DNA from: a virus | Taxonomy: Duplodnaviria; Heunggongvirae; Uroviricota; Caudoviricetes | IMG/VR virus record: IMGVR_UViG_3300017650_000009 | DNA: 64,000 nucleotides | Direction: 5' to 3' (one strand) | In this document: piece after piece, positions 1 to 64,000 of the stretch | Layout of the letters: each line of letters begins with the position of its first letter | Numbering within the stretch: the first letter of the stretch is position 1 | The notes under the pieces: model-generated | Told to the model about the DNA's origin: nothing | Database searches by the model: none | The model's input: only the letters and a program-made list of their open reading frames with translations | Made by a program: the position numbers and the translations under genes

Positions 1-214
1 TGTGACAAATAAGCATGGATTGCTGGATATACTTGAGCATATGGCAATGTCTTTGATTTAGATAAAGACGAAACAAAACAGTTCGCATCAGAGTTCCATG
101 CAAAATACGAACCATTATTCAGTTCTTCATTAGCCCAGATATCCTGGAGCTCTTTTTGAGCTCCATCCGACCATTGGATTCCCGATGCATTCAGTACCCA
201 CATTTGTTTCAACA

Positions 215-652
215 TTAATGCCAATCCTTCCAATAATACTCTTCAGCTTCCTTTTTATGGATTGGGAATGCCCATGGTATGGTAATTTCACCCTCACGCC
301 AAATATGGACAGCAAGTGTTTCATTACTCAAAACAGGTTCTTGCCAATCAATGAGATTGAATTGTGTCGCAAACAATAAGTTTTTTGTTCCATTTTCAAC
401 TGTAATGGTTTTCCAATGATGCCAAAGGCTTACTTGGGTTTGATACCCAGTTTCCTCAAGTATTTCGCGACTCAAAGCTTCTTGCCATGTTTCGCCCATT
501 TCTTGGTACCCACCTGGCAAACAAAGCTTTCCAATTTCCGGTTCTATACCACGCTGGACGGTAAGAATCCCATCCTTCTTACCGTCTTTGGTTCTAACAC
601 CCAGAATCGGAACAACCACTGTTGGAGGGTTATAATTGGCAAATTTAGTCAT
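215..652 (-). CDS. Nudix hydrolase
   Basis: Nudix box GGYQEMGETWQEALSREILEETGY. Confidence 0.85.
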   Translation of the reverse strand: MTKFANYNPPTVVVPILGVRTKDGKKDGILTVQRGIEPEIGKLCLPGGYQEMGETWQEALSREILEETGYQTQVSLWHHWKTITVENGTKNLLFATQFNLIDWQEPVLSNETLAVHIWREGEITIPWAFPIHKKEAEEYYWKDWH

Positions 653-947
653 AACGTTTAAATCCTACTCTTTGATAACAAACAATTAGCAAAGAGATAC
701 CAAAAGTCAAAACAATTTTTATTAAGACATGATCATCGCTTTGGGCAATTTGAAGTATTGTCTTGAAGAAAACCCATGCAATGAATGTCCCAACCAAACT
801 CATCAGTGAGGTGAACACTAGTATTCTAAGATAATCATGGCTATCAAACATCGCATGGTGATTTGTCGTAACCCTATAATGGGCAAACCACAAAATCACA
901 TAAATGGATATTATCGGCCATAAGTTAAGCCACATTATTTGAGCCAA
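645..947 (-). CDS. small membrane protein
   Basis: Three hydrophobic segments; overlaps neighbours in a tight minus-strand operon. Confidence 0.5.
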   Translation of the reverse strand: MAQIMWLNLWPIISIYVILWFAHYRVTTNHHAMFDSHDYLRILVFTSLMSLVGTFIAWVFFKTILQIAQSDDHVLIKIVLTFGISLLIVCYQRVGFKRYD

Positions 948-1156
948 ATCGGCAAATAATAAGATATCACGAATACAAATGTGGTAAAGGACAAGCCGAC
1001 GACAAAGCTAATCCAAAGGCTATTTAGGAACCAATGGATCCAATTGAAATCACGTCGATAAAATGTCCAGCTATGGATTGTAAACCCAACAAGGGCAAAA
1101 AACATTGCCCATAAAATGAGCCATGCTGGCCACGTTGCTAGTAAAGATCCAAACAT
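935..1156 (-). CDS. small membrane protein
   Basis: Two hydrophobic segments; operon context. Confidence 0.5.
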   Translation of the reverse strand: MFGSLLATWPAWLILWAMFFALVGFTIHSWTFYRRDFNWIHWFLNSLWISFVVGLSFTTFVFVISYYLPIWLK

Positions 1157-1157
1157 A

Positions 1158-1346
1158 TTACCTCCAATAAAGTGATTGAATCATAAGGTTCGTCAGGAAT
1201 ACAACCGCAGCTATGAATGCCACTGTTATTAGGATTTTCCAACGCCACGAATGATTTGGGTTATTGTCATGTGTTTGCCACAGAATTAATGGAAACAACA
1301 CAAACACGAATAGCAAGTTAATGCTGGTTATCGAAAGGGACTCCAT
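1158..1346 (-). CDS. small membrane protein
   Basis: Two hydrophobic segments; start overlaps upstream stop. Confidence 0.5.
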   Translation of the reverse strand: MESLSITSINLLFVFVLFPLILWQTHDNNPNHSWRWKILITVAFIAAVVFLTNLMIQSLYWR

Positions 1347-1711
1347 TAACTAGACCCCCAAATCAAATAAATGGCCGGACGGACAACACTTAGGAATTGT
1401 CGTAGATCACTGCTGGTTCCAGTATCCTCTAGCACTGGCTTAATCTTGGAGTGGAACTGCGATCGACTGGCTGAACTCAAACCATTGGCTTGAGAAAGCT
1501 TTTCTTTGGTCGCAATAATCTGATCCCAATCCATATCTCTGGCTTCGTCTATTTGTGTGTTTTCGATTTCCACACCAATGTACCAATCCCCATTATATGA
1601 TTGGAAACTTTCGATCCCTTTTTCATCAAGGAAATCAATAAAATCTTCAGTCTCACACAAAGTATCTGGAAGCTTTACGCCGAGAATAAAATGTCCAATA
1701 GCTCTTGCCAT
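1346..1711 (-). CDS. hypothetical protein
   Basis: GGAGG SD before ATG; 121 aa. Confidence 0.6.
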   Translation of the reverse strand: MARAIGHFILGVKLPDTLCETEDFIDFLDEKGIESFQSYNGDWYIGVEIENTQIDEARDMDWDQIIATKEKLSQANGLSSASRSQFHSKIKPVLEDTGTSSDLRQFLSVVRPAIYLIWGSS

Positions 1712-1823
1712 AATAACCTCCTATGGTTCTCCTACGAGCATAACAAAGTAAACCAATAAGTCAACGTTTTATTGACATCCAGGCTTTGGTTTCGTATTAT
1801 GAGGGAGCTCAAAAACTAAAACA

Positions 1824-2102
1824 ATGGAGAAACAAATGAGCGCACATAAGAATGCTGATAAGACCCTTAACAAGAAGGGCTTGACAGTTGATGTTCGCCC
1901 TGGTCGTGACGAAAAGGAAGCTAAGGCTAACTTGGAGCACGCTATTAAGCTGTTGAAGCGTCGTGTAATGCAGGAAGGTCTTATTAAGGACCTACGCAAG
2001 AACGAATACGCTGAAACAAAGGGTCAGATTCGTCGTCGTAAGCATAAGGAAGCAGTTCGTCGCAATGCTAAGGCTCTTCGCCAGGCAAAGGAACGTGCAT
2101 AA
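1824..2102 (+). CDS. rpsU: 30S ribosomal protein bS21 homolog
   Basis: LEHAIKLLKRRVMQEGLIKDLRKNEYAETKGQIRRRKHKEAVRR matches the S21 pattern. Confidence 0.85.
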   Translation: MEKQMSAHKNADKTLNKKGLTVDVRPGRDEKEAKANLEHAIKLLKRRVMQEGLIKDLRKNEYAETKGQIRRRKHKEAVRRNAKALRQAKERA

Positions 2103-2606
2103 TGTCTAACATTTTCGGATTCATTGGATTTTTAGTATTGATGATGGCCCTGGTTGTACTCCTTGCTATTTCTCCGGTGGTTCCGGAAATGATCCTTTCA
2201 CTCATCTAGGAGAATAAAATGTTTGCATTTGTCGTTGGTCTAATCGTTGGTGCACTTGTGGGTCGCACTGAATGGTTCCAAGAGAAGTTCAATATTGTAG
2301 CTTCCTACGTACGGAATGCTTTGGGTCAGTAAAGCAGACATATATTGGGTTCCGTTCCAAGCTTAAATATCATGGGGAATTATCCCCTTTGATCGGAGGC
2401 GGAAATGGAATTCATTATTGGTATGACTTTGGGACTAATCGTTGGTTGGAATGTAATCCCACAGCCAGAGTTCGTTAAAACTCTCATGGACTATGTCGTT
2501 GAGAAGCTTGGCAAAAAGGACGAAGCTAAGGAAGATGAAACCAAGTAATTTGGTTGACTAAAATGATCCTCGTGTTAAGTTTGAGAAAACAACACGAGGA
2601 TTTTCT

Positions 2607-2912
2607 ATGACTGATGAAGAAGCACTAGCTCGTTTCAACAAATTAAAGACGATCATCTTGGCGAACGGTTATGACGCCAACAAATTTGAACCGGAATCGT
2701 ATTTCACTGTTATTAAGTGGATCAAGTTTGATTTGGGTGAACTTACGTTGGCTTATGGTTTGATTGAAAATGACGGACGACTTAATAAGTCCGTTCGTTT
2801 AATCAAGAAGAATATCTGTTTGAGTTGTATTGTGGATAATGGGAATCCGTTTTGGTCAGGATCTCAAACACTCGAAGAGGCATTTTCTGCTATGGAAAAT
2901 GTTCTAAAATAG
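2607..2912 (+). CDS. hypothetical protein
   Basis: Own TTGAC promoter and GAGG SD. Confidence 0.6.
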   Translation: MTDEEALARFNKLKTIILANGYDANKFEPESYFTVIKWIKFDLGELTLAYGLIENDGRLNKSVRLIKKNICLSCIVDNGNPFWSGSQTLEEAFSAMENVLK

Positions 2913-2964
2913 GTTGACTATTCCCATTCCCATGTTAGATTCTAATTAACAAAGGAGATCGAAC

Positions 2965-3249
2965 ATGTTGACACCAAAACAGCAATTGGACAATGTTTTC
3001 CACAAGATTCGTGATACTGGAAAATACATTGAACGCGATTACAAGACTATCGGTGGCATGTGGACTGTTGATCGCTGGGAACTCGAACTCGATGGCACGA
3101 AATATGTGGCCCAGCTAATGGATGAAGGCTACACAAACGTTGTTATCACAGAAGGTCTCAACGTTTATGCAACCGCTCAATTCGATCCGGTCTTCCGTGA
3201 GGGGGATGAGAAAAAACTTACCGAAATTTACCAGAAACTTAACGGGTAA
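2965..3249 (+). CDS. hypothetical early protein
   Basis: GGTTGAC promoter and AACAAAGGAGATCGAAC leader. Confidence 0.7.
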   Translation: MLTPKQQLDNVFHKIRDTGKYIERDYKTIGGMWTVDRWELELDGTKYVAQLMDEGYTNVVITEGLNVYATAQFDPVFREGDEKKLTEIYQKLNG

Positions 3250-3315
3250 GGTTTTCAAAGGCATAAATAGATTTAGGACTAGGAATTGCCATGTGTGCGA
3301 GACTTAGTAACTTAT

Positions 3316-3387
3316 GCGGGTGTAACTCAGTGGTAGAGTCCCTCGTTGCCAACGAGGTTGTCGTGGGTTCGAATCCCATCGCCCGCT
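3316..3387 (+). tRNA. tRNA-Gly(GCC), CCA not encoded
   Basis: Cloverleaf, anticodon loop TTGCCAA. Confidence 0.9.
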
Positions 3388-3514
3388 CAAAGGTAGGAAT
3401 CACGAGCCTACCCTAAAAAGACCAGTAGATCCGCCCGCCGCGAACTCCCTACTGGTCTTTTCTTTTGGTTGACTTCCAACCGTTTTTCCAATATGTTTCG
3501 GATAGAGGTGTATT

Positions 3515-3748
3515 ATGGAAGAATCACGACGTTGGTTTAATGCCCATACTGATTGCTGGGAACTAACATACGAGGGCGGAACGCTTGAAGAACGTCTGTC
3601 GTTCTATGATAGCCTAAGGGCCCAGGGTTTTCGTGTTTTTCCACCCTTACGTCGTACTCTGGAAAACCAATATATCAATTACTTGAAAGTAGAAGTAGTT
3701 GATCCAGAAGATCGAAATCTCCAACTCATCTTAAAATTGTTGAAATGA
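3515..3748 (+). CDS. hypothetical protein (C-terminal LKL tail)
   Basis: Promoter and GAGG SD; ends LQLILKLLK. Confidence 0.6.
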   Translation: MEESRRWFNAHTDCWELTYEGGTLEERLSFYDSLRAQGFRVFPPLRRTLENQYINYLKVEVVDPEDRNLQLILKLLK

Positions 3749-3749
3749 T

Positions 3750-4385
3750 ATGACACTATTTGAGACTGATATAAGCTTGCACGATGAAGAACAAATCCGC
3801 ATTTTTATGCAGAAGGATCATCGTTTTTATCACACGCTTGCTCATGCCGAATACACATTTCGTGCCAGTCAGGAAATTTTCAAATTTTATCTAAAGGACA
3901 CCAAATGGAGTCCTATCATGGCCCAACGTATGTATCGACATGCTGCGGCATTTCATGATGCATTATACGTACTCACAAACAACGGTGTTTCTGAACGACT
4001 TAGTGCGGATATGTATGTTCATTCAGAAACAGCAATGTTTTATCCTGCACCATTTGTCGAAGACATTATTCTGGCTACTTGGAACCATTTTGATCCAAAG
4101 CACGATTCTTTGCCGATTGAGGCACAAGTATTTTTGGATGCCGATTTGTATCATCTTTGTGCATCCTTCCAAGCATATGATGCTCATGCCAAAAATGTTG
4201 AAATGGAATACCGAGCCAAATATTCCGAAGAAGAATATATTGACGGTCGTATTGAATGGCTAACAAAGATGATGGAGCGTGAACGAATTTATCGAGTTTG
4301 TGAGAGTAAAATCTACCAAGCCAAAACTAATTTGAAACGAGAATTATCCGATCTTAAAAGGCGATCAAATGCAGTATCCGATTAG
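3750..4385 (+). CDS. HD-domain metal-dependent phosphohydrolase
   Basis: RFYHTLAH...AAAFHDALY...FLDADL motifs. Confidence 0.75.
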   Translation: MTLFETDISLHDEEQIRIFMQKDHRFYHTLAHAEYTFRASQEIFKFYLKDTKWSPIMAQRMYRHAAAFHDALYVLTNNGVSERLSADMYVHSETAMFYPAPFVEDIILATWNHFDPKHDSLPIEAQVFLDADLYHLCASFQAYDAHAKNVEMEYRAKYSEEEYIDGRIEWLTKMMERERIYRVCESKIYQAKTNLKRELSDLKRRSNAVSD

Positions 4386-4731
4386 CGTGAAACTCACACA
4401 GGAAGAACTATGTGCAGATATGGAAAAATGGCTCGACTGGGTTGATCAAACTCGAGGTCATATCGCTATTGAGGATCCAGATGGGGAAGTTCGTACATAT
4501 ATTATTCCGTATGAGGAATATGCGAGTTATATAAGGGAGGAAAAATGAAATCAATTCTACGTGCGTTTTTAGATATTTTGGGCGTCCTAGCCATTGTATG
4601 TGTGACGATTTTTATCGCACTGGTATTGCTATTTGGGGTAATGGCCGTTAATACGTTCATGGTTGATGACCAGGAATATATTGACACCATCGAGTGACCC
4701 GCTGCATGATACTGGCAAAGGAGACTTTGCC

Positions 4732-4989
4732 ATGTCTAAACCAACTATCATTCACGTAAATCGCCAGCATATCGCACAGAATGCAAAAGATGGCGGTAAT
4801 CGTCCCGTATATACGACCAAAATCAACGGCAAAACTCGATACGCAAGAGAAGTTGAAATCCAAGGACCATCGCGGATGGTTTATAATGGTGATCAATTGT
4901 CTTGTGGCGCACGAGCTTGGATTGAAACATCAAGCCCCGTGAGACTTGTGGACGAAATGTCCTTTAGCGAGGCTAAAGACGCAAAATGA
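4732..4989 (+). CDS. hypothetical phage protein
   Basis: AAAGGAG SD; MSKPTIIHVNRQHIAQN. Confidence 0.65.
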   Translation: MSKPTIIHVNRQHIAQNAKDGGNRPVYTTKINGKTRYAREVEIQGPSRMVYNGDQLSCGARAWIETSSPVRLVDEMSFSEAKDAK

Positions 4990-5195
4990 AACTTTGGGCG
5001 CTTGTTATAATTTTCATGTCAGTACAAGGTGGAACTGAGAAAGTTACAATCGATGGCTTTGAATCAGATGTTGCCTGCAAGCAATACTATGATGAGTCAA
5101 TCGTTTCCGTGCATATGAACAAACGCAAATTGCGTATGGATGGCACTGTTCTCACTGCAATTTGTTTACCAACATCTGGTTTGAATTTAAAATAA
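4986..5195 (+). CDS. small secreted or membrane-anchored protein
   Basis: N-terminal hydrophobic segment, two Cys; ATGA overlap. Confidence 0.55.
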   Translation: MKLWALVIIFMSVQGGTEKVTIDGFESDVACKQYYDESIVSVHMNKRKLRMDGTVLTAICLPTSGLNLK

Positions 5196-5364
5196 TTTAA
5201 ATTTTTGGAAAAAAGAATATTGAATTATCCGCTCTATCTGTTTTAAATGGGCGAGTACAAGGCAAGCATTTTAAGCCAAGTATGGGTACCGGGAAAGCTC
5301 AAGGATGCTACCGATATAATCGTACCCCCGAAAAACAATAACACACCTAGAAAGGTGGACCATT

Positions 5365-6312
5365 ATGTCTAAACAAAAGTCGACAAGTGTCGCTGATATT
5401 ATCATTAATAATCGCCTAGTTGTTAAGCGTCCTGCAGTTTCTGAAATGGGAACTCCGGGTGAAGTTGTATGGGTCGATCCTGCTACCTTGCATATCGATC
5501 ACAACTCGTATCAGCGTGATACAAATCCGAAACATGCTATGAAAATCGGTTCACAATACCGTTATGACCGTGCAAAGGTTATTTCCGGTTACAAATGTCC
5601 CACAAGTGGAATCATTTATGTGACTGATGGACAGCACTCAAGTATTGGTGCAGCTCTCGCAGGTGTACCGAAAGTTCCAGTTTATTTGTTTCCTTTGCCT
5701 AGTGAAAGCAGTGAGCAAGAACTTATCAAGCTACAGAGTGCGCAGTTTGTCGCGATTAATAAGAACCAGAAGAAAATCCAGAAGTACGACGAGTATCGCA
5801 ATGATCTAATTCAAGGCGATCCAAATGCACTAGGGATTGATCGTATTTGCCGTAAGCATGGCGTAACCATCATCCCTACTACTCGTGCAAAGGGTGTAGC
5901 CACTGTAAGTCACGTTGTTAACGTGGTAAAGGCTTATACTCAGATTGGTGAATCTGGTCTTGATTTGGCTTTTGGATTCATCCGTAAGCATTGGCCATCC
6001 GATCATATTGAAGGTTCAGTAATCATTTCGTTGGCTCGCTTCTTGAAGAAGTTTGAAGAAGCAAAGTCAAGAAAGATTGATGGAACCGAATATAACGATC
6101 GCATTCTTTATGATGCGATTACTTTGGGTGGCATTCGTTCACAGAAAGAAGTTGAATCTCTACTTGGTGATATTGCTGTTGAAGCAAGAATCCCAACTAC
6201 TGGTGATACTGCTACTTGGCGTGCTAGAGCGATCCGTCAGGCGTATAATGATTGGGTTTCCAATCATAAGTTGGGCGATGATAAGCTTTTGAACCGTAAG
6301 GTGATTGGATGA
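5365..6312 (+). CDS. ParB/Srx-like N-terminal domain protein (DUF6551-like)
   Basis: LHIDHNSYQR...YVTDGQHS...VPVY motifs. Confidence 0.7.
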   Translation: MSKQKSTSVADIIINNRLVVKRPAVSEMGTPGEVVWVDPATLHIDHNSYQRDTNPKHAMKIGSQYRYDRAKVISGYKCPTSGIIYVTDGQHSSIGAALAGVPKVPVYLFPLPSESSEQELIKLQSAQFVAINKNQKKIQKYDEYRNDLIQGDPNALGIDRICRKHGVTIIPTTRAKGVATVSHVVNVVKAYTQIGESGLDLAFGFIRKHWPSDHIEGSVIISLARFLKKFEEAKSRKIDGTEYNDRILYDAITLGGIRSQKEVESLLGDIAVEARIPTTGDTATWRARAIRQAYNDWVSNHKLGDDKLLNRKVIG

Positions 6313-7103
6313 GACAAGATGGTTATACAGGGGAAGAGCTAAATGCTCTTCCCCTTATTGAGTTAACTAGGGGTAAGGAAGTTATCGGATACGTTGATAT
6401 CAATCATCCAGCTTGGGATGGTGATCAACAAAACTTCCTTAATGCAATTGCACTCGAGGAGAACCAATCAGAGGACTTCATTGCGGTCCGTAGATGCTCT
6501 AGTAGCGTTAAGTTGGGTTCCGAGCGTACCTACTTTCCCTTTTCACAATTTGGTGTCGTGCTGAGCAAAGGCAAAGCAACTTGGGAAACAAGCATCCGTA
6601 AGATTGAGAACCAAGTTACTCGTGAATCCAAACAACGCAATCGAGACTTGTGGCTTCCTATCCAGCGCCTATATGTGATGGGCAATGTTGATGAACCCAT
6701 TGTATGCCCAATTGCAGGCATTCGTATTGATGGATTTACTTGGGGCTCGTACGTGGGTAATGCTTGGGTTCAACATCACTATCGATTTGTGAATGGTGTA
6801 TCCGTGCATAAGGAAAATGCAGATCCCGGAGCCATTACTAGTGGTGTGGATCCAACAGTTCCAAGTCCACGTAGTCGTTTTGCACTCCAGGACCTTGCTA
6901 GGACAATCTTCTTGAGTTCTACAGCGCATGACTTCCTTCACAAGCAGATGCGCACGGGTGATATATCTGATTACCAAACACATGAATTGCCTTGGGCTTT
7001 ACGTTCGGAGTCCAACTGGAATGAGTTCAATCGATTCCTAATGCAATGGGGTCACGATCATCTCGGTGATTACCAAGTTTGGTTTGACGAACAAAAGAAC
7101 TAA
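6309..7103 (+). CDS. hypothetical protein
   Basis: ATGA overlap with ParB-like gene; 264 aa. Confidence 0.65.
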   Translation: MRQDGYTGEELNALPLIELTRGKEVIGYVDINHPAWDGDQQNFLNAIALEENQSEDFIAVRRCSSSVKLGSERTYFPFSQFGVVLSKGKATWETSIRKIENQVTRESKQRNRDLWLPIQRLYVMGNVDEPIVCPIAGIRIDGFTWGSYVGNAWVQHHYRFVNGVSVHKENADPGAITSGVDPTVPSPRSRFALQDLARTIFLSSTAHDFLHKQMRTGDISDYQTHELPWALRSESNWNEFNRFLMQWGHDHLGDYQVWFDEQKN

Positions 7104-7164
7104 AAGTTCTGATTTTTTATATTGATATCAAAAACTCAGATGTTGTAATTCTGAGTTAACAAGC

Positions 7165-7191
7165 CAATAAAAACAATAAAAACAATAAAAA
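7165..7191 (+). repeat. (CAATAAAAA)x3 tandem repeat
   Basis: Read directly, between promoter and ORF 7205. Confidence 0.9.
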
Positions 7192-7204
7192 GACTAGGCA
7201 AAAA

Positions 7205-7957
7205 ATGTTCGATATTAATAAGTTGGATTTCGACAAATCCAAAGCTGCACTTCAGCATAATACTGATTATTTTAATAAATTTTATAAGAATGGTCCGTTT
7301 GATAATCGTTTTACTTTTTGGTTGAACGACGCCGGAGACCTTTGTAAGGGACCCTCTGAATTACCAGCCAGTGTAAGTAGAATGTTTGACGATTTGATCG
7401 CGGCTATAGCTGCAAATGCTTTGCCGATGAGCACAATTCATGGCGTTGATGCAGTGCGGTTTAACGGTAAGTTACCAGAACTAGTCGAACTAAAACACGC
7501 CATGTTGAACCCATACAAATACTGTATGACAAAAAAAGGTACGTTATATTTTTATTCAGGAACACACGAGCACATAACAAGTAAGAAAACCTTTGAAAGT
7601 ATTAAGGGTGCCTCATACAAGATATCCAATAATAATACTTTATACACAAAGAATATGCCTACTATTATTCTAACTTCTTGTGTAATTTCAAATAGATTTA
7701 TTTCGTTAAATGAAATGGATGGAGAAACAGTTGTTTCTCATTTAGAAACTCAAAAGGCTAAGGAACGTTCCATTTCCTTACGTAATATTTTGAAATCCAA
7801 AGACATTACGCCCGAAACCGGATTTGTTACCTTTGAAGCCTATGTTGACGAGATGAAATCAAAGATGACAAAGCGAGTGCTATCATCGGTTGTCACTGTT
7901 GCAAAAAATAAACAAAAGCGAATCAAAACTGAAGAATTGTATTTCTATCAGGCATAA
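7205..7957 (+). CDS. possible PD-(D/E)xK nuclease
   Basis: GVDAV...ELVELK motif; AT-rich ORF. Confidence 0.4.
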   Translation: MFDINKLDFDKSKAALQHNTDYFNKFYKNGPFDNRFTFWLNDAGDLCKGPSELPASVSRMFDDLIAAIAANALPMSTIHGVDAVRFNGKLPELVELKHAMLNPYKYCMTKKGTLYFYSGTHEHITSKKTFESIKGASYKISNNNTLYTKNMPTIILTSCVISNRFISLNEMDGETVVSHLETQKAKERSISLRNILKSKDITPETGFVTFEAYVDEMKSKMTKRVLSSVVTVAKNKQKRIKTEELYFYQA

Positions 7958-8041
7958 ATAGCTGTGGGTTAACAATGCTGTTAACCCACACGGACGCCAA
8001 ATGGGTCCAAAACTAAAACCTGTCTAATGAAGGAGCATACT

Positions 8042-8518
8042 ATGACTAACATTCGTACTTTTACTACCTCAGAAATCCAAAACATGCTTTCCCGTACAAC
8101 GGTTGGTGCAGAATCACTATTCAATCAGTTTCTCACCCCACGTAGCGAAACTAATTATCCCCCATATAATATTGTCGCAGTTGAACCAAACAAGTATTTG
8201 ATTTTTCTTGCTGTTGCTGGTTTCACTCGTGATGAGCTAACTGTTACAGCCGAAGATGGTGAACTAACAGTTGAGGGCAAATCTGAAGGTTTGAATAAGT
8301 ATTACGAGTTTAGTGATGAGCAAACAGATGAAGATAAGCCAGGAGAATTTCCTGCTGTTATTCATCAGGGAATCGCATCGCGCGATTTCACACGTAAGTT
8401 CAAGCTAATGGAATACGTGCTAGTAAAGGAAGTCACACTGAAGGATGGTTTGTTGATCATCAAGTTGGAACGTGAACTTCCAGAGGCTCTCAAGCCTCGT
8501 ACAATTGAAATTAAGTAA
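8042..8518 (+). CDS. ibpA: small heat-shock protein Hsp20 (IbpA-type)
   Basis: YPPYNI...LAVAGF...LTVEGK...HQGIASRDFTRKF...DGLLIIKL. Confidence 0.92.
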   Translation: MTNIRTFTTSEIQNMLSRTTVGAESLFNQFLTPRSETNYPPYNIVAVEPNKYLIFLAVAGFTRDELTVTAEDGELTVEGKSEGLNKYYEFSDEQTDEDKPGEFPAVIHQGIASRDFTRKFKLMEYVLVKEVTLKDGLLIIKLERELPEALKPRTIEIK

Positions 8519-8562
8519 ACACTGGGGGAGGAGCAATCCTCCCCTTTATCAAAGGAAACTCA

Positions 8563-9129
8563 ATGTCTTACGGATCTCTCACGGTCATATGCGGCCCTAT
8601 GTTTGCCGGGAAAACAACTGAAACCCTAAAGAGAATTCTTTGGGCAACCAATGGTGAGAACAAAACAGTTCATGTGTTCAAGCCAAGTTTTGATACTCGC
8701 TATGGTGAATCAGAAATTGTTTCTCACGACGGACTAAAAGCAACCGCTACCAATATCGCTTCGATACCAGATATAGAGTTCACTCCTGGATCACTCGTAT
8801 TTTTGGATGAGATACAATTTTACATGGCTCCATATTTTGACGGTGATGTGATTAGTTGGGTCAGAACTCTCCTAAGTACGGGAGTTGATGTGGTAGCAGC
8901 GGGTCTTGATATGGATTGGCAGGGACAACCATTTCAAATAACGGCTAGCTTGCTTGCTATGGCAAATGATGCTAAAAAGCTAACAGCACATTGCACGGTT
9001 TGTGGTAGGCCAGCAACAAAGACATATAAGAAAGAAACAACGGAAGATACTGGGTCAGTTGAATTGGGTACCTCGGCCAACTATGAAGCACGTTGTAATA
9101 ATCACTGGAATTTCTCCCAACACGGTTGA
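8563..9129 (+). CDS. tdk: thymidine kinase
   Basis: GPMFAGKTTE, FLDEIQF, AGLDMDWQG, CTVCG, YEARC. Confidence 0.93.
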   Translation: MSYGSLTVICGPMFAGKTTETLKRILWATNGENKTVHVFKPSFDTRYGESEIVSHDGLKATATNIASIPDIEFTPGSLVFLDEIQFYMAPYFDGDVISWVRTLLSTGVDVVAAGLDMDWQGQPFQITASLLAMANDAKKLTAHCTVCGRPATKTYKKETTEDTGSVELGTSANYEARCNNHWNFSQHG

Positions 9130-9186
9130 CACAAACTGTTAACGGCTATAATTGTGGTGTAGAGATTATCTACACAAGGAAAGAAA

Positions 9187-9480
9187 ATGAGCACGGAAAG
9201 TTCTACAATGACGGTTACGAAGATTCGTATGCCGTCGATGTTCAAAGTTGTTTTGCTGAACGATGACACGACGCCGATCGACTTTGTTATCGGAGTTGTT
9301 GTTCACGTGTTCAACAAATCCGAAGATGAAGCACGAGCAATCACCGAACGCGTTCATCGCGAAGGTCGCGCTGTTGTCGATATCTATACGCAGGAAATTG
9401 CACGCCAGAAGGTCGAAGATACCAAGAAGCTGGCAGCAAAGTACAATTATCCTCTAAAGGCAATCTCTGAAGAGGCATAA
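9187..9480 (+). CDS. clpS: ATP-dependent Clp protease adaptor ClpS
   Basis: FKVVLLNDDTTPIDFV...VHREGRAVV...YPLKA. Confidence 0.93.
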   Translation: MSTESSTMTVTKIRMPSMFKVVLLNDDTTPIDFVIGVVVHVFNKSEDEARAITERVHREGRAVVDIYTQEIARQKVEDTKKLAAKYNYPLKAISEEA

Positions 9481-9607
9481 TGCCTCTTCATTTTAATTTT
9501 GATTTTCCAAGTCTTGCCGTGTTATAAATAAAGCTGGGTGTTAAACCCAGCTTAGGCAGATAAGTCTCACGCGGTTGTGAGCAGCTAAGACCTGAAAGGA
9601 AAATCAA

Positions 9608-10327
9608 ATGACTAAAGTACAAGCCTTCGAGGCTATCCCTACCAGCACCAACTCTACCCCTAAAACTGAAACTCTTATTCAGCTCGTACTTGATGAGACT
9701 GGTTCGATGATGTCTTGTCTTGATGGGACAATTTCCAGTTTTAACGAATTTATTCAATCACAAGCGAAAGTTTCCGATGGCAACACCTGCGTTGTCAACT
9801 TGACGAAATTCTCATCCTTGGGAGCATGGGGTCCATCACCAACACATGCTAATGTTCGTCACGAATATAATAGTGTTGATATCAGTGCTGTTCCAGAGCT
9901 TACAAAGAAAAACTTTATTCCTACGGGAATGACCAATCTTTATGATGCTATCGGTAGCACCATTTCTCAGCTCAAGACCCAAGTCAAGGATCATCAGAAT
10001 GTTCTAGTTGTTATCCTAACGGATGGCGGCGAGAACAGTTCCACTGAATATAATTCAGAAGCTATCCGCACACTCATCGAAGCTCAACAGGCCGAAGGCT
10101 GGACCTTTGTGTTCTTGGGAGCAAATCAAGATGCATGGCAAGTAGGTTCCAAGATGGGTCTATCTAAGGGTCAGACTATGACCTATGATACAAATGACAT
10201 GGCTGGAACAATGGCAACCCTGAATATGGCTACAACTGCTTATCGCAGCGCACGTTCTTTGTTTGCAACTGACAACAAGTCAGGTGAGGTTGCTAGAGAT
10301 TTCTTCGATGGAGGCAAGAATGGCTAA
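9608..10327 (+). CDS. von Willebrand factor A domain protein
   Basis: LDETGSM MIDAS, GMTNLYDAIG, ILTDGGENSS. Confidence 0.85.
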   Translation: MTKVQAFEAIPTSTNSTPKTETLIQLVLDETGSMMSCLDGTISSFNEFIQSQAKVSDGNTCVVNLTKFSSLGAWGPSPTHANVRHEYNSVDISAVPELTKKNFIPTGMTNLYDAIGSTISQLKTQVKDHQNVLVVILTDGGENSSTEYNSEAIRTLIEAQQAEGWTFVFLGANQDAWQVGSKMGLSKGQTMTYDTNDMAGTMATLNMATTAYRSARSLFATDNKSGEVARDFFDGGKNG

Positions 10328-11132
10328 TTTCGATCTACAAGTCATCGTTAACGAAAAACCAGTTCGTATCTACTCACATGAGGGCGACTCTTATATTGAA
10401 GGTCGCAAAGGATCTTCGTTTGAATTGGAATTCCATAACAAAACGAGTCAAAAGGTCCTGGTTGTTCCTAGCGTGGATGGCTTATCCCCGTTGGATGGTA
10501 AAGCTGCCGGAGCTGATTCGCCTGGTATGATTGCAAAGCCATTCTCGAAAATACGTATTCCAGGTTGGATGATTGATCTGCAAAATACTTCTCGCTTTGA
10601 ATTCCAAGACAAGCAGAAGTCCTATGCAAGATCAGTTACTGGTTCTACATCAAATGTTGGTGTAATAGGGGTACTAGTCTTTGCAGAAGAGGAAAAGATT
10701 GATATTACCAAGCTTTACCATGGTATGGTAAAGCCAGCAGAACCATTAGTCCCAGTTAATCCTTTTGCTCCGATTAATCCATATGTACCTGTTTGGTATT
10801 CAACTGATCAGACATATACGGTGGGTAGTATAAACCAGCTGACTACTAGTGCAAATACAGCATCAATCGATACGACTACTTTGCGAAGTGCTGAGCGTCG
10901 TATCACCCAAGATGATAACATTGGTGTGGGTTGGGGACAGAAAATCCAACACAAAGTCAAGGAAACGTCCTTCGATAAGGGAAAGCAACTGGCACAAATG
11001 TCCATCTTTTATGATTCTCTTACAAATCTAAAACGTATGGGAGTTATTATGGATCGCCAGACTTATGGCACATCAAGACCTAATCCATTCCCAGGAATTG
11101 GTTGCACACCACCTTCTGGTTGGAAGGGCTAA
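10320..11132 (+). CDS. hypothetical protein co-transcribed with the vWA gene
   Basis: Overlapping start; Ig-like N-terminus VLVVPSVDGL; Pro-rich C-terminus. Confidence 0.7.
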   Translation: MANFDLQVIVNEKPVRIYSHEGDSYIEGRKGSSFELEFHNKTSQKVLVVPSVDGLSPLDGKAAGADSPGMIAKPFSKIRIPGWMIDLQNTSRFEFQDKQKSYARSVTGSTSNVGVIGVLVFAEEEKIDITKLYHGMVKPAEPLVPVNPFAPINPYVPVWYSTDQTYTVGSINQLTTSANTASIDTTTLRSAERRITQDDNIGVGWGQKIQHKVKETSFDKGKQLAQMSIFYDSLTNLKRMGVIMDRQTYGTSRPNPFPGIGCTPPSGWKG

Positions 11133-11186
11133 AAATATTGACTAATCGGGTACCTACATGCAGGATACCCTAAAAAGAGGTACCCG

Positions 11187-11423
11187 ATGTCTAAATTTCA
11201 TGAAATTAATCTAACACCAAGGCAAGTTGATTTACTAGCACTTGCCTTGGACACAACAATCAATAATAGCCCAATGGCCCCCAGTCTTAAGGCCGAACTT
11301 GAAGGGTTGTTTGAGTTTTTCGATGAGCTATCAGAGGAAACACCTATTCCAAACAAACAAGTGAAAATTCACTTAGTTTTGAATAGAGATTCAAACATAA
11401 TCCCATTCGTTCCTAAAGGTTGA
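11187..11423 (+). CDS. hypothetical protein
   Basis: Promoter and GAGG SD. Confidence 0.55.
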   Translation: MSKFHEINLTPRQVDLLALALDTTINNSPMAPSLKAELEGLFEFFDELSEETPIPNKQVKIHLVLNRDSNIIPFVPKG

Positions 11424-11469
11424 CAACCATCTCCTTTGTGCTACATTGATACAAACAAAGGAGATCGAA

Positions 11470-11670
11470 ATGTCCAAGCGCAAGAACTTCCAGGCAAAGC
11501 GTCGTCAGATTCGCCGTGCACTCAACAAGGTCGGTGATGCTCTCTCCCAGATGGGCACCCGCAAGGCCGCTCGTATGTGCTATGGTCGTGCATTCTCCAA
11601 TAGCGAAGCATCCAGCATTGCTCGTGGCGCTCGCCAGGACAACAATCCACATTTTGAAGTTTTCTATTGA
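11470..11670 (+). CDS. small basic protein
   Basis: AACAAAGGAGATCGAA leader; Arg/Lys-rich. Confidence 0.65.
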   Translation: MSKRKNFQAKRRQIRRALNKVGDALSQMGTRKAARMCYGRAFSNSEASSIARGARQDNNPHFEVFY

Positions 11671-11677
11671 GGATAAT

Positions 11678-12220
11678 ATGAATATTGTGAAGTCCACCGA
11701 AGCTAAGATGCAGGCTACTCTCCGCAAATTTAAGGAGAATTTGGAAGGACTTTACACTGGAAGGGTTTCTCCCAAGATCCTCGCTCCGGTTATCGTTGAT
11801 AATTATGGAGCAAAAACACTCCTGCCGCATTTGGCATCTTTGAGTCTCGCTGATCCCCGTACAATTCGTGTTGATGTTTGGGATCCACAATTGGTCAAAT
11901 CTGTTGATCGAGCTATTCGGGAAAGCGGGCTCAACTTTAATCCACAAGTACATGGGAACTCATTGTTGATTCCTGTACCAGCGCCAACTACTGAGCGCCG
12001 TGAGCAACAAATCAAAGTCATCTATACGTATTTGGAAAATACAAAAATTACTTTGCGTGAGCATCGTAAAAATGCTCGAAATACGGCAACGCGAAGTGCT
12101 GAAATAAATGAAGCACAAGCGAATTCCATCGATAAAAAAGTTCAGGAACTTCTCGATCGTACAATAAACGAAGCACAAATTATTGCTTCGGCGAAAGAAG
12201 CAGAGATTCGGGATTTTTAA
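11678..12220 (+). CDS. frr: ribosome recycling factor
   Basis: LYTGRVSP...VDNYG...IRVDVWD...VDRAIRESGLNFNP...PAPTTERR. Confidence 0.9.
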   Translation: MNIVKSTEAKMQATLRKFKENLEGLYTGRVSPKILAPVIVDNYGAKTLLPHLASLSLADPRTIRVDVWDPQLVKSVDRAIRESGLNFNPQVHGNSLLIPVPAPTTERREQQIKVIYTYLENTKITLREHRKNARNTATRSAEINEAQANSIDKKVQELLDRTINEAQIIASAKEAEIRDF

Positions 12221-12304
12221 TGTCTGAGGAATTACAAGCGATTATGGCACTCAAAGCCTCTAGTCTGGTAATCCTTTGTGTAGGCATATATTTGGTTTGC
12301 ACAC

Positions 12305-12631
12305 ATGTATGGCATAATTACCAAAAGAAGCCCAAGTCGGAAAGTGATAAGCATGACAGCTAAGTATCTACTTGATTCTAGTAGATATCAACTGTTCGAT
12401 GCAACACCGTCGACGTCTGTGGAAATGTTTAGTATTTCCAACTTTCTTTGGAATTTTGCACGTGAGCATCGTCTTAGCCCTGGAATAGATATTTGGTGGG
12501 GTTCAGAAAAACAAATTCTTTCTAACCATTATGAACCACATGCGGATGAACGTATTCGCTATTATTGTGTTGATCCTAATATGATGGTACTTCTCAAATT
12601 ATCATTAAACAAGGAAACAATATGTGGTTGA
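12305..12631 (+). CDS. hypothetical protein (LKL tail)
   Basis: Ends MMVLLKLSLNKETICG. Confidence 0.55.
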   Translation: MYGIITKRSPSRKVISMTAKYLLDSSRYQLFDATPSTSVEMFSISNFLWNFAREHRLSPGIDIWWGSEKQILSNHYEPHADERIRYYCVDPNMMVLLKLSLNKETICG

Positions 12632-12987
12632 TCGACAAATATTTCAAAATAACCGGCGATACTCTGGAAGGTCAAGCCCAGCAAATACATGTACCATGTC
12701 GTGATAATCAATTTGTATTCAAAGAGAACATTGAGAATTACTATGGTATGAAACATCAACTCCTAATATATGTGTGCGAAGGATATCATCGGCAGCAATT
12801 GTTTCGAGCTATTCAATTGTATGGTGAAAATATTAAAACTATTTTGACCTTGGATCCTACTTTGGAAAATGTTGAATATTGTATTGGTGGATATGTAGTT
12901 GATGACTATACTGCAATATGCTCGTTGCAAGTTAAAGATATGAAACTCCTGGTGCGGGCAAAATTATCACTCTCCAACCTTGACTAA
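12622..12987 (+). CDS. hypothetical protein (AKL tail)
   Basis: Ends LLVRAKLSLSNLD. Confidence 0.55.
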   Translation: MWLIDKYFKITGDTLEGQAQQIHVPCRDNQFVFKENIENYYGMKHQLLIYVCEGYHRQQLFRAIQLYGENIKTILTLDPTLENVEYCIGGYVVDDYTAICSLQVKDMKLLVRAKLSLSNLD

Positions 12988-13167
12988 TAAACCATTTGTG
13001 TTAGACTCCGCATGATATAATGGAGGTTCAAATGGTCGATGCCGAAACAATATCGGAGGTCACGAGTATTACGACAATCTGATCTAAAAATCCCCCTGTT
13101 CTTTTGATTTGTCTGGTTGACTTAATTCCTATTTCTGTTAGATTGTAGCTAACAAAGGAGATCGAAC

Positions 13168-13530
13168 ATGGCAAACTACATTCTCAAGGCACGTACTTCG
13201 ACAATCCACATGATTGAACTGGGACGCAAAGTCGTTGGTTCAGCTCGTAAAGATGCTGATGGTACTTGGTTTGCTACGCTTCCGGAAAAGAATATCCGTG
13301 TTGTGGGTTTCGGATCCTCTGCTAGTGCATTCCGAGCAGTTATAACAACTGCAAATGTTTTCACGACAAACAAAGAATACGGTCTGGCCATCACGGGCTT
13401 ACTTCGTGGCACTGGTAACCCACAAGAGGAACTCGGCGCGTACAACGAAAAGGTTCTCGAAATAGCCAACTCGGTTAACTCGAAACGCGCAAACACCTAC
13501 AGTGTTCGTAATCGCAAAGTTCAGCTCTAA
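13168..13530 (+). CDS. hypothetical early protein
   Basis: GGTTGAC promoter and AACAAAGGAGATCGAAC leader. Confidence 0.7.
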   Translation: MANYILKARTSTIHMIELGRKVVGSARKDADGTWFATLPEKNIRVVGFGSSASAFRAVITTANVFTTNKEYGLAITGLLRGTGNPQEELGAYNEKVLEIANSVNSKRANTYSVRNRKVQL

Positions 13531-13584
13531 TTGGTTGACAACATCTCCAGGTGTGCTAAATTGGAACTAACAAAGGAGCACACA

Positions 13585-14214
13585 ATGGAAAAGTTCAAGA
13601 AACAGCTTTTGATTCTACGTTCGCAGCTACAGGGCGCAGGATACACGAGCGCGTTGCTTGCACTTGAAAAGTGTTTGCAGTACCACACAAAGACCCGTAA
13701 AGGTGGTCAACCTGAATGGTCTCATCAAATTGGTATTGCACTGTTCGCTCTTACCCTCCCACATATTCGTAATATGGAAAAGCTTATTTGCGTGATCCTA
13801 CTGCATGATGTGCGTGAGGATTATGGTGTAGGCCACGACGAACTCATTGGTTGGTTCCTCGATCGTGAGTTTGGTCTATCTGTTGCTCTGAGTGTGGATA
13901 ACATGACGAAGGAATTCAGAGGTGTTCGCCGTCCAGACGAGGTGATCTTTGGATTGCTTGCCGAGGATGAATATGGTTCGCTGGCCAAACTTTGCGATCG
14001 TATTCACAACTTGCAAACGATGGTCGGCGTGTTTACGATTGCCAAGCAAGTCGAATACATTGAGGAAGTACAAACGTATTTCCATCCAATGCTTAAGGCT
14101 GCGAAACGTCGTTTTACGCATCACATTCAAGCTTATGAGAACATCAAGCATATGATTACCTCACAAGTTGAATTGATCCAACACATACACAAGGCCAATG
14201 AATCACAAGCTTGA
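13585..14214 (+). CDS. RelA/SpoT-type HD hydrolase (small alarmone hydrolase-like)
   Basis: HTKTRKGGQPEWSH...LLHDVRED...AKLCDRIHNLQT. Confidence 0.85.
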   Translation: MEKFKKQLLILRSQLQGAGYTSALLALEKCLQYHTKTRKGGQPEWSHQIGIALFALTLPHIRNMEKLICVILLHDVREDYGVGHDELIGWFLDREFGLSVALSVDNMTKEFRGVRRPDEVIFGLLAEDEYGSLAKLCDRIHNLQTMVGVFTIAKQVEYIEEVQTYFHPMLKAAKRRFTHHIQAYENIKHMITSQVELIQHIHKANESQA

Positions 14215-14461
14215 AATAAAAATTAAAGATGTTTCTAGTTCGTTCTCTTACTATTATGGTCAGAGAACGATTATCTTTACCGCATACACAGATACTCGTA
14301 TAGTGGAATCTAAAGATTTTCTTCATGAGGTTAAACTGATGAGCCAGTGGGTAAGAACGACATTTCCCGATTCTGGTTCGAAGTGGAGATTTGTAACACC
14401 CGCATTGTTCATGTTTGAGGATATGAAAATTGCCACTGCCTTCAAATTAAAATATGGTTGA
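14198..14461 (+). CDS. hypothetical protein (FKLKY tail)
   Basis: Ends MFEDMKIATAFKLKYG; paralog of the next gene. Confidence 0.65.
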   Translation: MNHKLEIKIKDVSSSFSYYYGQRTIIFTAYTDTRIVESKDFLHEVKLMSQWVRTTFPDSGSKWRFVTPALFMFEDMKIATAFKLKYG

Positions 14462-14464
14462 AAA

Positions 14465-14761
14465 ATGAATTATCGAATTATCGAAAATACATCATACATA
14501 AACGAAGCCCTACAAGGGAAAAAGCCAGCTTGGTATTTCACTGTCGGCCAAGCACATAATAGTCAGCCAAATACCGTGCAACTGTTTGAACTTGCAGATG
14601 AAATCGAACGCTGGTTAACGGAAACATTTGGTGCTCCACGTTTCAAACACACACCGATGACGATTATATCGAATAAGAATATATGGGCGCGTCATTCCAT
14701 GCTGGGCTTTATGTTCACGGATATCAAGGCTGCAACGGCATTCAAACTCAAGTATGCTTGA
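14465..14761 (+). CDS. hypothetical protein (FKLKY tail)
   Basis: Ends MFTDIKAATAFKLKYA. Confidence 0.65.
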   Translation: MNYRIIENTSYINEALQGKKPAWYFTVGQAHNSQPNTVQLFELADEIERWLTETFGAPRFKHTPMTIISNKNIWARHSMLGFMFTDIKAATAFKLKYA

Positions 14762-14817
14762 ATATTGACGTATTTTACCCAATCCTAGTATAGTCGTGGG
14801 ATATTAGGAGATATTCC

Positions 14818-15543
14818 ATGACCACACAATTTAATGATACACTTGCTGACCTTGGTGGCGTATGTTTGTTCGACCCACTATCAAAAACATTTGCTAAGAA
14901 TTATTCGTTTTTGCGTGAGCGGACACCAGCAGATTGGGATACCATTGGGCAAATTTACCATGGTTTCCATCCAACCACTAAGGCCATTTATGTTCGTTTT
15001 GTAAACCCAAACAACAAACGTTTTGGTTCAATTGCACGCCTATATAAGAATAACTCCGGATATACTCCCTATTATAGCAACTATATCCCGCCTCAATCCA
15101 CAGTTATGCATTCGTGGAATAACTCGAAAAGTATTTCTAATCGTATTGAATGGGATGGTCGAACAAATCATCCATATCTTTACACTTGGGAAGATGATGT
15201 TGAGTGGCTTCCCAATTATAGTGGACCAACTGTTTGGGCTTATGATAAAGAACGTAGTAAGCGAGTAGATCAGAAGATCGCCTATGATCGCTTGGGTCGC
15301 GAAATTGAAGTGGGACAGTTCTGTTGTTATATCTTGTATAAGTTTGATGGACCTGGTGCAGCTAATATCTATTTCGGAACTGTTACGGAAATAGAACCAA
15401 ATGGCGATGTGCATTGCACGAACGTGACTTTGAGTTCCAAGGAAAAATCAGATAAGCGTAAAGTCAAAGATAGTAAGTTGATTACTATTCTTACGGATGA
15501 TTTGATGCGCCAACTTATGATGGCAAAATTATCCAATGGATAA
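14818..15543 (+). CDS. paralog family A protein (C-terminal SH3/KOW-like domain)
   Basis: RFGSIARL...WLPNYSG...DRLGREIEVG...FGTVTEI...MAKLS. Confidence 0.7.
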   Translation: MTTQFNDTLADLGGVCLFDPLSKTFAKNYSFLRERTPADWDTIGQIYHGFHPTTKAIYVRFVNPNNKRFGSIARLYKNNSGYTPYYSNYIPPQSTVMHSWNNSKSISNRIEWDGRTNHPYLYTWEDDVEWLPNYSGPTVWAYDKERSKRVDQKIAYDRLGREIEVGQFCCYILYKFDGPGAANIYFGTVTEIEPNGDVHCTNVTLSSKEKSDKRKVKDSKLITILTDDLMRQLMMAKLSNG

Positions 15544-15600
15544 AAATGGTGGTTGACTTTCGAGTCAACCACAAATATATTGGATAAATAATTAGTGCTT

Positions 15601-15693
15601 AGAGAGGTGGCCGAGCGGCTGAAGGCACTCCCCTGCTAAGGGAGCAGGCGGCTAATACCCGTCTCGAGGGTTCGAATCCCTTCCTCTCTGCCA
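15601..15693 (+). tRNA. tRNA-Ser(GCT)
   Basis: Cloverleaf, long variable arm, CCA. Confidence 0.92.
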
Positions 15694-15725
15694 ACACACT
15701 TAATCCCCCAAATCGTGAAAGTCAT

Positions 15726-16103
15726 ATGAATCACCCAAAAGATTTGCAAGAAGCTGCTGTCGATTTATCTCGTAAGATCGGTAATCCCGATGCACTCGAT
15801 GAGATAACAGAAGCATTGGCTAATGAGCGTGAAAGAAATCGAGCAGAAATTGAACATTGGCGTTGTCAATGGAGAGCTAGTTCTTTTGGCTTGGATGCAA
15901 GCGCTGCCGTTGCGGATGATTGTAGGCGGTTTACTAAGGAAATCATCGGATCAAATTGCACATTTGTCGATGATGATCTCAAATTACTTGCGACACTTGC
16001 TGATGCCGCAGTCGAAGCTGGACTCTATAGGGGTTTGCCACAGAAATTCATCGACTCCATTGAAGAGCGTCGTGTTGCACGTCGTCAGGGCGATGTTGAA
16101 TAA
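15726..16103 (+). CDS. hypothetical protein
   Basis: 125-aa ORF in strand context. Confidence 0.55.
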   Translation: MNHPKDLQEAAVDLSRKIGNPDALDEITEALANERERNRAEIEHWRCQWRASSFGLDASAAVADDCRRFTKEIIGSNCTFVDDDLKLLATLADAAVEAGLYRGLPQKFIDSIEERRVARRQGDVE

Positions 16104-16143
16104 CATGGCAACCTATGCTATCATAAGCTAAAGGAGAAACATC

Positions 16144-17007
16144 ATGCTTGTATATGCTGCTATCGGTGATGCTTATGGTGCTGCATTTGAATTCGTAGAT
16201 CATTCACGTTGGCCCGACAATGATGGGTTACATTTTTATGCTCATCCGGATTTGCCTTTGGGTAATGGCAAATATACCGATGATACACAAATGATGCTTG
16301 CTCTTGCACGTTTGCTTTTGGATTCAAATTCGTCTGAACTCCCAGACGCTGAAGAGTTCTTTGACGCATGGTTGACCACGTATAAGGAAAATCCGATTGA
16401 TGGTTATTCGAGTGGAATGAAAAAGCTACTTGAAGAATCAACAGATGCATTGGATCTAATGCAACGCCTGGTGCCGTCTAGTTCTCGTAGTGGTGCAGTA
16501 ATGCGAAGTGCGGTGCTAGGGTTCCTACCATCTGTTCTTATGTTAAAGAATTGGTCACGCAAACAAGTATCGACAACTCACAACACGGATATTTCACGTT
16601 ATTGTGGTAGTGCAATTAGTTTGGCTGCCCACTATTTGTTCCATCAAGTCGGTCCGCGTGATTCACTAGGTGAGTTTCTAAATAGGAATGCAGATTCACC
16701 TGTAAGCTTTATCGATTGGAATGAAGACCGTACGGAATGGGCGTCTGTGGAGGCCGTAGACTGTGCTAGGAACGCAATCACTGCATGGCGTAACTCGCGT
16801 ACTCTTACAGAGGTTCTCACAAACAGCGTAGCTCCTGGAGGCGATACTGACACTGTCGCGTGTATTGCAATGGCACTGGCATGGTGTGATGACACGATAA
16901 CAAACGATTTACCAACAAGTATGATTAATCAACTCAATGGTGGTGATTTCGGATTTGAATATCTTTTCAACACAACAAATGAGTTGATACGGAAATTTTC
17001 ACGATGA
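16144..17007 (+). CDS. ADP-ribosylglycohydrolase (DraG/ARH family)
   Basis: AIGDAYG, YTDDTQM, SGAVMR, GGDTDTVACIA. Confidence 0.92.
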   Translation: MLVYAAIGDAYGAAFEFVDHSRWPDNDGLHFYAHPDLPLGNGKYTDDTQMMLALARLLLDSNSSELPDAEEFFDAWLTTYKENPIDGYSSGMKKLLEESTDALDLMQRLVPSSSRSGAVMRSAVLGFLPSVLMLKNWSRKQVSTTHNTDISRYCGSAISLAAHYLFHQVGPRDSLGEFLNRNADSPVSFIDWNEDRTEWASVEAVDCARNAITAWRNSRTLTEVLTNSVAPGGDTDTVACIAMALAWCDDTITNDLPTSMINQLNGGDFGFEYLFNTTNELIRKFSR

Positions 17008-17203
17008 ATGAAACACCCAAACGGAATGGCATTATTTTCTACTGCATGATCTTATCGGCAATCACGCTTATTGCAGCGATGGAAGTATCCGATTATTTTA
17101 AGAATCGGGCAGCTTTGCGACAGATGGAAATATATTACGCCGAGCGTGAGCGCACTAGACAACTAGTGGACGAACTATTACAGGCTAAATAAACTTGATG
17201 AAT

Positions 17204-17280
17204 GGCCCCTTAGCTCAGCTGGATAGAGCAGCGGACTTCTAATCCGCAGGTCGTAGGTTCGAATCCTACAGGGGTCGCCA
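17204..17280 (+). tRNA. tRNA-Arg(TCT)
   Basis: Cloverleaf, loop CTTCTAA, CCA. Confidence 0.95.
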
Positions 17281-17295
17281 ACAAGTGAGGGTACG

Positions 17296-17799
17296 ATGTT
17301 AGCTGAAGGTGTTTCAATAATTCGTGAGGAACAATGGGATTGGGATGGACAATACATTATTGGACCCGGTCGCACATATTGTTTTGAATTCTTTTTGAAA
17401 CCCAATGATCCCGATTATGTTTATCCGGATGATCATCATCATTATGAGAAACACCCAGGACATTGTCATCCACATAAACATCGTCATCAATTTCATCCTG
17501 GCTCTCCCGGTAGTTATTGGTGGATCGAGGCAGTACATGATAAACCCACGGCTCAAGATCTATCCCTACAATGCTGGTTTTCTTTGAAGCCCAATGGTCA
17601 GCAATTCTTTCCTTGTGTCGATAACATGGATATCTTTCCATTGGTTCGTCAAGCTCGAACAATTCTTATTGGAGCCGAAGGGACCAAATCACGATGGCAC
17701 ATGCCCGTGAATACACCAAATTATTTGATGGTTAAAAATCTGCAAAATTCCGAAAACATTTTCAAACTTTCTTTCCTAGAACATTTAGTTGGAGCTTGA
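17296..17799 (+). CDS. hypothetical protein with His-rich insert
   Basis: DDHHHYEKHPGHCHPHKHRHQFH. Confidence 0.6.
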   Translation: MLAEGVSIIREEQWDWDGQYIIGPGRTYCFEFFLKPNDPDYVYPDDHHHYEKHPGHCHPHKHRHQFHPGSPGSYWWIEAVHDKPTAQDLSLQCWFSLKPNGQQFFPCVDNMDIFPLVRQARTILIGAEGTKSRWHMPVNTPNYLMVKNLQNSENIFKLSFLEHLVGA

Positions 17800-17848
17800 C
17801 TTCTAGGATGGTGTTGCTATAGTTGGGCGACATCAAAAAGGAGTAAAC

Positions 17849-19270
17849 ATGCTTTACGGACATAAGGAAATGGTTGACAATCGTATTGGTACGATTGTTA
17901 GCTCAGCAACTACGGTCGAGGAATACGGCGAGTTCATCGCAATCGTCGTTAACCAGTCCAAAAAGACTCGCAACTTCAACGAAGTGTTTACGAGTAAGGC
18001 CCTTCAGCACATGATGGAAGAAATGTATTCGGGATTCAAAAAGCCCGTTCACGTTTTCTATCACGACGACGAAGCGCAGCGTGACGCTTTCTTCAAGGAA
18101 TGGAAAATTGAAGAAGTGAATAACGTTCAGGCGCGTGACAAGCAGGGCGATATGGTGTTCGACGAAAAGTATCGTCGAGAAAACGCCGAAAAGCAGACAC
18201 GCGATGCAGCTATGGAAGCTGCAGAAAAGGCCGGCGTTGACTATACGGGGGATCGTGAACCGACTCTTGCCGAAAAGTTTGGCCTTACTGAAAATGACCC
18301 TTGGGATCGTCGTTCGGAAGCTGATCGTGAACGCGATGAAGAAATGCGCCAGCATATGAAACGTGCGAAGGAAGCCGGTACTATGTCCGATGATAGCTTC
18401 GATGCACCAGCACCAAAGCGTGGTGCAGAACCCGACGTTATGCAGGTGCCTGGACAGTCAGCACCGGGTAACGGAATTCTCAAAATCACAGATATTGATG
18501 GTCTAACCAATCCTGATGGTACGATTAACATCGACAATATCAGCAATATCCGTGCAAGCAAGACTGGTGGACCAGTCGACGAAAACCTCAAGGCCGAACG
18601 TGAGAAGCAGTTCGAGGAAAAGAAAGCTGAAAAGCTTAATGGACGTTCCACGTTCTCTCCGGAAGATTTTGCAAAGGTTCTCGCAGGCAATGGCGGATCC
18701 ATCCCAGGGCGCACCGAAGGTGACAATTCCATCGATAATGGCGCAAAGCCGGTCGATTTGTCCGGGTTGAGTGAAGAAGCGGAAAAGGCTCGTACCGAGC
18801 AGGCAAACCGTGAGAAATCCGCTATGGATCAGACTCGTCAGGAAAACGATCTCAAGGCAAAACAGGAACGTGATCAGGGAGTATTCCGTGGTGCGGACTT
18901 GTTCGGCGAAGATGAAATTGAACTTTCCGAAATGCCGGATGAACTACGCAATGAGCTGGTTCAGATTGGTGCACTTGACAACACCATGCCGATAAAGGAC
19001 TATCCGTTCAACAGTCAGGTCGGAAATAAGGCTTTGCTTCCGTTCTCCCAATACGGGAAGATCATGCAGGGTGGCTCCAAACAGGGCGGTATGATTACGA
19101 CGATCGCCGGCACTGTTAATGTGAATATTGAAGGTACGATGAGCATGGGTGAAACCAGTGTTGCTGTGGTAAGCCGCAAAGACATTCATCGTGAAGGTTA
19201 TGTCGTGTTCCAGCGCACTGGTGGCGCATTGGGCTCGACAATTACAACTTCCATCGTTCGCATTCGATAA
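17849..19270 (+). CDS. large acidic hypothetical protein
   Basis: 473 aa, charged low-complexity core; own promoter, SD and terminator. Confidence 0.75.
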   Translation: MLYGHKEMVDNRIGTIVSSATTVEEYGEFIAIVVNQSKKTRNFNEVFTSKALQHMMEEMYSGFKKPVHVFYHDDEAQRDAFFKEWKIEEVNNVQARDKQGDMVFDEKYRRENAEKQTRDAAMEAAEKAGVDYTGDREPTLAEKFGLTENDPWDRRSEADRERDEEMRQHMKRAKEAGTMSDDSFDAPAPKRGAEPDVMQVPGQSAPGNGILKITDIDGLTNPDGTINIDNISNIRASKTGGPVDENLKAEREKQFEEKKAEKLNGRSTFSPEDFAKVLAGNGGSIPGRTEGDNSIDNGAKPVDLSGLSEEAEKARTEQANREKSAMDQTRQENDLKAKQERDQGVFRGADLFGEDEIELSEMPDELRNELVQIGALDNTMPIKDYPFNSQVGNKALLPFSQYGKIMQGGSKQGGMITTIAGTVNVNIEGTMSMGETSVAVVSRKDIHREGYVVFQRTGGALGSTITTSIVRIR

Positions 19271-19303
19271 TACGGAGGGGGAGAGGCAACTCTCCCCATA
19301 GCC

Positions 19304-19744
19304 ATGGCTGCAAAACTTGATAACTTAACATTGCTTGCGGTGATGCATCATTGGTTGCTTTGCCCAAAGGCCAGTGACACAACGAAATACGCGACTTATA
19401 ACAAATATATTGAATCTGATTCCTTTAAGGAATTATTGGAACATACCGAGCTATTCAATAAACTCCTAGTATATCTGCGATTATATCGGGATATCAAACA
19501 GCTTCACTACCGAATTGATCATGCGCATCGAACAACTCCCATTCGTCGAATGTTCGATTATATTCGCCGTAAAATGGGATTCTCCACTCCATATACCAGG
19601 CTTCTAGCCGAGTATAACAAACGGGTAGCGGATGCAGAAAAAGCTTACAAAGATTATGAGTTTCTTCGTAAGCTTTCTGCTAATGATTTATTGCTCGTGT
19701 TTATGGTTGAACGTCCTGATTTTAAGCAGTCGTTCTTACGCTAG
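19304..19744 (+). CDS. hypothetical protein
   Basis: 146-aa ORF. Confidence 0.55.
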   Translation: MAAKLDNLTLLAVMHHWLLCPKASDTTKYATYNKYIESDSFKELLEHTELFNKLLVYLRLYRDIKQLHYRIDHAHRTTPIRRMFDYIRRKMGFSTPYTRLLAEYNKRVADAEKAYKDYEFLRKLSANDLLLVFMVERPDFKQSFLR

Positions 19745-20530
19745 GAATCGACGTAACTGGTCCTTTAACTCAAGCATACGATTCTTATGTTCCTGTGGAT
19801 TGTCACCCAAAGCAATTGCTGCCCCTACTTCCATAGCTGTATCAAGTAGATCATCTAGGATTTGCTCTGCTTCGGTCCATTCAACCAGTGTTGAAGCACT
19901 CTCATTGAGTCCAGCTTGCGCACGGAGTTGATCCAACTTGGCATCATAACGTTTGCCCCACGAAGTAATCTTATCATAGAACTTGCGAGCCCAAGCGCGA
20001 ATGTTATCGAAGATACCTTCATTTAGCTCAACGCTTTCCATACGCTTGTCAGATGCTTTTAGGGATGGAGCTTTTTGAATGGTAGTGGAAAACTTGTTCT
20101 TCAAACCTTCTAGCACGGCTACGAGTTCTGGAGTCAAATGGCCTTCTAGCTCTTCGAGTACTTTAGCATATTGGACTGACTTCTGAGGCGCTGGATCCTT
20201 GGTTAGGTTAAACGTAAACCCAACAGTCTCAACTACACGAGTACGGCAAGCATCTTCTGCATGAAACAGATCAGCGATTGCTTCGCGAGCTTCGCCTTTT
20301 ACTTCTTCCTTAAGCTGGTCAATCTTCTCAGATAGCCACTTAATGCGGTTCAAGTTACGGCCCAACTTAGTATAACGACCTGACTGATATGAACTAAGAT
20401 TTGCGATAACCTTTGTGATTTCGCCTTTCTTTTCCTCAGATGAATAGCTAACATTGGGATCCTTCAGTGGACCCTCATATGGGGCTTCCATAAGAACCAT
20501 CATCTTACGCATGTTTTCGGAATTACTCAT
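19736..20530 (-). CDS. probable late or virion-internal protein
   Basis: ATAAATA late promoter upstream; LME and LNE motifs. Confidence 0.6.
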   Translation of the reverse strand: MSNSENMRKMMVLMEAPYEGPLKDPNVSYSSEEKKGEITKVIANLSSYQSGRYTKLGRNLNRIKWLSEKIDQLKEEVKGEAREAIADLFHAEDACRTRVVETVGFTFNLTKDPAPQKSVQYAKVLEELEGHLTPELVAVLEGLKNKFSTTIQKAPSLKASDKRMESVELNEGIFDNIRAWARKFYDKITSWGKRYDAKLDQLRAQAGLNESASTLVEWTEAEQILDDLLDTAMEVGAAIALGDNPQEHKNRMLELKDQLRRFLA

Positions 20531-20591
20531 AGCTACCTCTTGGGTTAATATTTCGTTTATTTATTGACATTGGATCCTGCACGAGTGCAAA

Positions 20592-21266
20592 GTGCTGGAA
20601 AATAAAGGATTACCAAATATGTTTCATCTAGTTTTTCAGAATCACAAGCATCGTTCTAACCCTTATTATTTGAACCGAAATACTAACCGTGCATCGACTC
20701 ATAACCAGTTTGAACTCGATACTATTCGTGCAAGCTTGAAATCACGTTGGGAAGTAACAGGTTTTGGTAAGACCGATTTCCAGACGAAAATATGGGATAT
20801 CGAGAGCATTGTGGATTCGATGAATAGTAACCCACACAAATATATCCGAGAATATTTCCACGGACATATCATTACAGTGGATTCCTCTGCTGATGCTATT
20901 TGGTTCCGTTTGAATCATGAGAATGTTTCGAAGAACGGAAATAAACTTGTTGAGGTGTATGCGGATATTGATGTCGAATACATTACTTCACTAACTACAG
21001 CCCTTACCGCACGCCATGTCGAATATTCAAACTATTTGAATATAACCCAGGTTTGTAACAACGTTAACTACTCGGCCTACCGTTTCGCTCGTAATACGTT
21101 GTATGATGAAATTCCTGCAGTGAAGAATGGTGCGGATAAGATTACTGATGCAATTAGTGAATTTTCAAAATTTGCACAAATAAATGTTGACCGATACAAG
21201 AAAAAGTATCTGAAAGAAGCTCGGGTCCTTTTTGATTATTTGGATTCAAAGAAAACCAAGATATAA
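20592..21266 (+). CDS. hypothetical protein
   Basis: 224-aa ORF. Confidence 0.55.
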   Translation: MLENKGLPNMFHLVFQNHKHRSNPYYLNRNTNRASTHNQFELDTIRASLKSRWEVTGFGKTDFQTKIWDIESIVDSMNSNPHKYIREYFHGHIITVDSSADAIWFRLNHENVSKNGNKLVEVYADIDVEYITSLTTALTARHVEYSNYLNITQVCNNVNYSAYRFARNTLYDEIPAVKNGADKITDAISEFSKFAQINVDRYKKKYLKEARVLFDYLDSKKTKI

Positions 21267-21334
21267 AATCACATTGACAAGATTTCAAAAGGTACTAGAA
21301 TAGCGTTTAGTTAGTTCGAGTTCTAAGGAGTCTT

Positions 21335-21787
21335 ATGTTCACACATGTGTTAGTACGTGCCGACGATACGGCTCAACTTCATAAGAAATTGGGTCTGTCG
21401 GAACATGACACGAAAGTATTTGAACATAAAGTTTTTGGCAGCCGCCAAGACGCACTAGAATATTTGCAACACCACATGCAACTATTGGACAAACATCTCG
21501 CTATTGCCGTTGGGGTCACACTTCCAGACACTCTGGATTATGTCCGTGAGATTGAAAAACTAACCAAGCTTGGAAATAAACTAAAGCGCATACCCTCGAC
21601 ATGGCGCAAGTCTCGAGGTAATCTCGAACGTAAAATCCTTGCGCAACAGGCAACCCTACGCTATATCGAACGAACTCAAGCAAGTAGCGGAAAGCTACAT
21701 TGGGTCGTATATAGCAGGAACAGAGATACGAATGCAGAACAACCTAGTAGATATTGTCCGCCAGTTCAGTCATCGCGTACAAAATAA
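21335..21787 (+). CDS. hypothetical protein
   Basis: Promoter and AAGGAG SD. Confidence 0.6.
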   Translation: MFTHVLVRADDTAQLHKKLGLSEHDTKVFEHKVFGSRQDALEYLQHHMQLLDKHLAIAVGVTLPDTLDYVREIEKLTKLGNKLKRIPSTWRKSRGNLERKILAQQATLRYIERTQASSGKLHWVVYSRNRDTNAEQPSRYCPPVQSSRTK

Positions 21788-22025
21788 TCGCACACTTAGT
21801 TCGACCAGCTCGCATATGCGTGGCGAAATCGATGAACTAGATGAAGAAATCCTCAAATTGAATTCGGGTACAGAACCAGGTCCAGATGGAATCGTTGGTG
21901 AATCCATTGATGTGATTGCATGTGCTTTGGATATTATATTTCGGCATGCACCTGAAATCACCGATTCTGAACTTGCAGATTTGATGTTGTTAAAATGTCA
22001 AAAATGGGAAGACAACTACAAATGA
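21732..22025 (+). CDS. MazG-like NTP pyrophosphohydrolase
   Basis: GEIDELDEEI...IVGESIDVIACALD. Confidence 0.6.
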   Translation: MQNNLVDIVRQFSHRVQNNRTLSSTSSHMRGEIDELDEEILKLNSGTEPGPDGIVGESIDVIACALDIIFRHAPEITDSELADLMLLKCQKWEDNYK

Positions 22026-22048
22026 AAGGGGACCAATTGGTCCCCTTT

Positions 22049-22702
22049 TTACTTACACGCTGCAATCATCTGATTTAAATTTGAAGTGTCCATCGTGCTT
22101 AGTGTTTCACCAGTACGCTCGAGCATTGGTAAGTCCTCACTATGCACAAACATATTTGGAAGCATTTGCATAGCTTCGTGTGCTTCCATACGAGTAAACT
22201 TTGTACTCGAAAATGCTTTACGCTTTTCCACCCAACGAACTACTGGTTTTGGTAAAACTTTGCGCATCTTTTTGTTGCCATCTTCACTGAGTGAAGTCTG
22301 GATCTTTCGATCCCTACAAACACTTGAACTTGCACTGTGGAAGAGGAAAGTTGCATTTTCCGTAAACACAACATTTCGTGGACGGCTCAACAACAAAGTG
22401 CAAGCACTATAACAGGCTCCATCAATGACAACTAGTTTCTCTGGATGTGAGTCCAGATATTCTAGAGTATCCAGCATTCCATCGAGTTCGCCTCCGCGAC
22501 CATCGACAATAAACATGACATTAGTTTGTTTGAATACTTCTTTAAGAAACTGATCAGTCCGTTGCGAGGACTCAATAAGGGCGATGGAGTTTTCGGCTTC
22601 GATCTTGCCCTTAAGATCTTTGATTTGGTACGCACCAGTAGTGGTGCATCCCGCGCATAGGATTGCAGTAATTGCAGAGAGTACACGTATCATTTTTTTC
22701 AT
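22049..22702 (-). CDS. lipoprotein, ClpP/crotonase-like (COG3904-like)
   Basis: Lipobox LCAGC; DGRGG, IDGACYSACTLLL, FLFHSA. Confidence 0.65.
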   Translation of the reverse strand: MKKMIRVLSAITAILCAGCTTTGAYQIKDLKGKIEAENSIALIESSQRTDQFLKEVFKQTNVMFIVDGRGGELDGMLDTLEYLDSHPEKLVVIDGACYSACTLLLSRPRNVVFTENATFLFHSASSSVCRDRKIQTSLSEDGNKKMRKVLPKPVVRWVEKRKAFSSTKFTRMEAHEAMQMLPNMFVHSEDLPMLERTGETLSTMDTSNLNQMIAACK

Positions 22703-23060
22703 TTTGTGCCTCAAAAATTTTTCCTATTTCCACTATATAGGAATTTAGGAATAATGCAATAACTGAATAAAAAATATTGCACCTTTTTTACGTACCATGT
22801 TAAGCAACTAGTATTGTAATAGAGGAACAAACATGGATACTTATGGAATTGTAGCTTTGCTCGTTATCGTGGCAGCTATTGCGTTGTCGTTCGTGGCGAT
22901 CAAGTTTCTTGGTGATTTCATCGAACGTCGGAACCCCGATGATTCAGCCGAAATCGAAGGTACTCCGCGCGATATCAGTACATACGATACTGCTGATCTC
23001 GAACGCAGAATGCAGGCGTTCAAGGGTGCATATAAAGAACCCCTAATCTGGAAACCATAA

Positions 23061-23088
23061 AAAGAGCCCGCGCAAAGCGGGCTTTTTC
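23061..23088 (+). terminator. intrinsic terminator
   Basis: AGCCCGC/GCGGGCT stem followed by a T tract. Confidence 0.8.
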
Positions 23089-23126
23089 ATATCATATAAA
23101 TAATTTTGAAACCAAGAGGTGTCAAA

Positions 23127-23576
23127 ATGAATTATAATGATATACGAACTACACATTTGTTTGAGCAGGATGACCTCTTTGAGGCTGTCGGAGATCTAAA
23201 GACCCAAATAACTCGTTTACGTCGTATGTTTGGAGCAGATGCAAAGGCTTATTTCCGAGCCAATTGGCGTAGTGTAGAGGAAGTGCTAGGTCAACCAACC
23301 CAATGGATCAGAGATTTCACGAGTCAATATCCTAGCGTGGACTCTCAACTATTGAGTGCGGTACTAATGAACATGCGTGAGGATGATTCTCTAAGAGATA
23401 AAGAGAATTATTTGAGAAGTGGTTATGAATCACGTGGATTCTGTGGCACAAATAGTGCTGTTGTTTGGGTTAGAGATAATGACAAACGCCAAGAGTATCT
23501 GCATTTGTTCTCAAAAAATGATGCAGCTTTAGGTAGCTTGCTCGGCTATATGCGACATTGCCGTTTGGTAAGTTGA
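23127..23576 (+). CDS. probable late or virion-internal protein
   Basis: TATAAATA upstream; N-terminal LFE...LFE. Confidence 0.55.
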   Translation: MNYNDIRTTHLFEQDDLFEAVGDLKTQITRLRRMFGADAKAYFRANWRSVEEVLGQPTQWIRDFTSQYPSVDSQLLSAVLMNMREDDSLRDKENYLRSGYESRGFCGTNSAVVWVRDNDKRQEYLHLFSKNDAALGSLLGYMRHCRLVS

Positions 23577-23629
23577 ATATTTTATTCCTACATGTTATCC
23601 TCTGGTCATAATAACCAGAGGATTTTCTT

Positions 23630-23878
23630 ATGAATTATATGGAACCATATATCGAAGCGATTAAAAAGTATGAGCAGGCAAATTTAAATCTTGAATCTGC
23701 TCGCCAATTCCTATATAGTGAGAAAACTAAAGAAGCTATGCAGGCATTTAGGTCTGCTCTAAATACGTGTACTATCACAGCTATTGATCGTAATCGTGAG
23801 GAAAGAAAACTTCTCCTACGTATTGAAGCTGAGGCACTCGGACAACTTGGAATTACACGCTCTTATGGAGATGAATGA
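23630..23878 (+). CDS. hypothetical protein
   Basis: GAGG SD; helical sequence. Confidence 0.55.
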   Translation: MNYMEPYIEAIKKYEQANLNLESARQFLYSEKTKEAMQAFRSALNTCTITAIDRNREERKLLLRIEAEALGQLGITRSYGDE

Positions 23879-23993
23879 ATTTTTCTTTCCAAAATGAGTT
23901 AAAGTAGTTGACAATTCGTTCACAAGAATATAAATATAAACATACAAATGCTCCGTGGCGGAGCAACAACAGAATTCAAAGGATTATTGGACC

Positions 23994-24146
23994 ATGTGTA
24001 ACGTCAATCAAAATAGCTGGCAAAAAGGCTTTGCGCCTAAGCCCGTGGCTATTGCGATTGCCGCGGTAGCTGGTTTTAATCTCGGGCTGGAAAATCAGCG
24101 CCCAGATTATACCGCCGGGTCCAACATCCGAGGAGTCGCTTACTAA
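23994..24146 (+). CDS. putative attenuator leader peptide (50 aa)
   Basis: Follows a TTGACA promoter; 3' codons lie within an antiterminator stem. Confidence 0.55.
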   Translation: MCNVNQNSWQKGFAPKPVAIAIAAVAGFNLGLENQRPDYTAGSNIRGVAY

Positions 24147-24173
24147 GCAAAAACTCCACAAAAGGATTTAAGG

Positions 24174-24210
24174 ACCCGGATTAGGAAACTAGTCCGGGTT
24201 TCGTGTTTTC
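24174..24210 (+). terminator. terminator hairpin of the putative attenuator
   Basis: 11-bp ACCCGGATTAG/CTAGTCCGGGT stem, GAAA loop, imperfect T tract. Confidence 0.7.
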
Positions 24211-24256
24211 CGCAGAAAACAAAATTTTCAAAAGAATGCAAAATAGTTGAAAAAAA

Positions 24257-24300
24257 TAGTTGACGCGGAAATAACTTGTGTATTATAAAAAGAACATAAC
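24257..24300 (+). promoter_or_regulatory. sigma70-type promoter of the main tRNA array
   Basis: TTGACG-N17-TATTAT(AAA) followed by GAACATA. Confidence 0.65.
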
Positions 24301-24543
24301 AAAAACAGTTGACACAGACCCTAAGGTATGCTAGACTGTTTGGTAAGAGCGCAGCGAAAGCTTATCTCTTACAGTTATAGGTGGTTGCTTCCCTATAGAA
24401 GCAAACTTCGGCTTGTAGGATAGCGTGAACTTCGAGTGTCACAATGCTAAACTGGTTTCAAGCGAAGGATACATTACGGGGTCGGACTGTAATAGGTTCG
24501 TCCCCCGTATTGAAAAGCTCAACCGATGGTTGGTCTTTTTTAT

Positions 24544-24618
<75 letters not shown>

Positions 24619-24620
24619 GT

Positions 24621-24750
24621 TTACGAGCCGATTTGTTTAGGTTATCTTTTTTGAACAAAGCGGGCCTGGGTTCAAATCCCAGCGTGAGAACTAGTTCTCA
24701 TGTGGTGTAGTGGTAGCATCGAAAACGTCTAAGCATGTACTTGCTCGTAG
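24621..24750 (+). ncRNA. YrlA/Y-RNA-like circularly permuted tRNA mimic
   Basis: Order is T-arm, capped acceptor stem, D-arm; ends pair with a bulged-C helix. Confidence 0.75.
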
Positions 24751-24758
24751 CTTAACCC

Positions 24759-24832
24759 GGTCTTATGGTGAATGGGTATCACACTAGTCTGTCTAACTGG
24801 AATAGCGGGTTCGAGCCCCGCTAAGATCGCCA
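24759..24832 (+). tRNA. tRNA-Asp(GTC)
   Basis: Cloverleaf, G73, CCA. Confidence 0.93.
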
Positions 24833-24845
24833 AACAAAAGAGTTT

Positions 24846-24921
24846 GGGCTGTTAGCTCATCTGGGAGAGCGCCTGATTTGCATTCAGGAGGTGATCGGTT
24901 CGAGTCCGATACGGTCCACCA
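24846..24921 (+). tRNA. tRNA-Ala(TGC)
   Basis: G3:U70 pair, CCA. Confidence 0.95.
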
Positions 24922-24930
24922 AACAACCAT

Positions 24931-25006
24931 GGGGTGTTAGTGATAGAAGGAAACACGGCGCACTTGCAATGCGCAGAAACGGGGGCGGTACCCGTACACT
25001 CCACCA
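24931..25006 (+). tRNA. tRNA-Ala(TGC), atypical T-loop GGCGGTA
   Basis: G3:U70 pair, loop CTTGCAA, CCA. Confidence 0.85.
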
Positions 25007-25008
25007 AA

Positions 25009-25139
25009 ATAGCAGCATCGTCGATGTGAGGTGATGGCTAATTCTTCGCTGTAGGTACTCGAGTGAGTATCGAGAGGTTTTAGAGGTAACCGGCTAGAAT
25101 TGCAGTGAATCGCGAATATATCTGCAACGTGCCTGCTAT
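25009..25139 (+). ncRNA. structured RNA of unknown family
   Basis: ATAGCAG/CTGCTAT terminal stem plus internal hairpins. Confidence 0.5.
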
Positions 25140-25150
25140 TTCCCCTTTAT

Positions 25151-25226
25151 GTGCATGTAGCTCAGCTGGGAGAGCATTGCCCTGATAAGGCAAAGGTCAT
25201 TGGTTCGATCCCAATCATGCATACCA
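25151..25226 (+). tRNA. tRNA-Ile(GAT)
   Basis: Cloverleaf, CCA. Confidence 0.93.
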
Positions 25227-25230
25227 AATT

Positions 25231-25308
25231 GCCCCTGTAGCCCAATTGGTGAGAGGTAGCAGGTCGAGAGCCTGAAGGTTGTCGGTTCGAATCCGACTAG
25301 GGGCACCA
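25231..25308 (+). tRNA. tRNA-Leu(GAG), short variable loop, C33
   Basis: Loop TCGAGAG, A73, CCA. Confidence 0.8.
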
Positions 25309-25327
25309 AATGTAGGAAGTATTTTGT

Positions 25328-25404
25328 CAGGGTGTAGCTCAGCCTGGTAGAGTATTGCACTTGGAATGCAAGGGTCGTTGGTTCGAATCCAATCACCCTG
25401 ACCA
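25328..25404 (+). tRNA. tRNA-Pro(TGG)
   Basis: C1-G72, CCA. Confidence 0.95.
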
Positions 25405-25490
25405 AATACTTCTTGCATTACAACTGGCTTAGATGTTAGTTTGTTAAAAACAAATTGGAGAATACAGATTTTATATGAGTTAATACTCAT

Positions 25491-25566
25491 GCGTTTGTAG
25501 CTCAACTGGATGAGCGTCACCCTACGAAGGTGAAGGATGTAGGTTCGACTCCTACCAAACGCGCCA
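25491..25566 (+). tRNA. tRNA-Arg(ACG)
   Basis: Cloverleaf, CCA. Confidence 0.95.
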
Positions 25567-25567
25567 A

Positions 25568-25644
25568 CGGCGTGTAGCGCAGTCTGGTAGCGCACCTGAT
25601 TTGGGATCAGGGGGTCGCAGGTTCGAATCCTGCTACGCCGACCA
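25568..25644 (+). tRNA. tRNA-Pro(TGG)
   Basis: Cloverleaf, CCA. Confidence 0.95.
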
Positions 25645-25750
25645 AAGGTTTTCCTTCACTTAAAGTGAAGGATCCGATGAGCCCCGTAAACGTCCTATAG
25701 GGGTTTGAAGTAGGGCGTGACTTTGTTGGTGTTCAGAGTAAACCAACTAT

Positions 25751-25825
25751 TGGAGTATAGCTCAATGGTAGAGCACCCGGCTGTTAACCGGGCGGCTGTA
25801 GGTTCGAGTCCTACTACTTCAGCCA
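25751..25825 (+). tRNA. tRNA-Asn(GTT)
   Basis: Cloverleaf, CCA. Confidence 0.95.
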
Positions 25826-25883
25826 ATTTTTCGGTTGTTTCTTTTGTATTTCGTGTTACATTGGAGTAACAAAGGAGATCGAA

Positions 25884-26141
25884 ATGCTAGAAACACTTAA
25901 AGCGAAAGCAAAGGAACAAAAAGCACACCTCAAGCAATATGATGGTCATTTTGATGATTGTGTGCTGGGGTATGTCACTCGCGATGTAAAGCATCGTGGT
26001 CGGGTACTAGTAGCTCGAGGTCCTGTTCTGGTATTTCCAAAAACGGCCAAAACAATTGATGATGGTATCAATTGTATTAATGTTTGGTCTTTGGAAAATG
26101 CTTTGGAAACTTCCATCCGTCGTAAAGATGTGAAGTTCTAG
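25884..26141 (+). CDS. hypothetical early protein
   Basis: AACAAAGGAGATCGAA leader. Confidence 0.7.
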   Translation: MLETLKAKAKEQKAHLKQYDGHFDDCVLGYVTRDVKHRGRVLVARGPVLVFPKTAKTIDDGINCINVWSLENALETSIRRKDVKF

Positions 26142-26147
26142 TACAAT

Positions 26148-26225
26148 GCCCTTGTAGCCCAATTGGTGAGAGGTACTAGTTTTAGAAACTAGGGGTTGTC
26201 GGTTCGAATCCGACCAAGGGTACCA
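26148..26225 (+). tRNA. tRNA-Leu(TAG), short variable loop
   Basis: Loop TTTAGAA, CCA. Confidence 0.88.
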
Positions 26226-26228
26226 ATT

Positions 26229-26327
26229 CCAGTCGAAAGCCCACGGTTCGAGTCCGTGCTTGGGTCAAGGGAAGACCATCGGCCCGTAACTTGCGGTAAA
26301 CTAGTGACAGTCGGAGAGACGACACCA
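26229..26327 (+). ncRNA. possible permuted tRNA mimic
   Basis: T-arm CACGG-TTCGAGT-CCGTG precedes a D-loop-like segment; ends in CCA. Confidence 0.45.
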
Positions 26328-26328
26328 T

Positions 26329-26404
26329 GCTCCCGTAGTTTACTGGTTTAGAATACTGCGTTTTCACCGCGGAGAAGAGGGTTCGATTCCCTTCGGGAGT
26401 ACCA
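26329..26404 (+). tRNA. tRNA-Glu(TTC)
   Basis: Cloverleaf, CCA. Confidence 0.93.
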
Positions 26405-26409
26405 AACAT

Positions 26410-26484
26410 GCACCATTCGTCTATCGGTTAGGACGCTAGGTTTTCATTCTGGAAAGAGGGGTTCGATTCCCCTATGGTGTACCA
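26410..26484 (+). tRNA. tRNA-Glu(TTC)
   Basis: Cloverleaf, CCA. Confidence 0.93.
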
Positions 26485-26529
26485 AATAAATTGACACAAC
26501 ATGGGTTCTCATATATAAAGAGAACATAT

Positions 26530-26605
26530 GCAGCTCTGGCAGTGATGGTTCATGCGCTGGATTGAAGTCCCAGATATATCGGTTCGATCCCGATGGGCTG
26601 CACCA
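26530..26605 (+). tRNA. tRNA-Phe(GAA)
   Basis: Loop TTGAAGT, CCA. Confidence 0.88.
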
Positions 26606-26628
26606 ATACTTGACCCCAAGTGGGTTAC

Positions 26629-26704
26629 TCGGGATTAGCTTAATTGGTAGAGCACCGCACTTTGAATGCGAAGGTTGGAGGTTCGAGTCCTCCCTCCCGA
26701 TCCA
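26629..26704 (+). tRNA. tRNA-Gln(TTG)
   Basis: Cloverleaf, CCA. Confidence 0.9.
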
Positions 26705-26712
26705 AAAACTAT

Positions 26713-26802
26713 GAGTCAGTGGTAGCTGTTGGTAAGTGCTACACCGGTCTGTAAAACCGAGACATTGAACCGTCGCTAGTTCGATTCTAGCCTGACTCAC
26801 CA
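26713..26802 (+). tRNA. tRNA-Tyr(GTA)
   Basis: Loop CTGTAAA, long variable region, CCA. Confidence 0.88.
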
Positions 26803-26808
26803 AACCTC

Positions 26809-26880
26809 GCGGGTATAGTACAGAGGTTAGTGCAACGGGTTTCCAACCCGTGAACACCGGTTCGAATCCGGTTACCCGCT
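26809..26880 (+). tRNA. tRNA-Gly(TCC), CCA not encoded
   Basis: Cloverleaf, U73. Confidence 0.9.
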
Positions 26881-26884
26881 CTAA

Positions 26885-26960
26885 TACCCTTTAGCTTAAC
26901 TGGTTGAGCAGCACACTCTGAATGTGAAGGTTCTAGGTTCGAATCCTAGAAGGGTAGCCA
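26885..26960 (+). tRNA. tRNA-Gln(CTG)
   Basis: Cloverleaf, CCA. Confidence 0.92.
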
Positions 26961-27017
26961 AAAACGTGTTGACAATCTCCAAAGCCGTGCTAGGACAGCA
27001 TGGAAAGGAGAAACAAC

Positions 27018-27422
27018 ATGAATCGTAAATTTGGACTCATTGGTCTCGCACTTGTGGGGCTTGCGGCACTTTCGGGTTGTCAAGACAGCGCTAGGGTTGC
27101 TGACGCAAACATCCAGAAAGCCGCTGACAACTTCGAGATCAACCGGCGTGTTGTTTTCTACAACGGTGTCACAGACACCTATATGCTTACGGTTGAAGGT
27201 CGGTGCTCAATGGACCTCAATACGGCAGGCACTGCATTCAACGTTATCTGCAAAGTCGGCCCAGGCGAATTCAAGCGTCATACGCTGGTTCTGTCCGACA
27301 ACACAACGGCATTCGTTGAACAGCTCGAGCCTATCGCGGTCAGCACGTATCACTATCGCGTGATCTTCCGTCCGCAGACAATTATTCCTGCACCGGAAAT
27401 TGATATCGGTGTGACACGCTAA
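27018..27422 (+). CDS. phage lipoprotein
   Basis: Lipobox LSGC; AADNFEINRRVVFYNG. Confidence 0.75.
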   Translation: MNRKFGLIGLALVGLAALSGCQDSARVADANIQKAADNFEINRRVVFYNGVTDTYMLTVEGRCSMDLNTAGTAFNVICKVGPGEFKRHTLVLSDNTTAFVEQLEPIAVSTYHYRVIFRPQTIIPAPEIDIGVTR

Positions 27423-27440
27423 GAGGCTTCGGCCTCACAT

Positions 27441-27516
27441 ACTCGGTTAGCTCAGTTGGTAGAGCGTCTCCTTTACACGGAGAGGGTCAGTGGTTCGAGC
27501 CCGCTACCGAGTACCA
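27441..27516 (+). tRNA. tRNA-Val(TAC)
   Basis: Cloverleaf, CCA. Confidence 0.95.
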
Positions 27517-27519
27517 AAC

Positions 27520-27640
27520 GCCAAGAGGTATGGTAACACCGGTTAACATTCCCATGCAGAATGCGGCACAAAGTAGGAATGCGAGTTTGGAGTCATGATC
27601 CAAATAAACATTCTGAGGATAAGCGCTCTCTTTGGCACCA
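27520..27640 (+). ncRNA. CCA-ended pseudoknotted RNA
   Basis: Acceptor-like stem plus ACCA; CAGAATG/CATTCTG pseudoknot. Confidence 0.55.
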
Positions 27641-27663
27641 ATTAGAGACTTCGGTCTCGCATT

Positions 27664-27737
27664 ACCTGTTAAGCATTAAAGTGATGTATCAGTCTCCAAA
27701 ACTGAAGAACTCGGGGCAGTACCGGGAACAGGTGCCA
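27664..27737 (+). tRNA. tRNA-Trp(CCA), atypical T-loop GGCAGTA
   Basis: Loop CTCCAAA, G73, CCA. Confidence 0.85.
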
Positions 27738-28419
27738 ATTTAACCCGATTGTATGTTTGGTCGAATAATTCTATACGTTTCAATAATTGTTCCAAAGTCA
27801 ATGATGAATTTCTATTCTTTATTTGATTTTCTTTATGACGAATCAACATACAATTGGCAGGATGGCTTATAATTTTTGGATCTATATTTGATACCCATCC
27901 ATCGTTAACACTAATCATATGATCCCGGCTAACACCATTAATATTCTTAATACCGGATCTGGATCCAGGGGTTGAATACATTCCATATTTTCTAATTAAA
28001 TCAGTATTGAACCAGCCTGGAAAATCGGATAGTGCAAAATTGAATTTACATAAATTTGCATAATGCTCGCGATCCGCGATGATAGTTGGGTGAAATTTTT
28101 GATATTTGTTAGATGTGAACAATCTTCCAGTCTTTGCACATGTATTAAAGAATACTGTTGATGTAGGATAACGTTCGGGTTTTGGTCTTGGTTGCGGTCC
28201 GCGTTTTCTATTTTTGTTTGAATTGGCTTTAATTGCAGAGCATGATTTGGAACAAAATTTTGCATTCGAAGTTTTTTTGTTACAAGTTAAGCAATTATTC
28301 ATTTTGTGTTGTTTGGCTTGTTCTTGAAACATAGCAAAGCAAGCTGAACCACAAAATGAACGTACTTGACCTGTACGCTTTGGTTTGAATTCATCATTAC
28401 ATTGTTTGCAAATAAACAT
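27676..28419 (-). mobile_element. HNH homing endonuclease
   Basis: CxxC Zn motifs; SRDHMISV...HPANC...HKENQIK; AT-rich; 3' end runs antisense into tRNA-Trp. Confidence 0.8.
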
Positions 28420-28537
28420 CGCATTCTCCTATTAACGACATTCTAACATGATGTGAATTAAAAATCAAAATAAGTGGTTGACGTTATTCCTGTTTGTGCT
28501 AGTTTGGGAATACGAAACGCAACAGGAGATCGAAACA

Positions 28538-28762
28538 ATGGCAAAGCGCAACAAAATTGCAACTATGGCAGTACGCGAATTGGATGCTCGCATTCGTAAG
28601 CAAGCTCGTGCAAACAAGCAAAAGCGAAATGTTGTCAATGTTTCGGCAATTGAACCAGAAATGGTTGAGCGCACAAATTTGATGACTGGCAAGAAGTTCA
28701 TGGAACGCGCTGACACTCCACTTTGCTGCTCGCCGGCTTCGGAAACGTATTGGTGCATGTAG
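28538..28762 (+). CDS. hypothetical early protein
   Basis: AACAGGAGATCGAA leader; C-terminal NLMTGKKFMERADTPLCCSPASETYWCM. Confidence 0.75.
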   Translation: MAKRNKIATMAVRELDARIRKQARANKQKRNVVNVSAIEPEMVERTNLMTGKKFMERADTPLCCSPASETYWCM

Positions 28763-28763
28763 G

Positions 28764-28985
28764 ATGAAGGTTCGTGCAAGCTTTGCTCATGCATTTGCGC
28801 TAGTTAGCTCGAGGGGTATCATGTTTATGGATACCCCATCTAACGAAACACTTGCGCCGATTGTGGCAGGAATCCTCATTGAGGAGAAAGGTTATCCCGA
28901 GACAACCCATGTAGAAATCGATGGTTCAGATCCAATGGATCTCGTACTTGTGGTCGACTCTAATGGTTCTTGGGAACTAGTTTAA
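28764..28985 (+). CDS. hypothetical protein
   Basis: Follows the previous gene directly. Confidence 0.5.
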   Translation: MKVRASFAHAFALVSSRGIMFMDTPSNETLAPIVAGILIEEKGYPETTHVEIDGSDPMDLVLVVDSNGSWELV

Positions 28986-28988
28986 GAG

Positions 28989-29068
28989 TTTCTGGTAGTT
29001 TAAATGTCGCGTAAAAACACCCGCCACGCAGTGGGAGTTGTGGGTTAGCGTAACCACCCAGAGAGCCA
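28989..29068 (+). pseudogene. degenerate tRNA-like element
   Basis: TTTCTGG/CCAGAGA-G-CCA acceptor; 6-nt anticodon loop; aberrant T-loop. Confidence 0.5.
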
Positions 29069-29072
29069 GTTT

Positions 29073-29166
29073 TGTTGAGTGTAAATGAGGTTCACTGCAG
29101 GAGCCAAGTTAAGCAAATTTGGGTTGTCGACCCCAATTGTAGGTGAAAATCCTACCTCAACAGCCA
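29073..29166 (+). pseudogene. degenerate long-variable-arm tRNA-like element
   Basis: TGTTGAG/CTCAACA-G-CCA; T-arm GTAGG-TGAAAAT-CCTAC; poor anticodon stem. Confidence 0.55.
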
Positions 29167-29369
29167 AATAAAGGTTGACCCCCAAGGTGGTGTCAATTAT
29201 ACAGGATTAAGCAACTATTTGGAGAAGGGGTGTCCCTTAGCGGGTAACACTTTTCTTCCCTAGGAGAAGTTCGAAGGAGCAGATGGACATATAGGAGCTA
29301 CGGTTGCTATATGTCGTAGGGCATCCGGTGCAATCCCCCTTGCACCCCGGTTCTCCAAGTAGTTGTTAA

Positions 29370-29629
29370 CAAGTAGTGGTGTAAACGAAAGTCAGTAGGA
29401 GCTATCATATAAGTTTGGTGTGATGTCGGATTAGTATGTTTGTTGGGTAACAAACGCAAAGGCTTTAAAAACGTTGAGTCGGGGAAGTGCCGAACAGGCC
29501 CAATAAAAGGAAACGCCGAGGGAATCCTCTCATTAAGGGTAGTGACGAAACCGAGTAGGTGGTAACACGCCGGCATTGCATTTGCGTTTGGAGCCGGAGT
29601 TCTGGGATCGTACCCCAGCATCTTGACCA
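29370..29629 (+). ncRNA. tRNA-Pro-like scaffold with large D-loop insertion
   Basis: GTGT/ACAC D-stem spans about 180 nt; CCGGC/GCCGG anticodon stem; T-arm; CCA. Confidence 0.5.
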
Positions 29630-29641
29630 ACAAATGAGGCA

Positions 29642-30301
29642 TTGATGACTAAGAACCCATATTTTGATGGAAACGAAATATCGTGGTTCTATCAAGTTTC
29701 CGATAAGCGTACCCCAAAGGGATTGCCCACGTTAACATCGGCTGTGAGTAGTCACATTCGAATGTTTGATATCGTGAAGAAGCGCATTGATGCGGGCAAT
29801 GATGTTTTTGTCGCACTTGACGAGTTCAACTATAAGGGTCAGTATCGGTTAAGTCGAATAACGCGAACCCCTCCAGTGGAACGTCGACCTCGTTATAACA
29901 AGCTCGATGGGTGGAATGACATCGCATCGAGAATGGGTGATAACATGGTGCAGTTGGATTATTTGACTGAAAATCGGCCATACTATCGTCCGTATGTTCA
30001 ACAATTGTGTTCTTTGCGGTTTCATATCCTTAAGCCGGAACAACTTTTGGATTCATGTGTTTGCCGTTTCGGCTACACTATCAAACGTGGATCGATTGTT
30101 GTCTCAGAGAGATCAAAAGTCCCATACGTGCAGGTGACCCAAATATACGAGCTAAACGGCAAAGTTTATCTTGAGGGTTATTCGGTACTTGAGGATGGAA
30201 GTTTAGATCGTCTTGTCACTGCAATGCCTTTGGCCTCGACTACATTGGCTTGTGAAGAGATTCACAGGACGGTAATGATGCATCGTCTTTCGACGGAATA
30301 A
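29642..30301 (+). CDS. distant paralog family A protein
   Basis: CRFGYTIKRGSIVV...; ends VMMHRLSTE. Confidence 0.6.
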   Translation: MMTKNPYFDGNEISWFYQVSDKRTPKGLPTLTSAVSSHIRMFDIVKKRIDAGNDVFVALDEFNYKGQYRLSRITRTPPVERRPRYNKLDGWNDIASRMGDNMVQLDYLTENRPYYRPYVQQLCSLRFHILKPEQLLDSCVCRFGYTIKRGSIVVSERSKVPYVQVTQIYELNGKVYLEGYSVLEDGSLDRLVTAMPLASTTLACEEIHRTVMMHRLSTE

Positions 30302-30350
30302 TAGGAGACTACACTTGCAACGGGATTAGTCACCCCAGCGCACTGTAGTC

Positions 30351-30463
30351 GCAAATGGATAGTTGGGCGTTCTCACAAGTCATGGACTCTGAGTTCGTTA
30401 CACAAACAAAGTTTCGCTAATGTGGTTGACTCCCGCGGAGAACCTTTGTGGAAGTCCATTTGT
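30351..30463 (+). ncRNA. structured RNA of unknown family
   Basis: GCAAATGGA/TCCATTTGT terminal stem; GTTCTC/GAGAAC. Confidence 0.45.
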
Positions 30464-30479
30464 AATTTTGGAAATTATA

Positions 30480-31064
30480 ATGCCAGCGAAAAAAGAATAT
30501 AACTGGATTGAAATACAAAAAGCGTATGATTCGGGAGATAGTTGGAGAGTATTAACTCAAAAATTTGGTGTTCATGCCCCTACAATTTCAAATGCGATTA
30601 AGACCGGGCAATTTGTAAGTCGTAATCCAAAAGAAGCACAAAGTGGACGAGAAAGTCGTCCACATACTGAACTTACAAAACAAAAAATAAGCGCAATTCG
30701 AAGAAAATTTATATTTGAAAATCCGGACAAAGTTCCGTATAAATTAAATCATTCTTCGAAACGGTCATGGTTAGAAATAACAACTGAAAATGCATTAATT
30801 GATTATGGACTAAAAGGATTTGAAACTGAATATCAAAATGGCCCATATTCATATGATTTTGCATGGTCAGATGTAAAATTGGATTTAGAAGTAGATGGTA
30901 AAACACATTTACAACCTAAAGTCCAATTAATTGATAAACGACGAGATGAATGGTCAAAATCGCAAGGATGGACTGTTTTAAGATTTTCGTGGTTAGATAT
31001 CCGAAACAACTTGACACAAACAATGGAAATTGTTAAGGTGGCTTTGGATAGATTGCACCAGTAG
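30480..31064 (+). mobile_element. DUF559/Vsr-like (EDxHD-type) homing endonuclease
   Basis: YSYDFAWSDVKLDLEVDGKTH...DKRRDEW...GWTVLRF; N-terminal HTH; stop lies inside tRNA-Lys. Confidence 0.8.
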
Positions 31065-31129
31065 CTCAGAGGTAGAGCGGCAGTCTCTTAAACTGATGGT
31101 CGGAAGTTCGATCCTTCCCTGGTGCACCA
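31055..31129 (+). tRNA. tRNA-Lys(CTT)
   Basis: Cloverleaf, CCA. Confidence 0.95.
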
Positions 31130-31145
31130 AACAAAGGAGAATAGG

Positions 31146-31376
31146 ATGCCATTTATAGTTGCAAATACCGTATATGAGGAAACCTCAGATACAGACGTTG
31201 CAATTTACGATGTGACGATGTCGCAATTCAGAGAGCTTATTCGGAATAAGGATCCAGAAACTGGGTTCGTTGGTGAAGATCAGCTTTCATTTGCTTTTGA
31301 CGATCTCGCATATTTGGATCCGAATGTACCATTTACGGGAAAAATAGAAGCAGTGATGACTTTCTATATTCCTTGA
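31146..31376 (+). CDS. hypothetical protein
   Basis: AAAGGAG SD. Confidence 0.6.
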   Translation: MPFIVANTVYEETSDTDVAIYDVTMSQFRELIRNKDPETGFVGEDQLSFAFDDLAYLDPNVPFTGKIEAVMTFYIP

Positions 31377-31556
31377 TTACGAGTTGAGGTGATTCTCAAC
31401 TAGGGGTTACTCGTAACGCCTCGAATAGAAGGGTTTGATCGGCCCAAATGAATTACGCCGGACCCCGGATGGGGATATGCTAGGGTAAAGCAGGAAGGGC
31501 AAAAGAGTGGAGGAAACATATTCGTTTCCATTGAAGCTTGTTTCCCAGCCCAACAT

Positions 31557-31630
31557 GATGAGGTGCTCAGAATTGGTTATGGTGCTGCCTGCAAAGCAGT
31601 AATATGTGGGTTCGAGTCCCACCCTCGTCT
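31557..31630 (+). tRNA. tRNA-Cys(GCA), CCA not encoded
   Basis: Loop CTGCAAA, U73. Confidence 0.88.
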
Positions 31631-31635
31631 CTAAT

Positions 31636-31710
31636 GCCTGACAATGGTTTAACTAGCCCCGTCTTACCGTCTGGGAAAGTTGGTGGGTTCGATTCCCCTG
31701 TTGGGCACCA
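31636..31710 (+). pseudogene. degenerate tRNA (Val TAC-like loop)
   Basis: Acceptor stem, TTCGATT loop and CCA; distorted D and anticodon arms. Confidence 0.5.
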
Positions 31711-31800
31711 CTAATATGCAGGTAGTCACGCTTGGGAAACCACGCTGCATAATGCCCACCACGAAACATTTGTTTCGCAAGGTCTAGTACACCACGGTAA

Positions 31801-31999
31801 GGGGAAGTGACAGCCATTTATTTGGCACAAACCGTAATTTATTGTCCTGCGGTTTTAAAAGATGTGGGTGTGAAGCGGTATCTGCAACTAGTTTGTTTGA
31901 CCCGTGCCCTAGGATCCGCGGAGCGCCTGTTGTGGCCGGGAACGTAACGTTCAAGTAATAACAGCCCTGGTAGCGGCAGGGCACCATAGAGCTTCCCCA
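31801..31999 (+). ncRNA. structured RNA of about 200 nt, unknown family
   Basis: GGGGAAG/CTTCCCC terminal stem; GTGCCCT/AGGGCAC. Confidence 0.45.
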
Positions 32000-32006
32000 A
32001 GGGGAT

Positions 32007-32085
32007 GGACCAGTAGCTGAGTAGGTTGTAGCGGGAGACTTTTAATCTCTGTCATACGTCAGTTCGAATCTGACCTGGTTCACCA
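32007..32085 (+). tRNA. tRNA-Lys(TTT)
   Basis: Loop CTTTTAA, CCA. Confidence 0.9.
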
Positions 32086-32352
32086 ACAAACATATTGCAA
32101 GTCAGCCACTTCTATGCTTGAATAATAGTGGGAGGACTACAATATGGATTATACAACATTTCTAACAATCGTAATTGATACCATCTTGGGGAGCTACTTG
32201 ATACTCGGAGCCGCGGCAATCGTAGGGTTCATTTATCTCGTAGGGATGATTGCAAAACACTTATAATTAGCAAAAAACGTGCAATTGATTTGCACGTTTT
32301 TCTGTTGCTTTGAATTCCTTTTGTTATAAATATCAGCAAAAGGAGTTCCAAC

Positions 32353-33009
32353 ATGAATCGTAATGATGATATCCGAAATATAATGAAGCTTGTGGAATCT
32401 GCACCGAATGTTATGATTCATGAGGCCGACTTAAATCAACTCGCATCTTTCGTTGATAAAATCATCACTGCGATTAAGAAAGAAATTGATGCTGATCCAA
32501 CAAGTGGATACGCTGTTGTTGAATATCAAACAGATGTAATGCCACAGGAACTTCTAGCATATGATGATCCTCTTTGGGATGAACTAATCGCGGCAGGATG
32601 GCCTAAAAACCCAAAAGGTGAATTCAAATTCCTTAATAATGCGTTCAAGGAAAAGTATGGTCTTGGACTATATGCGTATGCGGATAAAGCAGAGAATGAA
32701 GCTCACGATGCGGATGAACAATCCATACGCCCAGAGGATAGTGCTATCTATAAACTGATGGGCCAAAAGATGACCGTAAAGGTTTCACCCAAGTGGGCGG
32801 CAGAGAATCTAACCTTTTACGTTAGTGGGCAGAAGCTAGTAGTGGTCGAGCGTGATAGTTCTAATTTACCTGCGGCTGTTTTTGGTAAACCATCACTAAC
32901 AGCGTTGGGCCTTTCAAAGGAAGACTTAGCTGAATGGCTCATCGATCACGGAATTAAACAAAGTAAACGCCCCAAAGCGATTAAGCGCACCCCACCAATG
33001 TACGACTGA
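32353..33009 (+). CDS. probable late or virion-internal protein
   Basis: TATAAATA upstream; MKLVES, IHE motifs. Confidence 0.65.
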   Translation: MNRNDDIRNIMKLVESAPNVMIHEADLNQLASFVDKIITAIKKEIDADPTSGYAVVEYQTDVMPQELLAYDDPLWDELIAAGWPKNPKGEFKFLNNAFKEKYGLGLYAYADKAENEAHDADEQSIRPEDSAIYKLMGQKMTVKVSPKWAAENLTFYVSGQKLVVVERDSSNLPAAVFGKPSLTALGLSKEDLAEWLIDHGIKQSKRPKAIKRTPPMYD

Positions 33010-33159
33010 TAGGAGGCACTGATGGAGCATTGGCCTCTTCTCATTGAACTAGGTGTGGGAATAGGGGTCATGGCCATCATGTTTCTCATTTTGACTTTTT
33101 TGGAAAAAATGTAAAATAGTGGTTGACTAAAAACCGATCCTCGCTTATATTACAAACAT

Positions 33160-33272
33160 AGTCGGAAACAACAAGTGTTGTTACAAGCTTTCGCCCCTCG
33201 AAAGAGTATGGGCCGAATGGAAGTAGTAGTTTGTGAGAACTCACAAATATCCTAGTAACGTGGGATCCGACT
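33160..33272 (+). ncRNA. structured leader RNA of a tRNA operon
   Basis: AGTCGGA/TCCGACT stem begins right after the promoter. Confidence 0.5.
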
Positions 33273-33436
33273 AAACAGTTTGGGATTAGTTAAGTTGAGC
33301 TTTGTCTCCTTCTATTCCCCTTTTTATTAACCCCTCGGGGTTTACGGAAGAGGTGGTGCAGCCCCGAAAGGACACGCACCACCTGGGGGTGTGCCCCCGA
33401 AGATTCGAGGCGCTCAGTAGCGACTCAAACAGTTAT

Positions 33437-33515
33437 AGCGGAGTAGAGAAGCCTGGTCATCTCGTCAGCCTCATAAGCTGGAAATCGTTGGTTCGAATCC
33501 AACCTCTCGCAACCA
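33437..33515 (+). tRNA. tRNA-Met(CAT), initiator-like
   Basis: 1x72 mismatch, loop CTCATAA, bulged C in acceptor stem. Confidence 0.85.
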
Positions 33516-33537
33516 ATTATCGGAGCAATCCGATATA

Positions 33538-33706
33538 TACCGGAAGGTGTTATTTGAGGAAAGCTTGGTGTCGAAAGCCAAGTGAGGGACGGTTCAAGTA
33601 CGTAACATGGAAACCCCAAGTACTCAAATGTATCACGTATCCTAGTTGAGTCGGCGCTTTTAAATGACTCTTAATGTGAAAGATGTTGTGACTTTCACTT
33701 CCGGTA
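33538..33706 (+). ncRNA. structured RNA of unknown family
   Basis: TACCGGAAG/CTTCCGGTA stem plus at least four internal helices. Confidence 0.5.
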
Positions 33707-33889
33707 ACAAATTCCAACATATGCGTAAAAGGTCTCAATGACATCGGTAAAGGTACGGCCGAACCCGACTAGATGACCGCCGTTCAGCCTCTATGTTGGT
33801 GATCGAACAGGACTTGTGGAGCGAGTCCTTAGGATGGTTCAGACGCCGGATGTACGCGATGAACCATCCGCAACAAATTAGGAAATCCA

Positions 33890-34084
33890 ATGGATTCTAA
33901 AACCAAACAAAGCATCCTAGACGCTTTGGAGCGCATACGTAAGGAAATCAATACGCCTGAAAAGGCACGGGAATTTCTCTATTCTCGATTGGGAACACAC
34001 AACCGCGATGGTTCACTTTGTGAGCAATATGGCGGTGAACGGACTGACCCCGATCATCCAGTCCATGTGAAAAAGGATGGTTGA
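33890..34084 (+). CDS. small hypothetical protein
   Basis: AGGA SD; TPEKAREFL...GTHNRDGSL. Confidence 0.6.
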   Translation: MDSKTKQSILDALERIRKEINTPEKAREFLYSRLGTHNRDGSLCEQYGGERTDPDHPVHVKKDG

Positions 34085-34131
34085 CATATATGGTCTCCTG
34101 TTGTAGGCAAGGACAAGAAAGGAGATCAAAG

Positions 34132-34299
34132 ATGACATACAAAGGTGAACTAGACGATGTGAAGCCAGGCGAAATTGGTGCTGTTAATGCTCCAGAGGAA
34201 GCCAAAGTGAACCATTCGGTTCTCTCCACAACGTTGATTTTCGGATCGCCGATTGCGCTAGTGTTTGCGTTTATCGCATACAATGGATTTTTCGGCTAA
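34132..34299 (+). CDS. small membrane protein
   Basis: AAAGGAGATC leader; C-terminal TM segment. Confidence 0.6.
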   Translation: MTYKGELDDVKPGEIGAVNAPEEAKVNHSVLSTTLIFGSPIALVFAFIAYNGFFG

Positions 34300-34305
34300 C
34301 ATACT

Positions 34306-34380
34306 GCTCCTAAAGCATAAATGGCGATGCACCGGATTTGTAACCCGGAGAAGTCGGTTCGATTCCGGCTGGGAGCACCA
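34306..34380 (+). tRNA. tRNA-Thr(TGT)
   Basis: Cloverleaf, CCA. Confidence 0.93.
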
Positions 34381-34395
34381 ACAGAGGTAAGGCAT

Positions 34396-34611
34396 ATGGG
34401 TTATCGCAATATTGAAGTAAACGGCAAAATCTACCAGTATGTGGTAGGAAAAAAGAACGTTCACATCAAGGGGACTGGAGTTAAACCCGTTAATTTGCCT
34501 CGTGAACACTTGGGCGATCGTGTTTGGGTTCCATTGGAAAATGGCAACGGATATAACGAATACAAGGTCACTCCGAGTCATATTAAGGACGTAATTCTAC
34601 GTCGTATGTAA
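34396..34611 (+). CDS. hypothetical protein
   Basis: GAGG SD; YRNIEVNGKIYQYVVGK. Confidence 0.6.
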   Translation: MGYRNIEVNGKIYQYVVGKKNVHIKGTGVKPVNLPREHLGDRVWVPLENGNGYNEYKVTPSHIKDVILRRM

Positions 34612-34631
34612 TGAAGGCACTATACTCGTAA

Positions 34632-34819
34632 CGCTATACGCTTGGTAACTTTCGTGGAAAGAAGTGTAGCTAACTTCGGACCAAGTTTGGTAGTTTAATG
34701 GCAAAATTCAGAACGTTTGGGGTTCAATTCCCCTCGGCCTCGCATGAGGCAGCAGGTTGCACGGGAGAGATACAGGTTTCGAAATCCTGTTCATTCTGAG
34801 AGTTGCCAAGCGTATAGTG
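34632..34819 (+). ncRNA. RNA with 19-bp terminal stem enclosing tRNA D-loop and T-loop motifs
   Basis: CGCTATACGCTTGGTAACT/AGTTGCCAAGCGTATAGTG. Confidence 0.6.
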
Positions 34820-34904
34820 TTACAGCGTCCAACGGCGTTACCGCTGGGGTAGGTTAACCGTTAGCACCAAAGACTAACGCCGCAACTATGGTAAGCGGCA
34901 CAAT

Positions 34905-34981
34905 GCCCGTGTAGTCCAATTGGTAGAGGCGTCGGTTTCAAACTCCGAATGTTAGCGGTTCGAGTCCGCTCATGGGTACCA
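34905..34981 (+). tRNA. tRNA-Leu(CAA), short variable loop
   Basis: Loop TTCAAAC, A73, CCA. Confidence 0.82.
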
Positions 34982-34993
34982 AAATACAATTAT

Positions 34994-35068
34994 GCTCCCA
35001 TAGTTTAGGGGTAAGAATGCTGCGTTCTCAGCGCGGAGACAGGGGTTCGACTCCCCTTGGGAGTACCA
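34994..35068 (+). tRNA. tRNA-Glu(CTC)
   Basis: Cloverleaf, CCA. Confidence 0.93.
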
Positions 35069-35090
35069 AATATATTAGTGGTGATTTTGA

Positions 35091-35516
35091 ATGCAAATGA
35101 AACTCGAAGACCGTTTTATGGGTGAATGTTCAGGTGTAAAACCATTTGACATAGAGTTATTTGTTGAACAAAATCTCATGGCTAAGGATGCAAATGTTGA
35201 TCCACGTAATTTCGTGTATGAGCAACGGGTAATTCGTCCACGACACATAATCATGCTATATGAGTGCATTAACACTTTGTCTATGACAAATGAAATTTAC
35301 TCCGTAACTGGTCCTGCATTTTTGTTTGATGGGGTAAATCTATCAGTGAATTCATACAGATCCCCAACGTTTGAGGATCTGCTCAAGCACCTTGAAGATG
35401 CAGCTTTGCAGAATCGATATTTGTTTCTATATTCGGTAGAGACAATTCGAATTATTGATCCAATATCATTTGTTCCAACTTCGGGATTCATTTGCCGTTT
35501 CGGCAAGCACAACTAA
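35091..35516 (+). CDS. hypothetical protein
   Basis: 141-aa ORF between tRNAs. Confidence 0.55.
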   Translation: MQMKLEDRFMGECSGVKPFDIELFVEQNLMAKDANVDPRNFVYEQRVIRPRHIIMLYECINTLSMTNEIYSVTGPAFLFDGVNLSVNSYRSPTFEDLLKHLEDAALQNRYLFLYSVETIRIIDPISFVPTSGFICRFGKHN

Positions 35517-35526
35517 ATAAGCAAAT

Positions 35527-35601
35527 GCTACAATAGCACAGCGGTAGTGCACTCCATTGGTAATGGAGAGGTCGCGGGTTCGATCCCCGCTTGTAGCACC
35601 A
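35527..35601 (+). tRNA. tRNA-Thr(GGT)
   Basis: Cloverleaf, CCA; TAAATA just upstream. Confidence 0.95.
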
Positions 35602-35759
35602 ACAATAGGGTCAAGTGACTGGTTAACCATGCAATGGGTTGTAATGGCAAGCGCCTTGGGACAGCAGACCCGACCATAAAGAATGCAAAAGTCTTTTCCT
35701 ATTGTTCTCTTACTTGACAGAACACATACCCATGTTATGTTCCAAATGAAGGAGCAAAC

Positions 35760-36329
35760 ATGATCAAAGTGGCATCAAATTTTCTAGAAAAGTTACGCCT
35801 GTGCGTAGAAGCCCATGATATGGATGCTGCGGTTCAAACCTGTGTCAAATACTTTGACAAATATAATAGTATGGGGAATGGAGTTTCTCCGGCGTGGCAA
35901 CGCCATTTTGAGCATTCTTCAATGGTTGAACGTACTTTGGTTGGCTCACTTAGTTACTTCGTGAAATCATCTAGATATCTAGAGGATGCATGGAATAACC
36001 CTTATAATCGACCAAATCTCCATTACAAGCAATTATCCGAATTGCATGAAATAGTTAAGAACCTCATCAGGTTCAAAACCCATTTCGAGCTTACTGTTGG
36101 GATCAACGTTACAATACCATTTTTACTTCCAACAGTTATTCGTATGCTTGAAGATTCTATCGATCAACTTATTTGTCGAGCGAACCAAGTCGATGATGAT
36201 GGCCGGTTCTTTGGATCTACCAGTACGAAAAGTTTTGTGGAAGTTCTTGAACAGATTGATTTTGCGCCACAAGAAAAACTCTCAATCAAACTACAGCGTC
36301 AAATGGTGCTCGCAAAGCTATCGGCTTAG
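35760..36329 (+). CDS. hypothetical protein (AKL tail)
   Basis: Promoter and AAGGAG SD; ends RQMVLAKLSA. Confidence 0.65.
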   Translation: MIKVASNFLEKLRLCVEAHDMDAAVQTCVKYFDKYNSMGNGVSPAWQRHFEHSSMVERTLVGSLSYFVKSSRYLEDAWNNPYNRPNLHYKQLSELHEIVKNLIRFKTHFELTVGINVTIPFLLPTVIRMLEDSIDQLICRANQVDDDGRFFGSTSTKSFVEVLEQIDFAPQEKLSIKLQRQMVLAKLSA

Positions 36330-36610
36330 AAACCTTTAGCCTCGGCATATCGAATCCGAAAGTAGATTACAAACTCGGTTGCCTCTTGAGGCGTCATGTT
36401 GAACCATTCACCCTTAGTACGTTTGTAATTGAGCTCAGTATGGATTTTCTTTTCCAACTTGTGTACGATAGTCGCGTCTATTGGTTCTTTATGATGAATT
36501 CGTAGACGTTTAGGGTGCCCCGTTTGCAGGTTCTTTAATCGACGTTCTGGACTTTTACTAAGTCCAATTTTTTGCTCTCCCTCGTCGGGACCAATAACAT
36601 AGATAAACAT
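36326..36610 (-). CDS. GIY-YIG superfamily (T5orf172-like) protein
   Basis: IYVIG...KIGLSKSPERRLKNLQTG...LEKKIH...GEWF. Confidence 0.85.
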   Translation of the reverse strand: MFIYVIGPDEGEQKIGLSKSPERRLKNLQTGHPKRLRIHHKEPIDATIVHKLEKKIHTELNYKRTKGEWFNMTPQEATEFVIYFRIRYAEAKGF

Positions 36611-36725
36611 GTCTGTATTATACTTGGGAATGCATAGGATTTAAATATTTTATTTCCCAAAATAGGTTGATTATGATGGATAATCTGCTATAATAGCGCA
36701 TCGAATGGATAGGAAGGGAACAAAG

Positions 36726-38453
36726 ATGTCACAGGAAAATGTACTCGACACGTTTAACGCAATTGTTGTTTCGAGCAAGCGTCAGACTATTGCACCGAAT
36801 ACTGACCTGCTATCAATTGGCGTAGTGACAGATTTTGTTCCAACCCAAGCTATGGTCACCTTGCTTAAGAGCAAGTTTGAACCAATCCCAGTCCGTACTT
36901 TGTTTGGTCGCCAGGAGCGATTGACTGCGGATCCAATGGAACTCATCTTGAAGCAATTTTTGAATTACTTTGAGACTTATGGGTTTGGTACTCCCGGCCA
37001 GTTCGACCTTGAGGTCACCGATGGTGTGATCTTGAAGCCAACATATGTTCGTGGAATCTCAGAGGATGAACTCGGCGATTTAGTTCGCAAGCTTGTTTAT
37101 TCCAACGCACCAATCAAGAACCCAGCAGCGATTGCTGAAATCATCAAGGAATATTCGGTTCAAATCGACTTTGATTTGATCCTGAATAACGAGGTTCGTA
37201 TCCACGTATATGATCCAAAGATTCATGTTTTCCGCAATGGTGATGAAGCTGTTCGTTACATGCTGTTCCGTATGACCAGTGATACACTCGTCATCAAAAA
37301 CAAGCGTAAGATTGATGAGATCAAGGCTGGTCAAATCGATCCAAAGTTCTTCGATGCAAACGCAGTGATTCTGTCTGAGGTGTTCAATCGATTTAAGCCT
37401 TTGATTCTCGCTGCAAAGCGTTTGAATCGCAATGCAGTAAACCGCATTGCACGTATGAGCAAGAAGAATCACAAGCCCGTTCATGAGGGCTTTAACAAGC
37501 GTTTCCTTGCACTAGCTTTGGCTGCAATTCAGGACGGAACCTTCAATAAGTTTTCGGCCAGCGTTAGTAAGCTAAGTGTGCGCGACAAGTTCAAGATTCT
37601 CAATCTCATCGAGTATAAGAAGCTTGGTAAGACTGTTGATTCGTTTATCGTGCGCAACGGTACTGTCCACGTGGAAGAGAATCGACCAGTGTTGGATGCT
37701 AACGCACTCGATATGGTATCCAATCTTCTAATCGAGGGTCTTCGAGCAGATCTTTCGGGCCTCAAGGGCAAGGAAATCCTCTTAGACGCAAATGTCGATT
37801 ATGGTCTCCCAATTAGCCGTAAGCAAGTTTTGGGTAATCTTCCATTCGGTACGCTTATCGATGGTGGGAAGGAAATCTCAAGCGGTGTTTATTGGCAGGG
37901 GGATTGGGGTGCAGACGATCTCGACTTGTCCACGGTTGACCTCAACGGTAAGCGCACGGGTTGGGGACAGTATTCTGGATACTCAAAGACTAATGATGTT
38001 GTGTATTCGGGTGATATGACTTATGCGGATGATGGCGCAATGGAATTCATGACCAGCAAGAAGTCCACATATGGCTTGTTCGTCAATGTGTTTTCTGGTC
38101 GTCCTGATGCCGAATTTGAGCTTGTCATCGGCAACGGCGCAAAGGATCGCTGGATCACCAACGTAAAGATTCGTGAGCGTAGCAAGTTCACAGGTAAGGG
38201 GAATGTCATCGGCTTTGTACGCAATAACCAGTTTATTGTGTATCAGGGAAAGCTAAATGATCGTATTGCGAACTTTGATGAAGGTTCGCCAGTGTTGAAT
38301 CGTGCGCTTGCACCGGTTTGGACTGTACGCCGCTTGCTCGATGCTATTGGCGTTGGTTATCATACGCAAGCACAGGCTGATACAGACTATGATTTTAATC
38401 TCACATATAGTGGTTTTTCTATTGACAAGCTTGAATCACTACTATATATTTGA
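36726..38453 (+). CDS. large protein with C-terminal TerD-like domain
   Basis: YWQG...DDLDLS...VVYSGDMT...GAMEF...VNVFSG. Confidence 0.6.
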   Translation: MSQENVLDTFNAIVVSSKRQTIAPNTDLLSIGVVTDFVPTQAMVTLLKSKFEPIPVRTLFGRQERLTADPMELILKQFLNYFETYGFGTPGQFDLEVTDGVILKPTYVRGISEDELGDLVRKLVYSNAPIKNPAAIAEIIKEYSVQIDFDLILNNEVRIHVYDPKIHVFRNGDEAVRYMLFRMTSDTLVIKNKRKIDEIKAGQIDPKFFDANAVILSEVFNRFKPLILAAKRLNRNAVNRIARMSKKNHKPVHEGFNKRFLALALAAIQDGTFNKFSASVSKLSVRDKFKILNLIEYKKLGKTVDSFIVRNGTVHVEENRPVLDANALDMVSNLLIEGLRADLSGLKGKEILLDANVDYGLPISRKQVLGNLPFGTLIDGGKEISSGVYWQGDWGADDLDLSTVDLNGKRTGWGQYSGYSKTNDVVYSGDMTYADDGAMEFMTSKKSTYGLFVNVFSGRPDAEFELVIGNGAKDRWITNVKIRERSKFTGKGNVIGFVRNNQFIVYQGKLNDRIANFDEGSPVLNRALAPVWTVRRLLDAIGVGYHTQAQADTDYDFNLTYSGFSIDKLESLLYI

Positions 38454-38461
38454 GGTACAGT

Positions 38462-38568
38462 TTGCACAGAAGGTTCCTTAATTATTTGGCTTTAAACACC
38501 TTCCGCAGACACAACAATTGCAAAGAGTGTTCCTTAATTTACTTTTGGATAGAAAACACACTCCGCAG
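38462..38568. repeat. two tandem covarying stem-loop units
   Basis: TTGCA.AGA..GTTCCTTAATT...CCGCAG twice; stems GAAGGT/ACCTTC and GAGTGT/ACACTC. Confidence 0.7.
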
Positions 38569-38573
38569 TACCG

Positions 38574-38602
38574 AAAGGGAGAGACGACGGTCTCTCCCTT
38601 TC
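38574..38602 (+). terminator. intrinsic terminator
   Basis: GAAAGGGAGAGAC/GTCTCTCCCTTTC. Confidence 0.75.
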
Positions 38603-38618
38603 ACCATAAATACGTGAT

Positions 38619-38694
38619 GCGAGATTAGCTCAGTTGGTAGAGCGCCGGCTCGACACGCCGTAGGTCACAGGTTCAAGTCCTGTATCTCGCACCA
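38619..38694 (+). tRNA. tRNA-Val(GAC), C33
   Basis: Loop TCGACAC, CCA. Confidence 0.9.
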
Positions 38695-38738
38695 AGTATT
38701 CTCACTTCACTAAATACAAGGTATTTGTGAGGTGTAAT

Positions 38739-39149
38739 GTGAGATATTCCGAAATAAACGAAGCATGGAAAGCTAAGGATGATATTTCCCGTAGTGAAAT
38801 ATCAAAGTTGATCCGTAAGGAAATCGATCGTACCGGTGGTGATGCTTGGGAAGTCAACAACGGTTGGTGTCAAGCGTTTGCCTCGAAAATTGCTAAAATG
38901 TTAGGTCCAAAAGCCAAAGTTGTAAACTCCACTTACGATTACAAGGACGGTACTTTTCCAGGGCATTCATGGGTTGAGTTTCGTGGTTTACATTTTGACG
39001 CTGAAAGCCCATTTGGTGAAACCGATCCTAGCCAAATGCAATACCATAAACGACTCCGTGCAATTGCAGATTCATCCGAAGATCAAGATGAACAAGAAGT
39101 TGTACGTAAAGCATTGGGTCATGATCCAGTTTATCATGGAGCAAAGTAA
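38739..39149 (+). CDS. late protein with possible Cys-His-Asp triad
   Basis: TAAATA upstream; NNGWCQAFA...GHSWV...FDAE. Confidence 0.6.
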   Translation: MRYSEINEAWKAKDDISRSEISKLIRKEIDRTGGDAWEVNNGWCQAFASKIAKMLGPKAKVVNSTYDYKDGTFPGHSWVEFRGLHFDAESPFGETDPSQMQYHKRLRAIADSSEDQDEQEVVRKALGHDPVYHGAK

Positions 39150-39228
39150 GCTTCTGTATCACCTCTCGCTTCGAACGAGTTGAAAGTGTAATGGATACAT
39201 GCAGGTTCGACCCCTGTCAGAAGCTCCA
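39150..39228 (+). ncRNA. tRNA-like RNA lacking a D-arm at the normal position (TCG loop)
   Basis: 7-bp acceptor, T-arm, CCA; anticodon-like arm directly after position 9. Confidence 0.6.
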
Positions 39229-39287
39229 ATTAGTGGTTGACATAAATTGATTTCCTAGTATATTGGAACAAACCAAAGGAGATCGAA

Positions 39288-39863
39288 ATGCTCAAGCTCA
39301 CATATAAGGAACTCGAAGATATCGTTGCTGATGATGACGAACGCTTTGAAGTTCTTCACGACAAGATCCCCTACGACAGCACTGATCCCGACGACAACCC
39401 GATGAATTATATCGAGGATGATGGGCGACAGTATCGCTATTTTGAGTTCCGGGACACAGTCACTGGCGAGACATATGATTTCTCCTATACTTGGCATTCC
39501 GAGTGGTCGACTGAGTTCCCACTTGGTTTCCTCGGTGATCCCCCAAAGGGTATCGAATTTGTTAAAGAATCGGTAATCAATCCACCAAAAGCTCCAGAGC
39601 CAGTGGTGGTGGTACTTTCACCTGAGGCACAAGCCGATAAGGAACTTTGGGCCCGATATAAGGCACTAGAGGATTCCGGTGAACTGGCCGAGTTCAAAAA
39701 AGGAATGGTGCCCACAAAGGTCATCAACGATATCAAAAAGTTTCTCAAGACGACGAAGTTCAGTATGTACGAACTTCGTGCAAAATTGATTCCCGTTTGC
39801 ATCGAATACAAAGTGAAACAAAAAAGTTTCTGGCAATTTATTCAAGGATGGACAAAAGGATAA
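39288..39863 (+). CDS. hypothetical early protein
   Basis: CAAAGGAGATCGAA leader. Confidence 0.7.
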   Translation: MLKLTYKELEDIVADDDERFEVLHDKIPYDSTDPDDNPMNYIEDDGRQYRYFEFRDTVTGETYDFSYTWHSEWSTEFPLGFLGDPPKGIEFVKESVINPPKAPEPVVVVLSPEAQADKELWARYKALEDSGELAEFKKGMVPTKVINDIKKFLKTTKFSMYELRAKLIPVCIEYKVKQKSFWQFIQGWTKG

Positions 39864-40141
39864 TGGATCTAGCTATTACGTTCAACACAATTGTAACCTC
39901 AACTTGGTTCTGGTTCTCTTGGCCATTTGTTGGCGTCCTTTCCCTATACTTGGTTGTCAAGCTATTTGGCGGACATATTAATACGTATCGTCATCTTCTA
40001 TCAATGATGCTGTACGGGTGTGTTGGCGGCTATATACTTTTGTGTTTTGCCATTCTGTTGTTAGTCTTTGGTGTTACCATCGACGTTATCAATTCAAAGA
40101 AATGGGACGCAAAACTTCCGTGGGTGAAACCAGATGAATAA
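39797..40141 (+). CDS. membrane protein
   Basis: Two TM segments; start uncertain. Confidence 0.5.
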   Translation: MHRIQSETKKFLAIYSRMDKRIMDLAITFNTIVTSTWFWFSWPFVGVLSLYLVVKLFGGHINTYRHLLSMMLYGCVGGYILLCFAILLLVFGVTIDVINSKKWDAKLPWVKPDE

Positions 40142-40379
40142 ATTTCTTCTACAGGGTGTAATCAGCCCATATGATGGATCAATTTTTATTGGTCTCTTTG
40201 ATTCACTCGAGGAGGCCATTGATGCTCGTTCAGAGTTTCGCAAATCATATTATGCGAAATACAAATCCGAGTCTTATGAATCCTATGAGATTTACGAGTT
40301 TAAACTCGGACAAATAATTGAAAACGGAATATCGGAACGTCCTGTTGACGTATTCATACCGGGAAAGGCAAAGCGATGA
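40134..40379 (+). CDS. hypothetical protein
   Basis: IFIGLFDSLEEAIDAR. Confidence 0.55.
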   Translation: MNKFLLQGVISPYDGSIFIGLFDSLEEAIDARSEFRKSYYAKYKSESYESYEIYEFKLGQIIENGISERPVDVFIPGKAKR

Positions 40380-41152
40380 AGCTCATTGGTGGAAAAGACT
40401 ATTACGATGGTGTAACTGGATTTGATACTGACGATCGAATTCGTTTTGTCCGTCAAAACTATGACAAATCCGAGGCTCGCCCTAAGGATAAAATTTTCAC
40501 ATTCCGTTCACCATACAAGATACTAGCGGCAAAACGAAAAAGTCTCTCTTGGCGACCAGAGCTTGCTGATCTGCGAACAATCGAAATTATCTTCTGCGGA
40601 CGCATGTATATGGGGTTTCTTCGTTCGGAGGTTCATGTTCATGAGGACACCAAACTGCCATCAGTGACTTATAAGAGTTTCTGGAATGGTGCATCGTTGC
40701 TTGCTGAACTGGATCGCCAGGAATGTGAACTACGCACTAGAGATAGTTATTTGTTCGATCCTAGTAAGAGTGTAAAGTTTCTTACGAACGAAACAATCGA
40801 CGAATATTTTGAGCCCAAAGATCTTCCCCAACGTGATATTGAAATGCTAATTGAGGAGCAGGTTGTCCATAGTATTTGTGCGACAACTAATACAATTGGA
40901 TATGTCAGATACTCGGATAGTTATCCGGCGTGGCACGACAATACAGATGGGCTCAAGCGTTTTGGTTTTGCCAGTGTAGTTGATCCTTGGCAAGCATATC
41001 AGCAAATCGATATGTGGCTGGGCTCTCAACTGGCGCGTGATGAAGACAATATGGTACGACTCGATGATAAGGAACTCATCCAAAAGCATGGCTTCGACAA
41101 AACAAGTTTCCGCAACACACACCACCAAGGCAAACCGCGCCGTCATACATAA
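40376..41152 (+). CDS. hypothetical phage protein
   Basis: MKLIGGKDYYDG...DPWQAYQQIDMWLG...KHGFDKTSFR. Confidence 0.75.
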   Translation: MKLIGGKDYYDGVTGFDTDDRIRFVRQNYDKSEARPKDKIFTFRSPYKILAAKRKSLSWRPELADLRTIEIIFCGRMYMGFLRSEVHVHEDTKLPSVTYKSFWNGASLLAELDRQECELRTRDSYLFDPSKSVKFLTNETIDEYFEPKDLPQRDIEMLIEEQVVHSICATTNTIGYVRYSDSYPAWHDNTDGLKRFGFASVVDPWQAYQQIDMWLGSQLARDEDNMVRLDDKELIQKHGFDKTSFRNTHHQGKPRRHT

Positions 41153-41434
41153 ACGAGTTTTGAAACTCTGGTGTAAAAAGAACGACACCCGTTTGGATGA
41201 CGTCGTAACACGCCAATTTGGTAATCATCTTAATTTTCTCACAATTTCGGAGTTAATAGCTCTGGAGTCAGATATGAATGTAAACCCATATGAATTGGGT
41301 TGGCACGATTTGAATAGAAAGTATTGCACAGTTCTTCGTAGGGTCTTGAAAGCAAAAATAAAAAAAGTTCAATATTCAGTTGACATATTCCTGAATTTCT
41401 ATATATTGGGAATAAGAAACAAAGGAGATCGAAC

Positions 41435-41887
41435 ATGGGTGCTACCGATTGCTACTTCCGCGTAAAGGGTAAAACTCCAGAGGCTATCCGTAAGGAATTC
41501 TGGAACAAAGTTAAAGAAGTAGCACTCGATGTTTCAGATGACGATCTTGGTTACTCTGGCACAGCCGCTGAGTTCACCCACTTGCAGTTCACGGGTCTTA
41601 CTTTTGATTCGATTGAACAAATGCAGGATTGGCTTGCTCCAAAGGAGAAGAACACTGCATTTGTCATCAATGTAAAGGATATCACTGATACTCCTACAAT
41701 CGTAAAATGGATTGCTGAAGCACGTCAGCTACAAAATTCCATCAAACATGGAATGCAGCCGGGAGAAGCCCAGAGAATTCGCAAGAATATCTCAAGAATC
41801 CAGGAAAAAATTCGTATTGCTCGTGCACGTAAGGCCGAGAAGACGACCAAGACTCAAACTTATTGTGCGGGTTGGGTTTCGGAATAA
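41435..41887 (+). CDS. hypothetical early protein
   Basis: AACAAAGGAGATCGAAC leader. Confidence 0.7.
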   Translation: MGATDCYFRVKGKTPEAIRKEFWNKVKEVALDVSDDDLGYSGTAAEFTHLQFTGLTFDSIEQMQDWLAPKEKNTAFVINVKDITDTPTIVKWIAEARQLQNSIKHGMQPGEAQRIRKNISRIQEKIRIARARKAEKTTKTQTYCAGWVSE

Positions 41888-41946
41888 AACAAAATAATCG
41901 AAAAAATTGTTGACGTACAGGAGCAACACTGTTATAAAGAGAACAT

Positions 41947-42047
41947 AGCAGGACAACAGCAAGTGTTTAACAAGGTCGAAAGACGAAGGAACATTAGTTC
42001 TGAGAACCTCTTTGGGTCCACTACAAAGCGCAAGCTGTTGTCCTGTT
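41947..42047 (+). ncRNA. structured leader RNA of a tRNA operon
   Basis: CAGGACAACAGC/GCTGTTGTCCTG 12-bp stem at the presumed TSS. Confidence 0.55.
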
Positions 42048-42051
42048 ATTT

Positions 42052-42128
42052 TGGAGTATAGCTCAGTTGGTAGAAGCGGGTGACTGTTAATCACCATGTC
42101 GCAGGTTCGAGCCCTGCTACTCCAGCCA
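42052..42128 (+). tRNA. tRNA-Asn(GTT)
   Basis: Cloverleaf, CCA. Confidence 0.95.
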
Positions 42129-42282
42129 ATTTAGTCCATATAGTAGCAAGTTGCGACACTACAACTGGTGTCAATGAAGAGCTACGTATTCGTATGGACA
42201 CACAGGAGAAGGAAACTTCTCCTGTTAGGTTGTTAGGATGATCAGGGTTCAACTCCCTGCTTGGATGGGTATCTAGTCCTCT

Positions 42283-42356
42283 TGGGAAGGTCGTCGGTTC
42301 AAATCCGACCTCGAGTGCTTCGGTGCTCAAGTAGCTCAGCCTGGTAGAGCACCCAT
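42283..42356 (+). ncRNA. circularly permuted tRNA mimic (UUCG-capped acceptor stem)
   Basis: AGGTC-GTCGG-TTCAAAT-CCGAC-CTCGAGTGC-TTCG-GTGCTCAAG-TA-GCTC-AGCCTGGTA-GAGC. Confidence 0.75.
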
Positions 42357-42510
42357 GTTATTCAGGAAAGACCTTTGTTAGTGCCACGCAAGTGGAGTGA
42401 CAAGGATAGGTCGTTGATTCGGCGAGGGTGGGGCCGGAATCAAATAATTCTTACAAAAATATTGAACAACTTGGAACTCCTTTGTTACTATGCGTAACAA
42501 AGGAGTTTCC

Positions 42511-42822
42511 ATGTCTTATATTCACACTGGTACGTTAAATGCAGTCAATCGTTATCTCATGATGCTTGATGTAGAGGGTGTAAAATCCGAAAATCACGCA
42601 ACGCTGGAGAATGGTGATACAACAAGTCTCGAGCACATAAAATGGATGCTTGAGGAATTAAATCGTGTTATAGATCCGACTGGTGAAGCAGGTTTTCCTG
42701 TGGATAAATTTTCACGCTGGCTTGGTTTCATCCAAGGGGTTTTGATTTGTAAAGGACTTACTGATGTCAATACTGAGAGAAACATTACTCGACCTTGGTT
42801 CAACAAATCCGAACCCAGTTGA
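42511..42822 (+). CDS. hypothetical phage protein
   Basis: SLEHIKWML...DKFSRWLGFIQGVL. Confidence 0.7.
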   Translation: MSYIHTGTLNAVNRYLMMLDVEGVKSENHATLENGDTTSLEHIKWMLEELNRVIDPTGEAGFPVDKFSRWLGFIQGVLICKGLTDVNTERNITRPWFNKSEPS

Positions 42823-43054
42823 AGTACCCGAGGGGTGGGTTCATAAGGTTCAGTTCAAGCTAGTAAAACCCGCGCACGTTGGTCATTCAATCGAACACAT
42901 CAAGCAAGTAATAGCCATGCGGATCAAAGCACGGGAGATCGCCGGTGATGAGTGGGTTGAAGTGTACGACAACAATTCAAGTTATTGGACTTCAACGTTT
43001 TGGTTTGCACGAAAAGAACACGCCCTGCTTACGAGGCTCTCAGCTAATGGCTAG
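42764..43054 (+). CDS. hypothetical protein (RL tail)
   Basis: Ends FWFARKEHALLTRLSANG; start uncertain. Confidence 0.5.
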   Translation: MSILRETLLDLGSTNPNPVEVPEGWVHKVQFKLVKPAHVGHSIEHIKQVIAMRIKAREIAGDEWVEVYDNNSSYWTSTFWFARKEHALLTRLSANG

Positions 43055-43319
43055 TATTACCGAAGTTATTGAAAACAAAGATAACGGAGCATTTGGGTTC
43101 TGTTGTGTTTTGAACATCCATGACAACGTGGATGGTGCAATTAACGATGCAGAATATGCATCGTATCATCGGCGGATCAGACGACTTACTGATCATTGTG
43201 AGGATACCCTTAGCGATGATGATTGGTACAAATTTTCCATCCACATCGATGGTTTTATCCGAACATATTTTTGGTTCAGTTCTCGCGATATAGCTCTGCA
43301 AACGAAACTCACTGTTTAG
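43047..43319 (+). CDS. hypothetical protein (KL tail)
   Basis: Ends FWFSSRDIALQTKLTV. Confidence 0.55.
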   Translation: MASITEVIENKDNGAFGFCCVLNIHDNVDGAINDAEYASYHRRIRRLTDHCEDTLSDDDWYKFSIHIDGFIRTYFWFSSRDIALQTKLTV

Positions 43320-43379
43320 GTTGCACAAAGTTGGCTTTGCTGTATAGTTGGGGTTGTCTAAGACAAAAGGAGAAACCCA

Positions 43380-43625
43380 ATGCAGCACGGAGATATTGTT
43401 TTGGTTGGTAAGCGTAAAGCTGTTGCTTTGCGTGTGAGTCCGTTGGATATCAAAAAGGGAACAGATGTTATGATCCCTGGTGTTTATCCGTTTGCTGGTT
43501 ATTGGTACGGTAAGAATCCACTCGACCACAAATCTTACGGCAAGATTCTCTCCAATATGCCGCTGCGTGGAACTCCAATCGGGAAGGTTATCTCACATAG
43601 CCAGATAAAGTTCATGGGGATATGA
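43380..43625 (+). CDS. hypothetical protein
   Basis: Promoter and AAAGGAG SD. Confidence 0.6.
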   Translation: MQHGDIVLVGKRKAVALRVSPLDIKKGTDVMIPGVYPFAGYWYGKNPLDHKSYGKILSNMPLRGTPIGKVISHSQIKFMGI

Positions 43626-43855
43626 AACTTACGGTTGTAAAGCGGAATAAACGGCTTTATATAGTGGATGAATCGGGCAAAACCCTATATACGCCGCCCG
43701 ATTTTTTACGTCCTTATGTAAAAAATCGGGACGTAATTAAAAGTCTTGCCGAGGAAATGAGTATTGAACTCATGGAAAAGCAAGATACGATTCGCTCGAT
43801 AATGCGGTTCGAAGGCTCTTACGATGTGAGAGCAAAGCGTCGTAGGCGAGGTTAA
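43622..43855 (+). CDS. hypothetical protein
   Basis: ATGA overlap. Confidence 0.55.
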   Translation: MKLTVVKRNKRLYIVDESGKTLYTPPDFLRPYVKNRDVIKSLAEEMSIELMEKQDTIRSIMRFEGSYDVRAKRRRRG

Positions 43856-43970
43856 TGGTGCCTCGTAACATGAGTATACGGAGTCCGCTGCAACACGCCC
43901 TAAACCATATGGGGTCAAGTGCAAACAGGGGTAAACGCGCAGGTCTCATTCAGAAAAACGTTGCGCGAGA

Positions 43971-44060
43971 GGGAAGTTAACCAGATAGGTTCTGGGGCAC
44001 CCTGCTAAGGTGATCGAGCCACGCAAGTGGTTTGCGGATCGAGACCGCAGCTTCCCGCCA
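43971..44060 (+). tRNA. tRNA-Ser(GCT), T-loop ATCGAGA
   Basis: Long variable arm, G73, CCA. Confidence 0.88.
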
Positions 44061-44322
44061 ATGGGGTTCCAATGTTACGTATATCAGATTGTACTCATCC
44101 ATATTTTGTTCCCGAGCAATATCGTTCATGGCAAGGGAATACTTGGAAAATAACAGATGAATTTCGTCAAAAATTGCATGTGGTTGGATTTGACCATTTC
44201 ACTGCATACTGGCACTCACTATTTCAAATTGATTCCAATGGTCGGCTTCGCAGTACAATGGTACTTGACTTTAAAAGTCCAGAACATTTAGTGTGGCTTA
44301 AATTGATTCTATAGGAGCCATT

Positions 44323-44997
44323 ATGGTCACTAAAATTCCAGTCGAGACTTTTGAACCTCGACAGAAGTCATACTCTGCCACTACCACACGTTTGGAGTTT
44401 GTTAAGGCAGCAATTGGTCCCGCACCCGTTTATATTGAAGTCATTGGTGGTCGACGTAATGGAACCATTGCAATGATTGATTTGGCCAAGTATGCGAATC
44501 TAGCGGATGAACAAACATTTGATGGAATCCGTGATGGCTCGATAAAAGATTCATTGTTTGTGAAACATGCGTTGAATCAATATGACTCATACGATGATTA
44601 TATTTTATCTCGTTCATATTGGTCCTACGATATGTTCGATTTGATATTCGATGACGGAAAACGTTTGAAGCCATTATCATTCAACAATTTCTCGTTTGCT
44701 TGGCTCAAAGACTATGTGGGTCCAACTACGGATGTTTTCGTACAAGGTGCAGCACCAAAGAAGGCACCGCAAGTTTTCCGTGATGTTATTGGCCAGGAAG
44801 TCAAGCTCGACGATTTCGTCGGAGCAGTTCAACATGGCTTCATTGTTGTAGGTAAAGTCATCAAGATTTCGGATACTGGTAAATCAGTTAAAGTTCGACT
44901 GACTAAGAATGATATCCAAATCTCAAACAAGCATAAGATTTTGGTTATTAATGACAAAACCAAATCCATTGCAGCATTGGTTAAATTGTCCTCTTGA
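44323..44997 (+). CDS. paralog family A protein
   Basis: RRNGTIAMI...WLKDYVG...DVIGQEVKLDD...VGKVIKI...VKLSS. Confidence 0.7.
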   Translation: MVTKIPVETFEPRQKSYSATTTRLEFVKAAIGPAPVYIEVIGGRRNGTIAMIDLAKYANLADEQTFDGIRDGSIKDSLFVKHALNQYDSYDDYILSRSYWSYDMFDLIFDDGKRLKPLSFNNFSFAWLKDYVGPTTDVFVQGAAPKKAPQVFRDVIGQEVKLDDFVGAVQHGFIVVGKVIKISDTGKSVKVRLTKNDIQISNKHKILVINDKTKSIAALVKLSS

Positions 44998-45063
44998 AGA
45001 CAATTAAAATATTGATATCCTTATGTTTGTTTGTTAATCTACGGGTATAAGGAGTAGGAATTA

Positions 45064-45459
45064 ATGACAAATCGTTTCACCCCCGAAGAGTTTGAAGCAA
45101 TTCTTTCAGTTGATGATGATGACGAACTTGCCTTCCAGAAAGGCGATACTGTTTATTTCTCTGTTAATTTGGTCGAAAGCGTAAGCTTCGATGGCAGCGA
45201 TCCTTACGATTCAATTATGGTTTGCTTTGTTGAGAAATCATTTTGGGATGAGCATAAGGAAGTTCCAGATGAACAGTTTACCGAGACCTTCGAGGCTTTG
45301 GGTATTGAGCTGCCATCGTATTTGGAGGAAGATCTAGAGAACGTGTTTATTGTGTTCGATTCCCACGTATCTCGTAATAATGTCATTAAGGATCTCGAAG
45401 CTCTTGGTTTTGTTTTCAGTCAAGAAGTCACAGACTTCTTAGACACTGACGACGATTAA
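45064..45459 (+). CDS. acidic hypothetical protein
   Basis: Promoter and AAGGAG SD. Confidence 0.65.
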   Translation: MTNRFTPEEFEAILSVDDDDELAFQKGDTVYFSVNLVESVSFDGSDPYDSIMVCFVEKSFWDEHKEVPDEQFTETFEALGIELPSYLEEDLENVFIVFDSHVSRNNVIKDLEALGFVFSQEVTDFLDTDDD

Positions 45460-45679
45460 TACTCTGTTAAACATGTTAACCGCATGTGGTTGAAATAGGA
45501 ATAGGTTGCTTTATATTAAAATTGTAAGCAACACAAAATACTATGGAGATCGAAAATGGTTAAGCTAATACAGGCAGCACTGGTAGTTGTTATGTTTTTG
45601 GGTCTGGGTTATCAGACTGTTATGGCACTTAACGATCAGGCTCTTGAACAGCAGGAAATGTATCGCTATAAGTGATACA

Positions 45680-45750
45680 GCTCTCGTAGTTAAAACCATA
45701 TAACGCCGCAATGATAAGGCGGAGTTCCCGCGCATTAGTGGGCGAGAGAA
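45680..45750 (+). pseudogene. degenerate tRNA-Ile(GAT)
   Basis: Cloverleaf with loop ATGATAA; no T-psi-C loop, no CCA. Confidence 0.5.
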
Positions 45751-45753
45751 TTT

Positions 45754-45832
45754 AGGGACCTAGCTTAAAATCAGGTGAAGCACTGCGGATCCATCCGCAG
45801 GTAGGTAGGTTCGAATCCTGCGGTCCCTGCCA
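45754..45832 (+). tRNA. Trp-like tRNA with aberrant 8-nt anticodon loop
   Basis: AGGGACC/GGTCCCT-G-CCA; loop GATCCATC. Confidence 0.6.
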
Positions 45833-45876
45833 AAATACATATTGACTTGCGACGGTTAGCCAAGTTAATGTGGTCA

Positions 45877-46103
45877 TGTAAGTGCAAAGAGGCGTTATTA
45901 CTTGGAACAAATAGATTCAAGTATTTAATATTATATAACGGTTCAAGCTGGTATAGTATGGTCTGCGTTAGAAAACATAGTAGTGGACACCACTTGAATT
46001 ACCTGGTTGCGATTAAAGACGATGAGTGTTGATAGGTAGGCTCGGCCGGGCTCCTATATATGTCGGTGTGGGAAGTGAGAGGAAACCCACCTTTGTGCTT
46101 ACA
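45877..46103 (+). ncRNA. unknown RNA family, copy 1
   Basis: 13-bp terminal stem; 3' motif GGTGTGGGAAGTGAGAGGAAACCCACC. Confidence 0.65.
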
Positions 46104-46107
46104 GAAT

Positions 46108-46184
<77 letters not shown>

Positions 46185-46200
46185 AACATGGATTCATATT

Positions 46201-46662
46201 ATGATCATTACTGATCCACATACCCTCATACAAATGAAACTAACCAATCCCGATGAGTTCAACTGGGCAGTGGAACCATGTGAGGAAGTGGAAGCTTTTG
46301 AAACCACTAGTGGTGTGAAACCAGATGATCCTTTTATTCGTATGAATTGCGAATTTATTGGGTTCCTTAAAGATTGCCAGGATGACCCAGATAATCGTAT
46401 TGATGGTCACTTGTTTCATGGTGATCAGGAGTTCTTCGCATTGCATCTGTTCTATCAACCTAATTGGCCAGTATGGTCATTGAATGAGTTGGAAACAGAT
46501 GAGCATGTCAGGAAAAATCCTTGGGTCGCATATGTTACTGCGGCAAAACGCACCGAGATTTATTTGTATCGGCGTTTTCCAACAAAACAAGAACTATTAG
46601 ATTATTATGCATTGTATCCGGGTATCACGTCGGATCATGGTATGTTCATGATTTATGCTTGA
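46201..46662 (+). CDS. hypothetical protein
   Basis: 153-aa ORF. Confidence 0.6.
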   Translation: MIITDPHTLIQMKLTNPDEFNWAVEPCEEVEAFETTSGVKPDDPFIRMNCEFIGFLKDCQDDPDNRIDGHLFHGDQEFFALHLFYQPNWPVWSLNELETDEHVRKNPWVAYVTAAKRTEIYLYRRFPTKQELLDYYALYPGITSDHGMFMIYA

Positions 46663-46697
46663 CATCCTAATCCATATTCTATATTAAATATGGTAAT

Positions 46698-46737
46698 GTC
46701 CACATAGGCCAATTGGTAGAGTCATTTGGATTTGAAC
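46698..46737 (+). pseudogene. 5' half of a split tRNA (Leu-type D-arm)
   Basis: GTCCACA-TA-GGCCAATTGGTAGAGTC-A-TTTGG. Confidence 0.75.
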
Positions 46738-47318
46738 GGAGCCATGCCTCTCCACCATCCCTGTGGTATTTCATCAGTATCACAAATATATTTTGTTATA
46801 ATTCCGTTGGTTATCTTAATTCTTCCTTTTTGTGACCTAGGTGATTTGACACCTAAGCGACCTTTTCGCCAGCCCATATGAATAAACTCATCAAGAAATT
46901 CCTTTTTAATTTTCTTGTTTAGAATTCCATTGTTAATCCACAAAGAACCAAATTGTGAATTTGTGGTATCAATTTTAGATACCACATTTAATAATTCACC
47001 AGCCCGACGATAATTACCACCTTTCGGAGTTAAACCGACTTTGATTAATGCTTGTCGAATATTAGCAGTTTCTGAAATGGCACGGGTCAATGCTTCATCG
47101 GAAACAACATTTTTTGATTTATTACGTCCTCTCCATGTGTCTGTTTGACTATGACAATTTGGGCATAAAAAACGCAAATTTGAAATATCATTATTTTTAT
47201 TATTTCCATCTATGTGGTCAATTTCCAAAGTTATTGGAGCATTACACCAGGATGAAATTTTACATTTTGAACAACAATAATTATTGACTTCGAGTAATTT
47301 GGTCTTTAAGTTGGGCAT
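46722..47318 (-). mobile_element. HNH homing endonuclease
   Basis: CSKC...LEIDHIDGNNKNNDISNLRFLCPNCHSQT; C-terminal NUMOD-like repeats (WINNG, ITNG). Confidence 0.92.
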
Positions 47319-47334
47319 ATAAATATCCTTATAT

Positions 47335-47413
47335 GGGCGCGTAGGCTAATTGGTATCGCCAGGAGACTTAAAATCTCTGTTGTCTGTGAGTTCGACTCTC
47401 ACCGCGCCTACCA
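47335..47413 (+). tRNA. tRNA-Leu(TAA)
   Basis: Loop CTTAAAA, CCA. Confidence 0.88.
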
Positions 47414-47433
47414 ATCTTTTGGTATTTATAATT

Positions 47434-47468
47434 AAAAAGTGTCGGTTCGAGTCCGACTGTGGACACCA
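47434..47468 (+). pseudogene. 3' half of the split tRNA
   Basis: GTCGG-TTCGAGT-CCGAC-TGTGGAC-A-CCA; acceptor strand complements 46698-46704. Confidence 0.8.
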
Positions 47469-47480
47469 AAGGAGTTATGT

Positions 47481-48095
47481 ATGCGTGAGATATTTTTTGA
47501 AGCACCTGCCAGTTATTTCGATGAACCAACTGAAGATCATATCGAATTAACCAAAGCGTTTAGAAATCATGTTCCAATATGGATCAGAATTGATGATCCA
47601 TTTTCGAATCGCAATGGTAGTATTGGTCTCGTTACCACAGGTTATCTCGGTGGCCTTGCTTTGAATTCTAAGTATCTCACGCAACGACTCTTCCGTTCCC
47701 AATCCAATCTTTATACAAAACCAAACAATCCAGTAAGTTTTGAATTGGCATCGAATAATTTCACATGGCTCCAAGATTATACTGGCACATACAAACATGT
47801 TTTCACAAAGAAGCCTCAGCAAGTTGAGGAATGTGGCACCGATATGTTTGGTACACCTTTGCGTGTTGGTTCATTTGTAGCCGCAAGTAATGGCAAAGGG
47901 ATGATTGTTGGTAATATCAAGCAATTTAGCATCCGACGTGAGCGATGCAGGAATATCCTAGCTGAGATAAATGTGGTGCCAATGGATTCACAACCCAACT
48001 CGGTTAAAGGAAACATACGGGTTAATCTGCGGAATCTAATGGTCATAACGGACACAATTAAGACTCAAGCACTTCTTGCAAAGTTGGAAGCATAA
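47481..48095 (+). CDS. paralog family A protein
   Basis: NRNGSIGLV...WLQDYTG...DMFGTPLRVG...AKLEA. Confidence 0.7.
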   Translation: MREIFFEAPASYFDEPTEDHIELTKAFRNHVPIWIRIDDPFSNRNGSIGLVTTGYLGGLALNSKYLTQRLFRSQSNLYTKPNNPVSFELASNNFTWLQDYTGTYKHVFTKKPQQVEECGTDMFGTPLRVGSFVAASNGKGMIVGNIKQFSIRRERCRNILAEINVVPMDSQPNSVKGNIRVNLRNLMVITDTIKTQALLAKLEA

Positions 48096-48733
48096 TGGTT
48101 ACAAAGTACGATCTAACTAATAGTCGGTATGCAGCGGCATCAATTAAAAATGCTATCAATGCAGAACTTGCTAATGCTGAATGTTGGTTTGAAATTACCG
48201 ATCCCACAAGTCGTTGGTTCGGGTCGATCGGTACAATTGATATGACTGCTATTCATAACCTTTCGACGCAACGTTTCGGCAATATGCCACGATTTCGTAA
48301 TACCATGTTGGATAATCTCATGGCATCATATGGTTGTTCGCCTAAATTGGATCTAGGTAAAAGCGTTATCAGTGCAAATAACCACTTATACACTATGTCA
48401 TTGCTAGTCGGATATAATGGTCCGAAAGTTTACAATTTTGCCAAACAAACCAAGCAATCAATTCCAGCTCAATATGATCTATTGGGAACTGAAATTACAC
48501 CCGGTGCATTCGTCAGTGCAAGCGGTGGGCAGGGAATTTATTTGGGGAAAGTTGTAGAAATATTTAGGGTCAAAGCATATCATGACCAAATTCGTGTTCG
48601 TCTTGATGTGATTGTTGACCCCATAGATGGTGGTTACGTTAGTGATAAACCAACAGTTAATATTCGGAATATCATGGTCATAACACCGGATATCAAGCAG
48701 CAAGCTATGATATCAAAGCTTACTAAGCCTTAA
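48095..48733 (+). CDS. paralog family A protein
   Basis: RWFGSIGTI...DLLGTEITPG...LGKVVEI...SKLTKP. Confidence 0.7.
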   Translation: MVTKYDLTNSRYAAASIKNAINAELANAECWFEITDPTSRWFGSIGTIDMTAIHNLSTQRFGNMPRFRNTMLDNLMASYGCSPKLDLGKSVISANNHLYTMSLLVGYNGPKVYNFAKQTKQSIPAQYDLLGTEITPGAFVSASGGQGIYLGKVVEIFRVKAYHDQIRVRLDVIVDPIDGGYVSDKPTVNIRNIMVITPDIKQQAMISKLTKP

Positions 48734-48890
48734 TCTTTTTTCCTAACTCATGCGCAGGTTTGCCATCTTTGGAGACTTCGTTTCCGAATTTGGCTGCCTG
48801 TTTCTGTATCTCATCTGTCCCGACATCAACAGTTGTGTTGACTCCCTGAACAATTCGTCCCCACTCGGCTAGTATCTCATATGCTCGCAT
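48723..48890 (-). CDS. small late protein
   Basis: ATAAATA and AAGGAG upstream; MRAYEILAE...VNTTVDVG. Confidence 0.65.
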   Translation of the reverse strand: MRAYEILAEWGRIVQGVNTTVDVGTDEIQKQAAKFGNEVSKDGKPAHELGKKIKA

Positions 48891-49044
48891 TTGATTCTCC
48901 TTTTTCATATTTATTTCATAAAAAGGTTGACACAAGCAATGCCTTTTAAGCTACCAGCTATGCTAAACGAACATAACAAAATGAGTATCATTTAGTATAA
49001 ATTCTAATGTATAGGAAAACTTATACCAGATAAAGGATCACAAA

Positions 49045-49191
49045 ATGTTCAAGCAATTCCGTAATGCTCTCGCTGTTCACGCTCGTCGTCGTCGTACTTA
49101 CCAGGAACTCTCCCGCCTAAGCGACCGCGAACTAAATGATATTGGTATCGCTCGTGGTGAAATTCGCCGTGTGCTCAATGATATCCGCTAA
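49045..49191 (+). CDS. DUF1127 (YjiS-like) small protein, not in the ORF track
   Basis: RRRTYQELSRLSDRELNDIGIARGEI; AAGGA SD; downstream hairpin terminator. Confidence 0.9.
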   Translation: MFKQFRNALAVHARRRRTYQELSRLSDRELNDIGIARGEIRRVLNDIR

Positions 49192-49488
49192 TCATTAGGT
49201 CTGTCAGTTATTTGGGTAACTGACAGACTTACCATATGTGGTTGACAACAATCAAAACTATGTTATATGTGGAATATGGAAAGTAGGAAGCTTTACTTGC
49301 AATGCTAGCGGACGTCGACTTATGCGAGCGGAGGAGTAAGCCAAATATGATCCTAGAGAGGACTTGGTCAGGCGCAACCCGCAAAGGTCGACCGCGCGAA
49401 TAGGGGTTCAATTCCCCTTGCAGTTTAGGAAATCGTCTAAACTGTCTTGGACAGAGGGTTCAATTCCCACTCTTCTCGAACGTAATAT

Positions 49489-49568
49489 GGATTGGGTCGT
49501 CTAAGAGCGTGAGGACACACTGTCGGAGTACGGTGAGATGCAAGTTCGAATCTTGTTCCAATCCCCCA
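49489..49568 (+). pseudogene. tRNA-like element with C73 and aberrant anticodon loop
   Basis: GGATTGG/CCAATCC-C-CCA; T-arm; loop TCGGAGTA. Confidence 0.55.
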
Positions 49569-49570
49569 AT

Positions 49571-49658
49571 GGATGGGTAGCCTAGTCAGGTCAAGGCAGC
49601 AGACTTTTAATCTGCCGGTAATTTACCATCGCGGGTTCGAATCCCGCCCCATTCACCA
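49571..49658 (+). tRNA. tRNA-Lys(TTT) with long variable arm
   Basis: Loop CTTTTAA; GGTA/TACC variable stem; CCA. Confidence 0.85.
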
Positions 49659-49659
49659 A

Positions 49660-49700
49660 TAAGCCGAAGGTCCTGGGTTCAAATCCCAGAGGGTATACCA
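49660..49700 (+). pseudogene. orphan tRNA 3' half
   Basis: TAA-GCCG-AAGGTC-CTGGG-TTCAAAT-CCCAG-AGGGTAT-A-CCA. Confidence 0.75.
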
Positions 49701-49703
49701 ATT

Positions 49704-50045
49704 TTGGAAAGGATGGTAAACATGCAACCAATGGGACTACATGAGTATAAAGCTTGGAGAGCTTCTCTTGTCCCATTACGTGTGAATACCGTCCTTGAAT
49801 GGATTCATACCGAACCATATCATGGTTTAACCAAGGCATATGATATCCATTCGGGCCATTGTTATTTGGTCAAAAAGATTCAGGAACCAATTGGTTCTCG
49901 CTATGATGGCACAGATGCTAGTAAGGTATATGTGTTGGTGAAATGTTCACGTAAAGGCAAGGAATCAAAAAAGCGGCAATACTTGACTGTTGAAGCAGTT
50001 GCTCGCATGTTGATGAATAACCAATTCAAAGTGATTCCCTGGTAA
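49704..50045 (+). CDS. hypothetical protein
   Basis: ORF in strand context; start uncertain. Confidence 0.5.
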   Translation: MERMVNMQPMGLHEYKAWRASLVPLRVNTVLEWIHTEPYHGLTKAYDIHSGHCYLVKKIQEPIGSRYDGTDASKVYVLVKCSRKGKESKKRQYLTVEAVARMLMNNQFKVIPW

Positions 50046-50046
50046 A

Positions 50047-50526
50047 ATGTTCAACCCAGTTATTAAACCAAAGATAGCCAAAGGTTTCAACTTCTCACGT
50101 ATGAGTGGTAGAAATCTTATTCGTGTTGAAGATCCACTTGTTGGGTTTGATATCAAGCATACCGGTGTCAGACCATTCGCATCTAAATTTGCAAATGCTA
50201 GTGGCGATTTACTAACCTTACGTCGGTTACTCACTGATACAAATGCTGATCCTGTTTCAATGTTTCAAAAGCAAATTACTCATAGTGAACCCGGAGAATT
50301 CTTTGACTTCAAATGTTATGGTGTTGTTTTCAGAGGATTGCGGTTTGTTGTTGTCACTGAAACAAAGCAAACATTCAAAGATAAATCCGACGAAGCTGTG
50401 CCCTACTGTTCTATTCCCGGAATAAAACCATATGGAATATCGGTGCAATCAAATACACGTTGTTGGTATCCCGATAACCAATTGTATCGTAATATGATAA
50501 CTGAATTCAAACTCGGATACCTTTGA
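50047..50526 (+). CDS. hypothetical protein (FKL tail)
   Basis: Ends MITEFKLGYL. Confidence 0.6.
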   Translation: MFNPVIKPKIAKGFNFSRMSGRNLIRVEDPLVGFDIKHTGVRPFASKFANASGDLLTLRRLLTDTNADPVSMFQKQITHSEPGEFFDFKCYGVVFRGLRFVVVTETKQTFKDKSDEAVPYCSIPGIKPYGISVQSNTRCWYPDNQLYRNMITEFKLGYL

Positions 50527-50723
50527 TGGAACTCACCCAAGATCAACAACGATTCGTTGATGATGCAATTCGGATACAAATGTAAAAACACGGGTGAAAC
50601 AAAATTTTTCACTCGCATGTGGTGCAACAATGATCCAATAGCTCGCCGTGTAATATTGGAATTGAAATTTTTATTGTCATAGCGGTTGACAGTTCTGGAT
50701 TAATAAGTTATAACATGGATAAT

Positions 50724-50799
50724 GCGCTTATAGCTCAGTTGGTAGAGCAGGGATCTCTAAAATCTTTTGTCGTCGGTTCGAGCCCGACTAAGCGCACCA
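50724..50799 (+). tRNA. amber suppressor tRNA (anticodon CTA)
   Basis: GGGAT-CTCTAAA-ATCTT; otherwise canonical 76-nt cloverleaf, A73, CCA; own promoter. Confidence 0.9.
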
Positions 50800-50808
50800 A
50801 AACAGTTT

Positions 50809-50958
50809 GGACTAATGTGGCAGTCAGATAAGAGAGAAAAAACGTCTGTTGCTACTACGGCTAGAATTTGAGTACCCACCCCAGCGGTAGTTAGGTAAGA
50901 GGGAAAGAAGCGTTCGGGCTACTACGGCCCTGGAATGAAGTATCCGCCACATTAGTTC
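50809..50958 (+). ncRNA. structured RNA of unknown family
   Basis: 13-bp GGACTAATGTGGC/GCCACATTAGTTC stem. Confidence 0.55.
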
Positions 50959-50965
50959 TACCCTA

Positions 50966-51138
50966 TCTGAGGTGCACTCTACCTGAAAGATGGCGGCTGC
51001 GGCCGAGAGTGCAAGATATAGCGATGGACGCCCCAGTGAAAGGAACTCGCCAATCGTGATGCATTAGGTGCATCTTGCCTGGTTGATAGCCAGAGACAGG
51101 TTGACTGGACGCAAGAGCTGAATAACAGCCGCCTCAGA
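50966..51138 (+). ncRNA. structured, probably pseudoknotted RNA
   Basis: TCTGAGG/CCTCAGA; CACTCT/AGAGTG; GGCGGCTG/CAGCCGCC. Confidence 0.55.
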
Positions 51139-51371
51139 CAAATAATGGTTGACACCCCATCGGACGGTGTTAAAACGCAATGAATAGCTCGGAAACGGGT
51201 CTTGCTAAACTGGCAGCTCTAACGCTTAGGTTAGTTGGGTCAGGTAAGATTACGCCCTGGTACAGGTTATTCGGAAATATGGTCCGCTCTTGGCGGTGAT
51301 TCGTTTAACCAAGTACAAGAGCTCCAACGTAACAAGGTCTCCTTTGGGGGAGATGATAAAGGAGACAAGAT

Positions 51372-51698
51372 ATGGGTTTGACGACCGAAGACAAGATTCT
51401 GATTGAACAGCGCGTGACGAACGATGCGAAGAGCGCCGGCATTGCATATGCGTTGTGGTTCTTCATTGGATGGGCAGGTGCTCATCGCTTTTATTTGGGC
51501 CGTTCCGGTTCTGCAATTGCGATGCTGGCTTTGTCAATCATCGGTTTCATCACTGCATTCATCGGCGTCGGGCTCGTGTTGCTGCTCGTGGTCGGAATTT
51601 GGGCACTTGTTGACGCATTCCTGATTCCAGGAATTGTACGCGAAGACAAGGAAGCTCTTCGTACAAAGCTCCAGAGTGAAGCTCTGGTAGCGAAGTAA
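51372..51698 (+). CDS. TM2-domain membrane protein
   Basis: KSAGIAYALWFFIGWAGAHRFYLGR...WALVDAFLIPG. Confidence 0.9.
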   Translation: MGLTTEDKILIEQRVTNDAKSAGIAYALWFFIGWAGAHRFYLGRSGSAIAMLALSIIGFITAFIGVGLVLLLVVGIWALVDAFLIPGIVREDKEALRTKLQSEALVAK

Positions 51699-51844
51699 GT
51701 ATTGGTTCACTCGCGGGTATTCCTCCTAAAAGGGTTTATGTCGAGTGACTAGTGCATGAAGTATTGGCGGAAAGATTCGACTCAGTTGTGATCTGCCTTT
51801 AACTCTTGCAGCCAATACGGTGGGGAACAAAATTCCCCACCTTT

Positions 51845-51930
51845 GGTGGATATGACAAATGGGGAGTCCGGCCGCTCATAACGGTCCGCCCGAAGGGGCC
51901 GAGCCAGTTCGATTCTGGCATCCACTACCA
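51845..51930 (+). tRNA. tRNA-Met/Ile2(CAT) with long variable arm
   Basis: Loop CTCATAA; GCCC-GAAG-GGGC arm; CCA. Confidence 0.85.
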
Positions 51931-51946
51931 AATTAAGGAGAAGCGA

Positions 51947-52360
51947 ATGGAAGTCTTGCGTAAACGTGGTCACTATGTGAGTGTGCTATCGTGGGAAAAC
52001 GATGCAGACGAATACAACACCAAAGCAAAGCATTTGTTCGGCCTTGAAGAAGCAAAGCTTCTTGTTGAATTCGTCAAGCTGTTTCGGAGCAAGCATGAAG
52101 GTGGTATCGGCAATCTCATTGAGTGGTTCGAAGATGAAATCGAAGAAGCTAACGAGAAGCTTGTTGAGTTCTTCCAGCATTATCCAACATTTGGCGAAAC
52201 GTTCAATGTTACGCCGAGCATCGATGGTGTGAGCTCGTTGCTTTACGATCTCGGCCTTAGAAATGAAAACTTTGCGACACGTGTTGCTGAAAAGGTAGAA
52301 ATACAATACGTGCCTGAGGATCATCTATACGAGTTGATTGAAAGTATTAGTATGGATTAA
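51947..52360 (+). CDS. hypothetical protein
   Basis: AAGGAG SD; VLSWENDADEYNT. Confidence 0.7.
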   Translation: MEVLRKRGHYVSVLSWENDADEYNTKAKHLFGLEEAKLLVEFVKLFRSKHEGGIGNLIEWFEDEIEEANEKLVEFFQHYPTFGETFNVTPSIDGVSSLLYDLGLRNENFATRVAEKVEIQYVPEDHLYELIESISMD

Positions 52361-52512
52361 AACAATCCCAGTAGTGTGGGGTTGGGCGGACTTAACTAAG
52401 TAGGTAATCACTCCGACTAGGGACGTCTATAGTGCTATGTTGGGTTTGGGCATGATCTTGGTTTTATATTGCAGGAATGACCCTCTCTTGATATCACCGC
52501 TATAATATGGGC

Positions 52513-52708
52513 AATTATGGAAGTTTCGTTGCGAAGGGAAGCCCGAAGTGCACCGGGTGAAACGGCTGCGTAATATAGATGAACAATTGTAGGCTATAAG
52601 ACATTAGATGTCGAATACAGGCAATTGCCGAAGCTTGGTTGCAAGGGGCTAGACTTGGAATCTAGTTTTCCGAAGGTGTGGGACGTGAGAGGAAACCCAC
52701 CCATAATT
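52513..52708 (+). ncRNA. unknown RNA family, copy 2
   Basis: AATTATGG/CCATAATT stem; 3' motif GGTGTGGGACGTGAGAGGAAACCCACC. Confidence 0.65.
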
Positions 52709-52758
52709 ACGGGAGTAGGTAGGAAACTATCTACTCCTTGTCCATTATAGGAGTTCAA

Positions 52759-53103
52759 ATGAAATTAGAAATCGACATTAAAGCGAATCATCTTTCTATA
52801 TTTGAGTTGGATCCTCAATCTCATAAACACAAATATATTGCGATTTTCAAACTTATATCTGGGTATTCATACGCTTTTAATATAAATGTGAAAACAAAAA
52901 GCTGGGAACCCATCAATGGTGAATTTGCCAAAGTTCTTGCACATTTGGATTCCCAAGATGGTTTCCAAATTGATTTAACAAACATGGAGAAACCAACCTT
53001 ATTCAAAGATTCAAAACTGTTTAGGGGTCAAGTACAAGTCAGAGATCCAGTCATGTATATACGGGATGATCATTGGCTTAACATTCTCAGGCTATCAGTA
53101 TGA
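52759..53103 (+). CDS. hypothetical protein (LRL tail)
   Basis: AGGAG SD; ends HWLNILRLSV. Confidence 0.6.
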   Translation: MKLEIDIKANHLSIFELDPQSHKHKYIAIFKLISGYSYAFNINVKTKSWEPINGEFAKVLAHLDSQDGFQIDLTNMEKPTLFKDSKLFRGQVQVRDPVMYIRDDHWLNILRLSV

Positions 53104-53444
53104 ATCCTTGTGGTGAAATATTCCTGTCTAATACCAATCCATTTGAGGTTGTCGTCGCGGAATTGGATCCCGATCTCAATTACGGATACCGATTTATGGT
53201 ATATTTCCGTGGCGAGGATTCAGGACATGACACATATGAGGTGGAAACCAAAATGTGGCATATGGATGGCAAACGAAAAGTTGAAGCATTTGATATTGCA
53301 AGTGGATTCAAAAATTGCTATTGTGATACACAACAAGTTATGTCATTCGTGATTCTTGTCGATGGCAAGAGGATTAATACAGAGTTTGCAAAAATTCTTG
53401 TTGAGGATCGTGATACCCTAGTACAATTGAAATTGAGTTTCTAA
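53100..53444 (+). CDS. hypothetical protein (LKL tail)
   Basis: ATGA overlap; shares INGEFAK/INTEFAK with the previous gene. Confidence 0.6.
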   Translation: MNPCGEIFLSNTNPFEVVVAELDPDLNYGYRFMVYFRGEDSGHDTYEVETKMWHMDGKRKVEAFDIASGFKNCYCDTQQVMSFVILVDGKRINTEFAKILVEDRDTLVQLKLSF

Positions 53445-53452
53445 TTGGTATT

Positions 53453-53528
53453 GGCTACTTAGCTCAACCGGAAGAGCAACGGCCTTCTAAGCCGTAGGTT
53501 AGGGGTTCGAGTCCCTTAGTAGTCGCCA
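53453..53528 (+). tRNA. tRNA-Arg(TCT)
   Basis: Cloverleaf, CCA. Confidence 0.95.
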
Positions 53529-53530
53529 AT

Positions 53531-53700
53531 GCGCTGATAGTTTAATGGTAGAATACCGACTTCGGTAAACCGCGAGGAGCCGCTGCATCAATGGAAACAT
53601 ATGGGATCAGACCTCCCAAGTTTTCGATGTTGGTTGGGTCGGAGGAGCGAAAAATGTTATGGTCTGATAACGATAGGTTCGAATCCCGCTCGGCGCACTA
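53531..53700 (+). ncRNA. tRNA scaffold with 77-nt anticodon-domain insertion and kissing loops
   Basis: GCGCTGA/TCGGCGC acceptor, intact D-arm, CCGAC/GTCGG stem, TTCGAAT loop. Confidence 0.65.
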
Positions 53701-54141
53701 ATGGAGAGATATGATGATTACAGAAAAGCAGGTTATCGACTCATACACGCATGTCTTGCGATTACAGCAACGTCGGATGCAAATTGAAGCCAAGCTGCAG
53801 GACGAAACGCCGTTGCAAGCGGACGAACGTATTGGTGCACAATCCGATCATGCAAATTTGGAGTTGCGTTATCTAGCGCAATACACGTAATGCGGTTTGG
53901 TGTTCTTGTTGTAGATCCACCGGGTGGTTGGAAATATGGATTCCCTAAAGTATGTCCGTTATCGCCAACCGCAACCGAAGAAGATTTTAATCGCTGGTAT
54001 CTAAGTGAGGGATATCCAAAGTCGGAGATAAAAAATATTAATTGGGGGCGTTCTTGGTATCAACAAATTGATGTCGATCTATTAGAGCATGAAAAAATAT
54101 TTGACAAAGTCCAACAGGATAATGTATAAATAGACAACAAT

Positions 54142-54230
54142 GGGTAGTTAACTCGGGCGGCCCCGGGCGCAGTCTTGAAAACTGATGGTACCGTAAAACG
54201 TATGGCGATCGACACGTCAGCTACCCGCCA
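54142..54230 (+). tRNA. tRNA-Ser(TGA), T-loop ATCGACA
   Basis: Long variable arm, G73, CCA; TATAAATA upstream. Confidence 0.88.
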
Positions 54231-54409
54231 AACATCGGAGATTAACTTGAACGAACAAATAATTTTGGGCTTTGGTACATTAGCTGTTGCCCTTTTGCTT
54301 TTAGCCGTGCTACAAGTTAAATCTCATAGATTTATACGAGAAAGACGTCGTGAGGAAAAGGATGATTGTAATGCCTGATCCAATACAAATCTAAACTGGT
54401 TAAGAATGA

Positions 54410-54486
54410 ATCTGCGTAGCTCAATTGGTTAGAGCAGTACCCTCATAAGGTAAAGGTTGGTGGTTCAAGTCCACTCGTAGATACCA
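54410..54486 (+). tRNA. tRNA-Met/Ile2(CAT)
   Basis: Cloverleaf, CCA. Confidence 0.92.
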
Positions 54487-54711
54487 ATGATAGACCCGAC
54501 GGGGTCATGTCGGGAGATTGGATCTCCTATGTTGTGCAGCGGGGATATGCGGCCCCAACTGATTAGGTTCGACTCCTATTCGGGCAAGCGTTAGGGCAAA
54601 ACAACATTGTGCAAAGGGCGTAGCGCGTTTACGCCCTTTTTGTACCTTTACTTTTCTAGGAATCCAAGCTATAATAGTTCAGCGGGCGGCGAATTCGTAT
54701 GGGAGATACGT

Positions 54712-55260
54712 ATGGTCGAACTAGCATTGGATGCACACCTGAGGGAGTTCCGAAACAAGGATCCCAAAGCTGCAATACAGGATTTTTCCACCTACATAGA
54801 TAAACTTTGTGAGGGAAAGCGCTTTCCAAAGTGGCGTGAATTTTTCGATGAAGATAATTTCTCACCTGTCGAACTAGACACAATACGCTTACTTATGGAT
54901 GGAACTCTAACTTGTGCGGTGGAAATCCCATGGCAATACGAACATATCAACGAGCACAAATTTCTCCGAGCAATGGAAGAATCCCTAACGCATTTGCTTG
55001 CGGAAAAAGGTCTTCCCTATATGTTCGAGACACAAACCATCCTAGCAATGCGGCATTTATCAACCGGATATGTAGAATCCAAATTGAAATTCCTGTGGGA
55101 CGTAATCATTCGGGATGGCGAATTTGTTCCACTCGACCTGCATGATCGAATATCGTTGGTGAAGATATTTGCGTTAATTCACCTATTGGAAATGGAATTT
55201 AGTCTTGACACAGAACAGTTATCTACTATTATGGTCTGGAAGATGCAATTGGATAGTTAA
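54712..55260 (+). CDS. hypothetical protein
   Basis: GGGAG SD; stop overlaps tRNA-Ser. Confidence 0.6.
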   Translation: MVELALDAHLREFRNKDPKAAIQDFSTYIDKLCEGKRFPKWREFFDEDNFSPVELDTIRLLMDGTLTCAVEIPWQYEHINEHKFLRAMEESLTHLLAEKGLPYMFETQTILAMRHLSTGYVESKLKFLWDVIIRDGEFVPLDLHDRISLVKIFALIHLLEMEFSLDTEQLSTIMVWKMQLDS

Positions 55261-55336
55261 CCCATAGGGTTTGGGCACTGATTCGAAATCAGATGAGACC
55301 GCAAGGTTAGGGGTTCGAGTCCTCAGCTATCCGCCA
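55251..55336 (+). tRNA. tRNA-Ser(CGA)
   Basis: Loop TTCGAAA, long variable arm, G73, CCA. Confidence 0.88.
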
Positions 55337-55662
55337 AACAGAGGGATAGCCAGTGCAAGAGTTTCTTACATATTCGTTGCAAGCAACGATAGTAGCGATG
55401 GGTTCGTTTTGTCTCGCGTACGGACTCATTCGCCAACTAACTCCTCATCGTAAAAAGCCGTATAAGTGGTTCAAATGATCTCACTTATCCTGGCTTTATC
55501 TGTTTCAACTGTAAGTCCTCTTGATCGTATAGAGACTCCTCATTTGGAATCCTTATGGTTCTGGGCACATTCCGGATGCATAAGTCAACAACACCTGCAG
55601 TTCAAACCGTATTGTGAAATCCAAAATGATATTGAGGTCATTTTACGTGAAAGACAAGCACG

Positions 55663-56112
55663 ATGACTTTACGCCGTGGTGCTCGCTTTTCGGTTAACTA
55701 TTCACAGCCAGTTAAATCTTTTCGACAACGACAAGAAGATAATTGTTTCAAAAGGCTCAATCAGGTGAAGACATATTTTATCTCACCTGATCGCAAGCAA
55801 TCGGTTATTAGAATGTTGACACGCAAACATTCCAATCCATATGCGTGTTACGGTAGTTTGTGGACCGAATGGAGTGCATTCTTGGTTTCCGGGAAATTCT
55901 ACAAACAGTACAAGGAACTTACAAAGCTTGCACAAGAACATTCGAAAGAGCTGATGGGATTTTGTAACCATAATTACGAGATGTTCGATGACCCTGAATT
56001 GGGAATGGCGCTTCTACAGACAACAGTAATGTTGGAGAAATTACATTTCAAACCATATATAACGGAAAATCTTAATCATCGACTTATCATGGCAAAGCTT
56101 GCTATAGGTTGA
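55663..56112 (+). CDS. hypothetical protein (AKL tail)
   Basis: Ends HRLIMAKLAIG. Confidence 0.6.
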   Translation: MTLRRGARFSVNYSQPVKSFRQRQEDNCFKRLNQVKTYFISPDRKQSVIRMLTRKHSNPYACYGSLWTEWSAFLVSGKFYKQYKELTKLAQEHSKELMGFCNHNYEMFDDPELGMALLQTTVMLEKLHFKPYITENLNHRLIMAKLAIG

Positions 56113-56157
56113 CTTCCTAGATCTCCTATTATATGTGTGAGCAAAGGAGATCCATAA

Positions 56158-56604
56158 ATGGTAATGAAGCACCCAGGATATTTTGAGCAACAAGAGCGTA
56201 TAGCCGCTGACTGGGAGCGGTATCAACTGGCTCGTATTACACGAGTTTATGATCGATTCTATGATCCAAATCGTGATAAGACACTTCGTCTATTACTGGA
56301 CCACAATCTATATGATTGCGCATTCGTTCGATATCAAACTGTTTTGATATCCACGCAGGAATGGGTCAAGACCGGCAAGGTATTGCCAGAGTCCGTAAAG
56401 TCGGCTTTAGAACGTCTCGAAACACGAGTAAAGCGTTATGCTCAACAGATGATCAACCTTTGTAATAACCGACATCATCTGTTGGATGCAAAGCGTATGG
56501 AACGACTTTACAAGTACACTTTGTTGTTCCGTGAGTTGGGTATTCCGATCTATTTGTCCAAGTGGATGCAACATCAGTTCATCATGTTCAAGTTGGAATC
56601 ATGA
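56158..56604 (+). CDS. hypothetical protein (FKL tail)
   Basis: AAAGGAGATCC leader; ends HQFIMFKLES. Confidence 0.65.
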   Translation: MVMKHPGYFEQQERIAADWERYQLARITRVYDRFYDPNRDKTLRLLLDHNLYDCAFVRYQTVLISTQEWVKTGKVLPESVKSALERLETRVKRYAQQMINLCNNRHHLLDAKRMERLYKYTLLFRELGIPIYLSKWMQHQFIMFKLES

Positions 56605-56924
56605 GTTTTATGCAATTCTTTCGTTTCCATAGCACTAGTTTTACCAATTTTGATTGGTGCGTACATTTGCGTCATGATGGATTCTCATTATTGCCTGATG
56701 GATTACGACATGGAAAGGTTGATAATAAACCATTTGATCGTTGTGTGATTCGAGATTTGTTGGAAAAAGATCCAGTATTTGCTGGATTGGAAACCGAGAC
56801 ATTCATATTCACGGGACAACTCAATATGTTTGGGTTATCATCGAATCAAATGGTCTACTTTAGACTCACATATGTGGGCGAAGAACTAACAGAACCCAAA
56901 TTCAGAATGCTGGAGTCCAGATAA
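56601..56924 (+). CDS. hypothetical protein, paralog of 57402
   Basis: ATGA overlap; MVYFRLTY. Confidence 0.55.
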   Translation: MSFMQFFRFHSTSFTNFDWCVHLRHDGFSLLPDGLRHGKVDNKPFDRCVIRDLLEKDPVFAGLETETFIFTGQLNMFGLSSNQMVYFRLTYVGEELTEPKFRMLESR

Positions 56925-57401
56925 TGAAATTACCAATGATTACAAACGCTCGTACTCATTGTGTTGGGCTTGTATTGGTTTCGTTTATCGGATTTACCCT
57001 ATTGGCTTTGCCGTACGAGTTTCCTTGGTGGCTCCGAGTTTTGGGTTTCATAATCATGCTTGTGGGGTTAATCTATCCGGATAGCCAACCAACGAAAGCC
57101 GACAAAGTTATCGGGCTCGAAGAGTAGGAACCATGCGTATTTTTATTAAATTATCAATTTGGTGGCTAAAGCTTTGGTGTTTCATTGGACTCATTTGTAT
57201 GAGTAAATTCATCTGGGATAGTTACGACCGACTAGCAGAGGTACCACGTGTCGATGCCATTTGTACGACGTTGCTGGCGTTTTTGCTACCTGCGTTTTTT
57301 GGTTGTATTCCACTCGCAGCTATTGGTTTATCTCAATCAGATAATCCCGATGACTGGTCATGAATCTCATCATGTGGCAACAGTCGATTTGGTAAGCAAT
57401 A

Positions 57402-57707
57402 ATGGCGCTATTGGCAACTTTTGATCTCACGGGCTTTGATCAACTGCAAGGCAAATGGCACGGCGATATTACGGATAACCGAGGACACTTGTTTCCTCGG
57501 TTATCAACATATTCGGATTTCTTCAGACTACGCGACGATATTCGGTACATTCGGATGTCACTAGAAGACGTGCCCATACTTGATGGACTTCATATTGAGG
57601 AAAATTTAGCTGCCGAATATATCCTATTGAGGGATATCAAAATGGAACACCTAGTATATCTGCGTCTCGTATATATGGACAATTATATCCAACGTAAGAA
57701 CGCCTAA
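57402..57707 (+). CDS. hypothetical protein, paralog of 56601
   Basis: HLVYLRLVY. Confidence 0.55.
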   Translation: MALLATFDLTGFDQLQGKWHGDITDNRGHLFPRLSTYSDFFRLRDDIRYIRMSLEDVPILDGLHIEENLAAEYILLRDIKMEHLVYLRLVYMDNYIQRKNA

Positions 57708-57808
57708 AAGAGATAAAAAACTTATAATTTTGAAAAAAAACATGTTGACCTTGGAATTAACCTAATGTATAAATAAGAACATAAGCAGGAACACAAGCTT
57801 GCTTATAA

Positions 57809-57884
<76 letters not shown>

Positions 57885-57885
57885 T

Positions 57886-57968
57886 GCGCTTGTGGCGAAA
57901 TCGGTAGACGCACCAGATTTAGGTTCTGGCGAGTGATCGTGGGGGTTCGAGTCCCTCCAAGCGCACCA
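57886..57968 (+). tRNA. tRNA-Leu(TAG), conventional long variable arm
   Basis: Loop TTTAGGT, CCA. Confidence 0.95.
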
Positions 57969-58024
57969 AAGGGATTGGATTAAGTCGGCAGCACGCTGGT
58001 TCGTGACGGACTCCGATCTCTCTT

Positions 58025-58052
58025 AAAAGCTGTTCTTCGGAGCAGCTTTTTT
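58025..58052 (+). terminator. intrinsic terminator
   Basis: AAAAGCTGTTC-TTCG-GAGCAGCTTTTTT. Confidence 0.85.
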
Positions 58053-58063
58053 ATTGACTATCA

Positions 58064-58549
58064 TTGGAATCCTGTTATTACATGTTAGTAACTGGGAGTT
58101 TCCAATTGTCGTTATTTGACCACTACCGAACACTTACTGAAGCAACATTTCAAAGAAATGGCATTAAAGCGCTATCTCAGAATGAGTTTCTCATACACAA
58201 GCTGGCAAATTCCGAATGGTTCAGCGAGGTTAATCAGTTCGCAAGAGATCGCGATGATAACTCACTGTTAACCCAATGTACGATCCTACAATATTCATTT
58301 GTGGATTATGACGATCAAATTGGTCTTCCTTCTCAAGGAAAACATTTAGTTGCGTTGCTGTTTTACCTACGACAAAAGACGGACAACCATATTGGTTCCA
58401 TCGGACTAGTAATGTTGGGAAAACATGAGCCCAGGAGCGGTATATTTGGTGAAATGCTTTTTGATTTGTGCTCGACTGATCAGGAATATCGAACACAAGT
58501 TGAAGAATTTCGTCTATTTGGGAAACGAAATTTGAGGCCATTCGAATAG
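58064..58549 (+). CDS. hypothetical protein, paralog of the next gene
   Basis: LIHKLANSEWFSEV; ends in TAG; start uncertain. Confidence 0.6.
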   Translation: MESCYYMLVTGSFQLSLFDHYRTLTEATFQRNGIKALSQNEFLIHKLANSEWFSEVNQFARDRDDNSLLTQCTILQYSFVDYDDQIGLPSQGKHLVALLFYLRQKTDNHIGSIGLVMLGKHEPRSGIFGEMLFDLCSTDQEYRTQVEEFRLFGKRNLRPFE

Positions 58550-58561
58550 TGGTTAATTGAT

Positions 58562-58996
58562 ATGAATATTACGAAAATCTCTTACAAGTTGAAAAAGATA
58601 CTCTCCGACAACCACATACAAATGCTCAATGATGAGCAGAAGCTCATCCATAAATTAGCGAATGCTGAATGGTTTAGCCAAGTAGAGAATTTCGTAAAAA
58701 TACGAAATTTTATTTCTCCGAGTATGGTATGCAAATGTAATTTATTGGGATATCTTGAAGTTGATTATAAAACACCCATTGGGGTTGAATCAAATGGTCA
58801 ACGTATAATTGCACTAGTTGTCTACTACTTTGGTAATAGTGAAACCAAAGATTATTTTTCTTTAGTCGCACTTAGTGAGTTCGTAGCTGAAGATATGCCA
58901 ATCATATATTTCGATTTCCATCGCAATGTTGGTGATCTATATGCACAGGCATATGGGTTCACCCAAACGGGTGAACTAAATTTACCTCGAAGATAG
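58562..58996 (+). CDS. hypothetical protein, paralog of the previous gene
   Basis: LIHKLANAEWFSQV; in frame with 58064. Confidence 0.6.
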   Translation: MNITKISYKLKKILSDNHIQMLNDEQKLIHKLANAEWFSQVENFVKIRNFISPSMVCKCNLLGYLEVDYKTPIGVESNGQRIIALVVYYFGNSETKDYFSLVALSEFVAEDMPIIYFDFHRNVGDLYAQAYGFTQTGELNLPRR

Positions 58997-59055
58997 TTGT
59001 TGACTTCTGAGTTGTTCCTGTTATAAGTTGGGCACCAAAACTAAGGAGACCCTTA

Positions 59056-60213
59056 ATGCGACTGCTAGGTGCAATAATTACGTTCTTTATGCTCACGTCA
59101 TGGGCCTCCGCGCTCGAATTCAAATATGTCGATAACATGCCGGATCTGATCCTAGTGCAGGGTCCATTCGAAGCTGATGATAATCTCGACACGTTCGTCA
59201 ATATGGTTCGAGCCAAAAATATCAAACTCGTCACATTCAACAGTAACGGTGGAAACACATATAAGAGTTTCGAGCTTGGTCGAACAATTCGTCGACTCGG
59301 ATTGGACACTATTCAACTTCGATCAAATAATTGCGAGAGTGCTTGTGCGTTCGCATTTATGGGTGGCGTGAATCGAAATGCCCAGCCAGGTTCTATTGGT
59401 ATTCACCAGTCTGCATTCACATCTAAGGATATCGAAACTGATGTTGCCGTTATTGCAATTCAATTACTAGTGGCGGATATTGTTGCGTATCATACCGAAA
59501 TGGGCATTGACCCTTCGATTTTGCATCTTATGATGTCAACTCCTAATTCGGATATTCGTTACCTAAGTGTTGATGAAATGGTTCGATTTAAAATGATCAC
59601 CATTGATCCACGTATGGCTCCCACTCAAGTGGTTGAGGAAGAAGCCGAAGAGGATGAAGAAGCACCAGCGGAAGGTGATTTGGAAGCCAGTGTTAGAGCT
59701 TTCCCTATTATGTTTTTGGATGCATGGGCTAATCCCGATGTCAATTTGAATGAATTCATTCGGCTGAATTATTCGCCAAAGACAAAGTTCTATACACGTG
59801 ATTACAACCATGCTGAAATCGTTAAGGATAAAGGCGCAGTTGCAAAGCGTTGGCCTGTCCGCATCTATGCAGTACGCGATGATGAAACTCGTGTATGGTG
59901 TTCCTCTAGTATTTGTACGGTTTCCACATTAGTGGATTGGTATGTCTTCAATCCAAAGACAAAAAAGTCGTCCAGTGGAACGTCTCGGTTCGAATATGTT
60001 TTGGATCGCAATTCGGAAACCATCGTTGAGGAAAATGGCGAAGCAATATCGACGGATAAGGGTAACCCAGGCATGGAACGTGTTGGTCGTACCCTGAATA
60101 AGGAACTCGAAGCATGTTCGGTAGAGCAGCCAAACGCTAACGGTTATAAGCCGGCTTGCGTTCGTGCAAAAGTGATTTACGATCAGATTGATCGTGCAAA
60201 GGGACATTTCTAA
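59056..60213 (+). CDS. exported COG3904-like (ClpP/crotonase-fold) protein
   Basis: Signal peptide; FNSNGG, CESACAFAFMGGVNR, GSIGIHQ. Confidence 0.8.
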   Translation: MRLLGAIITFFMLTSWASALEFKYVDNMPDLILVQGPFEADDNLDTFVNMVRAKNIKLVTFNSNGGNTYKSFELGRTIRRLGLDTIQLRSNNCESACAFAFMGGVNRNAQPGSIGIHQSAFTSKDIETDVAVIAIQLLVADIVAYHTEMGIDPSILHLMMSTPNSDIRYLSVDEMVRFKMITIDPRMAPTQVVEEEAEEDEEAPAEGDLEASVRAFPIMFLDAWANPDVNLNEFIRLNYSPKTKFYTRDYNHAEIVKDKGAVAKRWPVRIYAVRDDETRVWCSSSICTVSTLVDWYVFNPKTKKSSSGTSRFEYVLDRNSETIVEENGEAISTDKGNPGMERVGRTLNKELEACSVEQPNANGYKPACVRAKVIYDQIDRAKGHF

Positions 60214-60225
60214 GGAATCCAATTT

Positions 60226-60804
60226 ATGAAAACCACACCTATTATTACGCAAGAACTTGAGCGGATTTATCAGAATCAGCTACAAGGCAAAAAGACGTGG
60301 GTCATTTTTGAGAAGCCAAATAACCAGCGTACAGGTTCCATTGGGCTCATTGAGCTGCCAAAGGATTTCATTGATTCTAGTCGAACTGTGTACTCAAACA
60401 CATCGGTACATTGGTACGCATACTCTAGTAGATCCGTTATTATTCGATTCCCGGAAGTCTCTAAAAAGACAATCCGTGTAAAGAGTCAGCACTTGTTTTC
60501 GCAAGTGAAAATCATCGAAGATTATGAGGGCGAACCCGTACTCACCGATGTTACTGATTTTGGCCCACCTCCTGTCCTTCTGGATCAGTTTGGGGTCGAA
60601 ATTAAACCAAATGATTTCATTGTCTACTTGAGTTACGGAAAGGTGAGTTTCGCCACCGTGCAAAAGATTACCCAATCCAAACGTGTTTACATCCGTACGA
60701 TGAGTGGCGCAGAATCATATATCCTTGATGTTGGACAGATTGTGATTGTAGATGATAAACTACGTCAGCGCGCCATGTTAAAGAAGTTATCTGGTGGTGT
60801 ATGA
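60226..60804 (+). CDS. paralog family A protein
   Basis: QRTGSIGLI...IEDYEG...DQFGVEIKPND...KKLSGG. Confidence 0.7.
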   Translation: MKTTPIITQELERIYQNQLQGKKTWVIFEKPNNQRTGSIGLIELPKDFIDSSRTVYSNTSVHWYAYSSRSVIIRFPEVSKKTIRVKSQHLFSQVKIIEDYEGEPVLTDVTDFGPPPVLLDQFGVEIKPNDFIVYLSYGKVSFATVQKITQSKRVYIRTMSGAESYILDVGQIVIVDDKLRQRAMLKKLSGGV

Positions 60805-61451
60805 CTAAAATCAATTTGAGTTTGTGGGATCAGAGCCAGTTTACCCCGAATGATCGTATAGAGTTCAACAAACGACTTTACGATGGCGATGGTATATGGG
60901 TTACATTTGTTCGTGGGGCTCGAACGGGCACCATAGCTAAATTATGGCCGCATAATTATCATCCAACCTCAAACCCAAAGCCATCATTTCCGATTAATAC
61001 CGGGTCGAAGAATTGCGCATTACGTTCAACGTGGGTCGGAACAGCCCGTTTGGATATGGTTGTACGATGTATGTTGGATTATGGTCCAGAACGAAAGAAC
61101 AGATTCAAAGAAGTTCATATATGGGATTTCTATCTGGCTTGGCTGCCTGATTATGAAGGTACATATCATTTCGAGTATAAGAAACAATCTACGCCAGTCA
61201 AACAAATATGCTTGAAGGATCGGCTTGGCACTGAATTGAAACTCGGTGATATTGTTTCGTATTCTCATGATAACACCCTAGTTGTGGGTAAAATTGAGAA
61301 ATTCCTTCCAGCAACTATTGTTGTGGCTCGGTTCGATATGGATGAATTTTCACGAGCCCCAAAACGTAAAATGGTTCGGCAAGCAAGTGATCTTATGAAA
61401 CTCGATAACGAGCTTATGCGTCGACTTACAATGGCAAAGCTTGCAAATTAA
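60801..61451 (+). CDS. paralog family A protein
   Basis: RTGTIAKL...WLPDYEG...DRLGTELKLGD...MAKLAN. Confidence 0.7.
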   Translation: MTKINLSLWDQSQFTPNDRIEFNKRLYDGDGIWVTFVRGARTGTIAKLWPHNYHPTSNPKPSFPINTGSKNCALRSTWVGTARLDMVVRCMLDYGPERKNRFKEVHIWDFYLAWLPDYEGTYHFEYKKQSTPVKQICLKDRLGTELKLGDIVSYSHDNTLVVGKIEKFLPATIVVARFDMDEFSRAPKRKMVRQASDLMKLDNELMRRLTMAKLAN

Positions 61452-61502
61452 TATTGACGTTTCACCATGCAATTCATTAGGGTCAACTAAAGGAGACCCC
61501 CT

Positions 61503-62180
61503 ATGTCGTATTCACACATTCAAGCCATGTTCAACAGCTATGTCTATGGCAAGAACACCAAAAGTAAAGTTTTGAAGATGATAAACGACTTATACGACCC
61601 TAACGGGGAAGTATGGGTCAAAGTGACGGATTCATCCAGTTCACGGTTTGGTTCAATTGGTCGGGCATATCCCGCTAATGTTAGGAATCGTGATGACCCC
61701 AAAGAATGGGCACATGCTCTTAAGCTATATCAGGAACAATTCACCTATTACAGTGATAAGACATATTTCCATAAACCAAACATTGTCGTTGAATTTGACA
61801 AAGGCCGAAAGTTGCCAAACGAGTACGGCGTAAATTCAATGGTTGATTGGCTTGAGGATTATAGCGGTGGTTACGTTTGGAACTTCAAACGTAACGTGGG
61901 GGCTTCCAAGCTCAAGGTTCAACCCGTTGATCGTCTTGGGAACAATGTGAATGTAGGTGATCTTGTTGTGTACTCGAAAAAAGAATATAGCCGTCCCGGT
62001 AATACTTTGTATTTTGGTACCGTGAAGAAAATCACACGTTCCGGAATGTGCTATTGTGAGAATATCAAACTTAACGAAAACGACAGCGTATCAACAACCC
62101 GTATTCAACAATCACATGGATTGACCAAGCTATATAAGGAGATCTTTTCAGATCTCACATTGTTGAAACTCCAATACTGA
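61503..62180 (+). CDS. paralog family A protein
   Basis: SRFGSIGRA...WLEDYSG...DRLGNNVNVGD...YFGTVKKI...LKLQY. Confidence 0.7.
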   Translation: MSYSHIQAMFNSYVYGKNTKSKVLKMINDLYDPNGEVWVKVTDSSSSRFGSIGRAYPANVRNRDDPKEWAHALKLYQEQFTYYSDKTYFHKPNIVVEFDKGRKLPNEYGVNSMVDWLEDYSGGYVWNFKRNVGASKLKVQPVDRLGNNVNVGDLVVYSKKEYSRPGNTLYFGTVKKITRSGMCYCENIKLNENDSVSTTRIQQSHGLTKLYKEIFSDLTLLKLQY

Positions 62181-62182
62181 CT

Positions 62183-62476
62183 ATGTTTGATTTTTTGCGA
62201 ATTGTCATTTCGAGAGTCATATCAAAACAAACGTCCGAAATTTACATGACAATGAGTTCGGACGATTTTCACAAAGCTATTGATGCAGCATTTGAGGAAG
62301 GTAGACAACTCGAGCGGTCTCAAATAGAACACCTTCATGTTGGATTTGGTATTAAACCTATGGGTTCCAGTACAACGGATGTTGTTCGTCAAAACGAAGT
62401 TTTTTGTGATTTGAGGATTCATTTCAAATCACGCGAAGATGAACTCATATATCGGTTAGGGAGACAACCAAAATGA
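62183..62476 (+). CDS. hypothetical protein (YRL tail)
   Basis: Ends FKSREDELIYRLGRQPK. Confidence 0.55.
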   Translation: MFDFLRIVISRVISKQTSEIYMTMSSDDFHKAIDAAFEEGRQLERSQIEHLHVGFGIKPMGSSTTDVVRQNEVFCDLRIHFKSREDELIYRLGRQPK

Positions 62477-62567
62477 GAAAACGTCCTTGGTGGATTCGTG
62501 CACTTTGCGCGATTGGTCTGCATAAGAAAATTCATCGCACTAGTTTTAGTGTTTGTGAGCATTGTGA

Positions 62568-62963
62568 ATGGTCGAAGAAAAGATAATCCGTGCAAACCCG
62601 CAGGTTCTCATTGCGATGAAATTATCCGCAGTGGGTCTTGGTTGTGGTTTTATGGATATGAAACCAATTGATGACGAATTGCTTTTCGGTAAACCTGATA
62701 TAAATTTATCCGGTTCATGGGCATTCGGGGCAATTGGTATTGATTTCCCTGAAAACCATTTCACTTATGGGAACCAACAATATGGTTTGGTTTTCATAGA
62801 GAAAGTAAAAAGCTATTTCATTGGATTGGCGTCGATCATAGATCTTGAACGTGAATCGATGCGTTTTAGGAAATGCGCAAGCCTTGGTGAGGCAATGGCT
62901 CTAGCTAGGGATCCACGAACATATCATCATGTTACATCCAAGCTTAATCGGCTACATCCTTAA
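62568..62963 (+). CDS. hypothetical protein
   Basis: 131-aa ORF. Confidence 0.5.
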   Translation: MVEEKIIRANPQVLIAMKLSAVGLGCGFMDMKPIDDELLFGKPDINLSGSWAFGAIGIDFPENHFTYGNQQYGLVFIEKVKSYFIGLASIIDLERESMRFRKCASLGEAMALARDPRTYHHVTSKLNRLHP

Positions 62964-63415
62964 TTGCGCTTTTCTTTACGCCGGGCCTCATGAAAGCGAG
63001 CCATATCTTCGCGGGTCTTTTCCTTGTGGCAATCCGAACAAAGCAAGCGTAAGTTGTCAGCTTGCCAATAACTAGGATCACCGTTGGCCTCGAATAGTGG
63101 CTTTATATGATCTACGTCGAAATGACCGAAACGATCATGATACCCACAACTCACACAAGTATATTTGTCACGTTTATGGATTGCACGTCTAGCATAAGTC
63201 GGATTGTTCATCGTGTTCCAAATACTAACACATTTGGAATGCCAATGTTTACGGTTATTACGTTTTCCGTTCTCTATAATTTCTTCGCCACAATAACGAC
63301 ATTGTCCGCGAGGAACATTCCAGTGAATCGGTTTTGGTGGTTTGCGATGATTAGCCATAAACTTATTTACTTGACACGCGATTGCACCCAGTAATATGTT
63401 GAACAAAAGGAGCAT
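62960..63415 (-). CDS. HNH endonuclease
   Basis: RDKYTCVSCG...DVDHIKPL...NLRLLCSDCHKEKT; TAAATA upstream. Confidence 0.92.
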   Translation of the reverse strand: MLLLFNILLGAIACQVNKFMANHRKPPKPIHWNVPRGQCRYCGEEIIENGKRNNRKHWHSKCVSIWNTMNNPTYARRAIHKRDKYTCVSCGYHDRFGHFDVDHIKPLFEANGDPSYWQADNLRLLCSDCHKEKTREDMARFHEARRKEKRN

Positions 63416-63418
63416 ATC

Positions 63419-63799
63419 ATGCCGTTAATCAAAGCAGTCAACCAACGCGGTGATCTCGTGGATCGATACGAGATACCCTTCGTAATCCAAACGCAGGAAA
63501 TCACATCAGAGGACTTGCAAATCGTACGTGATCATCGGCGTGATTATGCAATGCAGATCACGGAGCTATCGGCGTTGCAGAAGCAATTCGCGAGGGATAA
63601 AGACTTCGAAGGTGCTAAAGGCGTGAAGGATATTCTTCGCCATTTCACTTCTTGCGAGAAAGCCGCAACGCTCGTAATAAATTGGTGGGAGAAACAAACT
63701 GATCTCCGCACACATGATTTTCCATCTGAAATTCATGATCTTATTGATTATGAGTTCAACAGCATATGTTTGTCGCAGGATCAAAGGCTCGGCATATGA
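63419..63799 (+). CDS. hypothetical protein
   Basis: Promoter and AAAGGAG SD. Confidence 0.65.
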   Translation: MPLIKAVNQRGDLVDRYEIPFVIQTQEITSEDLQIVRDHRRDYAMQITELSALQKQFARDKDFEGAKGVKDILRHFTSCEKAATLVINWWEKQTDLRTHDFPSEIHDLIDYEFNSICLSQDQRLGI

Positions 63800-64000
63800 G
63801 TGCCTGGTGGCTATTGACGTTTTATCCTTTTGTGGCAATTGTTCTGGCTTTCATGCTAATGCAATTTACACCCAAACATGATTGGTACACCTTTTTTACT
63901 CTTTTTGGTGCCAGCATGGGATGGGGGTATTTGGTTATAATGATCCTATACGACTATATTCGATCATACAAAATCAGGAAAAAGGTTGCAAAACAAATCA

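What the first reader, a model, noticed from the sequence alone, without database searches (positions are those of the whole stretch)
23905..24210. Leader-peptide attenuator at the head of the main tRNA array
Seen: a TTGACA promoter, then a 50-codon ORF (23994-24146). Its 3' end forms a nested long hairpin: CCGGGTCC 24115-22 with GGACCCGG 24172-79; ATCC/GGAT; GGAGT/ACTCC; GCTT/AAGC around the stop codon. This is mutually exclusive with an 11-bp GAAA-loop terminator at 24174-24199. The peptide contains 19 of the 20 amino acids, lacking only His (the one tRNA missing from the window), and uses many G/C-ending codons. Established: ribosome-coupled attenuation. Inference: if a ribosome reaches the stop codon, the terminator forms; if translation stalls from tRNA loss, the antiterminator forms and the phage tRNA array is upregulated. 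That would make it a general tRNA-depletion sensor, potentially against anticodon-nuclease defences. Caveat: further promoters near 24257 and 24307 lie downstream of the terminator.
Basis: partly seen in the sequence, partly recalled or inferred. Interest (0 to 1): 0.82.

Follow-up and report, generated by a model that had tools for sequence, protein, structure and literature searches.

The report
Translated RNA switch before phage tRNAs
At the head of the main tRNA gene array of a soil jumbo phage and nine relatives sits a short translated reading frame inside an RNA that can fold either into a transcription stop signal or into a shape that blocks it, which looks like a translation-sensing attenuator but has not been tested.

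Summary
I found nine relatives with the same layout: Sinorhizobium phage Phosso and eight metagenome contigs. Each has promoter P1, a 5' hairpin, a Shine-Dalgarno site, an ORF of 50-71 codons, a hairpin holding the stop codon, a GNRA-loop terminator, two further promoters, a structured RNA, then tRNA-Gly and tRNA-Asp.

The ORF is open in all ten lineages, with aligned ATG/GTG starts, but its peptide is only weakly constrained (pN/pS about 0.65).

One segment at the ORF's 3' end (B, 24115-24128) pairs with two partners. The other is the terminator's 5' arm plus upstream bases (C). Both pairings co-vary across lineages (exact permutations 4/720 and 2/720). Growing-transcript folds switch B from A to C and back to A as C and then D appear.

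Best reading, about 0.5: a translation-coupled attenuator with trp-like 1:2 / 2:3 / 3:4 logic.

Not supported:
- The "all amino acids, lacks only His" sensor idea.
- Any link to anticodon nucleases.

Unresolved:
- Two conserved promoters lie downstream of the terminator.
- The terminator's apical 5 bp could let it displace the antiterminator.
- There are no expression data.

The parts
23908..23936 (+). Promoter P1: TTGACA (23908-13), 15 nt, TATAAATA (23929-36)
   Evidence: Sequence read. TTGACAAT-N13-TATAAATA is present in all ten lineages. The sigma-70 scan did not call it. TATAAATA occurs 7 times on the + strand and once on the - strand in the window.
23950..23964 (+). 5'-proximal hairpin of the leader transcript
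   Evidence: Forms in the MFE folds. A hairpin of different sequence stands at the same place in the relatives.
23981..23993 (+). Segment A: Shine-Dalgarno GGAT plus TTGGACC, directly before the start codon
   Evidence: Pairs with segment B in the MFE of the full transcript in 9 of 10 lineages. Cognate A:B duplexes beat non-cognate ones (4/720 exact permutations).
23994..24146 (+). Leader ORF, 50 codons plus TAA
   Evidence: Homologues of 52-71 codons occur in nine relatives. Frame 0 has no stop and the other frames have 1-8 stops in the nine lineages counted; L033 has an open 71-codon frame. ATG/GTG starts are aligned. pN/pS is 0.24-0.94. No Pfam or PHROG family matches.
24115..24128 (+). Segment B: CCGGGTCC..ATCC, the hub that pairs with either A or C
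   Evidence: It is the best partner of both A and C in shuffle tests. The CC of the preceding Ala/Thr/Pro codon and the GGG codon are invariant in 10/10 lineages.
24132..24157 (+). Hairpin E with the stop codon (24144-46) at its tip
   Evidence: A two-tier hairpin is folded in nine lineages with very different stem sequences; z is -2.3 to -4.2 and UAA lies in or at the apical loop. The same arrangement is read directly in L033.
24164..24179 (+). Segment C: GGAT..GGACCCGG, i.e. bases upstream of the terminator plus the lower part of its 5' arm. Pairs with B as the antiterminator.
   Evidence: B:C is the MFE in 10/10 nascent transcripts that lack the terminator's 3' arm. Cognate duplexes beat non-cognate ones (2/720 exact permutations).
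24172..24212 (+). Intrinsic terminator: 13-bp stem, GAAA loop, U-rich tail (C:D)
   Evidence: Called by the scan. Compensatory changes occur in L012, L029 and L033. Cognate C:D duplexes beat non-cognate ones (84/50000 permutations).
24260..24289 (+). Promoter P2: TTGACG, 18 nt, TATAAA, preceded by an A-tract
   Evidence: Sequence read. The -35 block is conserved in the relatives (TTGACT in L031).
24309..24337 (+). Promoter P3: TTGACA, 17 nt, TG-n-TAGACT
   Evidence: Scan gives 10 of 12 matches plus TG. Conserved in all relatives.
24344..24535 (+). Structured RNA between P3 and tRNA-Gly (context; first product of the array transcript)
   Evidence: 5 compensatory pairs against Phosso. z is -3.7. 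No Rfam match.
24544..24617 (+). tRNA-Gly(gcc), the first tRNA of the array
   Evidence: ARAGORN and Rfam. It is the first tRNA after the leader in every relative.

Best explanation
The element is a translated leader embedded in a three-way RNA switch, placed in front of the phage's main tRNA array.

The 3' end of the leader ORF (segment B) has two possible partners. It can pair with the ribosome-binding region (A), which closes the Shine-Dalgarno site. Or it can pair with the bases that form the lower 5' arm of the terminator (C), which blocks the terminator C:D.

Inferred mechanism:
- With no ribosome on the RNA, A:B forms first. C is then free, the terminator forms, and the finished RNA is locked shut.
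- A ribosome that has started but lags keeps A occupied and B free. B then captures C as C emerges, and RNA polymerase reads on past P2 and P3 into the structured RNA and the tRNA genes.
- A ribosome that keeps pace reaches the stop codon. That codon sits inside the B:C-enclosed loop, so B:C is opened and the terminator forms.

The outcome would be that slow translation raises read-through. This is the three-state logic of the trp attenuator, but without regulatory codons, so it would sense translation speed in general.

Shown here: conservation of the ORF, the three alternative pairings and their co-variation, and the energy ordering.

Inferred only: that the ribosome decides the choice, and that read-through matters for tRNA output.
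For: Ten lineages share the full layout.

Evidence that the ORF is kept open:
- No stop in frame 0 against 1-8 stops in the other frames in the nine lineages counted; L033 also has an open frame.
- P(open) is about 0.04-0.09 per lineage under shuffling.
- Starts are aligned ATG or GTG behind a GGA(A/T) Shine-Dalgarno site.
- Within the ORF proper, the indels in a nucleotide-only alignment are all multiples of 3.
- The peptide itself is weakly constrained: pN/pS has a median of about 0.65, and variable sites number 27/28/34 at codon positions 1/2/3. This is what a sensor ORF would show.

Evidence for the folds:
- The full transcript gives A:B plus E plus terminator in 9/10 lineages.
- The nascent RNA lacking the 3' arm gives B:C in 10/10.
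- In growing-transcript MFE folds, B's partner goes from A (or a local helix) to C only while C is out and D is incomplete, then reverts.
- Window energies are -75.4 (A:B only), -83.1 (B:C) and -99.1 kcal/mol (A:B plus terminator).

Evidence for co-variation:
- Cognate against non-cognate duplex energies: A:B -15.75 against -13.67 (57/50000 permutations); B:C -22.20 against -20.53 (12/50000); C:D -20.2 against -17.3 (84/50000).
- With six distinct lineages and exact permutations: A:B 4/720, B:C 2/720.
- A, B and C change together in three lineages. Window: A GGAT..TTGGACC, B GGTCCAA.CATCC, C GGAT..GGACC. Phosso group: A GGAAACTGACC, B GGTCGGTTTTCC, C GGTTAACGGACC. L033: A GGATACC, B GGTATCC, C GATAC.

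Other points:
- B is the single best partner of both A and C.
- The stop codon lies in the apical loop of hairpin E, inside B:C, in 10/10 lineages.
- The distance from stop codon to terminator stem is held at 25-29 nt.
- z-scores of the leader fold are -5.0 and -6.4.
Against: - P2 and P3 lie between the terminator and the array and are conserved in all ten lineages. The array therefore does not depend on P1 read-through, and the regulatory gain may be small.
- The antiterminator covers only the lower 8 bp of a 13-bp terminator stem. The free apical 5 bp with its GNRA loop can nucleate and displace B. Findpath barriers from the B:C state to the terminator state are as low as 1-4 kcal/mol in four lineages.
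- The 7-bp core of B:C never varies, so its support comes from conservation, flanking co-variation and wobble-compatible changes, not from core co-variation.
- There is no run of regulatory codons.
- Seven of twelve amino-acid-invariant degenerate columns show synonymous variation. This hints at some selection on the peptide itself.
- The stable 5' hairpin and compact fold would equally suit a stable small RNA or mRNA with a role of its own.
- There are no expression, 3'-end or ribosome data.
Confidence: 0.5

Rival explanations
1. An autonomous small gene. A 50-71-residue phage protein has its own promoter and terminator. Its mRNA closes its own ribosome-binding site (A:B) once transcription ends. 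B:C is only a transient folding intermediate that keeps the site open during synthesis. The terminator merely ends the unit and shields P2 and P3 from upstream transcription. There is no regulatory link to the tRNA genes.
For: - The ORF is conserved with motifs SWQxKGF, YLGN and RPDxTxGS. Synonymous variation occurs at 7 of 12 invariant residues.
- It has its own promoter, a stable 5' hairpin and a strong terminator.
- The array has its own promoters P2 and P3.
- Phosso's annotators called it a CDS.
Against: - pN/pS of about 0.65 and near-equal variation at all three codon positions are unusual for a functional protein.
- The conserved residues coincide with RNA helices, and several four-fold sites are invariant (GGC, GGG, and ACC in 8 of 10).
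- An mRNA that shuts its own ribosome-binding site at equilibrium is a poor way to make protein.
- The co-variation of C with B (2/720) is not needed under this reading.
- No family match in Pfam or PHROGs.
Confidence: 0.27
2. A stable structured small RNA of about 270 nt that acts in trans or binds a protein. The reading frame would be tolerated, or used only marginally, and the alternative pairings would be folding aids.
For: - Very low folding z-scores (-5.0, -6.4).
- The element has a 5' hairpin, a 3' terminator hairpin and helices throughout the ORF, with conserved synonymous sites.
- GC is 0.52 against 0.42 for the phage.
- The neighbourhood is rich in non-coding RNAs.
Against: - The frame is open in all ten lineages despite large sequence turnover in hairpin E and in-frame indels.
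- The start codon and Shine-Dalgarno site are kept at a fixed place.
- The stop is always inside E. The joint chance of this is of the order of 1e-4.
Confidence: 0.1
3. One reading: a sensor of loss of any tRNA, built to contain all amino acids. It would raise phage tRNA synthesis as a counter to anticodon nucleases such as PrrC or VapC-type enzymes.
For: - The attenuator anatomy described above.
- 18-19 of 20 amino acids occur in nine homologues.
- The element sits at the head of a tRNA array in phages carrying dozens of tRNAs.
Against: - 19 of 20 residues is reached by 16% of random 50-residue windows of this phage.
- The missing residue differs between lineages: His in the window, Cys in most.
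- G/C-ending codons are not the ones phage tRNAs would be expected to supply in a 42% GC phage. They are better explained by RNA structure.
- Nothing in the sequence points to nuclease sensing.
- P2 and P3 bypass the terminator.
Confidence: 0.1

Closest known systems
Leader-peptide transcription attenuators of enteric amino-acid operons (trp, his, leu, thr, pheA, ilv); comparison from established knowledge
   Same: - A short translated leader, and an intrinsic terminator before the downstream genes.
- Three overlapping pairings (1:2, 2:3, 3:4) with the stop codon between segments.
- In trp, a distal segment also pairs with the leader's ribosome-binding site, limiting translation to about one round.
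   Different: - No run of regulatory codons.
- Segment 1 is the Shine-Dalgarno/start region itself rather than codons.
- The ORF is 50-71 codons rather than 14-32.
- The downstream genes are tRNAs and a non-coding RNA, not biosynthetic enzymes.
- Two promoters lie downstream of the terminator.
- It is phage-encoded.
Ribosome-stalling leader ORFs that sense translation inhibition (antibiotic-responsive attenuators found by Term-seq, erm/cat-type leaders); comparison from established knowledge
   Same: A leader ORF whose slowed ribosome changes RNA folding and switches on downstream genes. It responds to the state of translation in general, not to one amino acid.
   Different: - Those leaders are short, and many depend on a specific arrest peptide and a drug.
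- Here the spacing between the conserved residues and the stop codon is not fixed (12-15 residues).
- Here no drug context exists.
pyrBI / pyrE coupling attenuators; comparison from established knowledge
   Same: Termination depends on how closely the leading ribosome follows RNA polymerase. No regulatory codons are needed.
   Different: In pyr leaders the ORF runs into the terminator and the ribosome itself blocks the hairpin. Here the ORF ends 25-29 nt before the stem and a separate antiterminator exists.
Fold-back inhibition in type I toxin mRNAs (hok family); comparison from established knowledge
   Same: Long-range pairing between the translation start region and a 3' segment locks the finished transcript in an untranslatable form.
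   Different: - No antisense RNA was seen.
- The peptide is not consistently hydrophobic: Phosso-type peptides are amphipathic, not membrane-like.
- The 3' partner lies inside the ORF.
T-box leaders (tRNA-sensing riboswitches)
   Same: A structured leader of 200-300 nt with a terminator/antiterminator choice, linked to tRNA biology.
   Different: - No match to the Rfam T-box model or to any other family at E up to 5.
- It contains a conserved translated ORF.
- No specifier loop or T-box bulge was seen.

Membership tests
Leader-peptide (ribosome-mediated) transcription attenuator | Short ORF with a ribosome-binding site, translated, upstream of the controlled genes | tested here: met
   The ORF is open in 10/10 lineages with aligned ATG/GTG starts and a GGA(A/T) Shine-Dalgarno site; other frames carry 1-8 stops in the nine lineages counted. 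Translation itself is inferred, not observed.
Leader-peptide (ribosome-mediated) transcription attenuator | Intrinsic terminator between the leader ORF and the downstream genes | tested here: met
   13-bp stem, GNRA loop and U-rich tail. Compensatory changes in L012, L029 and L033.
Leader-peptide (ribosome-mediated) transcription attenuator | Antiterminator pairing that excludes the terminator and lies where a ribosome can affect it | tested here: met
   B:C is the MFE in 10/10 nascent RNAs. Flanking co-variation gives 2/720. The stop codon lies inside the B:C loop. Caveat: the core never varies, and the terminator's apical 5 bp stays free.
Leader-peptide (ribosome-mediated) transcription attenuator | Upstream pairing (1:2) that competes with the antiterminator | tested here: met
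   A:B is present in 9/10 MFE folds and co-varies at 4/720. It is a variant form, because segment 1 is the Shine-Dalgarno region.
Leader-peptide (ribosome-mediated) transcription attenuator | Regulatory codons (a run of codons for the sensed amino acid) | tested here: not met
   The ten peptides show no codon run or conserved repeat.
Leader-peptide (ribosome-mediated) transcription attenuator | The controlled genes depend on read-through, with no promoter in between | tested here: not met
   P2 and P3 lie between the terminator and the array and are conserved in all lineages.
Leader-peptide (ribosome-mediated) transcription attenuator | Read-through changes with translation of the leader | not testable with these tools
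   It needs reporters, Term-seq or in vitro transcription-translation. The one metatranscriptome contig covers only 24289-24444.
T-box riboswitch | Match to the T-box covariance model (Stem I specifier, T-box sequence) | tested here: not met
   No hit at E up to 5 in 23400-24800.
Type I toxin mRNA with fold-back inhibition | Small hydrophobic toxin peptide and a cis-encoded antisense RNA | tested here: not met
   Peptides of the Phosso group are amphipathic and charged, and the hydrophobic stretch is not conserved. No minus-strand promoter or terminator pair stands out.

The most novel reading that the evidence does not exclude
These roughly 430-480-kb phages (434,884- and 480,347-bp contigs; Phosso 469,473 bp) measure the cell's translation elongation capacity with a codon-unspecific leader. 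They feed the result back onto transcription of their own tRNA array and the adjoining structured RNA. This may matter mainly late in infection, if P1 with its TATAAATA box is a late promoter while P2 and P3 are early. It would be a homeostat for phage-supplied translation capacity, and it would also respond to tRNA-targeting defences.
Probability: 0.2. Interest if true: 0.85.

Novelty: new variant of a known kind. Interest (0 to 1): 0.66.

Why it matters
Large phages carry dozens of tRNA genes, and how their expression is set is unknown. A conserved, translated RNA switch directly before the array would be the first candidate control element for phage tRNA supply. It would also extend leader-peptide attenuation from amino-acid operons to RNA genes, and from single-codon sensing to general translation speed.

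The element is compact, at about 270 nt. Ten natural variants already supply compensatory mutants. A cultured member exists (Phosso on Sinorhizobium meliloti), so the idea can be tested directly.

Even if the attenuation reading fails, the three-way co-varying pairing around a translated ORF is a clear case of overlapping RNA-level and coding constraints.

Tried and rejected
Searches that found nothing useful:
- Exact and shortened DNA motif scans of IMG/VR found no relatives. The three hits to the terminator motif were coding-sequence chance matches without tRNAs.
- A protein-based scan of IMG/VR with the 473-residue neighbour found nothing.
- The genome-contig scan gave only chance hits.
- No whole genome is held for the window.
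- tblastn of the peptide against isolated phages found only Phosso.
- The HMM search of 1.84 billion representatives added one true relative (P0014) and several spurious repetitive proteins.

Alignment-based folding:
- RNAalifold on the MAFFT alignment does not recover A:B, because the pairing register shifts between lineages. It offers a weak local helix for B instead.
- I therefore used per-sequence folds and cognate/non-cognate duplex energies.

Kinetics:
- Findpath barriers were too noisy to settle the question.
- My first dinucleotide-shuffle script timed out, so mononucleotide shuffles were used.

Sequencing runs:
- Near-identical strains show no variation inside 23952-24207, so they add no co-variation.
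- The only RNA library with words of this stretch has a contig over 24289-24444 and none over the leader. This is not evidence either way.

Ideas rejected:
- T-box and other Rfam families: no match.
- The 63-codon GTG start at 23955: the relatives align to the ATG at 23994.
- A TnaC-like arrest peptide: the spacing between the conserved residues and the stop codon is not fixed.

Literature: searches found no description of such an element.

Full report
**What is there**

The window is a 42.5% GC stretch of a soil-metagenome jumbo phage. Its own peptide record sits on a 434,884-bp contig, and the runs are soil metagenomes. It carries 42 tRNA genes.

- TTGACA at 23908-13.
- A 50-codon ATG ORF at 23994-24146.
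- The nested pairings CCGGGTCC/GGACCCGG, ATCC/GGAT, GGAGT/ACTCC and GCTT/AAGC around the stop codon.
- A GAAA-loop terminator at 24172-24201 with a U-rich tail.
- Two further promoters, P2 at 24260-89 and P3 at 24309-37.

P1 is unusual. TTGACA is followed after 15 nt by TATAAATA, and the sigma-70 scan did not call it.

**Relatives**

Among isolated phages only Sinorhizobium phage Phosso (469 kb) matches. Its non-coding stretch 24173-24524 is 78.6% identical, while a neighbouring 473-residue protein is only 58% identical.

Further relatives came from three searches:
- An 18-mer from the downstream RNA found a compost-metagenome contig, L012.
- A profile of the three peptides found five more lineages, L026, L027/L028, L029, L030, L031 and L032.
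- An exhaustive HMM search added a more distant one, L033.

All ten lineages share the same order of parts: P1 (TTGACAAT-N13-TATAAATA), a 5' hairpin, a Shine-Dalgarno site, the ORF, a hairpin with the stop codon, the terminator, P2, P3, a hairpin-led RNA, tRNA-Gly(gcc), and in nine of the ten tRNA-Asp (L033 has a second tRNA-Gly instead).

**Is the ORF real?**

- Frame 0 has no stop in any lineage, whereas the other two frames have 1-8 stops each in the nine lineages counted. Shuffled sequences stay open with probability 0.04-0.09 per lineage; L033 has an open 71-codon frame.
- Start codons (ATG or GTG) align behind GGA(A/T).
- Within the ORF proper, indels in a nucleotide-only alignment are multiples of three.
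- All stops are TAA.
- The peptide is weakly constrained. pN/pS is 0.24-0.94 with a median near 0.65, and variable sites number 27, 28 and 34 of 48 at codon positions 1, 2 and 3.
- The conserved motifs (SWQxKGF, YLGN, RPDxTxGS) coincide with RNA helices, and several four-fold sites never vary. Even so, 7 of 12 invariant residues show synonymous changes.
- There is no Pfam or PHROG family.

I conclude that the frame is translated, and that the act of translation is more likely under selection than the product.

**The RNA**

The leader folds far better than shuffles, with z of -5.0 for the window and -6.4 for Phosso.

The Shine-Dalgarno/start region (A, 23981-93) pairs with the same ORF-end segment (B, 24117-28).

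| Transcript | Result |
|---|---|
| Full length | A:B plus hairpin E plus terminator is the MFE in 9 of 10 lineages |
| Stopped before the terminator's 3' arm | B:C is the MFE in 10 of 10 |
| Growing 2 nt at a time | B's partner switches from A or a local helix to C only while C is out and D is incomplete, then reverts |

For the window the energies are -75.4 (A:B only), -83.1 (B:C) and -99.1 kcal/mol (A:B plus terminator).

**Co-variation**

A, B and C change together in three lineages:

| Lineage | A | B | C |
|---|---|---|---|
| Window | GGAT..TTGGACC | GGTCCAA.CATCC | GGAT..GGACC |
| Phosso group | GGAAACTGACC | GGTCGGTTTTCC | GGTTAACGGACC |
| L033 | GGATACC | GGTATCC | GATAC |

Cognate duplexes are more stable than non-cognate ones:

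| Pairing | Cognate (kcal/mol) | Non-cognate (kcal/mol) | Permutations as good |
|---|---|---|---|
| A:B | -15.75 | -13.67 | 57/50000 |
| B:C | -22.20 | -20.53 | 12/50000 |
| C:D | -20.2 | -17.3 | 84/50000 |

With six distinct lineages and exact permutations the counts are 4/720 for A:B and 2/720 for B:C.

- B is the best partner of C anywhere in the ORF (P 0.000-0.008) and of A (P 0.008-0.10).
- The 7-bp core of B:C is invariant, so it gives no co-variation of its own.
- The CC of the codon before GGG is kept in 10/10 lineages although that codon reads Ala, Thr or Pro.
- In L029 the terminator changed A-U to G-C while B kept a U that still pairs as G-U.
- In L012 a terminator change is matched by an extra pair with B.
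- Hairpin E has entirely different stems in each lineage, yet always carries UAA at its tip.
- The distance from stop codon to terminator stem is 25-29 nt.

**Mechanism (inferred)**

The arrangement is the 1:2 / 2:3 / 3:4 design of the trp attenuator (established knowledge).

- With no ribosome, A:B forms first, C is free and the terminator forms. The released RNA has its ribosome-binding site shut.
- A ribosome that has initiated but lags keeps A occupied and B free, so B captures C and polymerase reads on.
- A ribosome that keeps pace runs to the stop codon inside the B:C loop. It opens B:C, and the terminator forms.

Slow translation would thus raise transcription into the structured RNA and the tRNA genes. 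I give this about 0.5.

**What weakens it**

- P2 and P3 are conserved and lie after the terminator. P3 is a near-consensus extended -10 promoter, so the array does not need P1.
- The terminator's upper 5 bp and GNRA loop stay free in the B:C state and could drive strand displacement. Findpath barriers are as low as 1-4 kcal/mol in four lineages, although these estimates are noisy.
- There are no regulatory codons.
- A 5' hairpin and compact fold would equally suit a stable RNA with its own role.
- No expression data bear on the leader.

- 19 of 20 amino acids is reached by 16% of random 50-residue windows of this phage.
- His is present in 7 of 10 homologues, and Cys is what most lack.
- ARAGORN calls neither tRNA-His nor tRNA-Trp.
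- The G/C-ending codons (GC3 0.52 against 0.38) fit RNA structure.

Nothing links the element to anticodon nucleases. I give that version about 0.1.

**Comparison and novelty**

The element works like a leader-peptide attenuator. It meets four structural criteria of that class and fails two: there are no regulatory codons, and there are promoters between the terminator and the genes. It is not a T-box, not a pyrBI-type leader because the ORF ends 25-29 nt before the stem, and not a hok-type toxin mRNA.

Full-text searches found no description of a leader ORF or attenuator before a phage tRNA array. The paper on the related Sinorhizobium jumbo phage AP-J-162 mentions neither promoters nor terminators.

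I rate it a new variant of a known kind, with interest 0.66. The anatomy and co-variation are strong and the context is new. The function is untested, and its effect may be small.

Noticed in passing
window 24344-24535: A structured RNA of about 190 nt lies between P3 and tRNA-Gly. It is about 88% identical to Phosso and L012, with 5 compensatory pairs and z -3.7, and it has no Rfam match. Its first hairpin (GCGCAGCGAAAGC core) is kept in the relatives, with point changes in L029 and L033, while the rest is replaced in some.
   Followed up: partly
window 24372-24542; L031 3881-4657: This is a replaceable cassette. Near-identical strains in two other sequencing studies carry 856 other bases in place of these 171. 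L031 has a T5orf172-domain gene at the same place. L033 has a different stretch of about 330 nt there.
   Followed up: partly
window 9523, 23095, 23929, 32325, 47318, 54125, 57768: TATAAATA occurs 7 times on the + strand and once on the - strand, against 3.1 expected per strand. The sites are mostly just upstream of ORFs or tRNAs. Some follow TTGAC[AC] at 17-18 nt and some have no -35 box. This resembles the T4 late-promoter box, so P1 might be a late or dual promoter.
   Followed up: partly
window 24240-24340: P2 and P3 form a tandem pair. A-rich tracts precede the -35 boxes, and a block of about 29 nt around P2's -35 is conserved in most relatives. This is reminiscent of tandem rRNA/tRNA operon promoters with UP elements.
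   Followed up: no
window 24623-24686: A weak tRNA-like match (20 bits, below the gathering score) lies directly after tRNA-Gly.
   Followed up: no
window 50724-50799 and 45754-45832: ARAGORN labels a tRNA with anticodon CTA, which reads the amber stop, as Pyl. It also reports an odd tRNA with an unresolved anticodon loop. No tRNA-His or tRNA-Trp is called in the window.
   Followed up: no
window 16144-17007: This ORF matches the ADP-ribosylglycohydrolase family (Pfam PF03747, E 9e-31).
   Followed up: no
L027 5477-5563; L029 4949-5024: Relatives carry tRNA-like genes with four-base anticodons (gctg, gaaa) according to ARAGORN.
   Followed up: no

What the first reader, a model, noticed from the sequence alone, without database searches (positions are those of the whole stretch)
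24621..24750. Phage Y-RNA (YrlA-like): circularly permuted tRNA fold on a Ro60-type bulged stem
Seen, 5' to 3': T-arm CTGGG-TTCAAAT-CCCAG; 8-bp acceptor CGTGAGAA/TTCTCATG closed by a CTAG loop; TG; D-arm GTGT-AGTGGTA-GCAT. The termini pair as TACGAGC(C)GA with TTGCTCGTA, giving a bulged C followed by G-U and A-U, with ACTTG on the 3' strand. Established: this helix geometry matches the Ro60 site of human Y RNAs (GUCCGA/ACUUGAC), and bacterial YrlA RNAs carry a permuted tRNA-like domain. No Ro60/TROVE gene is in this window. Inference: the RNA engages a phage or host Ro60, or acts as a non-chargeable tRNA decoy for RNA repair or anticodon nucleases.
Basis: partly seen in the sequence, partly recalled or inferred. 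Interest (0 to 1): 0.85.

Follow-up and report, generated by a model that had tools for sequence, protein, structure and literature searches.

The report
Phage Y RNA inside tRNA array
This 130-base stretch between two tRNA genes of a giant soil phage is a Y RNA: a small RNA with a handle for the ring-shaped protein Ro60 and a back-to-front tRNA look-alike. It belongs to a kind of phage RNA already described, so it is a solid but fairly ordinary find.

Summary
These are the T-arm, an 8-bp acceptor closed by CUAG, U8-G9, the D-arm, and a terminal helix with a bulged C followed by G.U and A-U.

- **Rfam:** the YrlA model does not match it, even at E<=10. It also misses threshold on a mycobacteriophage that already has a Ro gene (32.5 bits against a cut-off of 69).
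- **Independent model:** a covariance model built only from two relatives in other giant phages finds exactly 24621-24750 (65.4 bits, E 1.6e-13).
- **Covariation:** an unfitted alignment with two orthologs (Sinorhizobium phage Phosso and a 462-kb contig) gives 99% paired cells. 14 of 33 pairs change on both sides.
- **Link to Ro60:** the 5' signature (GNC-C-GA, about 8 nt, GGUUAYC) recurs beside phage Ro60 genes, on the gene's strand.
- **Partner gene:** the window has no Ro60 gene. Phosso does, and scan notes place one in this genome about 121 kb upstream.

Verdict: a phage Y RNA of YrlA architecture, cut out of a tRNA precursor. It is a new member of a known kind. This scan has already found phage Ro60/Y-like RNA sets on other DNA.

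One less ordinary point is that the UUAUC motif is the one known from animal Y RNAs.

The parts
24621..24750 (+). Whole Y RNA gene (130 nt)
   Evidence: Full-length hit of model R1, which was built without the window: 65.4 bits, E 1.6e-13.
24622..24631 (+). Helix 1, 5' strand with the Ro60-type handle: UACGAGC, bulged C 24629, then G-A
   Evidence: The C-G pair, bulged C, G.U and A-U are invariant in 19 of 19 family members. The outer pairs covary.
24739..24749 (+). AC followed by helix 1, 3' strand (UUGCUCGUA)
   Evidence: ACUUG is conserved across the family and the pairing is kept through compensatory changes.
24635..24641 (+). Helix 2, 5' strand (GUUUAGG)
   Evidence: Pairs with 24728-24734. 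93% of cells are paired in 20 sequences, and 5 of 7 pairs change on both sides. Two double changes occur among the orthologs.
24642..24646 (+). UUAUC motif directly after helix 2
   Evidence: Present as UUAYC in nearly all members. Also present in 59 of 104 handle candidates on the Ro60 strand of 80 phage Ro60 loci, against 3 of 51 on the other strand.
24647..24665 (+). Linker to the T-arm; C24665 sits at tRNA position 48
   Evidence: The sequence is conserved among the three orthologs although the stems diverge. G15:C48 is seen in 8 members and A15:U48 in 2.
24666..24682 (+). T-arm (CUGGG-UUCAAAU-CCCAG)
   Evidence: 99% paired, and 4 of 5 pairs change on both sides.
24683..24702 (+). Closed acceptor stem: 8 bp plus a CUAG loop
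   Evidence: In the orthologs, 6 of 8 pairs change on both sides and the length is kept.
24703..24719 (+). U8-G9 and the D-arm (GUGU-AGUGGUA-GCAU)
   Evidence: The D-loop has A14, G15 and G18G19. The arm is almost identical in the orthologs.
24720..24727 (+). A-rich segment CGAAAACG between the D-arm and helix 2
   Evidence: Conserved in sequence in the jumbo-phage subgroup. Its role is unknown.
24728..24734 (+). Helix 2, 3' strand (UCUAAGC)
   Evidence: See helix 2, 5' strand.
24544..24617 (+). Flanking tRNA-Gly(GCC) with encoded CCA, ending 4 nt before helix 1
   Evidence: ARAGORN and Rfam tRNA. There is no room for a separate promoter.
24759..24832 (+). Flanking tRNA-Asp(GUC), starting 9 nt after helix 1
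   Evidence: The ortholog in G053 also lies between two tRNA genes, with 6-nt spacers.
24309..24337 (+). Nearest promoter-like site upstream (TTGACA-17-TAGACT, TG-extended)
   Evidence: Consensus scan, 10 of 12 matches. Conserved in Phosso. That it drives this RNA is inference.

Best explanation
The element is a Y RNA of a giant (about 470-kb, Phosso-like) soil phage.

**Shown**
- It is a conserved, structured RNA gene. Its 5' and 3' ends form a 7-bp helix, then a bulged C, then G.U and A-U. This is the Ro60-type handle.
- A second helix follows, and after it an invariant UUAUC.
- The interior is a tRNA body in the order T-arm, closed acceptor stem, D-arm, with the tRNA elbow nucleotides in place.
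- RNAs with the same handle and the same layout lie directly upstream of Ro60 genes in other phages.

**Inferred**
- It is transcribed as part of the tRNA-array precursor.
- It is released by the enzymes that mature the flanking tRNAs: RNase P at the 5' end of tRNA-Asp, and 3' processing of tRNA-Gly.
- The phage's own Ro60, encoded about 121 kb away between the tail sheath and tube genes, binds the handle.
- The tRNA-like module then acts as the effector arm. It recruits a tRNA-recognising factor or a host exoribonuclease such as PNPase to the Ro60 ring, and so redirects RNA decay or RNA quality control during infection.
For: 1. A model built from two relatives only finds exactly this stretch (65.4 bits, E 1.6e-13).
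2. Covariation is strong. In 20 family members, 95.4% of cells are paired and 26 of 32 pairs change on both sides, against 40-48% for slid controls. In the unfitted three-ortholog alignment the figures are 99% and 14 of 33.
3. The handle is invariant while the rest of helix 1 covaries.
4. The element associates with Ro60:
   - TROVE is present in Phosso, G001, G003, G004, G009, G022 and G046, all of which carry such RNAs.
   - TROVE is absent from 44 control records that only matched the search pattern by chance.
   - Only 366 of 50,697 phage records have a Ro60.
5. In G003 and G004 the RNAs sit 85-635 nt upstream of Ro60 on the same strand.
6. In 80 phage Ro60 loci chosen by protein alone, handle plus UUAYC occurs 59 times on the Ro60 strand and 3 times on the opposite strand.
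7. Mycobacteriophage Bxz1, whose group was reported to carry YrlA RNAs (PMC4201824), has three such RNAs upstream of its Ro gene.
8. The tRNA tertiary set is present: U8, A14, G15:C48, G18G19 and the T-loop UUCAAAU.
9. Phage Ro60 binding to adjacent Y-like RNAs, and recruitment of host PNPase, has been shown for Thermus phage phiLo (PMC12135203).
Against: - Rfam YrlA gives no match at E<=10.
- The published GNCGAAN0-1G motif is met only as GCCGAU.
- No Ro60 gene lies in the window. Its presence in this genome rests on synteny with Phosso and on unchecked scan notes.
- There are no transcript, processing or binding data. The runs laid were contigs only.
- For this one sequence, a local hairpin (24632-24641 with 24650-24659) is about 3 kcal/mol more stable than the nested helix 2.
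Confidence: 0.85

Rival explanations
1. It is a tRNA-like regulatory or decoy RNA that works without Ro60. For example, it could titrate or guide tRNA-modifying enzymes, RNase P or a host defence nuclease, with the terminal helix serving only as a clamp.
For: - The tRNA module is the largest conserved block.
- A second permuted tRNA mimic in the same window (42269-42384) has no Ro-type handle.
- The Ro60 gene is far away.
Against: - The handle nucleotides are invariant while neighbouring pairs covary.
- The same handle marks RNAs beside Ro60 genes.
- There is no anticodon loop for anticodon nucleases and no free CCA end.
Confidence: 0.08
2. It is a decaying remnant of two tandem copies of one tRNA gene (the 3' half of the first plus the 5' half of the second), with no function of its own.
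For: It lies in a 42-tRNA array. Tandem tRNA junctions are known false positives for YrlA searches (PMC4201824).
Against: - The two acceptor strands are perfectly complementary and are closed by a tetraloop.
- All five helices are kept through compensatory changes in orthologs.
- The stretch is 100% identical in contigs from three other studies.
- The outer helices carry the Ro60 handle.
Confidence: 0.03
3. It is a circularly permuted gene for a working tRNA or a two-piece tmRNA that becomes chargeable after processing.
For: The order T-arm, acceptor 3' strand, loop, acceptor 5' strand, D-arm is that of permuted tRNA and tmRNA genes. M. smegmatis YrlA can be cut by RNase P and receive CCA (PMC4201824).
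Against: - There is no anticodon stem-loop, no encoded CCA, no G3:U70 and no tag reading frame.
- ARAGORN finds neither a tRNA nor a tmRNA here.
- Rfam tRNA scores 20 bits against a cut-off of 29, and permuted tmRNA gives no hit on it.
Confidence: 0.02

Closest known systems
Bacterial YrlA (Salmonella Typhimurium, Mycobacterium smegmatis; Rfam RF02553; Chen et al. 2014, PMC4201824)
   Same: - The ends pair into a helix that carries a GNCGA-type Ro60 (Rsr) motif.
- The interior is a tRNA mimic in the order T-arm, closed acceptor, D-arm, with G15:C48 / A15:U48 covariation.
   Different: - It does not score with the Rfam model.
- The motif reads GCCGAU, not GNCGAA.
- It has UUAUC after helix 2, where the Rfam consensus reads GGGGAACUAC.
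- It has an 8-bp acceptor and a 19-nt linker before the T-arm.
- It is not beside the Ro60 gene. It sits inside a tRNA array about 121 kb away.
Y RNAs upstream of the Ro-like gene of mycobacteriophages such as Bxz1 (group reported in PMC4201824)
   Same: The same signature, GGC-C-GA, about 8 nt, then CGGUUA(U/C)C. Short and long (tRNA-like) forms occur together. These also stay under the Rfam threshold (32.5 bits).
   Different: Those lie in a cluster directly upstream of the Ro gene. The 3' strand there reads AUG rather than UUG. The hosts are actinobacteria.
Thermus phage phiLo Yrl1 and Yrl2 with phage Ro60 (PMC12135203)
   Same: Phage-encoded Ro60 with phage-encoded Y-like RNAs that carry a CGA(A) motif on a 5'-3' stem. 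This gives a tested precedent for binding and for recruiting host PNPase.
   Different: phiLo RNAs are adjacent to the gene and are not described there as tRNA mimics. I made no sequence comparison with them here.
Animal Y RNAs and nematode stem-bulge RNAs (Rfam RF01656; PMC4726728, PMC4450293)
   Same: Lower stem with a bulged C and ACUUG on the 3' strand, an upper stem ending in GG(G), then UUAUC at the 5' edge of the loop. The Rfam sbRNA model aligns a short paralog in a related jumbo phage at 33.5 bits, against a cut-off of 38.
   Different: Animal Y RNAs have no tRNA-like module. The window's own element gives no RF01656 or Y_RNA hit at E<=10. Homology as opposed to convergence is not shown.
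Deinococcus radiodurans Yrn1 in the Ro60/Y RNA/PNPase complex (RYPER)
   Same: It is the working model: one end of the RNA binds Ro60 and the other module tethers an effector nuclease.
   Different: Yrn1 has a different order of tRNA-like arms (PMC4201824). The effector for the present RNA is unknown.

Membership tests
Y RNA (functional class: Ro60-bound RNA) | The 5' and 3' ends pair into a helix with a bulged C and conserved flanking pairs (the Ro60 site) | tested here: met
   A 7-bp helix, bulged C 24629, then G.U and A-U. These are invariant in 19 of 19 relatives.
Y RNA (functional class: Ro60-bound RNA) | Physically bound by Ro60 | not testable with these tools
   No RNA-protein tool is available, and no pull-down data were found.
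Y RNA (functional class: Ro60-bound RNA) | The same genome encodes a Ro60 (TROVE) protein | tested here: inconclusive
   - None in the window, and no whole genome is held.
- The syntenic phage Phosso has one.
- Scan notes place one 96 kb before the window start, and that stretch shares words with the Phosso protein.
YrlA (Rfam RF02553) | Score at or above the gathering threshold of the Rfam model (69 bits) | tested here: not met
   No hit at E<=10. Related phage RNAs beside Ro60 reach only 29-40 bits.
YrlA (Chen et al. 2014) | GNCGAAN0-1G motif near the 5' end | tested here: inconclusive
   The window reads GCCGAUUUG. GNCGA is met, but the next base is U, not A. Most relatives read GCCGAA or GCCGAU.
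YrlA (Chen et al. 2014) | tRNA-like domain: T-arm, acceptor closed by a loop, D-arm, with tRNA tertiary nucleotides | tested here: met
YrlA (Chen et al. 2014) | Encoded within about 4 kb of Ro60 on the same strand | tested here: not met
   No Ro60 in the 64-kb window. In Phosso the gene lies more than 100 kb from every such RNA found there.
Phage Ro60-associated Y RNAs with the CCGA...GGUUAYC signature (family delimited here) | Handle, then 5-12 nt, then GGUUAYC, and full-length similarity to members next to Ro60 genes | tested here: met
   Model R1 scores both the window (65.4 bits) and Ro60-adjacent members in G004, G003 and L028 (29-49 bits).
Animal Y RNA / nematode sbRNA (RF00019, RF01656) | Score with the Rfam models | tested here: not met
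   No hit on the window element at E<=10. Only a short paralog in G002 comes near threshold (33.5 against 38 bits).
tRNA | Anticodon arm and a free acceptor end | tested here: not met
   ARAGORN finds none. Rfam tRNA scores 20 bits against 29. The acceptor is closed by CUAG.
Two-piece (permuted) tmRNA | CCA end, G3:U70, tag reading frame, match to the permuted tmRNA model | tested here: not met
   The sequence shows U3-A70 and no CCA.

The most novel reading that the evidence does not exclude
The phage Y RNAs share three features with animal Y RNAs and nematode stem-bulge RNAs: the Ro60 handle, the upper stem that ends in GG, and the UUAUC motif at the 5' edge of the loop. If this is common descent and not convergence, phage or bacterial Y RNAs and animal Y RNAs would be one family that moved together with Ro60, possibly carried by phages. 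UUAUC would then be an ancient second protein-contact site. Reviews state that bacterial Y RNAs are not homologous to the vertebrate ones (PMC4726728), and I found no paper that notes UUAUC in bacterial or phage Y RNAs.
Probability: 0.3. Interest if true: 0.65.

Novelty: new member of a known kind. Interest (0 to 1): 0.42.

Why it matters
- **Annotation:** it adds a well-supported, unannotated RNA gene to a lineage of about 470-kb rhizobial-type phages. One cultured member, Sinorhizobium phage Phosso, makes the Ro60/Y RNA pair experimentally accessible.
- **Search strategy:** in giant phages, Y RNA genes can sit far from Ro60 and hide in tRNA arrays. Published searches discard hits in those arrays as tandem-tRNA artefacts, and the Rfam model does not reach them. 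Phage Y RNAs are therefore probably under-counted.
- **A practical search key:** the signature handle plus GGUUAYC.
- **An open question:** the signature raises a testable question about the link between phage and animal Y RNAs.

Tried and rejected
- **Rfam at gathering threshold and at E<=10:** nothing on the element.
- **Single-sequence folding:** z only -1.87, not informative alone.
- **blastn of the element against phage records:** only chance or T-arm matches.
- **Pattern GCCGATTTGTNNNGGTTAT in IMG/VR:** one true relative and six chance hits.
- **My first stem filter (TTGC required):** too strict. It missed three true loci.
- **MAFFT alignments of distant members (A1-A3):** not structurally sound, so they were not used for a model.
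- **Exact 42-nt scan of metagenome contigs:** no match, so the window's own contig could not be fetched to look for Ro60.
- **Whole-genome search:** not possible, because no genome is held.
- **Laying public runs:** contigs only. The element is identical in three other studies, which gives no variation, no ends and no expression evidence.
- **Local hairpin 24632-24641 with 24650-24659:** slightly more stable in this sequence, but its only G-C pair is broken in both orthologs and no pair covaries. I treat it as a competitor fold, not the conserved one.
- **Anticodon-like stem 24648-24653 with 24720-24725:** possible, but without covariation.
- **Readings rejected on anatomy:** anticodon-nuclease decoy, working permuted tRNA, and tmRNA.
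- **Complex prediction:** not used, because it does not take RNA.

Full report
**Setting.** The window carries 42 tRNA genes on the + strand. It comes from an uncultivated soil phage. The nearest record is the 469-kb Sinorhizobium phage Phosso, at 74.6% identity over 24301-24650. The finding lies in a 141-nt gap between tRNA-Gly(GCC) at 24544-24617 and tRNA-Asp(GUC) at 24759-24832.

**Observation.**
- T-arm at 24666-24682.
- An 8-bp acceptor stem closed by CUAG at 24683-24702.
- U-G at 24703-24704.
- D-arm at 24705-24719.
- A terminal helix, UACGAGC (24622-24628) with GCUCGUA (24743-24749). It is followed by bulged C 24629, G24630.U24742 and A24631-U24741. AC precedes the 3' strand.

The minimum-energy fold recovers the arms, but its z-score is only -1.87. 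The case therefore rests on comparison with relatives.

**Rfam.** The YrlA model (RF02553) gives no match to the element even at E<=10. The same model also stays far below its 69-bit threshold on RNAs that lie directly beside phage Ro60 genes:
- 40 bits in G004.
- 29 and 23 bits in G003.
- 32.5 bits in mycobacteriophage Bxz1.

Bxz1 belongs to the phage group for which YrlA RNAs were first reported (PMC4201824). A failed Rfam score is therefore not decisive for phage members.

**Relatives.**
- At the same tRNA-Gly/tRNA-Asp spacer, Phosso has a 66-nt RNA with the same GC-C-GA ... ACUUGC handle. Its stem is changed in a compensating way, it carries GGUUAUCUUUU, and it has no tRNA-like module.
- A pattern from these two (GCCGA, 6-10 nt, GGTTATCTTTT) found 82 IMG/VR loci.
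- Those with a matching closing stem lie in phages G001 (436 kb), G002 (a fragment of a giant phage), G003 and G004.
- Three more loci (L013, L028, L071) turned out to hold clusters of such RNAs once I looked.

**Independent model.** I built covariance model R1 from two long members only (G002 and G001), without the window.
- It hits window 24621-24750 full length at 65.4 bits, E 1.6e-13.
- The same model scores members next to Ro60 genes in G004, G003 and L028 (29-49 bits).
- It also scores further copies in Phosso and in the giant phages G053, G054, G055 and G057.

**Structure.** The model-fitted alignment of 20 members gave these counts:
- 95.4% of cells are standard pairs.
- 26 of 32 pairs change on both sides.
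- Controls with the partner slid by 1-3 columns give 40-48%.

A fitted alignment leans towards its model, so I also aligned the window with its two orthologs by MAFFT alone. The orthologs are G053 190349-190478, which is also 130 nt, and Phosso 19154-19290. That alignment gave these counts:
- 99% of cells paired.
- 14 of 33 pairs with changes on both sides.
- Slid controls at 33-49%.

The acceptor stem differs at 6 of 8 pairs yet keeps its length and a tetraloop.

The conserved fold is nested. It runs helix 1, a 3-by-6-nt internal loop, helix 2 (24635-24641 with 24728-24734), UUAUC, a linker, T-arm, acceptor, U8-N9, D-arm, an A-rich CGAAAACG, and back through helix 2.

For this one sequence, a local hairpin (24632-24641 with 24650-24659) is about 3 kcal/mol more stable. 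It does not covary, and its one G-C pair is broken in both orthologs.

The tRNA elbow set is present: U8, A14, G15 with C48, G18G19, and the T-loop UUCAAAU. Across the family, G15:C48 alternates with A15:U48, as described for YrlA (PMC4201824).

**Link to Ro60.**
- The window has no Ro60 gene. No TROVE domain was found in ORFs of 250 aa or more, and four phage Ro60 proteins give no tblastn hit.
- Every reasonably complete record that carries these RNAs has a TROVE gene: Phosso, G001, G003, G004, G009, G022 and G046. The one exception is a 12%-complete fragment.
- None of 44 control records that matched the pattern only by chance has a TROVE gene.
- Only 366 of 50,697 phage records have a Ro60.
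- In G003, at least five such RNAs stand in tandem, ending about 85 nt before the Ro60 start. In G004 they end about 635 nt before it. Both sets are on the gene's strand.
- As an unbiased test, I took 80 phage Ro60 loci chosen by protein similarity alone. I searched them for CCGA plus a closing stem, then asked whether UUAYC follows within 8-16 nt. The answer was 59 of 104 candidates on the Ro60 strand against 3 of 51 on the other strand. 26 loci were positive, mostly just upstream of the gene.
- Bxz1 shows the same signature three times upstream of its Ro gene.

For this genome itself, Phosso has the Ro-like gene between the tail sheath and tail tube genes. Earlier notes of this scan report an intact Ro60 in the same position 96 kb before the window start. 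A word look-up with the Phosso protein lands on that stretch. I could not read that DNA, so this remains a lead supported by synteny.

**Mechanism.**
- *Shown:* a conserved RNA with a Ro60-type handle and a tRNA-shaped module, homologous to RNAs encoded next to phage Ro60 genes.
- *Inferred, release from the precursor:* helix 1 starts 4 nt after the CCA of tRNA-Gly and ends 9 nt before tRNA-Asp. There is no room for its own promoter or terminator. The G053 ortholog is likewise wedged between two different tRNAs with 6-nt spacers. The RNA is therefore most likely released from the tRNA precursor by RNase P and tRNA 3' processing. The nearest promoter-like site is at 24309-24337.
- *Inferred, function:* Ro60 binds the handle and the tRNA-like module recruits an effector. 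The tested precedents are the Ro60/Y RNA/PNPase complex of Deinococcus and the phiLo phage Ro60 with its Yrl RNAs and host PNPase (PMC12135203). The effector here is unknown.

**Comparison and novelty.** Phage Y RNAs and phage Ro60 are in print:
- 22 phages in PMC4201824.
- Thermus phage phiLo in PMC12135203.
- TROVE genes in some jumbo phages in PMC7824862.

This scan has also reported phage Ro60 with Y-like RNAs in tRNA arrays on other DNA several times. The element is therefore a new member of a known kind. Three things are less ordinary:
- It lies about 121 kb from Ro60, inside a tRNA array. Published searches discard such hits as tandem-tRNA artefacts.
- These phages scatter several short and long paralogs through the genome.
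- The invariant GGUUAYC after helix 2 matches the UUAUC motif known from animal Y RNAs and nematode stem-bulge RNAs (PMC4726728, PMC4450293).

On the last point, the Rfam sbRNA model aligns a short paralog at 33.5 bits, against a cut-off of 38. I found no paper that notes this motif in bacterial or phage Y RNAs. Whether it reflects descent or convergence is open.

**Verdict.** Confidence that this is a Y RNA of the phage Ro60-associated family is 0.85. Interest is moderate.

Noticed in passing
window 42269-42384 (+): A second permuted tRNA mimic: T-arm, a 9-bp acceptor closed by UUCG, UA, and a canonical D-arm. It is preceded by an extra T-arm at 42243-42259 and by GGGUAUC. Rfam YrlA aligns it full length at 34.2 bits (below threshold). 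It has no Ro-type handle, and model R1 does not hit it.
   Followed up: partly
window 24338-24540 (+): A candidate small RNA of about 200 nt just upstream of tRNA-Gly. It has its own promoter-like site (24309-24337) and a terminator-like hairpin (24519-24533 plus a U run). The fold z-score is -3.45. It is about 75% conserved in Phosso and has no Rfam match.
   Followed up: partly
window 24931-25003 (+): A tRNA-like gene with anticodon GCA and an aberrant T-loop. Rfam tRNA scores 39.5 bits, but ARAGORN did not call it.
   Followed up: no
window 50724-50799 and 45754-45832 (+): A tRNA with anticodon CUA (an amber-suppressor type, which ARAGORN labels Pyl), and a tRNA whose anticodon ARAGORN could not assign.
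   Followed up: no
L066 (G003) about 8511-9050 (-); L123 (G004) 2133-2940 (+): Tandem arrays of Y-like RNAs directly upstream of the Ro60 gene, at least five in G003 and about eight in G004. They mix short forms, forms with a T-arm only, and full tRNA-mimic forms.
   Followed up: partly
L001 1855-1920 and 2084-2155; L120 about 4694-4760 (Phosso): Phosso has unannotated short Y-like RNAs in two tRNA spacers. Another handle plus GGGUUAUC lies about 1.6 kb upstream of its Ro-like gene, where it overlaps an annotated hypothetical CDS.
   Followed up: partly
window 24543-24835 compared with run X5: A 22-kb contig from another study carries the tRNA-Gly / Y RNA / tRNA-Asp block at 100% identity. Its upstream sequence is different, and it has 115 extra letters before tRNA-Ala. 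The block appears to move as a unit between related phages.
   Followed up: no
window 24720-24727 and relatives: The A-rich segment (C)GAAAAAC between the D-arm and helix 2 is conserved in sequence across the jumbo-phage subgroup, with no conserved pairing partner.
   Followed up: no
window 16144-17007 (+): An ORF with an ADP-ribosylglycohydrolase domain (Pfam PF03747, E 9e-31), inside the tRNA-rich region.
   Followed up: no

Follow-up and report, generated by a model that had tools for sequence, protein, structure and literature searches.

A putative YrlA-type tRNA-like module without a Ro60 handle in the tRNA-Asn trailer of a jumbo phage

Downstream of a tRNA-Asn gene in an uncultivated jumbo phage from soil, we found a circularly permuted tRNA-like module whose acceptor stem is sealed by a UUCG tetraloop (the 42293 element). 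Our best explanation, held with a confidence just short of even, is that it would be a YrlA-type tRNA-like module: permuted, closed at the acceptor, devoid of the Ro60-binding handle, carried in the tRNA-Asn trailer and predicted to present a tRNA elbow. The window, by which we mean the whole 64,000-nt stretch of DNA analysed, holds 42 tRNA genes called by ARAGORN.

A permuted tRNA-like module with a closed acceptor stem

tRNA-Asn(GUU) (42052-42128) and a 103-codon gene (42511-42822) are separated by a non-coding interval of about 380 nt that is highly structured. The features at and around this interval are as follows.

41909-42128, plus strand: promoter-like TTGACG-N17-TATAAA (41909-41937), structured leader and tRNA-Asn(GUU) (42052-42128); by reading and ARAGORN
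42243-42259, plus strand: extra upstream T-arm, CAGGG-TTCAACT-CCCTG; read, with only a weak mascRNA-type T-arm match in Rfam
42260-42282, plus strand: putative 5' side of the closing stem, and junction; suggested by constrained folds, alignment to the lineage Y RNAs and family flanks
42283-42292, plus strand: proximal UGGG (42283-42286) and variable-loop equivalent AAGGUC; by reading
42293-42309, plus strand: T-arm, GTCGG-TTCAAAT-CCGAC; read, matched by the descriptor and aligned to the T-arm columns of Rfam YrlA
42310-42331, plus strand: closed acceptor-like stem, 42310-42318 paired to 42323-42331; read and matched by the descriptor
42332-42333, plus strand: U8-A9 linker (TA); read
42334-42350, plus strand: D-arm, GCTC-AGCCTGGTA-GAGC (as RNA GCUC / AGCCUGGUA / GAGC); read
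42351-42356, plus strand: ACCCAU, 3' strand of the anticodon-stem equivalent, with A at 42351 and CCCA at 42352-42355; read
42360-42366, plus strand: AUUCAGG, 3' strand of an outer closing helix after a bulge of 4-5 nt (GUUA); by reading and fold
42372-42445, plus strand: two hairpins 3' of the module, a long GCAA-capped hairpin (42372-42410) and UUGAUUCGGC...GCCGGAAUCAA (42412-42445); by blastn

Read directly, positions 42293-42350 run in the order T-arm, 9-bp acceptor hairpin with a cUUCGg cap, UA and canonical D-arm. A sequence-only reading of this DNA had described a permuted mimic of this layout, with a second T-arm upstream, and both direct reading and the descriptor given below confirm it. 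The T-arm has a 5-bp stem (GUCGG/CCGAC), a UUCAAAU T-loop and a closing pair of the G53-C61 type. The nine pairs of the acceptor hairpin comprise six Watson-Crick pairs, two G.U pairs and one C.A mismatch (42312/42329), and its TTCG tetraloop (42319-42322) joins the strands with neither a discriminator nor CCA between them. In the D-arm A14, G15, G18 and G19 are all in place, and the positions that make up the elbow and core of a tRNA are intact (U8, A14, G15-C48, G18 G19, U54 U55 C56, A58 and G53-C61). With all D-loop and T-loop elbow nucleotides present, the element should therefore fold into a tRNA L-shape that can be neither charged nor decoded; direct reading found no CCA and no anticodon loop in it. 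The intact elbow nucleotides and the sealed acceptor support the earlier proposal of an elbow-presenting, unchargeable tRNA mimic, as far as sequence can speak to it, and motif search and reading bear out that it has neither a Ro-type bulged stem nor CCA.

The stem that takes the place of the anticodon stem is less uniquely defined. CCCA at 42352-42355 can pair with the proximal TGGG (42283-42286), so that the CCCA-TGGG pairing proposed earlier has its partner, but a distal partner, ATGGGT at 42265-42270, can also be drawn, against ACCCAT (42351-42356). Pairing with the proximal partner leaves a 6-nt variable loop, AAGGTC, and not the 5-nt AGGTC first described; by reading, its C48 is able to make the Levitt pair with G15. 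A constrained fold chose the distal partner (UGGGU/ACCCA), which turns 42277-42287 (UCCU-CUU-GGGA) into a small, YrlA-like variable-arm hairpin, and a constrained fold also drew CUUGGA (42260-42265) and UUCAGG (42361-42366) as a possible outer helix closing the domain. The unconstrained minimum free energy fold of the region contains no cloverleaf and prefers a competing helix, GGTGCTC/GAGCACC, of equal energy. Since the upstream T-arm abuts the CUUGGAU strand, it could stack on the outer helix in the manner of a T-arm on an acceptor; alternatively, it could be what is left of a tRNA 3' end. We considered and rejected a decayed tRNA that would have had this T-arm as its last part, reading having found no convincing D-arm or anticodon arm upstream.

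Recognition of the module by descriptor and by tRNA searches

We wrote the layout as a descriptor in which a perfect T-arm is followed by a hairpin (8 bp or more, loop of 3-6 nt), a linker of 2 nt and a D-stem of 4 bp whose loop contains GG. It matched two sites in the window, 24666 and 42293, and none in 100 shuffles; with the T-arms left intact and only the 45 nt after them shuffled, the mean number of matches was 0.015 per window. When we put the two halves back in the normal order and supplied a borrowed loop of 7 nt together with CCA, ARAGORN called a tRNA. The native 42293 locus is called neither tRNA nor tmRNA by ARAGORN and has no Rfam tRNA or tmRNA match.

A canonical tRNA is ruled out as the identity of the element by its acceptor, sealed by UUCG and without CCA, and by its want of an anticodon loop. 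So is a two-piece tmRNA, for which there is no ARAGORN or Rfam call and which would have G3.U70 where the pair found here is U-A. An artefact of dimeric tRNAs is likewise ruled out, the acceptor strands pairing at eight of nine positions across a 4-nt loop with no tRNA on either side. True tRNA dimers reached at most 42 bits against 95 bits for the 42293 element with model R1, a comparison that is illustrative, the model having been built from that element. Nor did we see the situation that the sequence-only reading had named as its refutation, in which a recent deletion brings the halves of two ordinary tRNAs together: the acceptor strands are complementary, no discriminator-CCA is present and no resident tRNA matches both halves.

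Relation to YrlA and to a phage-wide family

In published descriptions (Chen et al. 2014, PMC4201824; Wang et al. 2018, 10.1101/312249), YrlA is a tRNA in circularly permuted order whose acceptor stem is closed and contains a loop. YrlA RNAs take on the tRNA L-shape without a free CCA, and their conserved T/D elbow is the likely site for an effector (10.1101/312249; PMC4201824). The permuted, capped layout is thus not a new topology, being the defining one of YrlA-type Y RNAs. In a local Rfam scan YrlA (RF02553) was the sole family covering the whole 42293 module (model positions 1-114, 34.2 bits, E 7.8e-6), at a score below the gathering cut-off of 69 bits. Two adjacent ordinary tRNAs in the window (25503-25627) reach 31.2 bits with the same model, and phage elements with clear Ro-type handle motifs just 36-48 bits, so the score is uninformative for membership; false positives of the adjacent-tRNA type have been cautioned against (Chen et al., PMC4201824).

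The core itself is more telling. We scanned IMG/VR with the pattern T-loop, 10-13 nt, UUCG, 7-10 nt, UAGCUCAG, and among the first 120 matches listed at least 94 are true closed-acceptor modules, and 70 have perfectly paired 7-bp stems. The 42293 core (a T-arm abutting a cUUCGg-capped hairpin, UA linker and GCUC/GAGC D-stem) is the consensus of this phage YrlA-type family. By its core, then, the element is a YrlA-type module in a handle-less variant, with a function that is putative. Repeated selection for this topology, which the sequence-only reading had drawn from an origin independent of the 24621 element, gains no support from a layout that is established in the YrlA literature and from a core shared by at least 94 listed IMG/VR elements.

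One IMG/VR subclass (e.g. L203, L197 and L247) closes with a plain outer stem followed by (U/A)ACWGCAA and has no Ro-type motif. A TROVE protein is encoded on none of five contigs of this subclass, contigs that are just 14-78% complete, and on four of five contigs with Ro-type handles. From this difference, Ro-independent YrlA-like RNAs may be common, although the comparison is suggestive only. The flanks of the 42293 element match no subclass among the listed IMG/VR family members.

The Ro60 handle in the lineage and its absence at 42293

Among cultured phages, Sinorhizobium phage Phosso (469 kb) is the nearest relative, with negligible nucleotide similarity. The relationship is evident in synteny, gene order being the same: tRNA-Val, a 258-codon gene, promoter-like TTGACG-N17-TATAAA, a leader with structure, tRNA-Asn, a trailer that is long and likewise structured, and the homologous small gene. 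Phosso encodes TROVE/Ro60 at 290 kb, far from the syntenic region at 433 kb, and at least four Y RNAs. Three of these contain a permuted tRNA-like module (L060 1655-1793, 6684-6828 and 6925-7063) and have, by reading, their own promoter-like and terminator-like sites; the fourth (L035 1380-1455) has no such module.

A common handle unites these four Phosso Y RNAs with the 24621 element of the window, with an RNA of a further relative, the 435-kb IMG/VR phage G007 (L183, minus strand, 1469-1607), and with L178. It consists of a 5' strand GAGC-C-GAU with a bulged C, a GGUUAUCU junction and a 3' strand ACUUGCUC. Just 5' of UUAUC, a helix covaries in the six RNAs that carry the module (UUAGG/UCUAA, UUGGG/UCCAG, UAGGG/UCCUA, UAAGG/UCUUA etc.). 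An IMG/VR scan with GCCGAT...GGTTATCT was swamped by chance matches, with one true Y RNA in 118.

We looked for this handle beside the 42293 module with a motif search, by direct reading and in an alignment with six Y RNAs of the lineage. The motif occurs at a single site in the window, 24627, and nowhere in 42200-42400; reading and alignment found nothing like GCCGAU or (A)CUUG plus stem next to the module, and comparison of handles found no CUUG-plus-stem signature in AUUCAGG at 42360-42366. The defining Ro60 handle having been sought and not found, the element is not classable as a Y RNA. MAFFT aligned the upstream T-arm region to the Ro handle, an alignment that we judged to be an artefact because that segment is a self-contained hairpin. 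Downstream, CCUUUGUUAG is part of the GCAA-capped hairpin that is kept in Phosso and G005 (a 480-kb contig), and not a handle strand. At the head of its tRNA array Phosso has a positional homologue of the 24621 element that has kept the handle and has no tRNA module. With a handle lacking its module there and a module lacking its handle at 42293, the module appears to be a swappable, movable cassette.

Transcription context and distribution

The promoter-like site, structured leader and tRNA-Asn occur in the same layout in Phosso and G005. No promoter-like site lies between tRNA-Asn and the 42293 element, which, placed in the tRNA-Asn trailer without a promoter of its own, is most likely part of the tRNA-Asn transcript. 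We propose that the module would be transcribed together with tRNA-Asn from the promoter-like site at 41909 and would fold into a tRNA L-shape, to be neither aminoacylated nor decoded. Its elbow would then be offered to an elbow-recognising factor, perhaps a tRNA-processing or modification enzyme or a YrlA effector, without tethering Ro60. Of four runs compared as contigs, the metatranscriptome run X13 gave a single low-depth contig, covering 41900-42134 and no part of the element, and is uninformative on its expression either way.

Within the trailer, what is conserved with Phosso and G005 are the last two hairpins (42372-42445; blastn, L034 5148-5198) and a further hairpin in which the ribosome-binding site of the downstream gene is sequestered. 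The 42372-42445 hairpins thereby mark the 3' limit of a lineage-specific insert. After tRNA-Asn, Phosso and G005 have 530-610 nt of unrelated structured RNA, and this different content at the same position suggests that the module is a recent and dispensable acquisition. A large phage RNA of the GOLLD/ROOL type was considered as the identity of the whole trailer and dropped, having no Rfam support.

Searches for homologues placed the element in one phage species only. An exact 20-mer of it had no match in IMG/VR, and searches of phage records, IMG/VR, metagenome contigs and the contigs that encode relatives of the neighbouring protein gave no homologue sharing its flanks. The module was present at none of 30 IMG/VR loci encoding relatives of the downstream 103-aa protein, nor on the contigs of the protein-database relatives P0002-P0004 (~60% identity); no relatives of the 150-aa protein were found. 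Contigs with an identical neighbouring protein have an element that is 100% identical and hence give no variation. A variant contig, X5, differs in the flanks by SNPs and an indel and lists no change over 42132-42380, weak evidence of constraint given that its overall divergence is low. A metagenome scan with GATGGGTATCT...T-loop returned six matches, all due to chance. The blastn matches of 42130-42470 among phage records (Synechococcus phages S-H35 and S-B64 and Sphingobium phage Lacusarx) proved to be ordinary adjacent tRNAs, some of them unannotated.

Origin

Ranked by similarity to the acceptor hairpin of the 24666 element, the hairpin at 42293 comes second among 131 unique family members, with four of seven pairs identical; first is that of L244, an unrelated Ro-type element. 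The D-stems differ (GCUC/GAGC at 42293, GUGU/GCAU in the 24666 element), as do the D-loops. At 42267-42274, GGGUAUCU is similar to the junction motif seen in phage YrlA RNAs, GGUUAUCU / GGUUACUU, and this motif ~18 nt before the T-arm, taken with the acceptor-stem similarity, gives a weak hint of paralogy or common descent. The element is probably, on these sequence comparisons, a diverged paralogue of the lineage's own Y RNAs that is without their Ro60 handle. No tRNA in the window matches both of its halves, which makes a recent tandem-tRNA accident unlikely, and the acceptor strands are joined by a designed tetraloop instead of a decayed N73-CCA spacer.

Alternative explanations and significance

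An origin independent of the 24621 element, with repeated selection for the permuted topology, had been put forward from the sequence alone; it might have come about, for instance, by tandem duplication of one tRNA gene and loss of the outer halves. The D-stem and loop do differ from those of the 24666 element, no handle is shared and tandem tRNAs abound in the window. Yet the core is the family standard, the consensus of a widespread family that already exists, which makes acquisition or paralogy the simpler account; the acceptor ranks second of 131 in similarity to the 24666 element, the window contains no parental tRNA and the linker is a tetraloop in place of an N73-CCA spacer. We find no support for independent origin, the least probable of the readings considered here. 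The element could also be a non-functional relic (a decaying duplicate either of a Y RNA or of a tRNA/Y-RNA recombinant) that has lost its handle and drifts in a variable, fast-evolving trailer. Such a history, unlikely but a serious contender, would fit an element confined to one phage species, with unrelated sequence at its position in relatives, no handle and an orphan T-arm directly upstream, in a window full of tRNA fragments, extra T-arms and half-tRNAs. What speaks for maintenance is that all stems and tertiary-interaction nucleotides are intact, with one mismatch in 18 core pairs, and that the acceptor has been lengthened by 2 bp and given the extra-stable cUUCGg cap; the unchanged sequence in the variant strain contig X5 adds a weak argument to the same effect.

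If the element is functional, it might be a second genuine Y RNA of the phage Ro60 with a non-canonical handle, its module tethering an effector. Docking of Ro60 would then be through the CUUGGAUGG / UUAUUCAGG helix, or through CUUGGA/UUCAGG plus AUGGGU/ACCCAU with a bulge of 4-5 nt, in place of GAGC-C-GAU / ACUUGCUC. Ro60 is encoded in the lineage (in Phosso), several Y RNAs per genome are normal, folding allows a bipartite closing stem with a bulge to be drawn, and the helix is perhaps not essential, many Y RNAs being missed by bioinformatics (Chen et al., PMC4201824). We nevertheless consider a second Y RNA distinctly unlikely: the conserved 5' bases (GNCGA / GCCGAU) and the 3' CUUG signature, common to all six lineage Y RNAs examined and to the Ro-type IMG/VR class, are missing at 42293, there is no bulged C, and the outer helix, with its many G.U pairs, is weak. 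The location between tRNA-Asn and a gene with its ribosome-binding site in a conserved hairpin also brings to mind a processing signal, in which module and upstream T-arm would attract RNase P, RNase Z or RNase E for cleavage of the tRNA-Asn trailer, so that structured RNA and downstream mRNA come apart in the style of tRNA punctuation. There is precedent in the YrlA of M. smegmatis, with its 7-bp acceptor, which RNase P cuts and to which CCA is then added (PMC4201824). However, closed or extended acceptor stems are argued to be poor RNase P substrates (Wang et al., 10.1101/312249), the stem here is 9 bp long and tightly capped, and Phosso and G005 run the same operon without the module, leaving this reading very improbable.

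A more far-reaching version of the handle-less YrlA-type module that we favour is that it would act as a Ro60-independent decoy or sensor of the tRNA-elbow kind, grafted into the leader or trailer of an operon and titrating or reporting a host factor that docks on elbows, as one of a handle-less YrlA-like class. To us this is a speculative and rather improbable step. Were it true, the target could be a defence nuclease directed at tRNA, for instance, or a processing enzyme, to which the RNA would expose no cleavable anticodon loop and no acceptor end, and the handle-less class would stand alongside the ACWGCAA-type RNAs on contigs without a TROVE gene.

The 42293 element carries little weight alone, since permuted, acceptor-capped tRNA mimics are already known and are very common in phages. 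Of wider consequence is that nearly all phage members escape the Rfam YrlA model, scoring 34-48 bits where the cut-off is 69. Moreover, because module and handle are separable, handle-less copies allow the role of the YrlA elbow, a question since 2014, to be asked apart from Ro60.

Comparison with known systems

Permuted tRNA genes of the Cyanidioschyzon merolae type and two-piece tmRNA genes give rise, after processing, to functional molecules that bear CCA and can be charged, and that carry an anticodon arm or a tag frame. The 42293 element shares with both an order in which the 3' half comes first and the acceptor strands are adjacent. It differs from them in having no CCA, anticodon loop or tag ORF, and its acceptor pairs are G1.U72 and U3-A70 as against the G3.U70 of tmRNA.

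The unannotated, UUCG-capped YrlA-like RNAs of phages in IMG/VR have a core identical to that at 42293 (UUCG cap, UA and GCUC/GAGC). The 42293 element lacks both the ACWGCAA motif of one of their subclasses and the variable-arm hairpin with a 7-nt loop found there; that subclass, too, is without the Ro-type motif. The lineage Y RNAs (24621-24751 in the window, Phosso and L183) have in common with the element the tRNA-like module and a GGGU(U)AUCU motif ~18 nt before the T-arm; the 24666 element has the same UUCAAAU T-loop and an acceptor hairpin of similar sequence. These RNAs carry GAGC-C-GAU ... ACUUGCUC and, after the D-arm, a linker of 8-9 nt of the CGAAAAC type, neither of which is present at 42293.

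Unlike YrlA (RF02553; Salmonella, Mycobacterium smegmatis and mycobacteriophages; PDB 6CU1, cited in 10.1101/312249), the 42293 element has no GNCGAAN0-1G motif or bulged Ro60-binding helix, scores 34 bits against the cut-off of 69 and is embedded in a tRNA trailer without its own promoter or terminator. What the two share is the architecture of the module: T-arm, closed acceptor and D-arm follow one another in the same order, the chain enters and leaves through the equivalent of the anticodon stem, the nucleotides of the elbow and of the tertiary contacts are conserved, no free CCA is present, and tRNA genes adjoin.

A conserved tRNA-Asn transcription unit

The tRNA-Asn transcription unit is common to three distant jumbo phages, where it occupies the following positions:

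Window, 41909-42128 and 42372-42510: conserved tRNA-Asn unit
Locus L034, 4587-5420: conserved tRNA-Asn unit
Locus L179, 5588-6350: conserved tRNA-Asn unit

The unit starts with a promoter-like TTGACG-N17/18-TATAA(A/C), followed by a structured leader of ~105 nt whose long closing stem carries a conserved CCACUACAA. After tRNA-Asn comes a trailer that is likewise structured (380-610 nt); its middle is variable and its two 3' hairpins are conserved. At the end of the unit a hairpin sequesters the AAGGAG ribosome-binding site of a small phrog_7775 gene. Neither leader nor trailer matched any Rfam family.

tRNA fragments and unusual tRNAs in the window

tRNA fragments cluster around tRNA-Lys at 49380-49700. 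These comprise a T-arm followed by an 11-bp hairpin and a second, imperfect T-arm (49402-49475), an uncalled tRNA-like sequence whose acceptor is paired and which may have an 8-nt anticodon loop (49489-49566), and a lone 3' half with ACCA (49661-49700). This 3' half and the 24666 element, the tRNA-like module of the window's handle-bearing Y RNA (24621-24751), have identical 17-nt T-arms. Elsewhere, ARAGORN called a tRNA with a two-base anticodon (cc) at 45754-45832, listed as undetermined and scoring only 36.5 bits against the Rfam tRNA model, and one with a CUA anticodon, of amber suppressor type, at 50724-50799 (66 bits).

YrlA-like RNAs in other phages

Among the IMG/VR matches listed (L190-L309), YrlA-like phage RNAs whose acceptor stems are UUCG-capped are very numerous and fall into handle subclasses, including a Ro type, GGYG(N)RWRG...CUUG plus stem, and another with an outer stem and (U/A)ACWGCAA. 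Every member examined fell below the Rfam YrlA cut-off, and the family is therefore essentially unannotated in phages. A further handle-less module, lacking the Ro60-binding stem, may be present in Sphingobium phage Lacusarx:

Lacusarx locus L033, 500-700: annotated tRNA region

Here a T-arm, a closed 7-bp hairpin and a GUCU/GGAC D-arm occur with no Ro motif in their flanks. The same region holds an unannotated tRNA(CAU) and a lone T-arm/3' half.

The positional homologue of the 24621-24751 Y RNA in Sinorhizobium phage Phosso (L035 1380-1455, at 420.66 kb) keeps the Ro-type handle, GAGCCGAU...GGUUAUCUU...CACUUGCUCG, and has ~30 nt of unrelated sequence in place of the tRNA-like module. By this comparison, the module is a swappable cassette. 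Two other Phosso Y RNAs (L060 1655-1793 and 6684-6828) contain N73-CCA inside the acceptor loop, which makes them true permuted tRNA-like genes. One of the two, by reading, has G3.U70 and A73, the alanine/tmRNA identity set, and might be chargeable if cut by RNase P like YrlA of M. smegmatis.

Follow-up and report, generated by a model that had tools for sequence, protein, structure and literature searches.

Within a stretch of 64,000 nucleotides of phage DNA (the window), the gene for a resident tRNA-Leu(UAA) has lost its anticodon arm, and an insert containing an HNH endonuclease gene and a second, complete tRNA-Leu(UAA) gene stands in its place. We consider it likely that this insert is a two-gene mobile cassette, in which a free-standing HNH homing-endonuclease gene, arranged head-to-head with its own tRNA-Leu(UAA), became lodged in the resident tRNA-Leu(UAA) gene with replacement of the anticodon arm. 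The features of the locus are as follows:

46659–46687, + strand: putative sigma-70-like promoter of the resident tRNA gene (TTGACA, 17 nt, TATTAA), read from the sequence, 10 nt upstream of the 5′ remnant
46698–46724, + strand: 5′ remnant of the resident tRNA-Leu(UAA), tRNA positions 1–26, collinear with the intact allele up to 46724
46722–47318, − strand: HNH (His-Me finger) endonuclease gene, 198 aa (Pfam HNH and HNH_3, phrog_14736), antisense to the tRNAs
46725–47435: cassette of 711 nt replacing the 17-nt anticodon arm, exactly the stretch skipped by a contig of run X8
47318–47325, + strand: TATAAATA motif, T4 late promoter-like, 10 nt upstream of the cassette tRNA and overlapping the HNH start codon
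47335–47413, + strand: intact cassette tRNA-Leu(UAA) (ARAGORN; Rfam tRNA model 50.2 bits, E 4e-9)
47423–47430, − strand: TATAAATA motif, candidate promoter of the HNH mRNA, beyond the cassette tRNA on the HNH strand
47436–47468, + strand: 3′ remnant of the same resident gene; from 47436 on, its sequence is collinear with the intact allele

Remnants of a tRNA gene on both sides of the insert

The 5′ remnant is composed of the acceptor strand GTCCACA, U8 and A9 (TA), a D-arm (GGC/CAATTGGTAGA/GTC) with a three-pair stem and an 11-nt loop, and A26. The 3′ remnant is composed of a 5-nt variable loop (AAAGT), a T-arm (GTCGG/TTCGAGT/CCGAC), the acceptor strand TGTGGAC, A73 and an encoded CCA. As a preliminary description of this DNA had observed, the acceptor strands of the two remnants are perfectly complementary (7/7 pairs); the chance of such pairing at a fixed position is about 6e-5, with the canonical D- and T-arms not yet counted. 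The same description had compared the D-arm with those of short-arm Leu tRNAs, and its type is indeed that of the phage's other Leu tRNAs with short variable arms. ARAGORN, allowed introns of up to 3 kb, called no split tRNA, and brute-force joining of the halves over 980 junction pairs was set aside as uninformative, as the resulting cloverleafs could have nearly any anticodon.

An intact allele in a sister strain

Contigs from public runs were aligned to positions 46000–48200 of the window. A contig of run X8 (10,961 nt, depth 25) differs from the window at 9 positions over 46127–46724 and at 13 over 47436–48200, i.e., the flanks are about 98% identical; it lacks 46725–47435 and carries instead a 17-nt anticodon arm, CCGGACTTAAAATCCGG (CCGGA-CTTAAAA-TCCGG; positions 27–43). 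The intact allele is represented by this single contig of one run, the library type of which was guessed as 'probably DNA'. The window remnants joined to the 17-nt arm of X8 are recognized by ARAGORN as a canonical 77-nt tRNA-Leu(UAA). Thus, the uninterrupted allele that the preliminary description had proposed to look for in relatives is an intact 77-nt tRNA with the anticodon UAA, both halves derive from one gene, a tRNA-Leu(UAA), and the whole anticodon arm has been replaced by a cassette that supplies the same isoacceptor, as expected of the substitute that had been postulated. The preliminary description had also placed the insertion at the anticodon. The anticodon region was hit, but not by a simple cut in the loop, the entire arm (17 nt, 27–43) having been exchanged for 711 nt.

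Since no copy of the 17-mer arm is found in the window, the intact form must be a separate DNA allele; neither deletion nor splicing could produce it from the cassette form. Between these close relatives, the window and the X8 contig, the locus is polymorphic for presence and absence of the cassette. An exact-pattern scan of IMG/VR for uninterrupted tRNAs built on these acceptor strands returned 7 matches, none of which was a tRNA. IMG/VR contains no relatives of the flanking 204-aa protein, which, in a set of 5.8 billion proteins, matches only itself on six near-identical contigs, so that synteny around it gives no empty site.

Content of the cassette

The antisense HNH gene and a canonical tRNA-Leu(UAA) fill the insert entirely, and both elements that had been reported between the halves are recovered by independent tools (Pfam and phrog_14736 for the former, ARAGORN and Rfam for the latter). 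The GC content of the cassette is 35%, as compared to 40–41% in the flanks and 42.5% in the window, and UUA accounts for 8 of the 15 Leu codons in the HNH gene, as compared to 10% in 35 long ORFs of the phage. Because of its low GC content and the UUA-rich Leu codons of the HNH gene, the cassette looks foreign; the same richness in UUA means that the cassette brings the tRNA most needed by its own gene. The cassette tRNA-Leu(UAA) has a short variable region, A73 and an encoded CCA, and it shares the anticodon loop with the resident tRNA while differing from it in the stems.

The HNH ORF matches PF01844 at 22.5 bits (cutoff 21.4), PF13392 at 24.3 bits (just below the cutoff of 24.8) and phrog_14736 'HNH endonuclease' with an E-value of 1.1e-31. 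Residues C16, C19, H35, N47, C52, C55 and H56 are invariant across 43 homologues, the HNH protein of the window included. It thus has the catalytic His, Asn and His together with two CxxC pairs of zinc ligands, and with all metal-binding and catalytic residues present, the ORF represents a complete enzyme. It is a separate antisense gene outside any self-splicing intron or intein, with its own Shine-Dalgarno sequence (AAGGA, 8 nt ahead of the ATG), and its TGA stop at 46722–46724 falls in the resident remnant, at tRNA positions 24–26. The AlphaFold model (mean pLDDT 87.8) comprises an N-terminal HNH module, in which strands at 32–35 and 48–51 and a helix at 53–56 may form a ββα-metal fold, followed by a helical module and two β-hairpin repeats. 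A Foldseek search of the PDB with this model gave weak rows only (E at least 0.1), nearly all of them HNH proteins (Cap5, McrA, ZRANB3, I-HmuI and GVE2 HNH), and the sequence itself matched only spurious 'Pizza' designs in the PDB. A second antisense HNH ORF of a different subfamily (151 aa; PF01844 E 1.2e-9) is located at 62960–63415 (−).

The HNH gene is the sole ORF of at least 70 aa in the insert, and no integrase was found there. At the cassette ends there are no terminal inverted repeats, no boundary direct repeats and no target duplication. A duplication of TTTGG at both junctions was considered as a candidate target duplication but abandoned, given that the intact allele reads CCGGA/TCCGG and that the TATTTATAA word belongs to the conserved features of the cassette. 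At its borders the cassette has stem-like words (TTTGG... at the left end, ...TTAA at the right) unlike the resident arm CCGGA/TCCGG; they look like what co-conversion would leave behind of a split tRNA in the donor.

Recurrence of the HNH and tRNA-Leu pair in other phages

Approximately 65 proteins in a large protein collection match the HNH protein over its full length, at 48–64% identity. From these we examined the DNA of ten distinct full-length-HNH loci, namely the window and the loci L010, L013, L094, L096, L098, L100, L181, L183 and L184 (HNH identity 45–63%). In 10/10 loci a tRNA-Leu lies head-to-head with the HNH start, 10–35 nt away on the opposite strand, often between tRNA remnants, which is in keeping with the earlier suggestion of a mobile cassette. 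The anticodon of this partner tRNA is UAA in nine loci and CAA in one (L181), and the HNH gene runs against the flanking genes in those loci where they are called. The acceptor sequence of the cassette tRNA (GGGCGYG / CRYGCCT) is common to the cassette tRNAs of L010, L013, L094, L096 and L184. HNH identity rises with the identity of the partner tRNA (Spearman 0.63 over 45 pairs, which are not independent of one another), and the nearest HNH protein to that of the window (L010, 63%) is found beside the nearest tRNA (85%).

The 3′ remnant is kept in 9/10 loci and the 5′ remnant in 4/10, three of these four pairing with their 3′ remnant. L094 has both remnants, with acceptor strands that form six Watson-Crick pairs and one G-U pair, and the outer split tRNA of L013 (GCGCGCA ... 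TGCGCGC-A-CCA) likewise has pairing acceptor strands. In L010 there is a 5′ remnant only, very like that of the window, and in L100, L184, L096, L098, L181 and L183 the 3′ remnant alone is preserved, at some of these loci in degenerate form. Such loss and degeneration is the pattern expected of decaying pseudogene flanks, but pure neutral decay does not explain the excess of 3′ over 5′ remnants (9/10 vs 4/10); the 3′ remnant may be carried along by the cassette or have some use for it.

The HNH genes of L010, L013 and L094 end in a TAA stop that is reverse-complementary to U33-U34-A35 of the 5′ remnant, which locates the original insertion to the anticodon loop. The equivalent triplet of the window reads TTT, and the HNH ORF there extends for three more codons to the TGA within the remnant.

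Two of the loci have additional tRNA-Leu genes. In L013 (3822–4620; JGI 3300034072, 465-kb contig), the outer split tRNA encloses the HNH gene, the partner tRNA-Leu(UAA) and a second intact tRNA-Leu(UAA); this second gene, of the short-arm type, is the closest intact homologue of the window remnants in the loci examined. In L181 (1390–2275; ENA ERZ1645187, 145-kb contig), where the partner is tRNA-Leu(CAA), the usual stop of the HNH ORF has been lost, and the frame continues through the opposite strand of an almost whole tRNA-Leu(UAA)-like gene, itself bearing a 10-nt insertion ahead of the D-arm; an orphan 3′ remnant (CACTCGC-A-CCA) follows the partner tRNA. The whole or nearly whole Leu(UAA) genes next to the cassette in L013 and L181 show that some genes of this type are neither cut nor split, and target specificity must involve more than the anticodon loop.

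Scans of IMG/VR and metagenomes with the HNH alignment returned, among the matches listed, mostly relatives of the N-terminal domain and one full-length locus. In the T4-like Yersinia phage phiD1 (NC_027353.1; L009, 2441–3142), the gene of a homologue 42% identical to the HNH protein shares its strand with the tRNA cluster and stops 6 nt short of the first gene of that cluster, tRNA-Leu(UAA), where T4 presumably has tRNA-Gln.

Candidate promoters

The motif TATAAATA, the T4 late-promoter consensus, is found 8 times in the window against 3.3 expected, an enrichment of approximately 2.4-fold, and a count of 8 was reached in 1 of 100 shuffles. The sites are at 9523, 23095, 23929, 32325, 47318, 54125 and 57768 (+) and at 47423 (−); all but the last thus lie on the + strand, which bears the genes, and several are just upstream of ORFs. 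The two words in the cassette point outward from the HNH/tRNA junction region. In L094, L100 and L184, CATATAAATATC also precedes the cassette tRNA, and a TATTTATA-like word comes after the CCA of the cassette tRNA in most related loci. Judged from these sequence features, both motifs may support expression, and the one at 47423–47430, if active, would give the HNH message a leader antisense to the cassette tRNA.

The putative sigma-70-like promoter ahead of the 5′ remnant (46659–46687) was omitted by a scanner for consensus promoters, its –10 hexamer ending in A. A layout of the same TTGACA type also precedes other isolated tRNAs in the window, e.g., at 50724, and the promoter is presumably active; it would then read antisense through the HNH gene and into the cassette tRNA. 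The tRNA at 50724–50799, which has a TTGACA-17-TATAAC promoter-like site upstream, has the anticodon CUA, that of an amber suppressor (ARAGORN lists it as Pyl); the ORFs of the window are open in the standard code. In the metatranscriptome run X13, small contigs were found at 46234–46600 and 46836–47006 only, and these hold neither strand information nor a junction.

A model for the spread of the cassette, and alternatives to it

In the model that we favor, the cassette tRNA would take over the decoding of UUA and UUG, so that the destructive insertion would cost the phage little. When a cassette-free relative infects the same cell, the HNH enzyme would cleave its intact tRNA-Leu(UAA) allele, within the anticodon arm or close by. 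The cassette-bearing genome would then be the template for repair of the break, its D-arm/acceptor and T-arm/acceptor remnants serving as homology arms. Repair would copy the cassette in, as in intron homing, and because the spare gene would travel along, splicing would be unneeded. The cassette tRNA, with the same anticodon loop and different stems, would presumably remain uncut. We infer the cleavage site, the specificity of the enzyme and the immunity of the cassette tRNA from this arrangement, and the target of the HNH enzyme may lie elsewhere, e.g., in the T-arm as for SegB.

A broader proposal is that the HNH gene and its tRNA-Leu make up a class of homing element in its own right, 'self-complementing' and spread widely among giant and T4-like phages, which destroys the anticodon arm of a tRNA gene and renders the damage neutral by means of a cleavage-immune isoacceptor gene, the two genes being expressed back-to-back from late-type promoters with the leader of the nuclease mRNA antisense to the tRNA. 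We judge the chances of this proposal to be evenly balanced.

It is possible, although we think it improbable, that the cassette came by ordinary illegitimate or homologous recombination in the tRNA array; the HNH gene would then be a passenger, or would target some other site (the T-arm, a neighboring tRNA or a different gene), and its link with tRNA-Leu would reflect co-inheritance of neighbors. Consistent with such an origin, the junctions are untidy, with 17 nt lost and the 5′ remnants often deleted, and members of the wider family, related through the N-terminal HNH domain only, adjoin many different tRNAs: among the matches listed, tRNAs are found within 1.5 kb in 126 of 144 distinct loci, and the nearest neighbors are diverse, with some excess of Leu. 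SegB, moreover, recognizes the T-arm and not the anticodon (PMC2330249). However, all ten loci of the full-length subfamily share the head-to-head tRNA-Leu, and a Leu-type 5′ remnant abuts the HNH stop in four independent loci, in three of which the break is in the anticodon loop. This recurrent partner, together with the position of the 5′ remnant at the HNH stop, would be hard to obtain without a site preference.

The remnants could alternatively be a working split or intron-containing tRNA, the halves of which are joined, or anneal via the acceptor stem, into a functional tRNA or a tRNA-like RNA. The perfect acceptor pairing, the intact D- and T-arms, the encoded CCA and the promoter-like site that has been kept would all suit a functional molecule, as would the acceptor strands of differing sequence that pair in three loci. 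However, an Rfam scan of 45500–48500 (E cut-off 1) found no group I or group II intron, only the tRNA family reaching its gathering score, and Intron_gpI gave no match in the insert at E-values up to 1. The anticodon arm of the intact allele is missing from the window, so that joined halves would be without a proper anticodon arm; one remnant is missing or degenerate at other loci; and bacteria are not known to have an enzyme system that joins such tRNA halves. We therefore regard a functional split tRNA as very improbable, in agreement with the preliminary description, which had ranked splicing as the less likely alternative. The two 'halves' are, in our reading, probably the dead shell of the resident gene.

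That the assembler misplaced the cassette inside a tRNA gene is scarcely credible: repeats abound in tRNA arrays and the window was assembled from metagenomes, but an independent ENA contig has the identical sequence, both junctions are covered by contigs of other runs, at 46700–47245 (from the 5′ remnant into the HNH gene, across the left junction) and at 47127–47543 (across the right junction), and the same architecture is found in unrelated assemblies, so that the arrangement is real. The evidence taken together favors the two-gene mobile cassette.

Comparison with known systems

Free-standing endonuclease genes in phage tRNA clusters (SegB; T5 F-Tfl) and tRNA genes split by group I introns that bear endonuclease genes are already known. 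The preliminary description had likened the insert to tRNA-targeting integrative elements. In such islands and prophages a tyrosine integrase is at work, and the 3′ part of the tRNA is duplicated as attL and attR. The likeness extends to insertion in a tRNA gene with tRNA function remaining available, but fails at the level of mechanism: the window has neither the integrase nor the att-like repeats. Intron-less homing, as by T4 SegB, is the closer analogue.

Group I introns with homing endonucleases are found in tRNA anticodon loops, e.g., in the tRNA-Leu(UAA) of cyanobacteria and plastids. There, as in the window, a tRNA is interrupted in the anticodon region by a homing-endonuclease element, and the halves resemble exons as homology arms. 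In contrast, the window has no ribozyme, the anticodon arm is deleted, the endonuclease gene is antisense, and function would be restored by a second gene and not by splicing.

SegB is a free-standing GIY-YIG homing endonuclease in the tRNA cluster of T4, which cuts tRNA genes and co-converts neighboring tRNA genes (PMC2330249; also PMC13096335). The window cassette resembles it in that a free-standing endonuclease gene lies inside a phage tRNA array and is present or absent among close relatives; SegB cuts the tRNA genes of relatives without SegB and spreads with neighboring tRNA genes by gene conversion, and the HNH enzyme of the window would cut in a comparable way. The two differ in the enzyme family (GIY-YIG vs HNH) and in location, as SegB sits between tRNA genes and splits none, whereas the window cassette splits one. 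SegB recognizes the T-arm and 3′ end of its targets, and a fixed partner tRNA that matches the specificity of the destroyed target is not described for it.

The F-Tfl enzymes of T5 are similar in being HNH-family enzymes encoded within a phage tRNA cluster. Some records label T4-like homologues of the window HNH protein as F-TflIV, a label that is an annotation on N-terminal matches of 51% identity only, and the proteins so labeled lack the C-terminal half of the window HNH protein. No arrangement of a split tRNA with a spare tRNA was found for T5 in the literature examined.

In 'fractured genes', free-standing homing endonuclease genes lie between the halves of split-intein genes (PMC2677866). 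The shared features are a host gene broken in two by a free-standing endonuclease gene and a built-in device that compensates; the compensation there is protein trans-splicing of the two halves, whereas in the window a second, complete gene would stand in for halves no longer used.

The literature covered, which is incomplete and therefore weak evidence of novelty, contains no free-standing HNH gene permanently paired with a spare tRNA inside the tRNA gene that it replaced.

Setting in the phage and significance

The phage genome is very large, roughly 435 kb, with window proteins found on contigs of up to 434,884 bp, and no close relatives of the region were found among deposited phage GenBank genomes. 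The window has 42 tRNA genes called by ARAGORN, almost all on the + strand. Its Leu tRNAs (25231–25308, 26148–26225, 34905–34981 and 47335–47413, together with the rebuilt resident gene) have the anticodons GAG, UAG, CAA and UAA, and all are 77–79 nt long with a variable region of 5–7 nt. A bacterial tRNA-Leu usually has a long variable arm, and such an arm is kept by the cassette tRNAs of L094, L096 and L013. Orphan T-arm-like hairpins (5-bp stem, TTCRANY loop) are found on the + strand, outside the tRNAs called by ARAGORN, at 24666, 26242 (directly after tRNA-Leu(UAG)), 39201, 42243, 42293, 49402, 49540 and 49673, and these may be further tRNA remnants or tRNA-like RNAs.

Homing endonuclease genes usually spare the host, in that they reside inside self-splicing introns or inteins, or between genes. 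The locus described here would represent a third solution, in which the target gene is broken outright and a working spare is brought along. Such a solution would help to explain the tRNA fragments and duplicate isoacceptors that litter large phage tRNA arrays, and it offers a concrete pair of enzyme and target, the HNH protein and a 77-bp tRNA-Leu(UAA) gene. The remnants can also mislead tRNA annotation, as well as claims that phages have split or permuted tRNAs. Endonucleases in tRNA clusters remodel the tRNA repertoires of phages, which matter for escape from tRNA-cleaving host defenses, and the locus adds to the evidence for this remodeling (PMC13096335). If the proposal of self-complementing elements is true, these would drive the turnover of phage tRNA arrays, and they could be weapons between co-infecting phages, by which the tRNA of a rival is knocked out.
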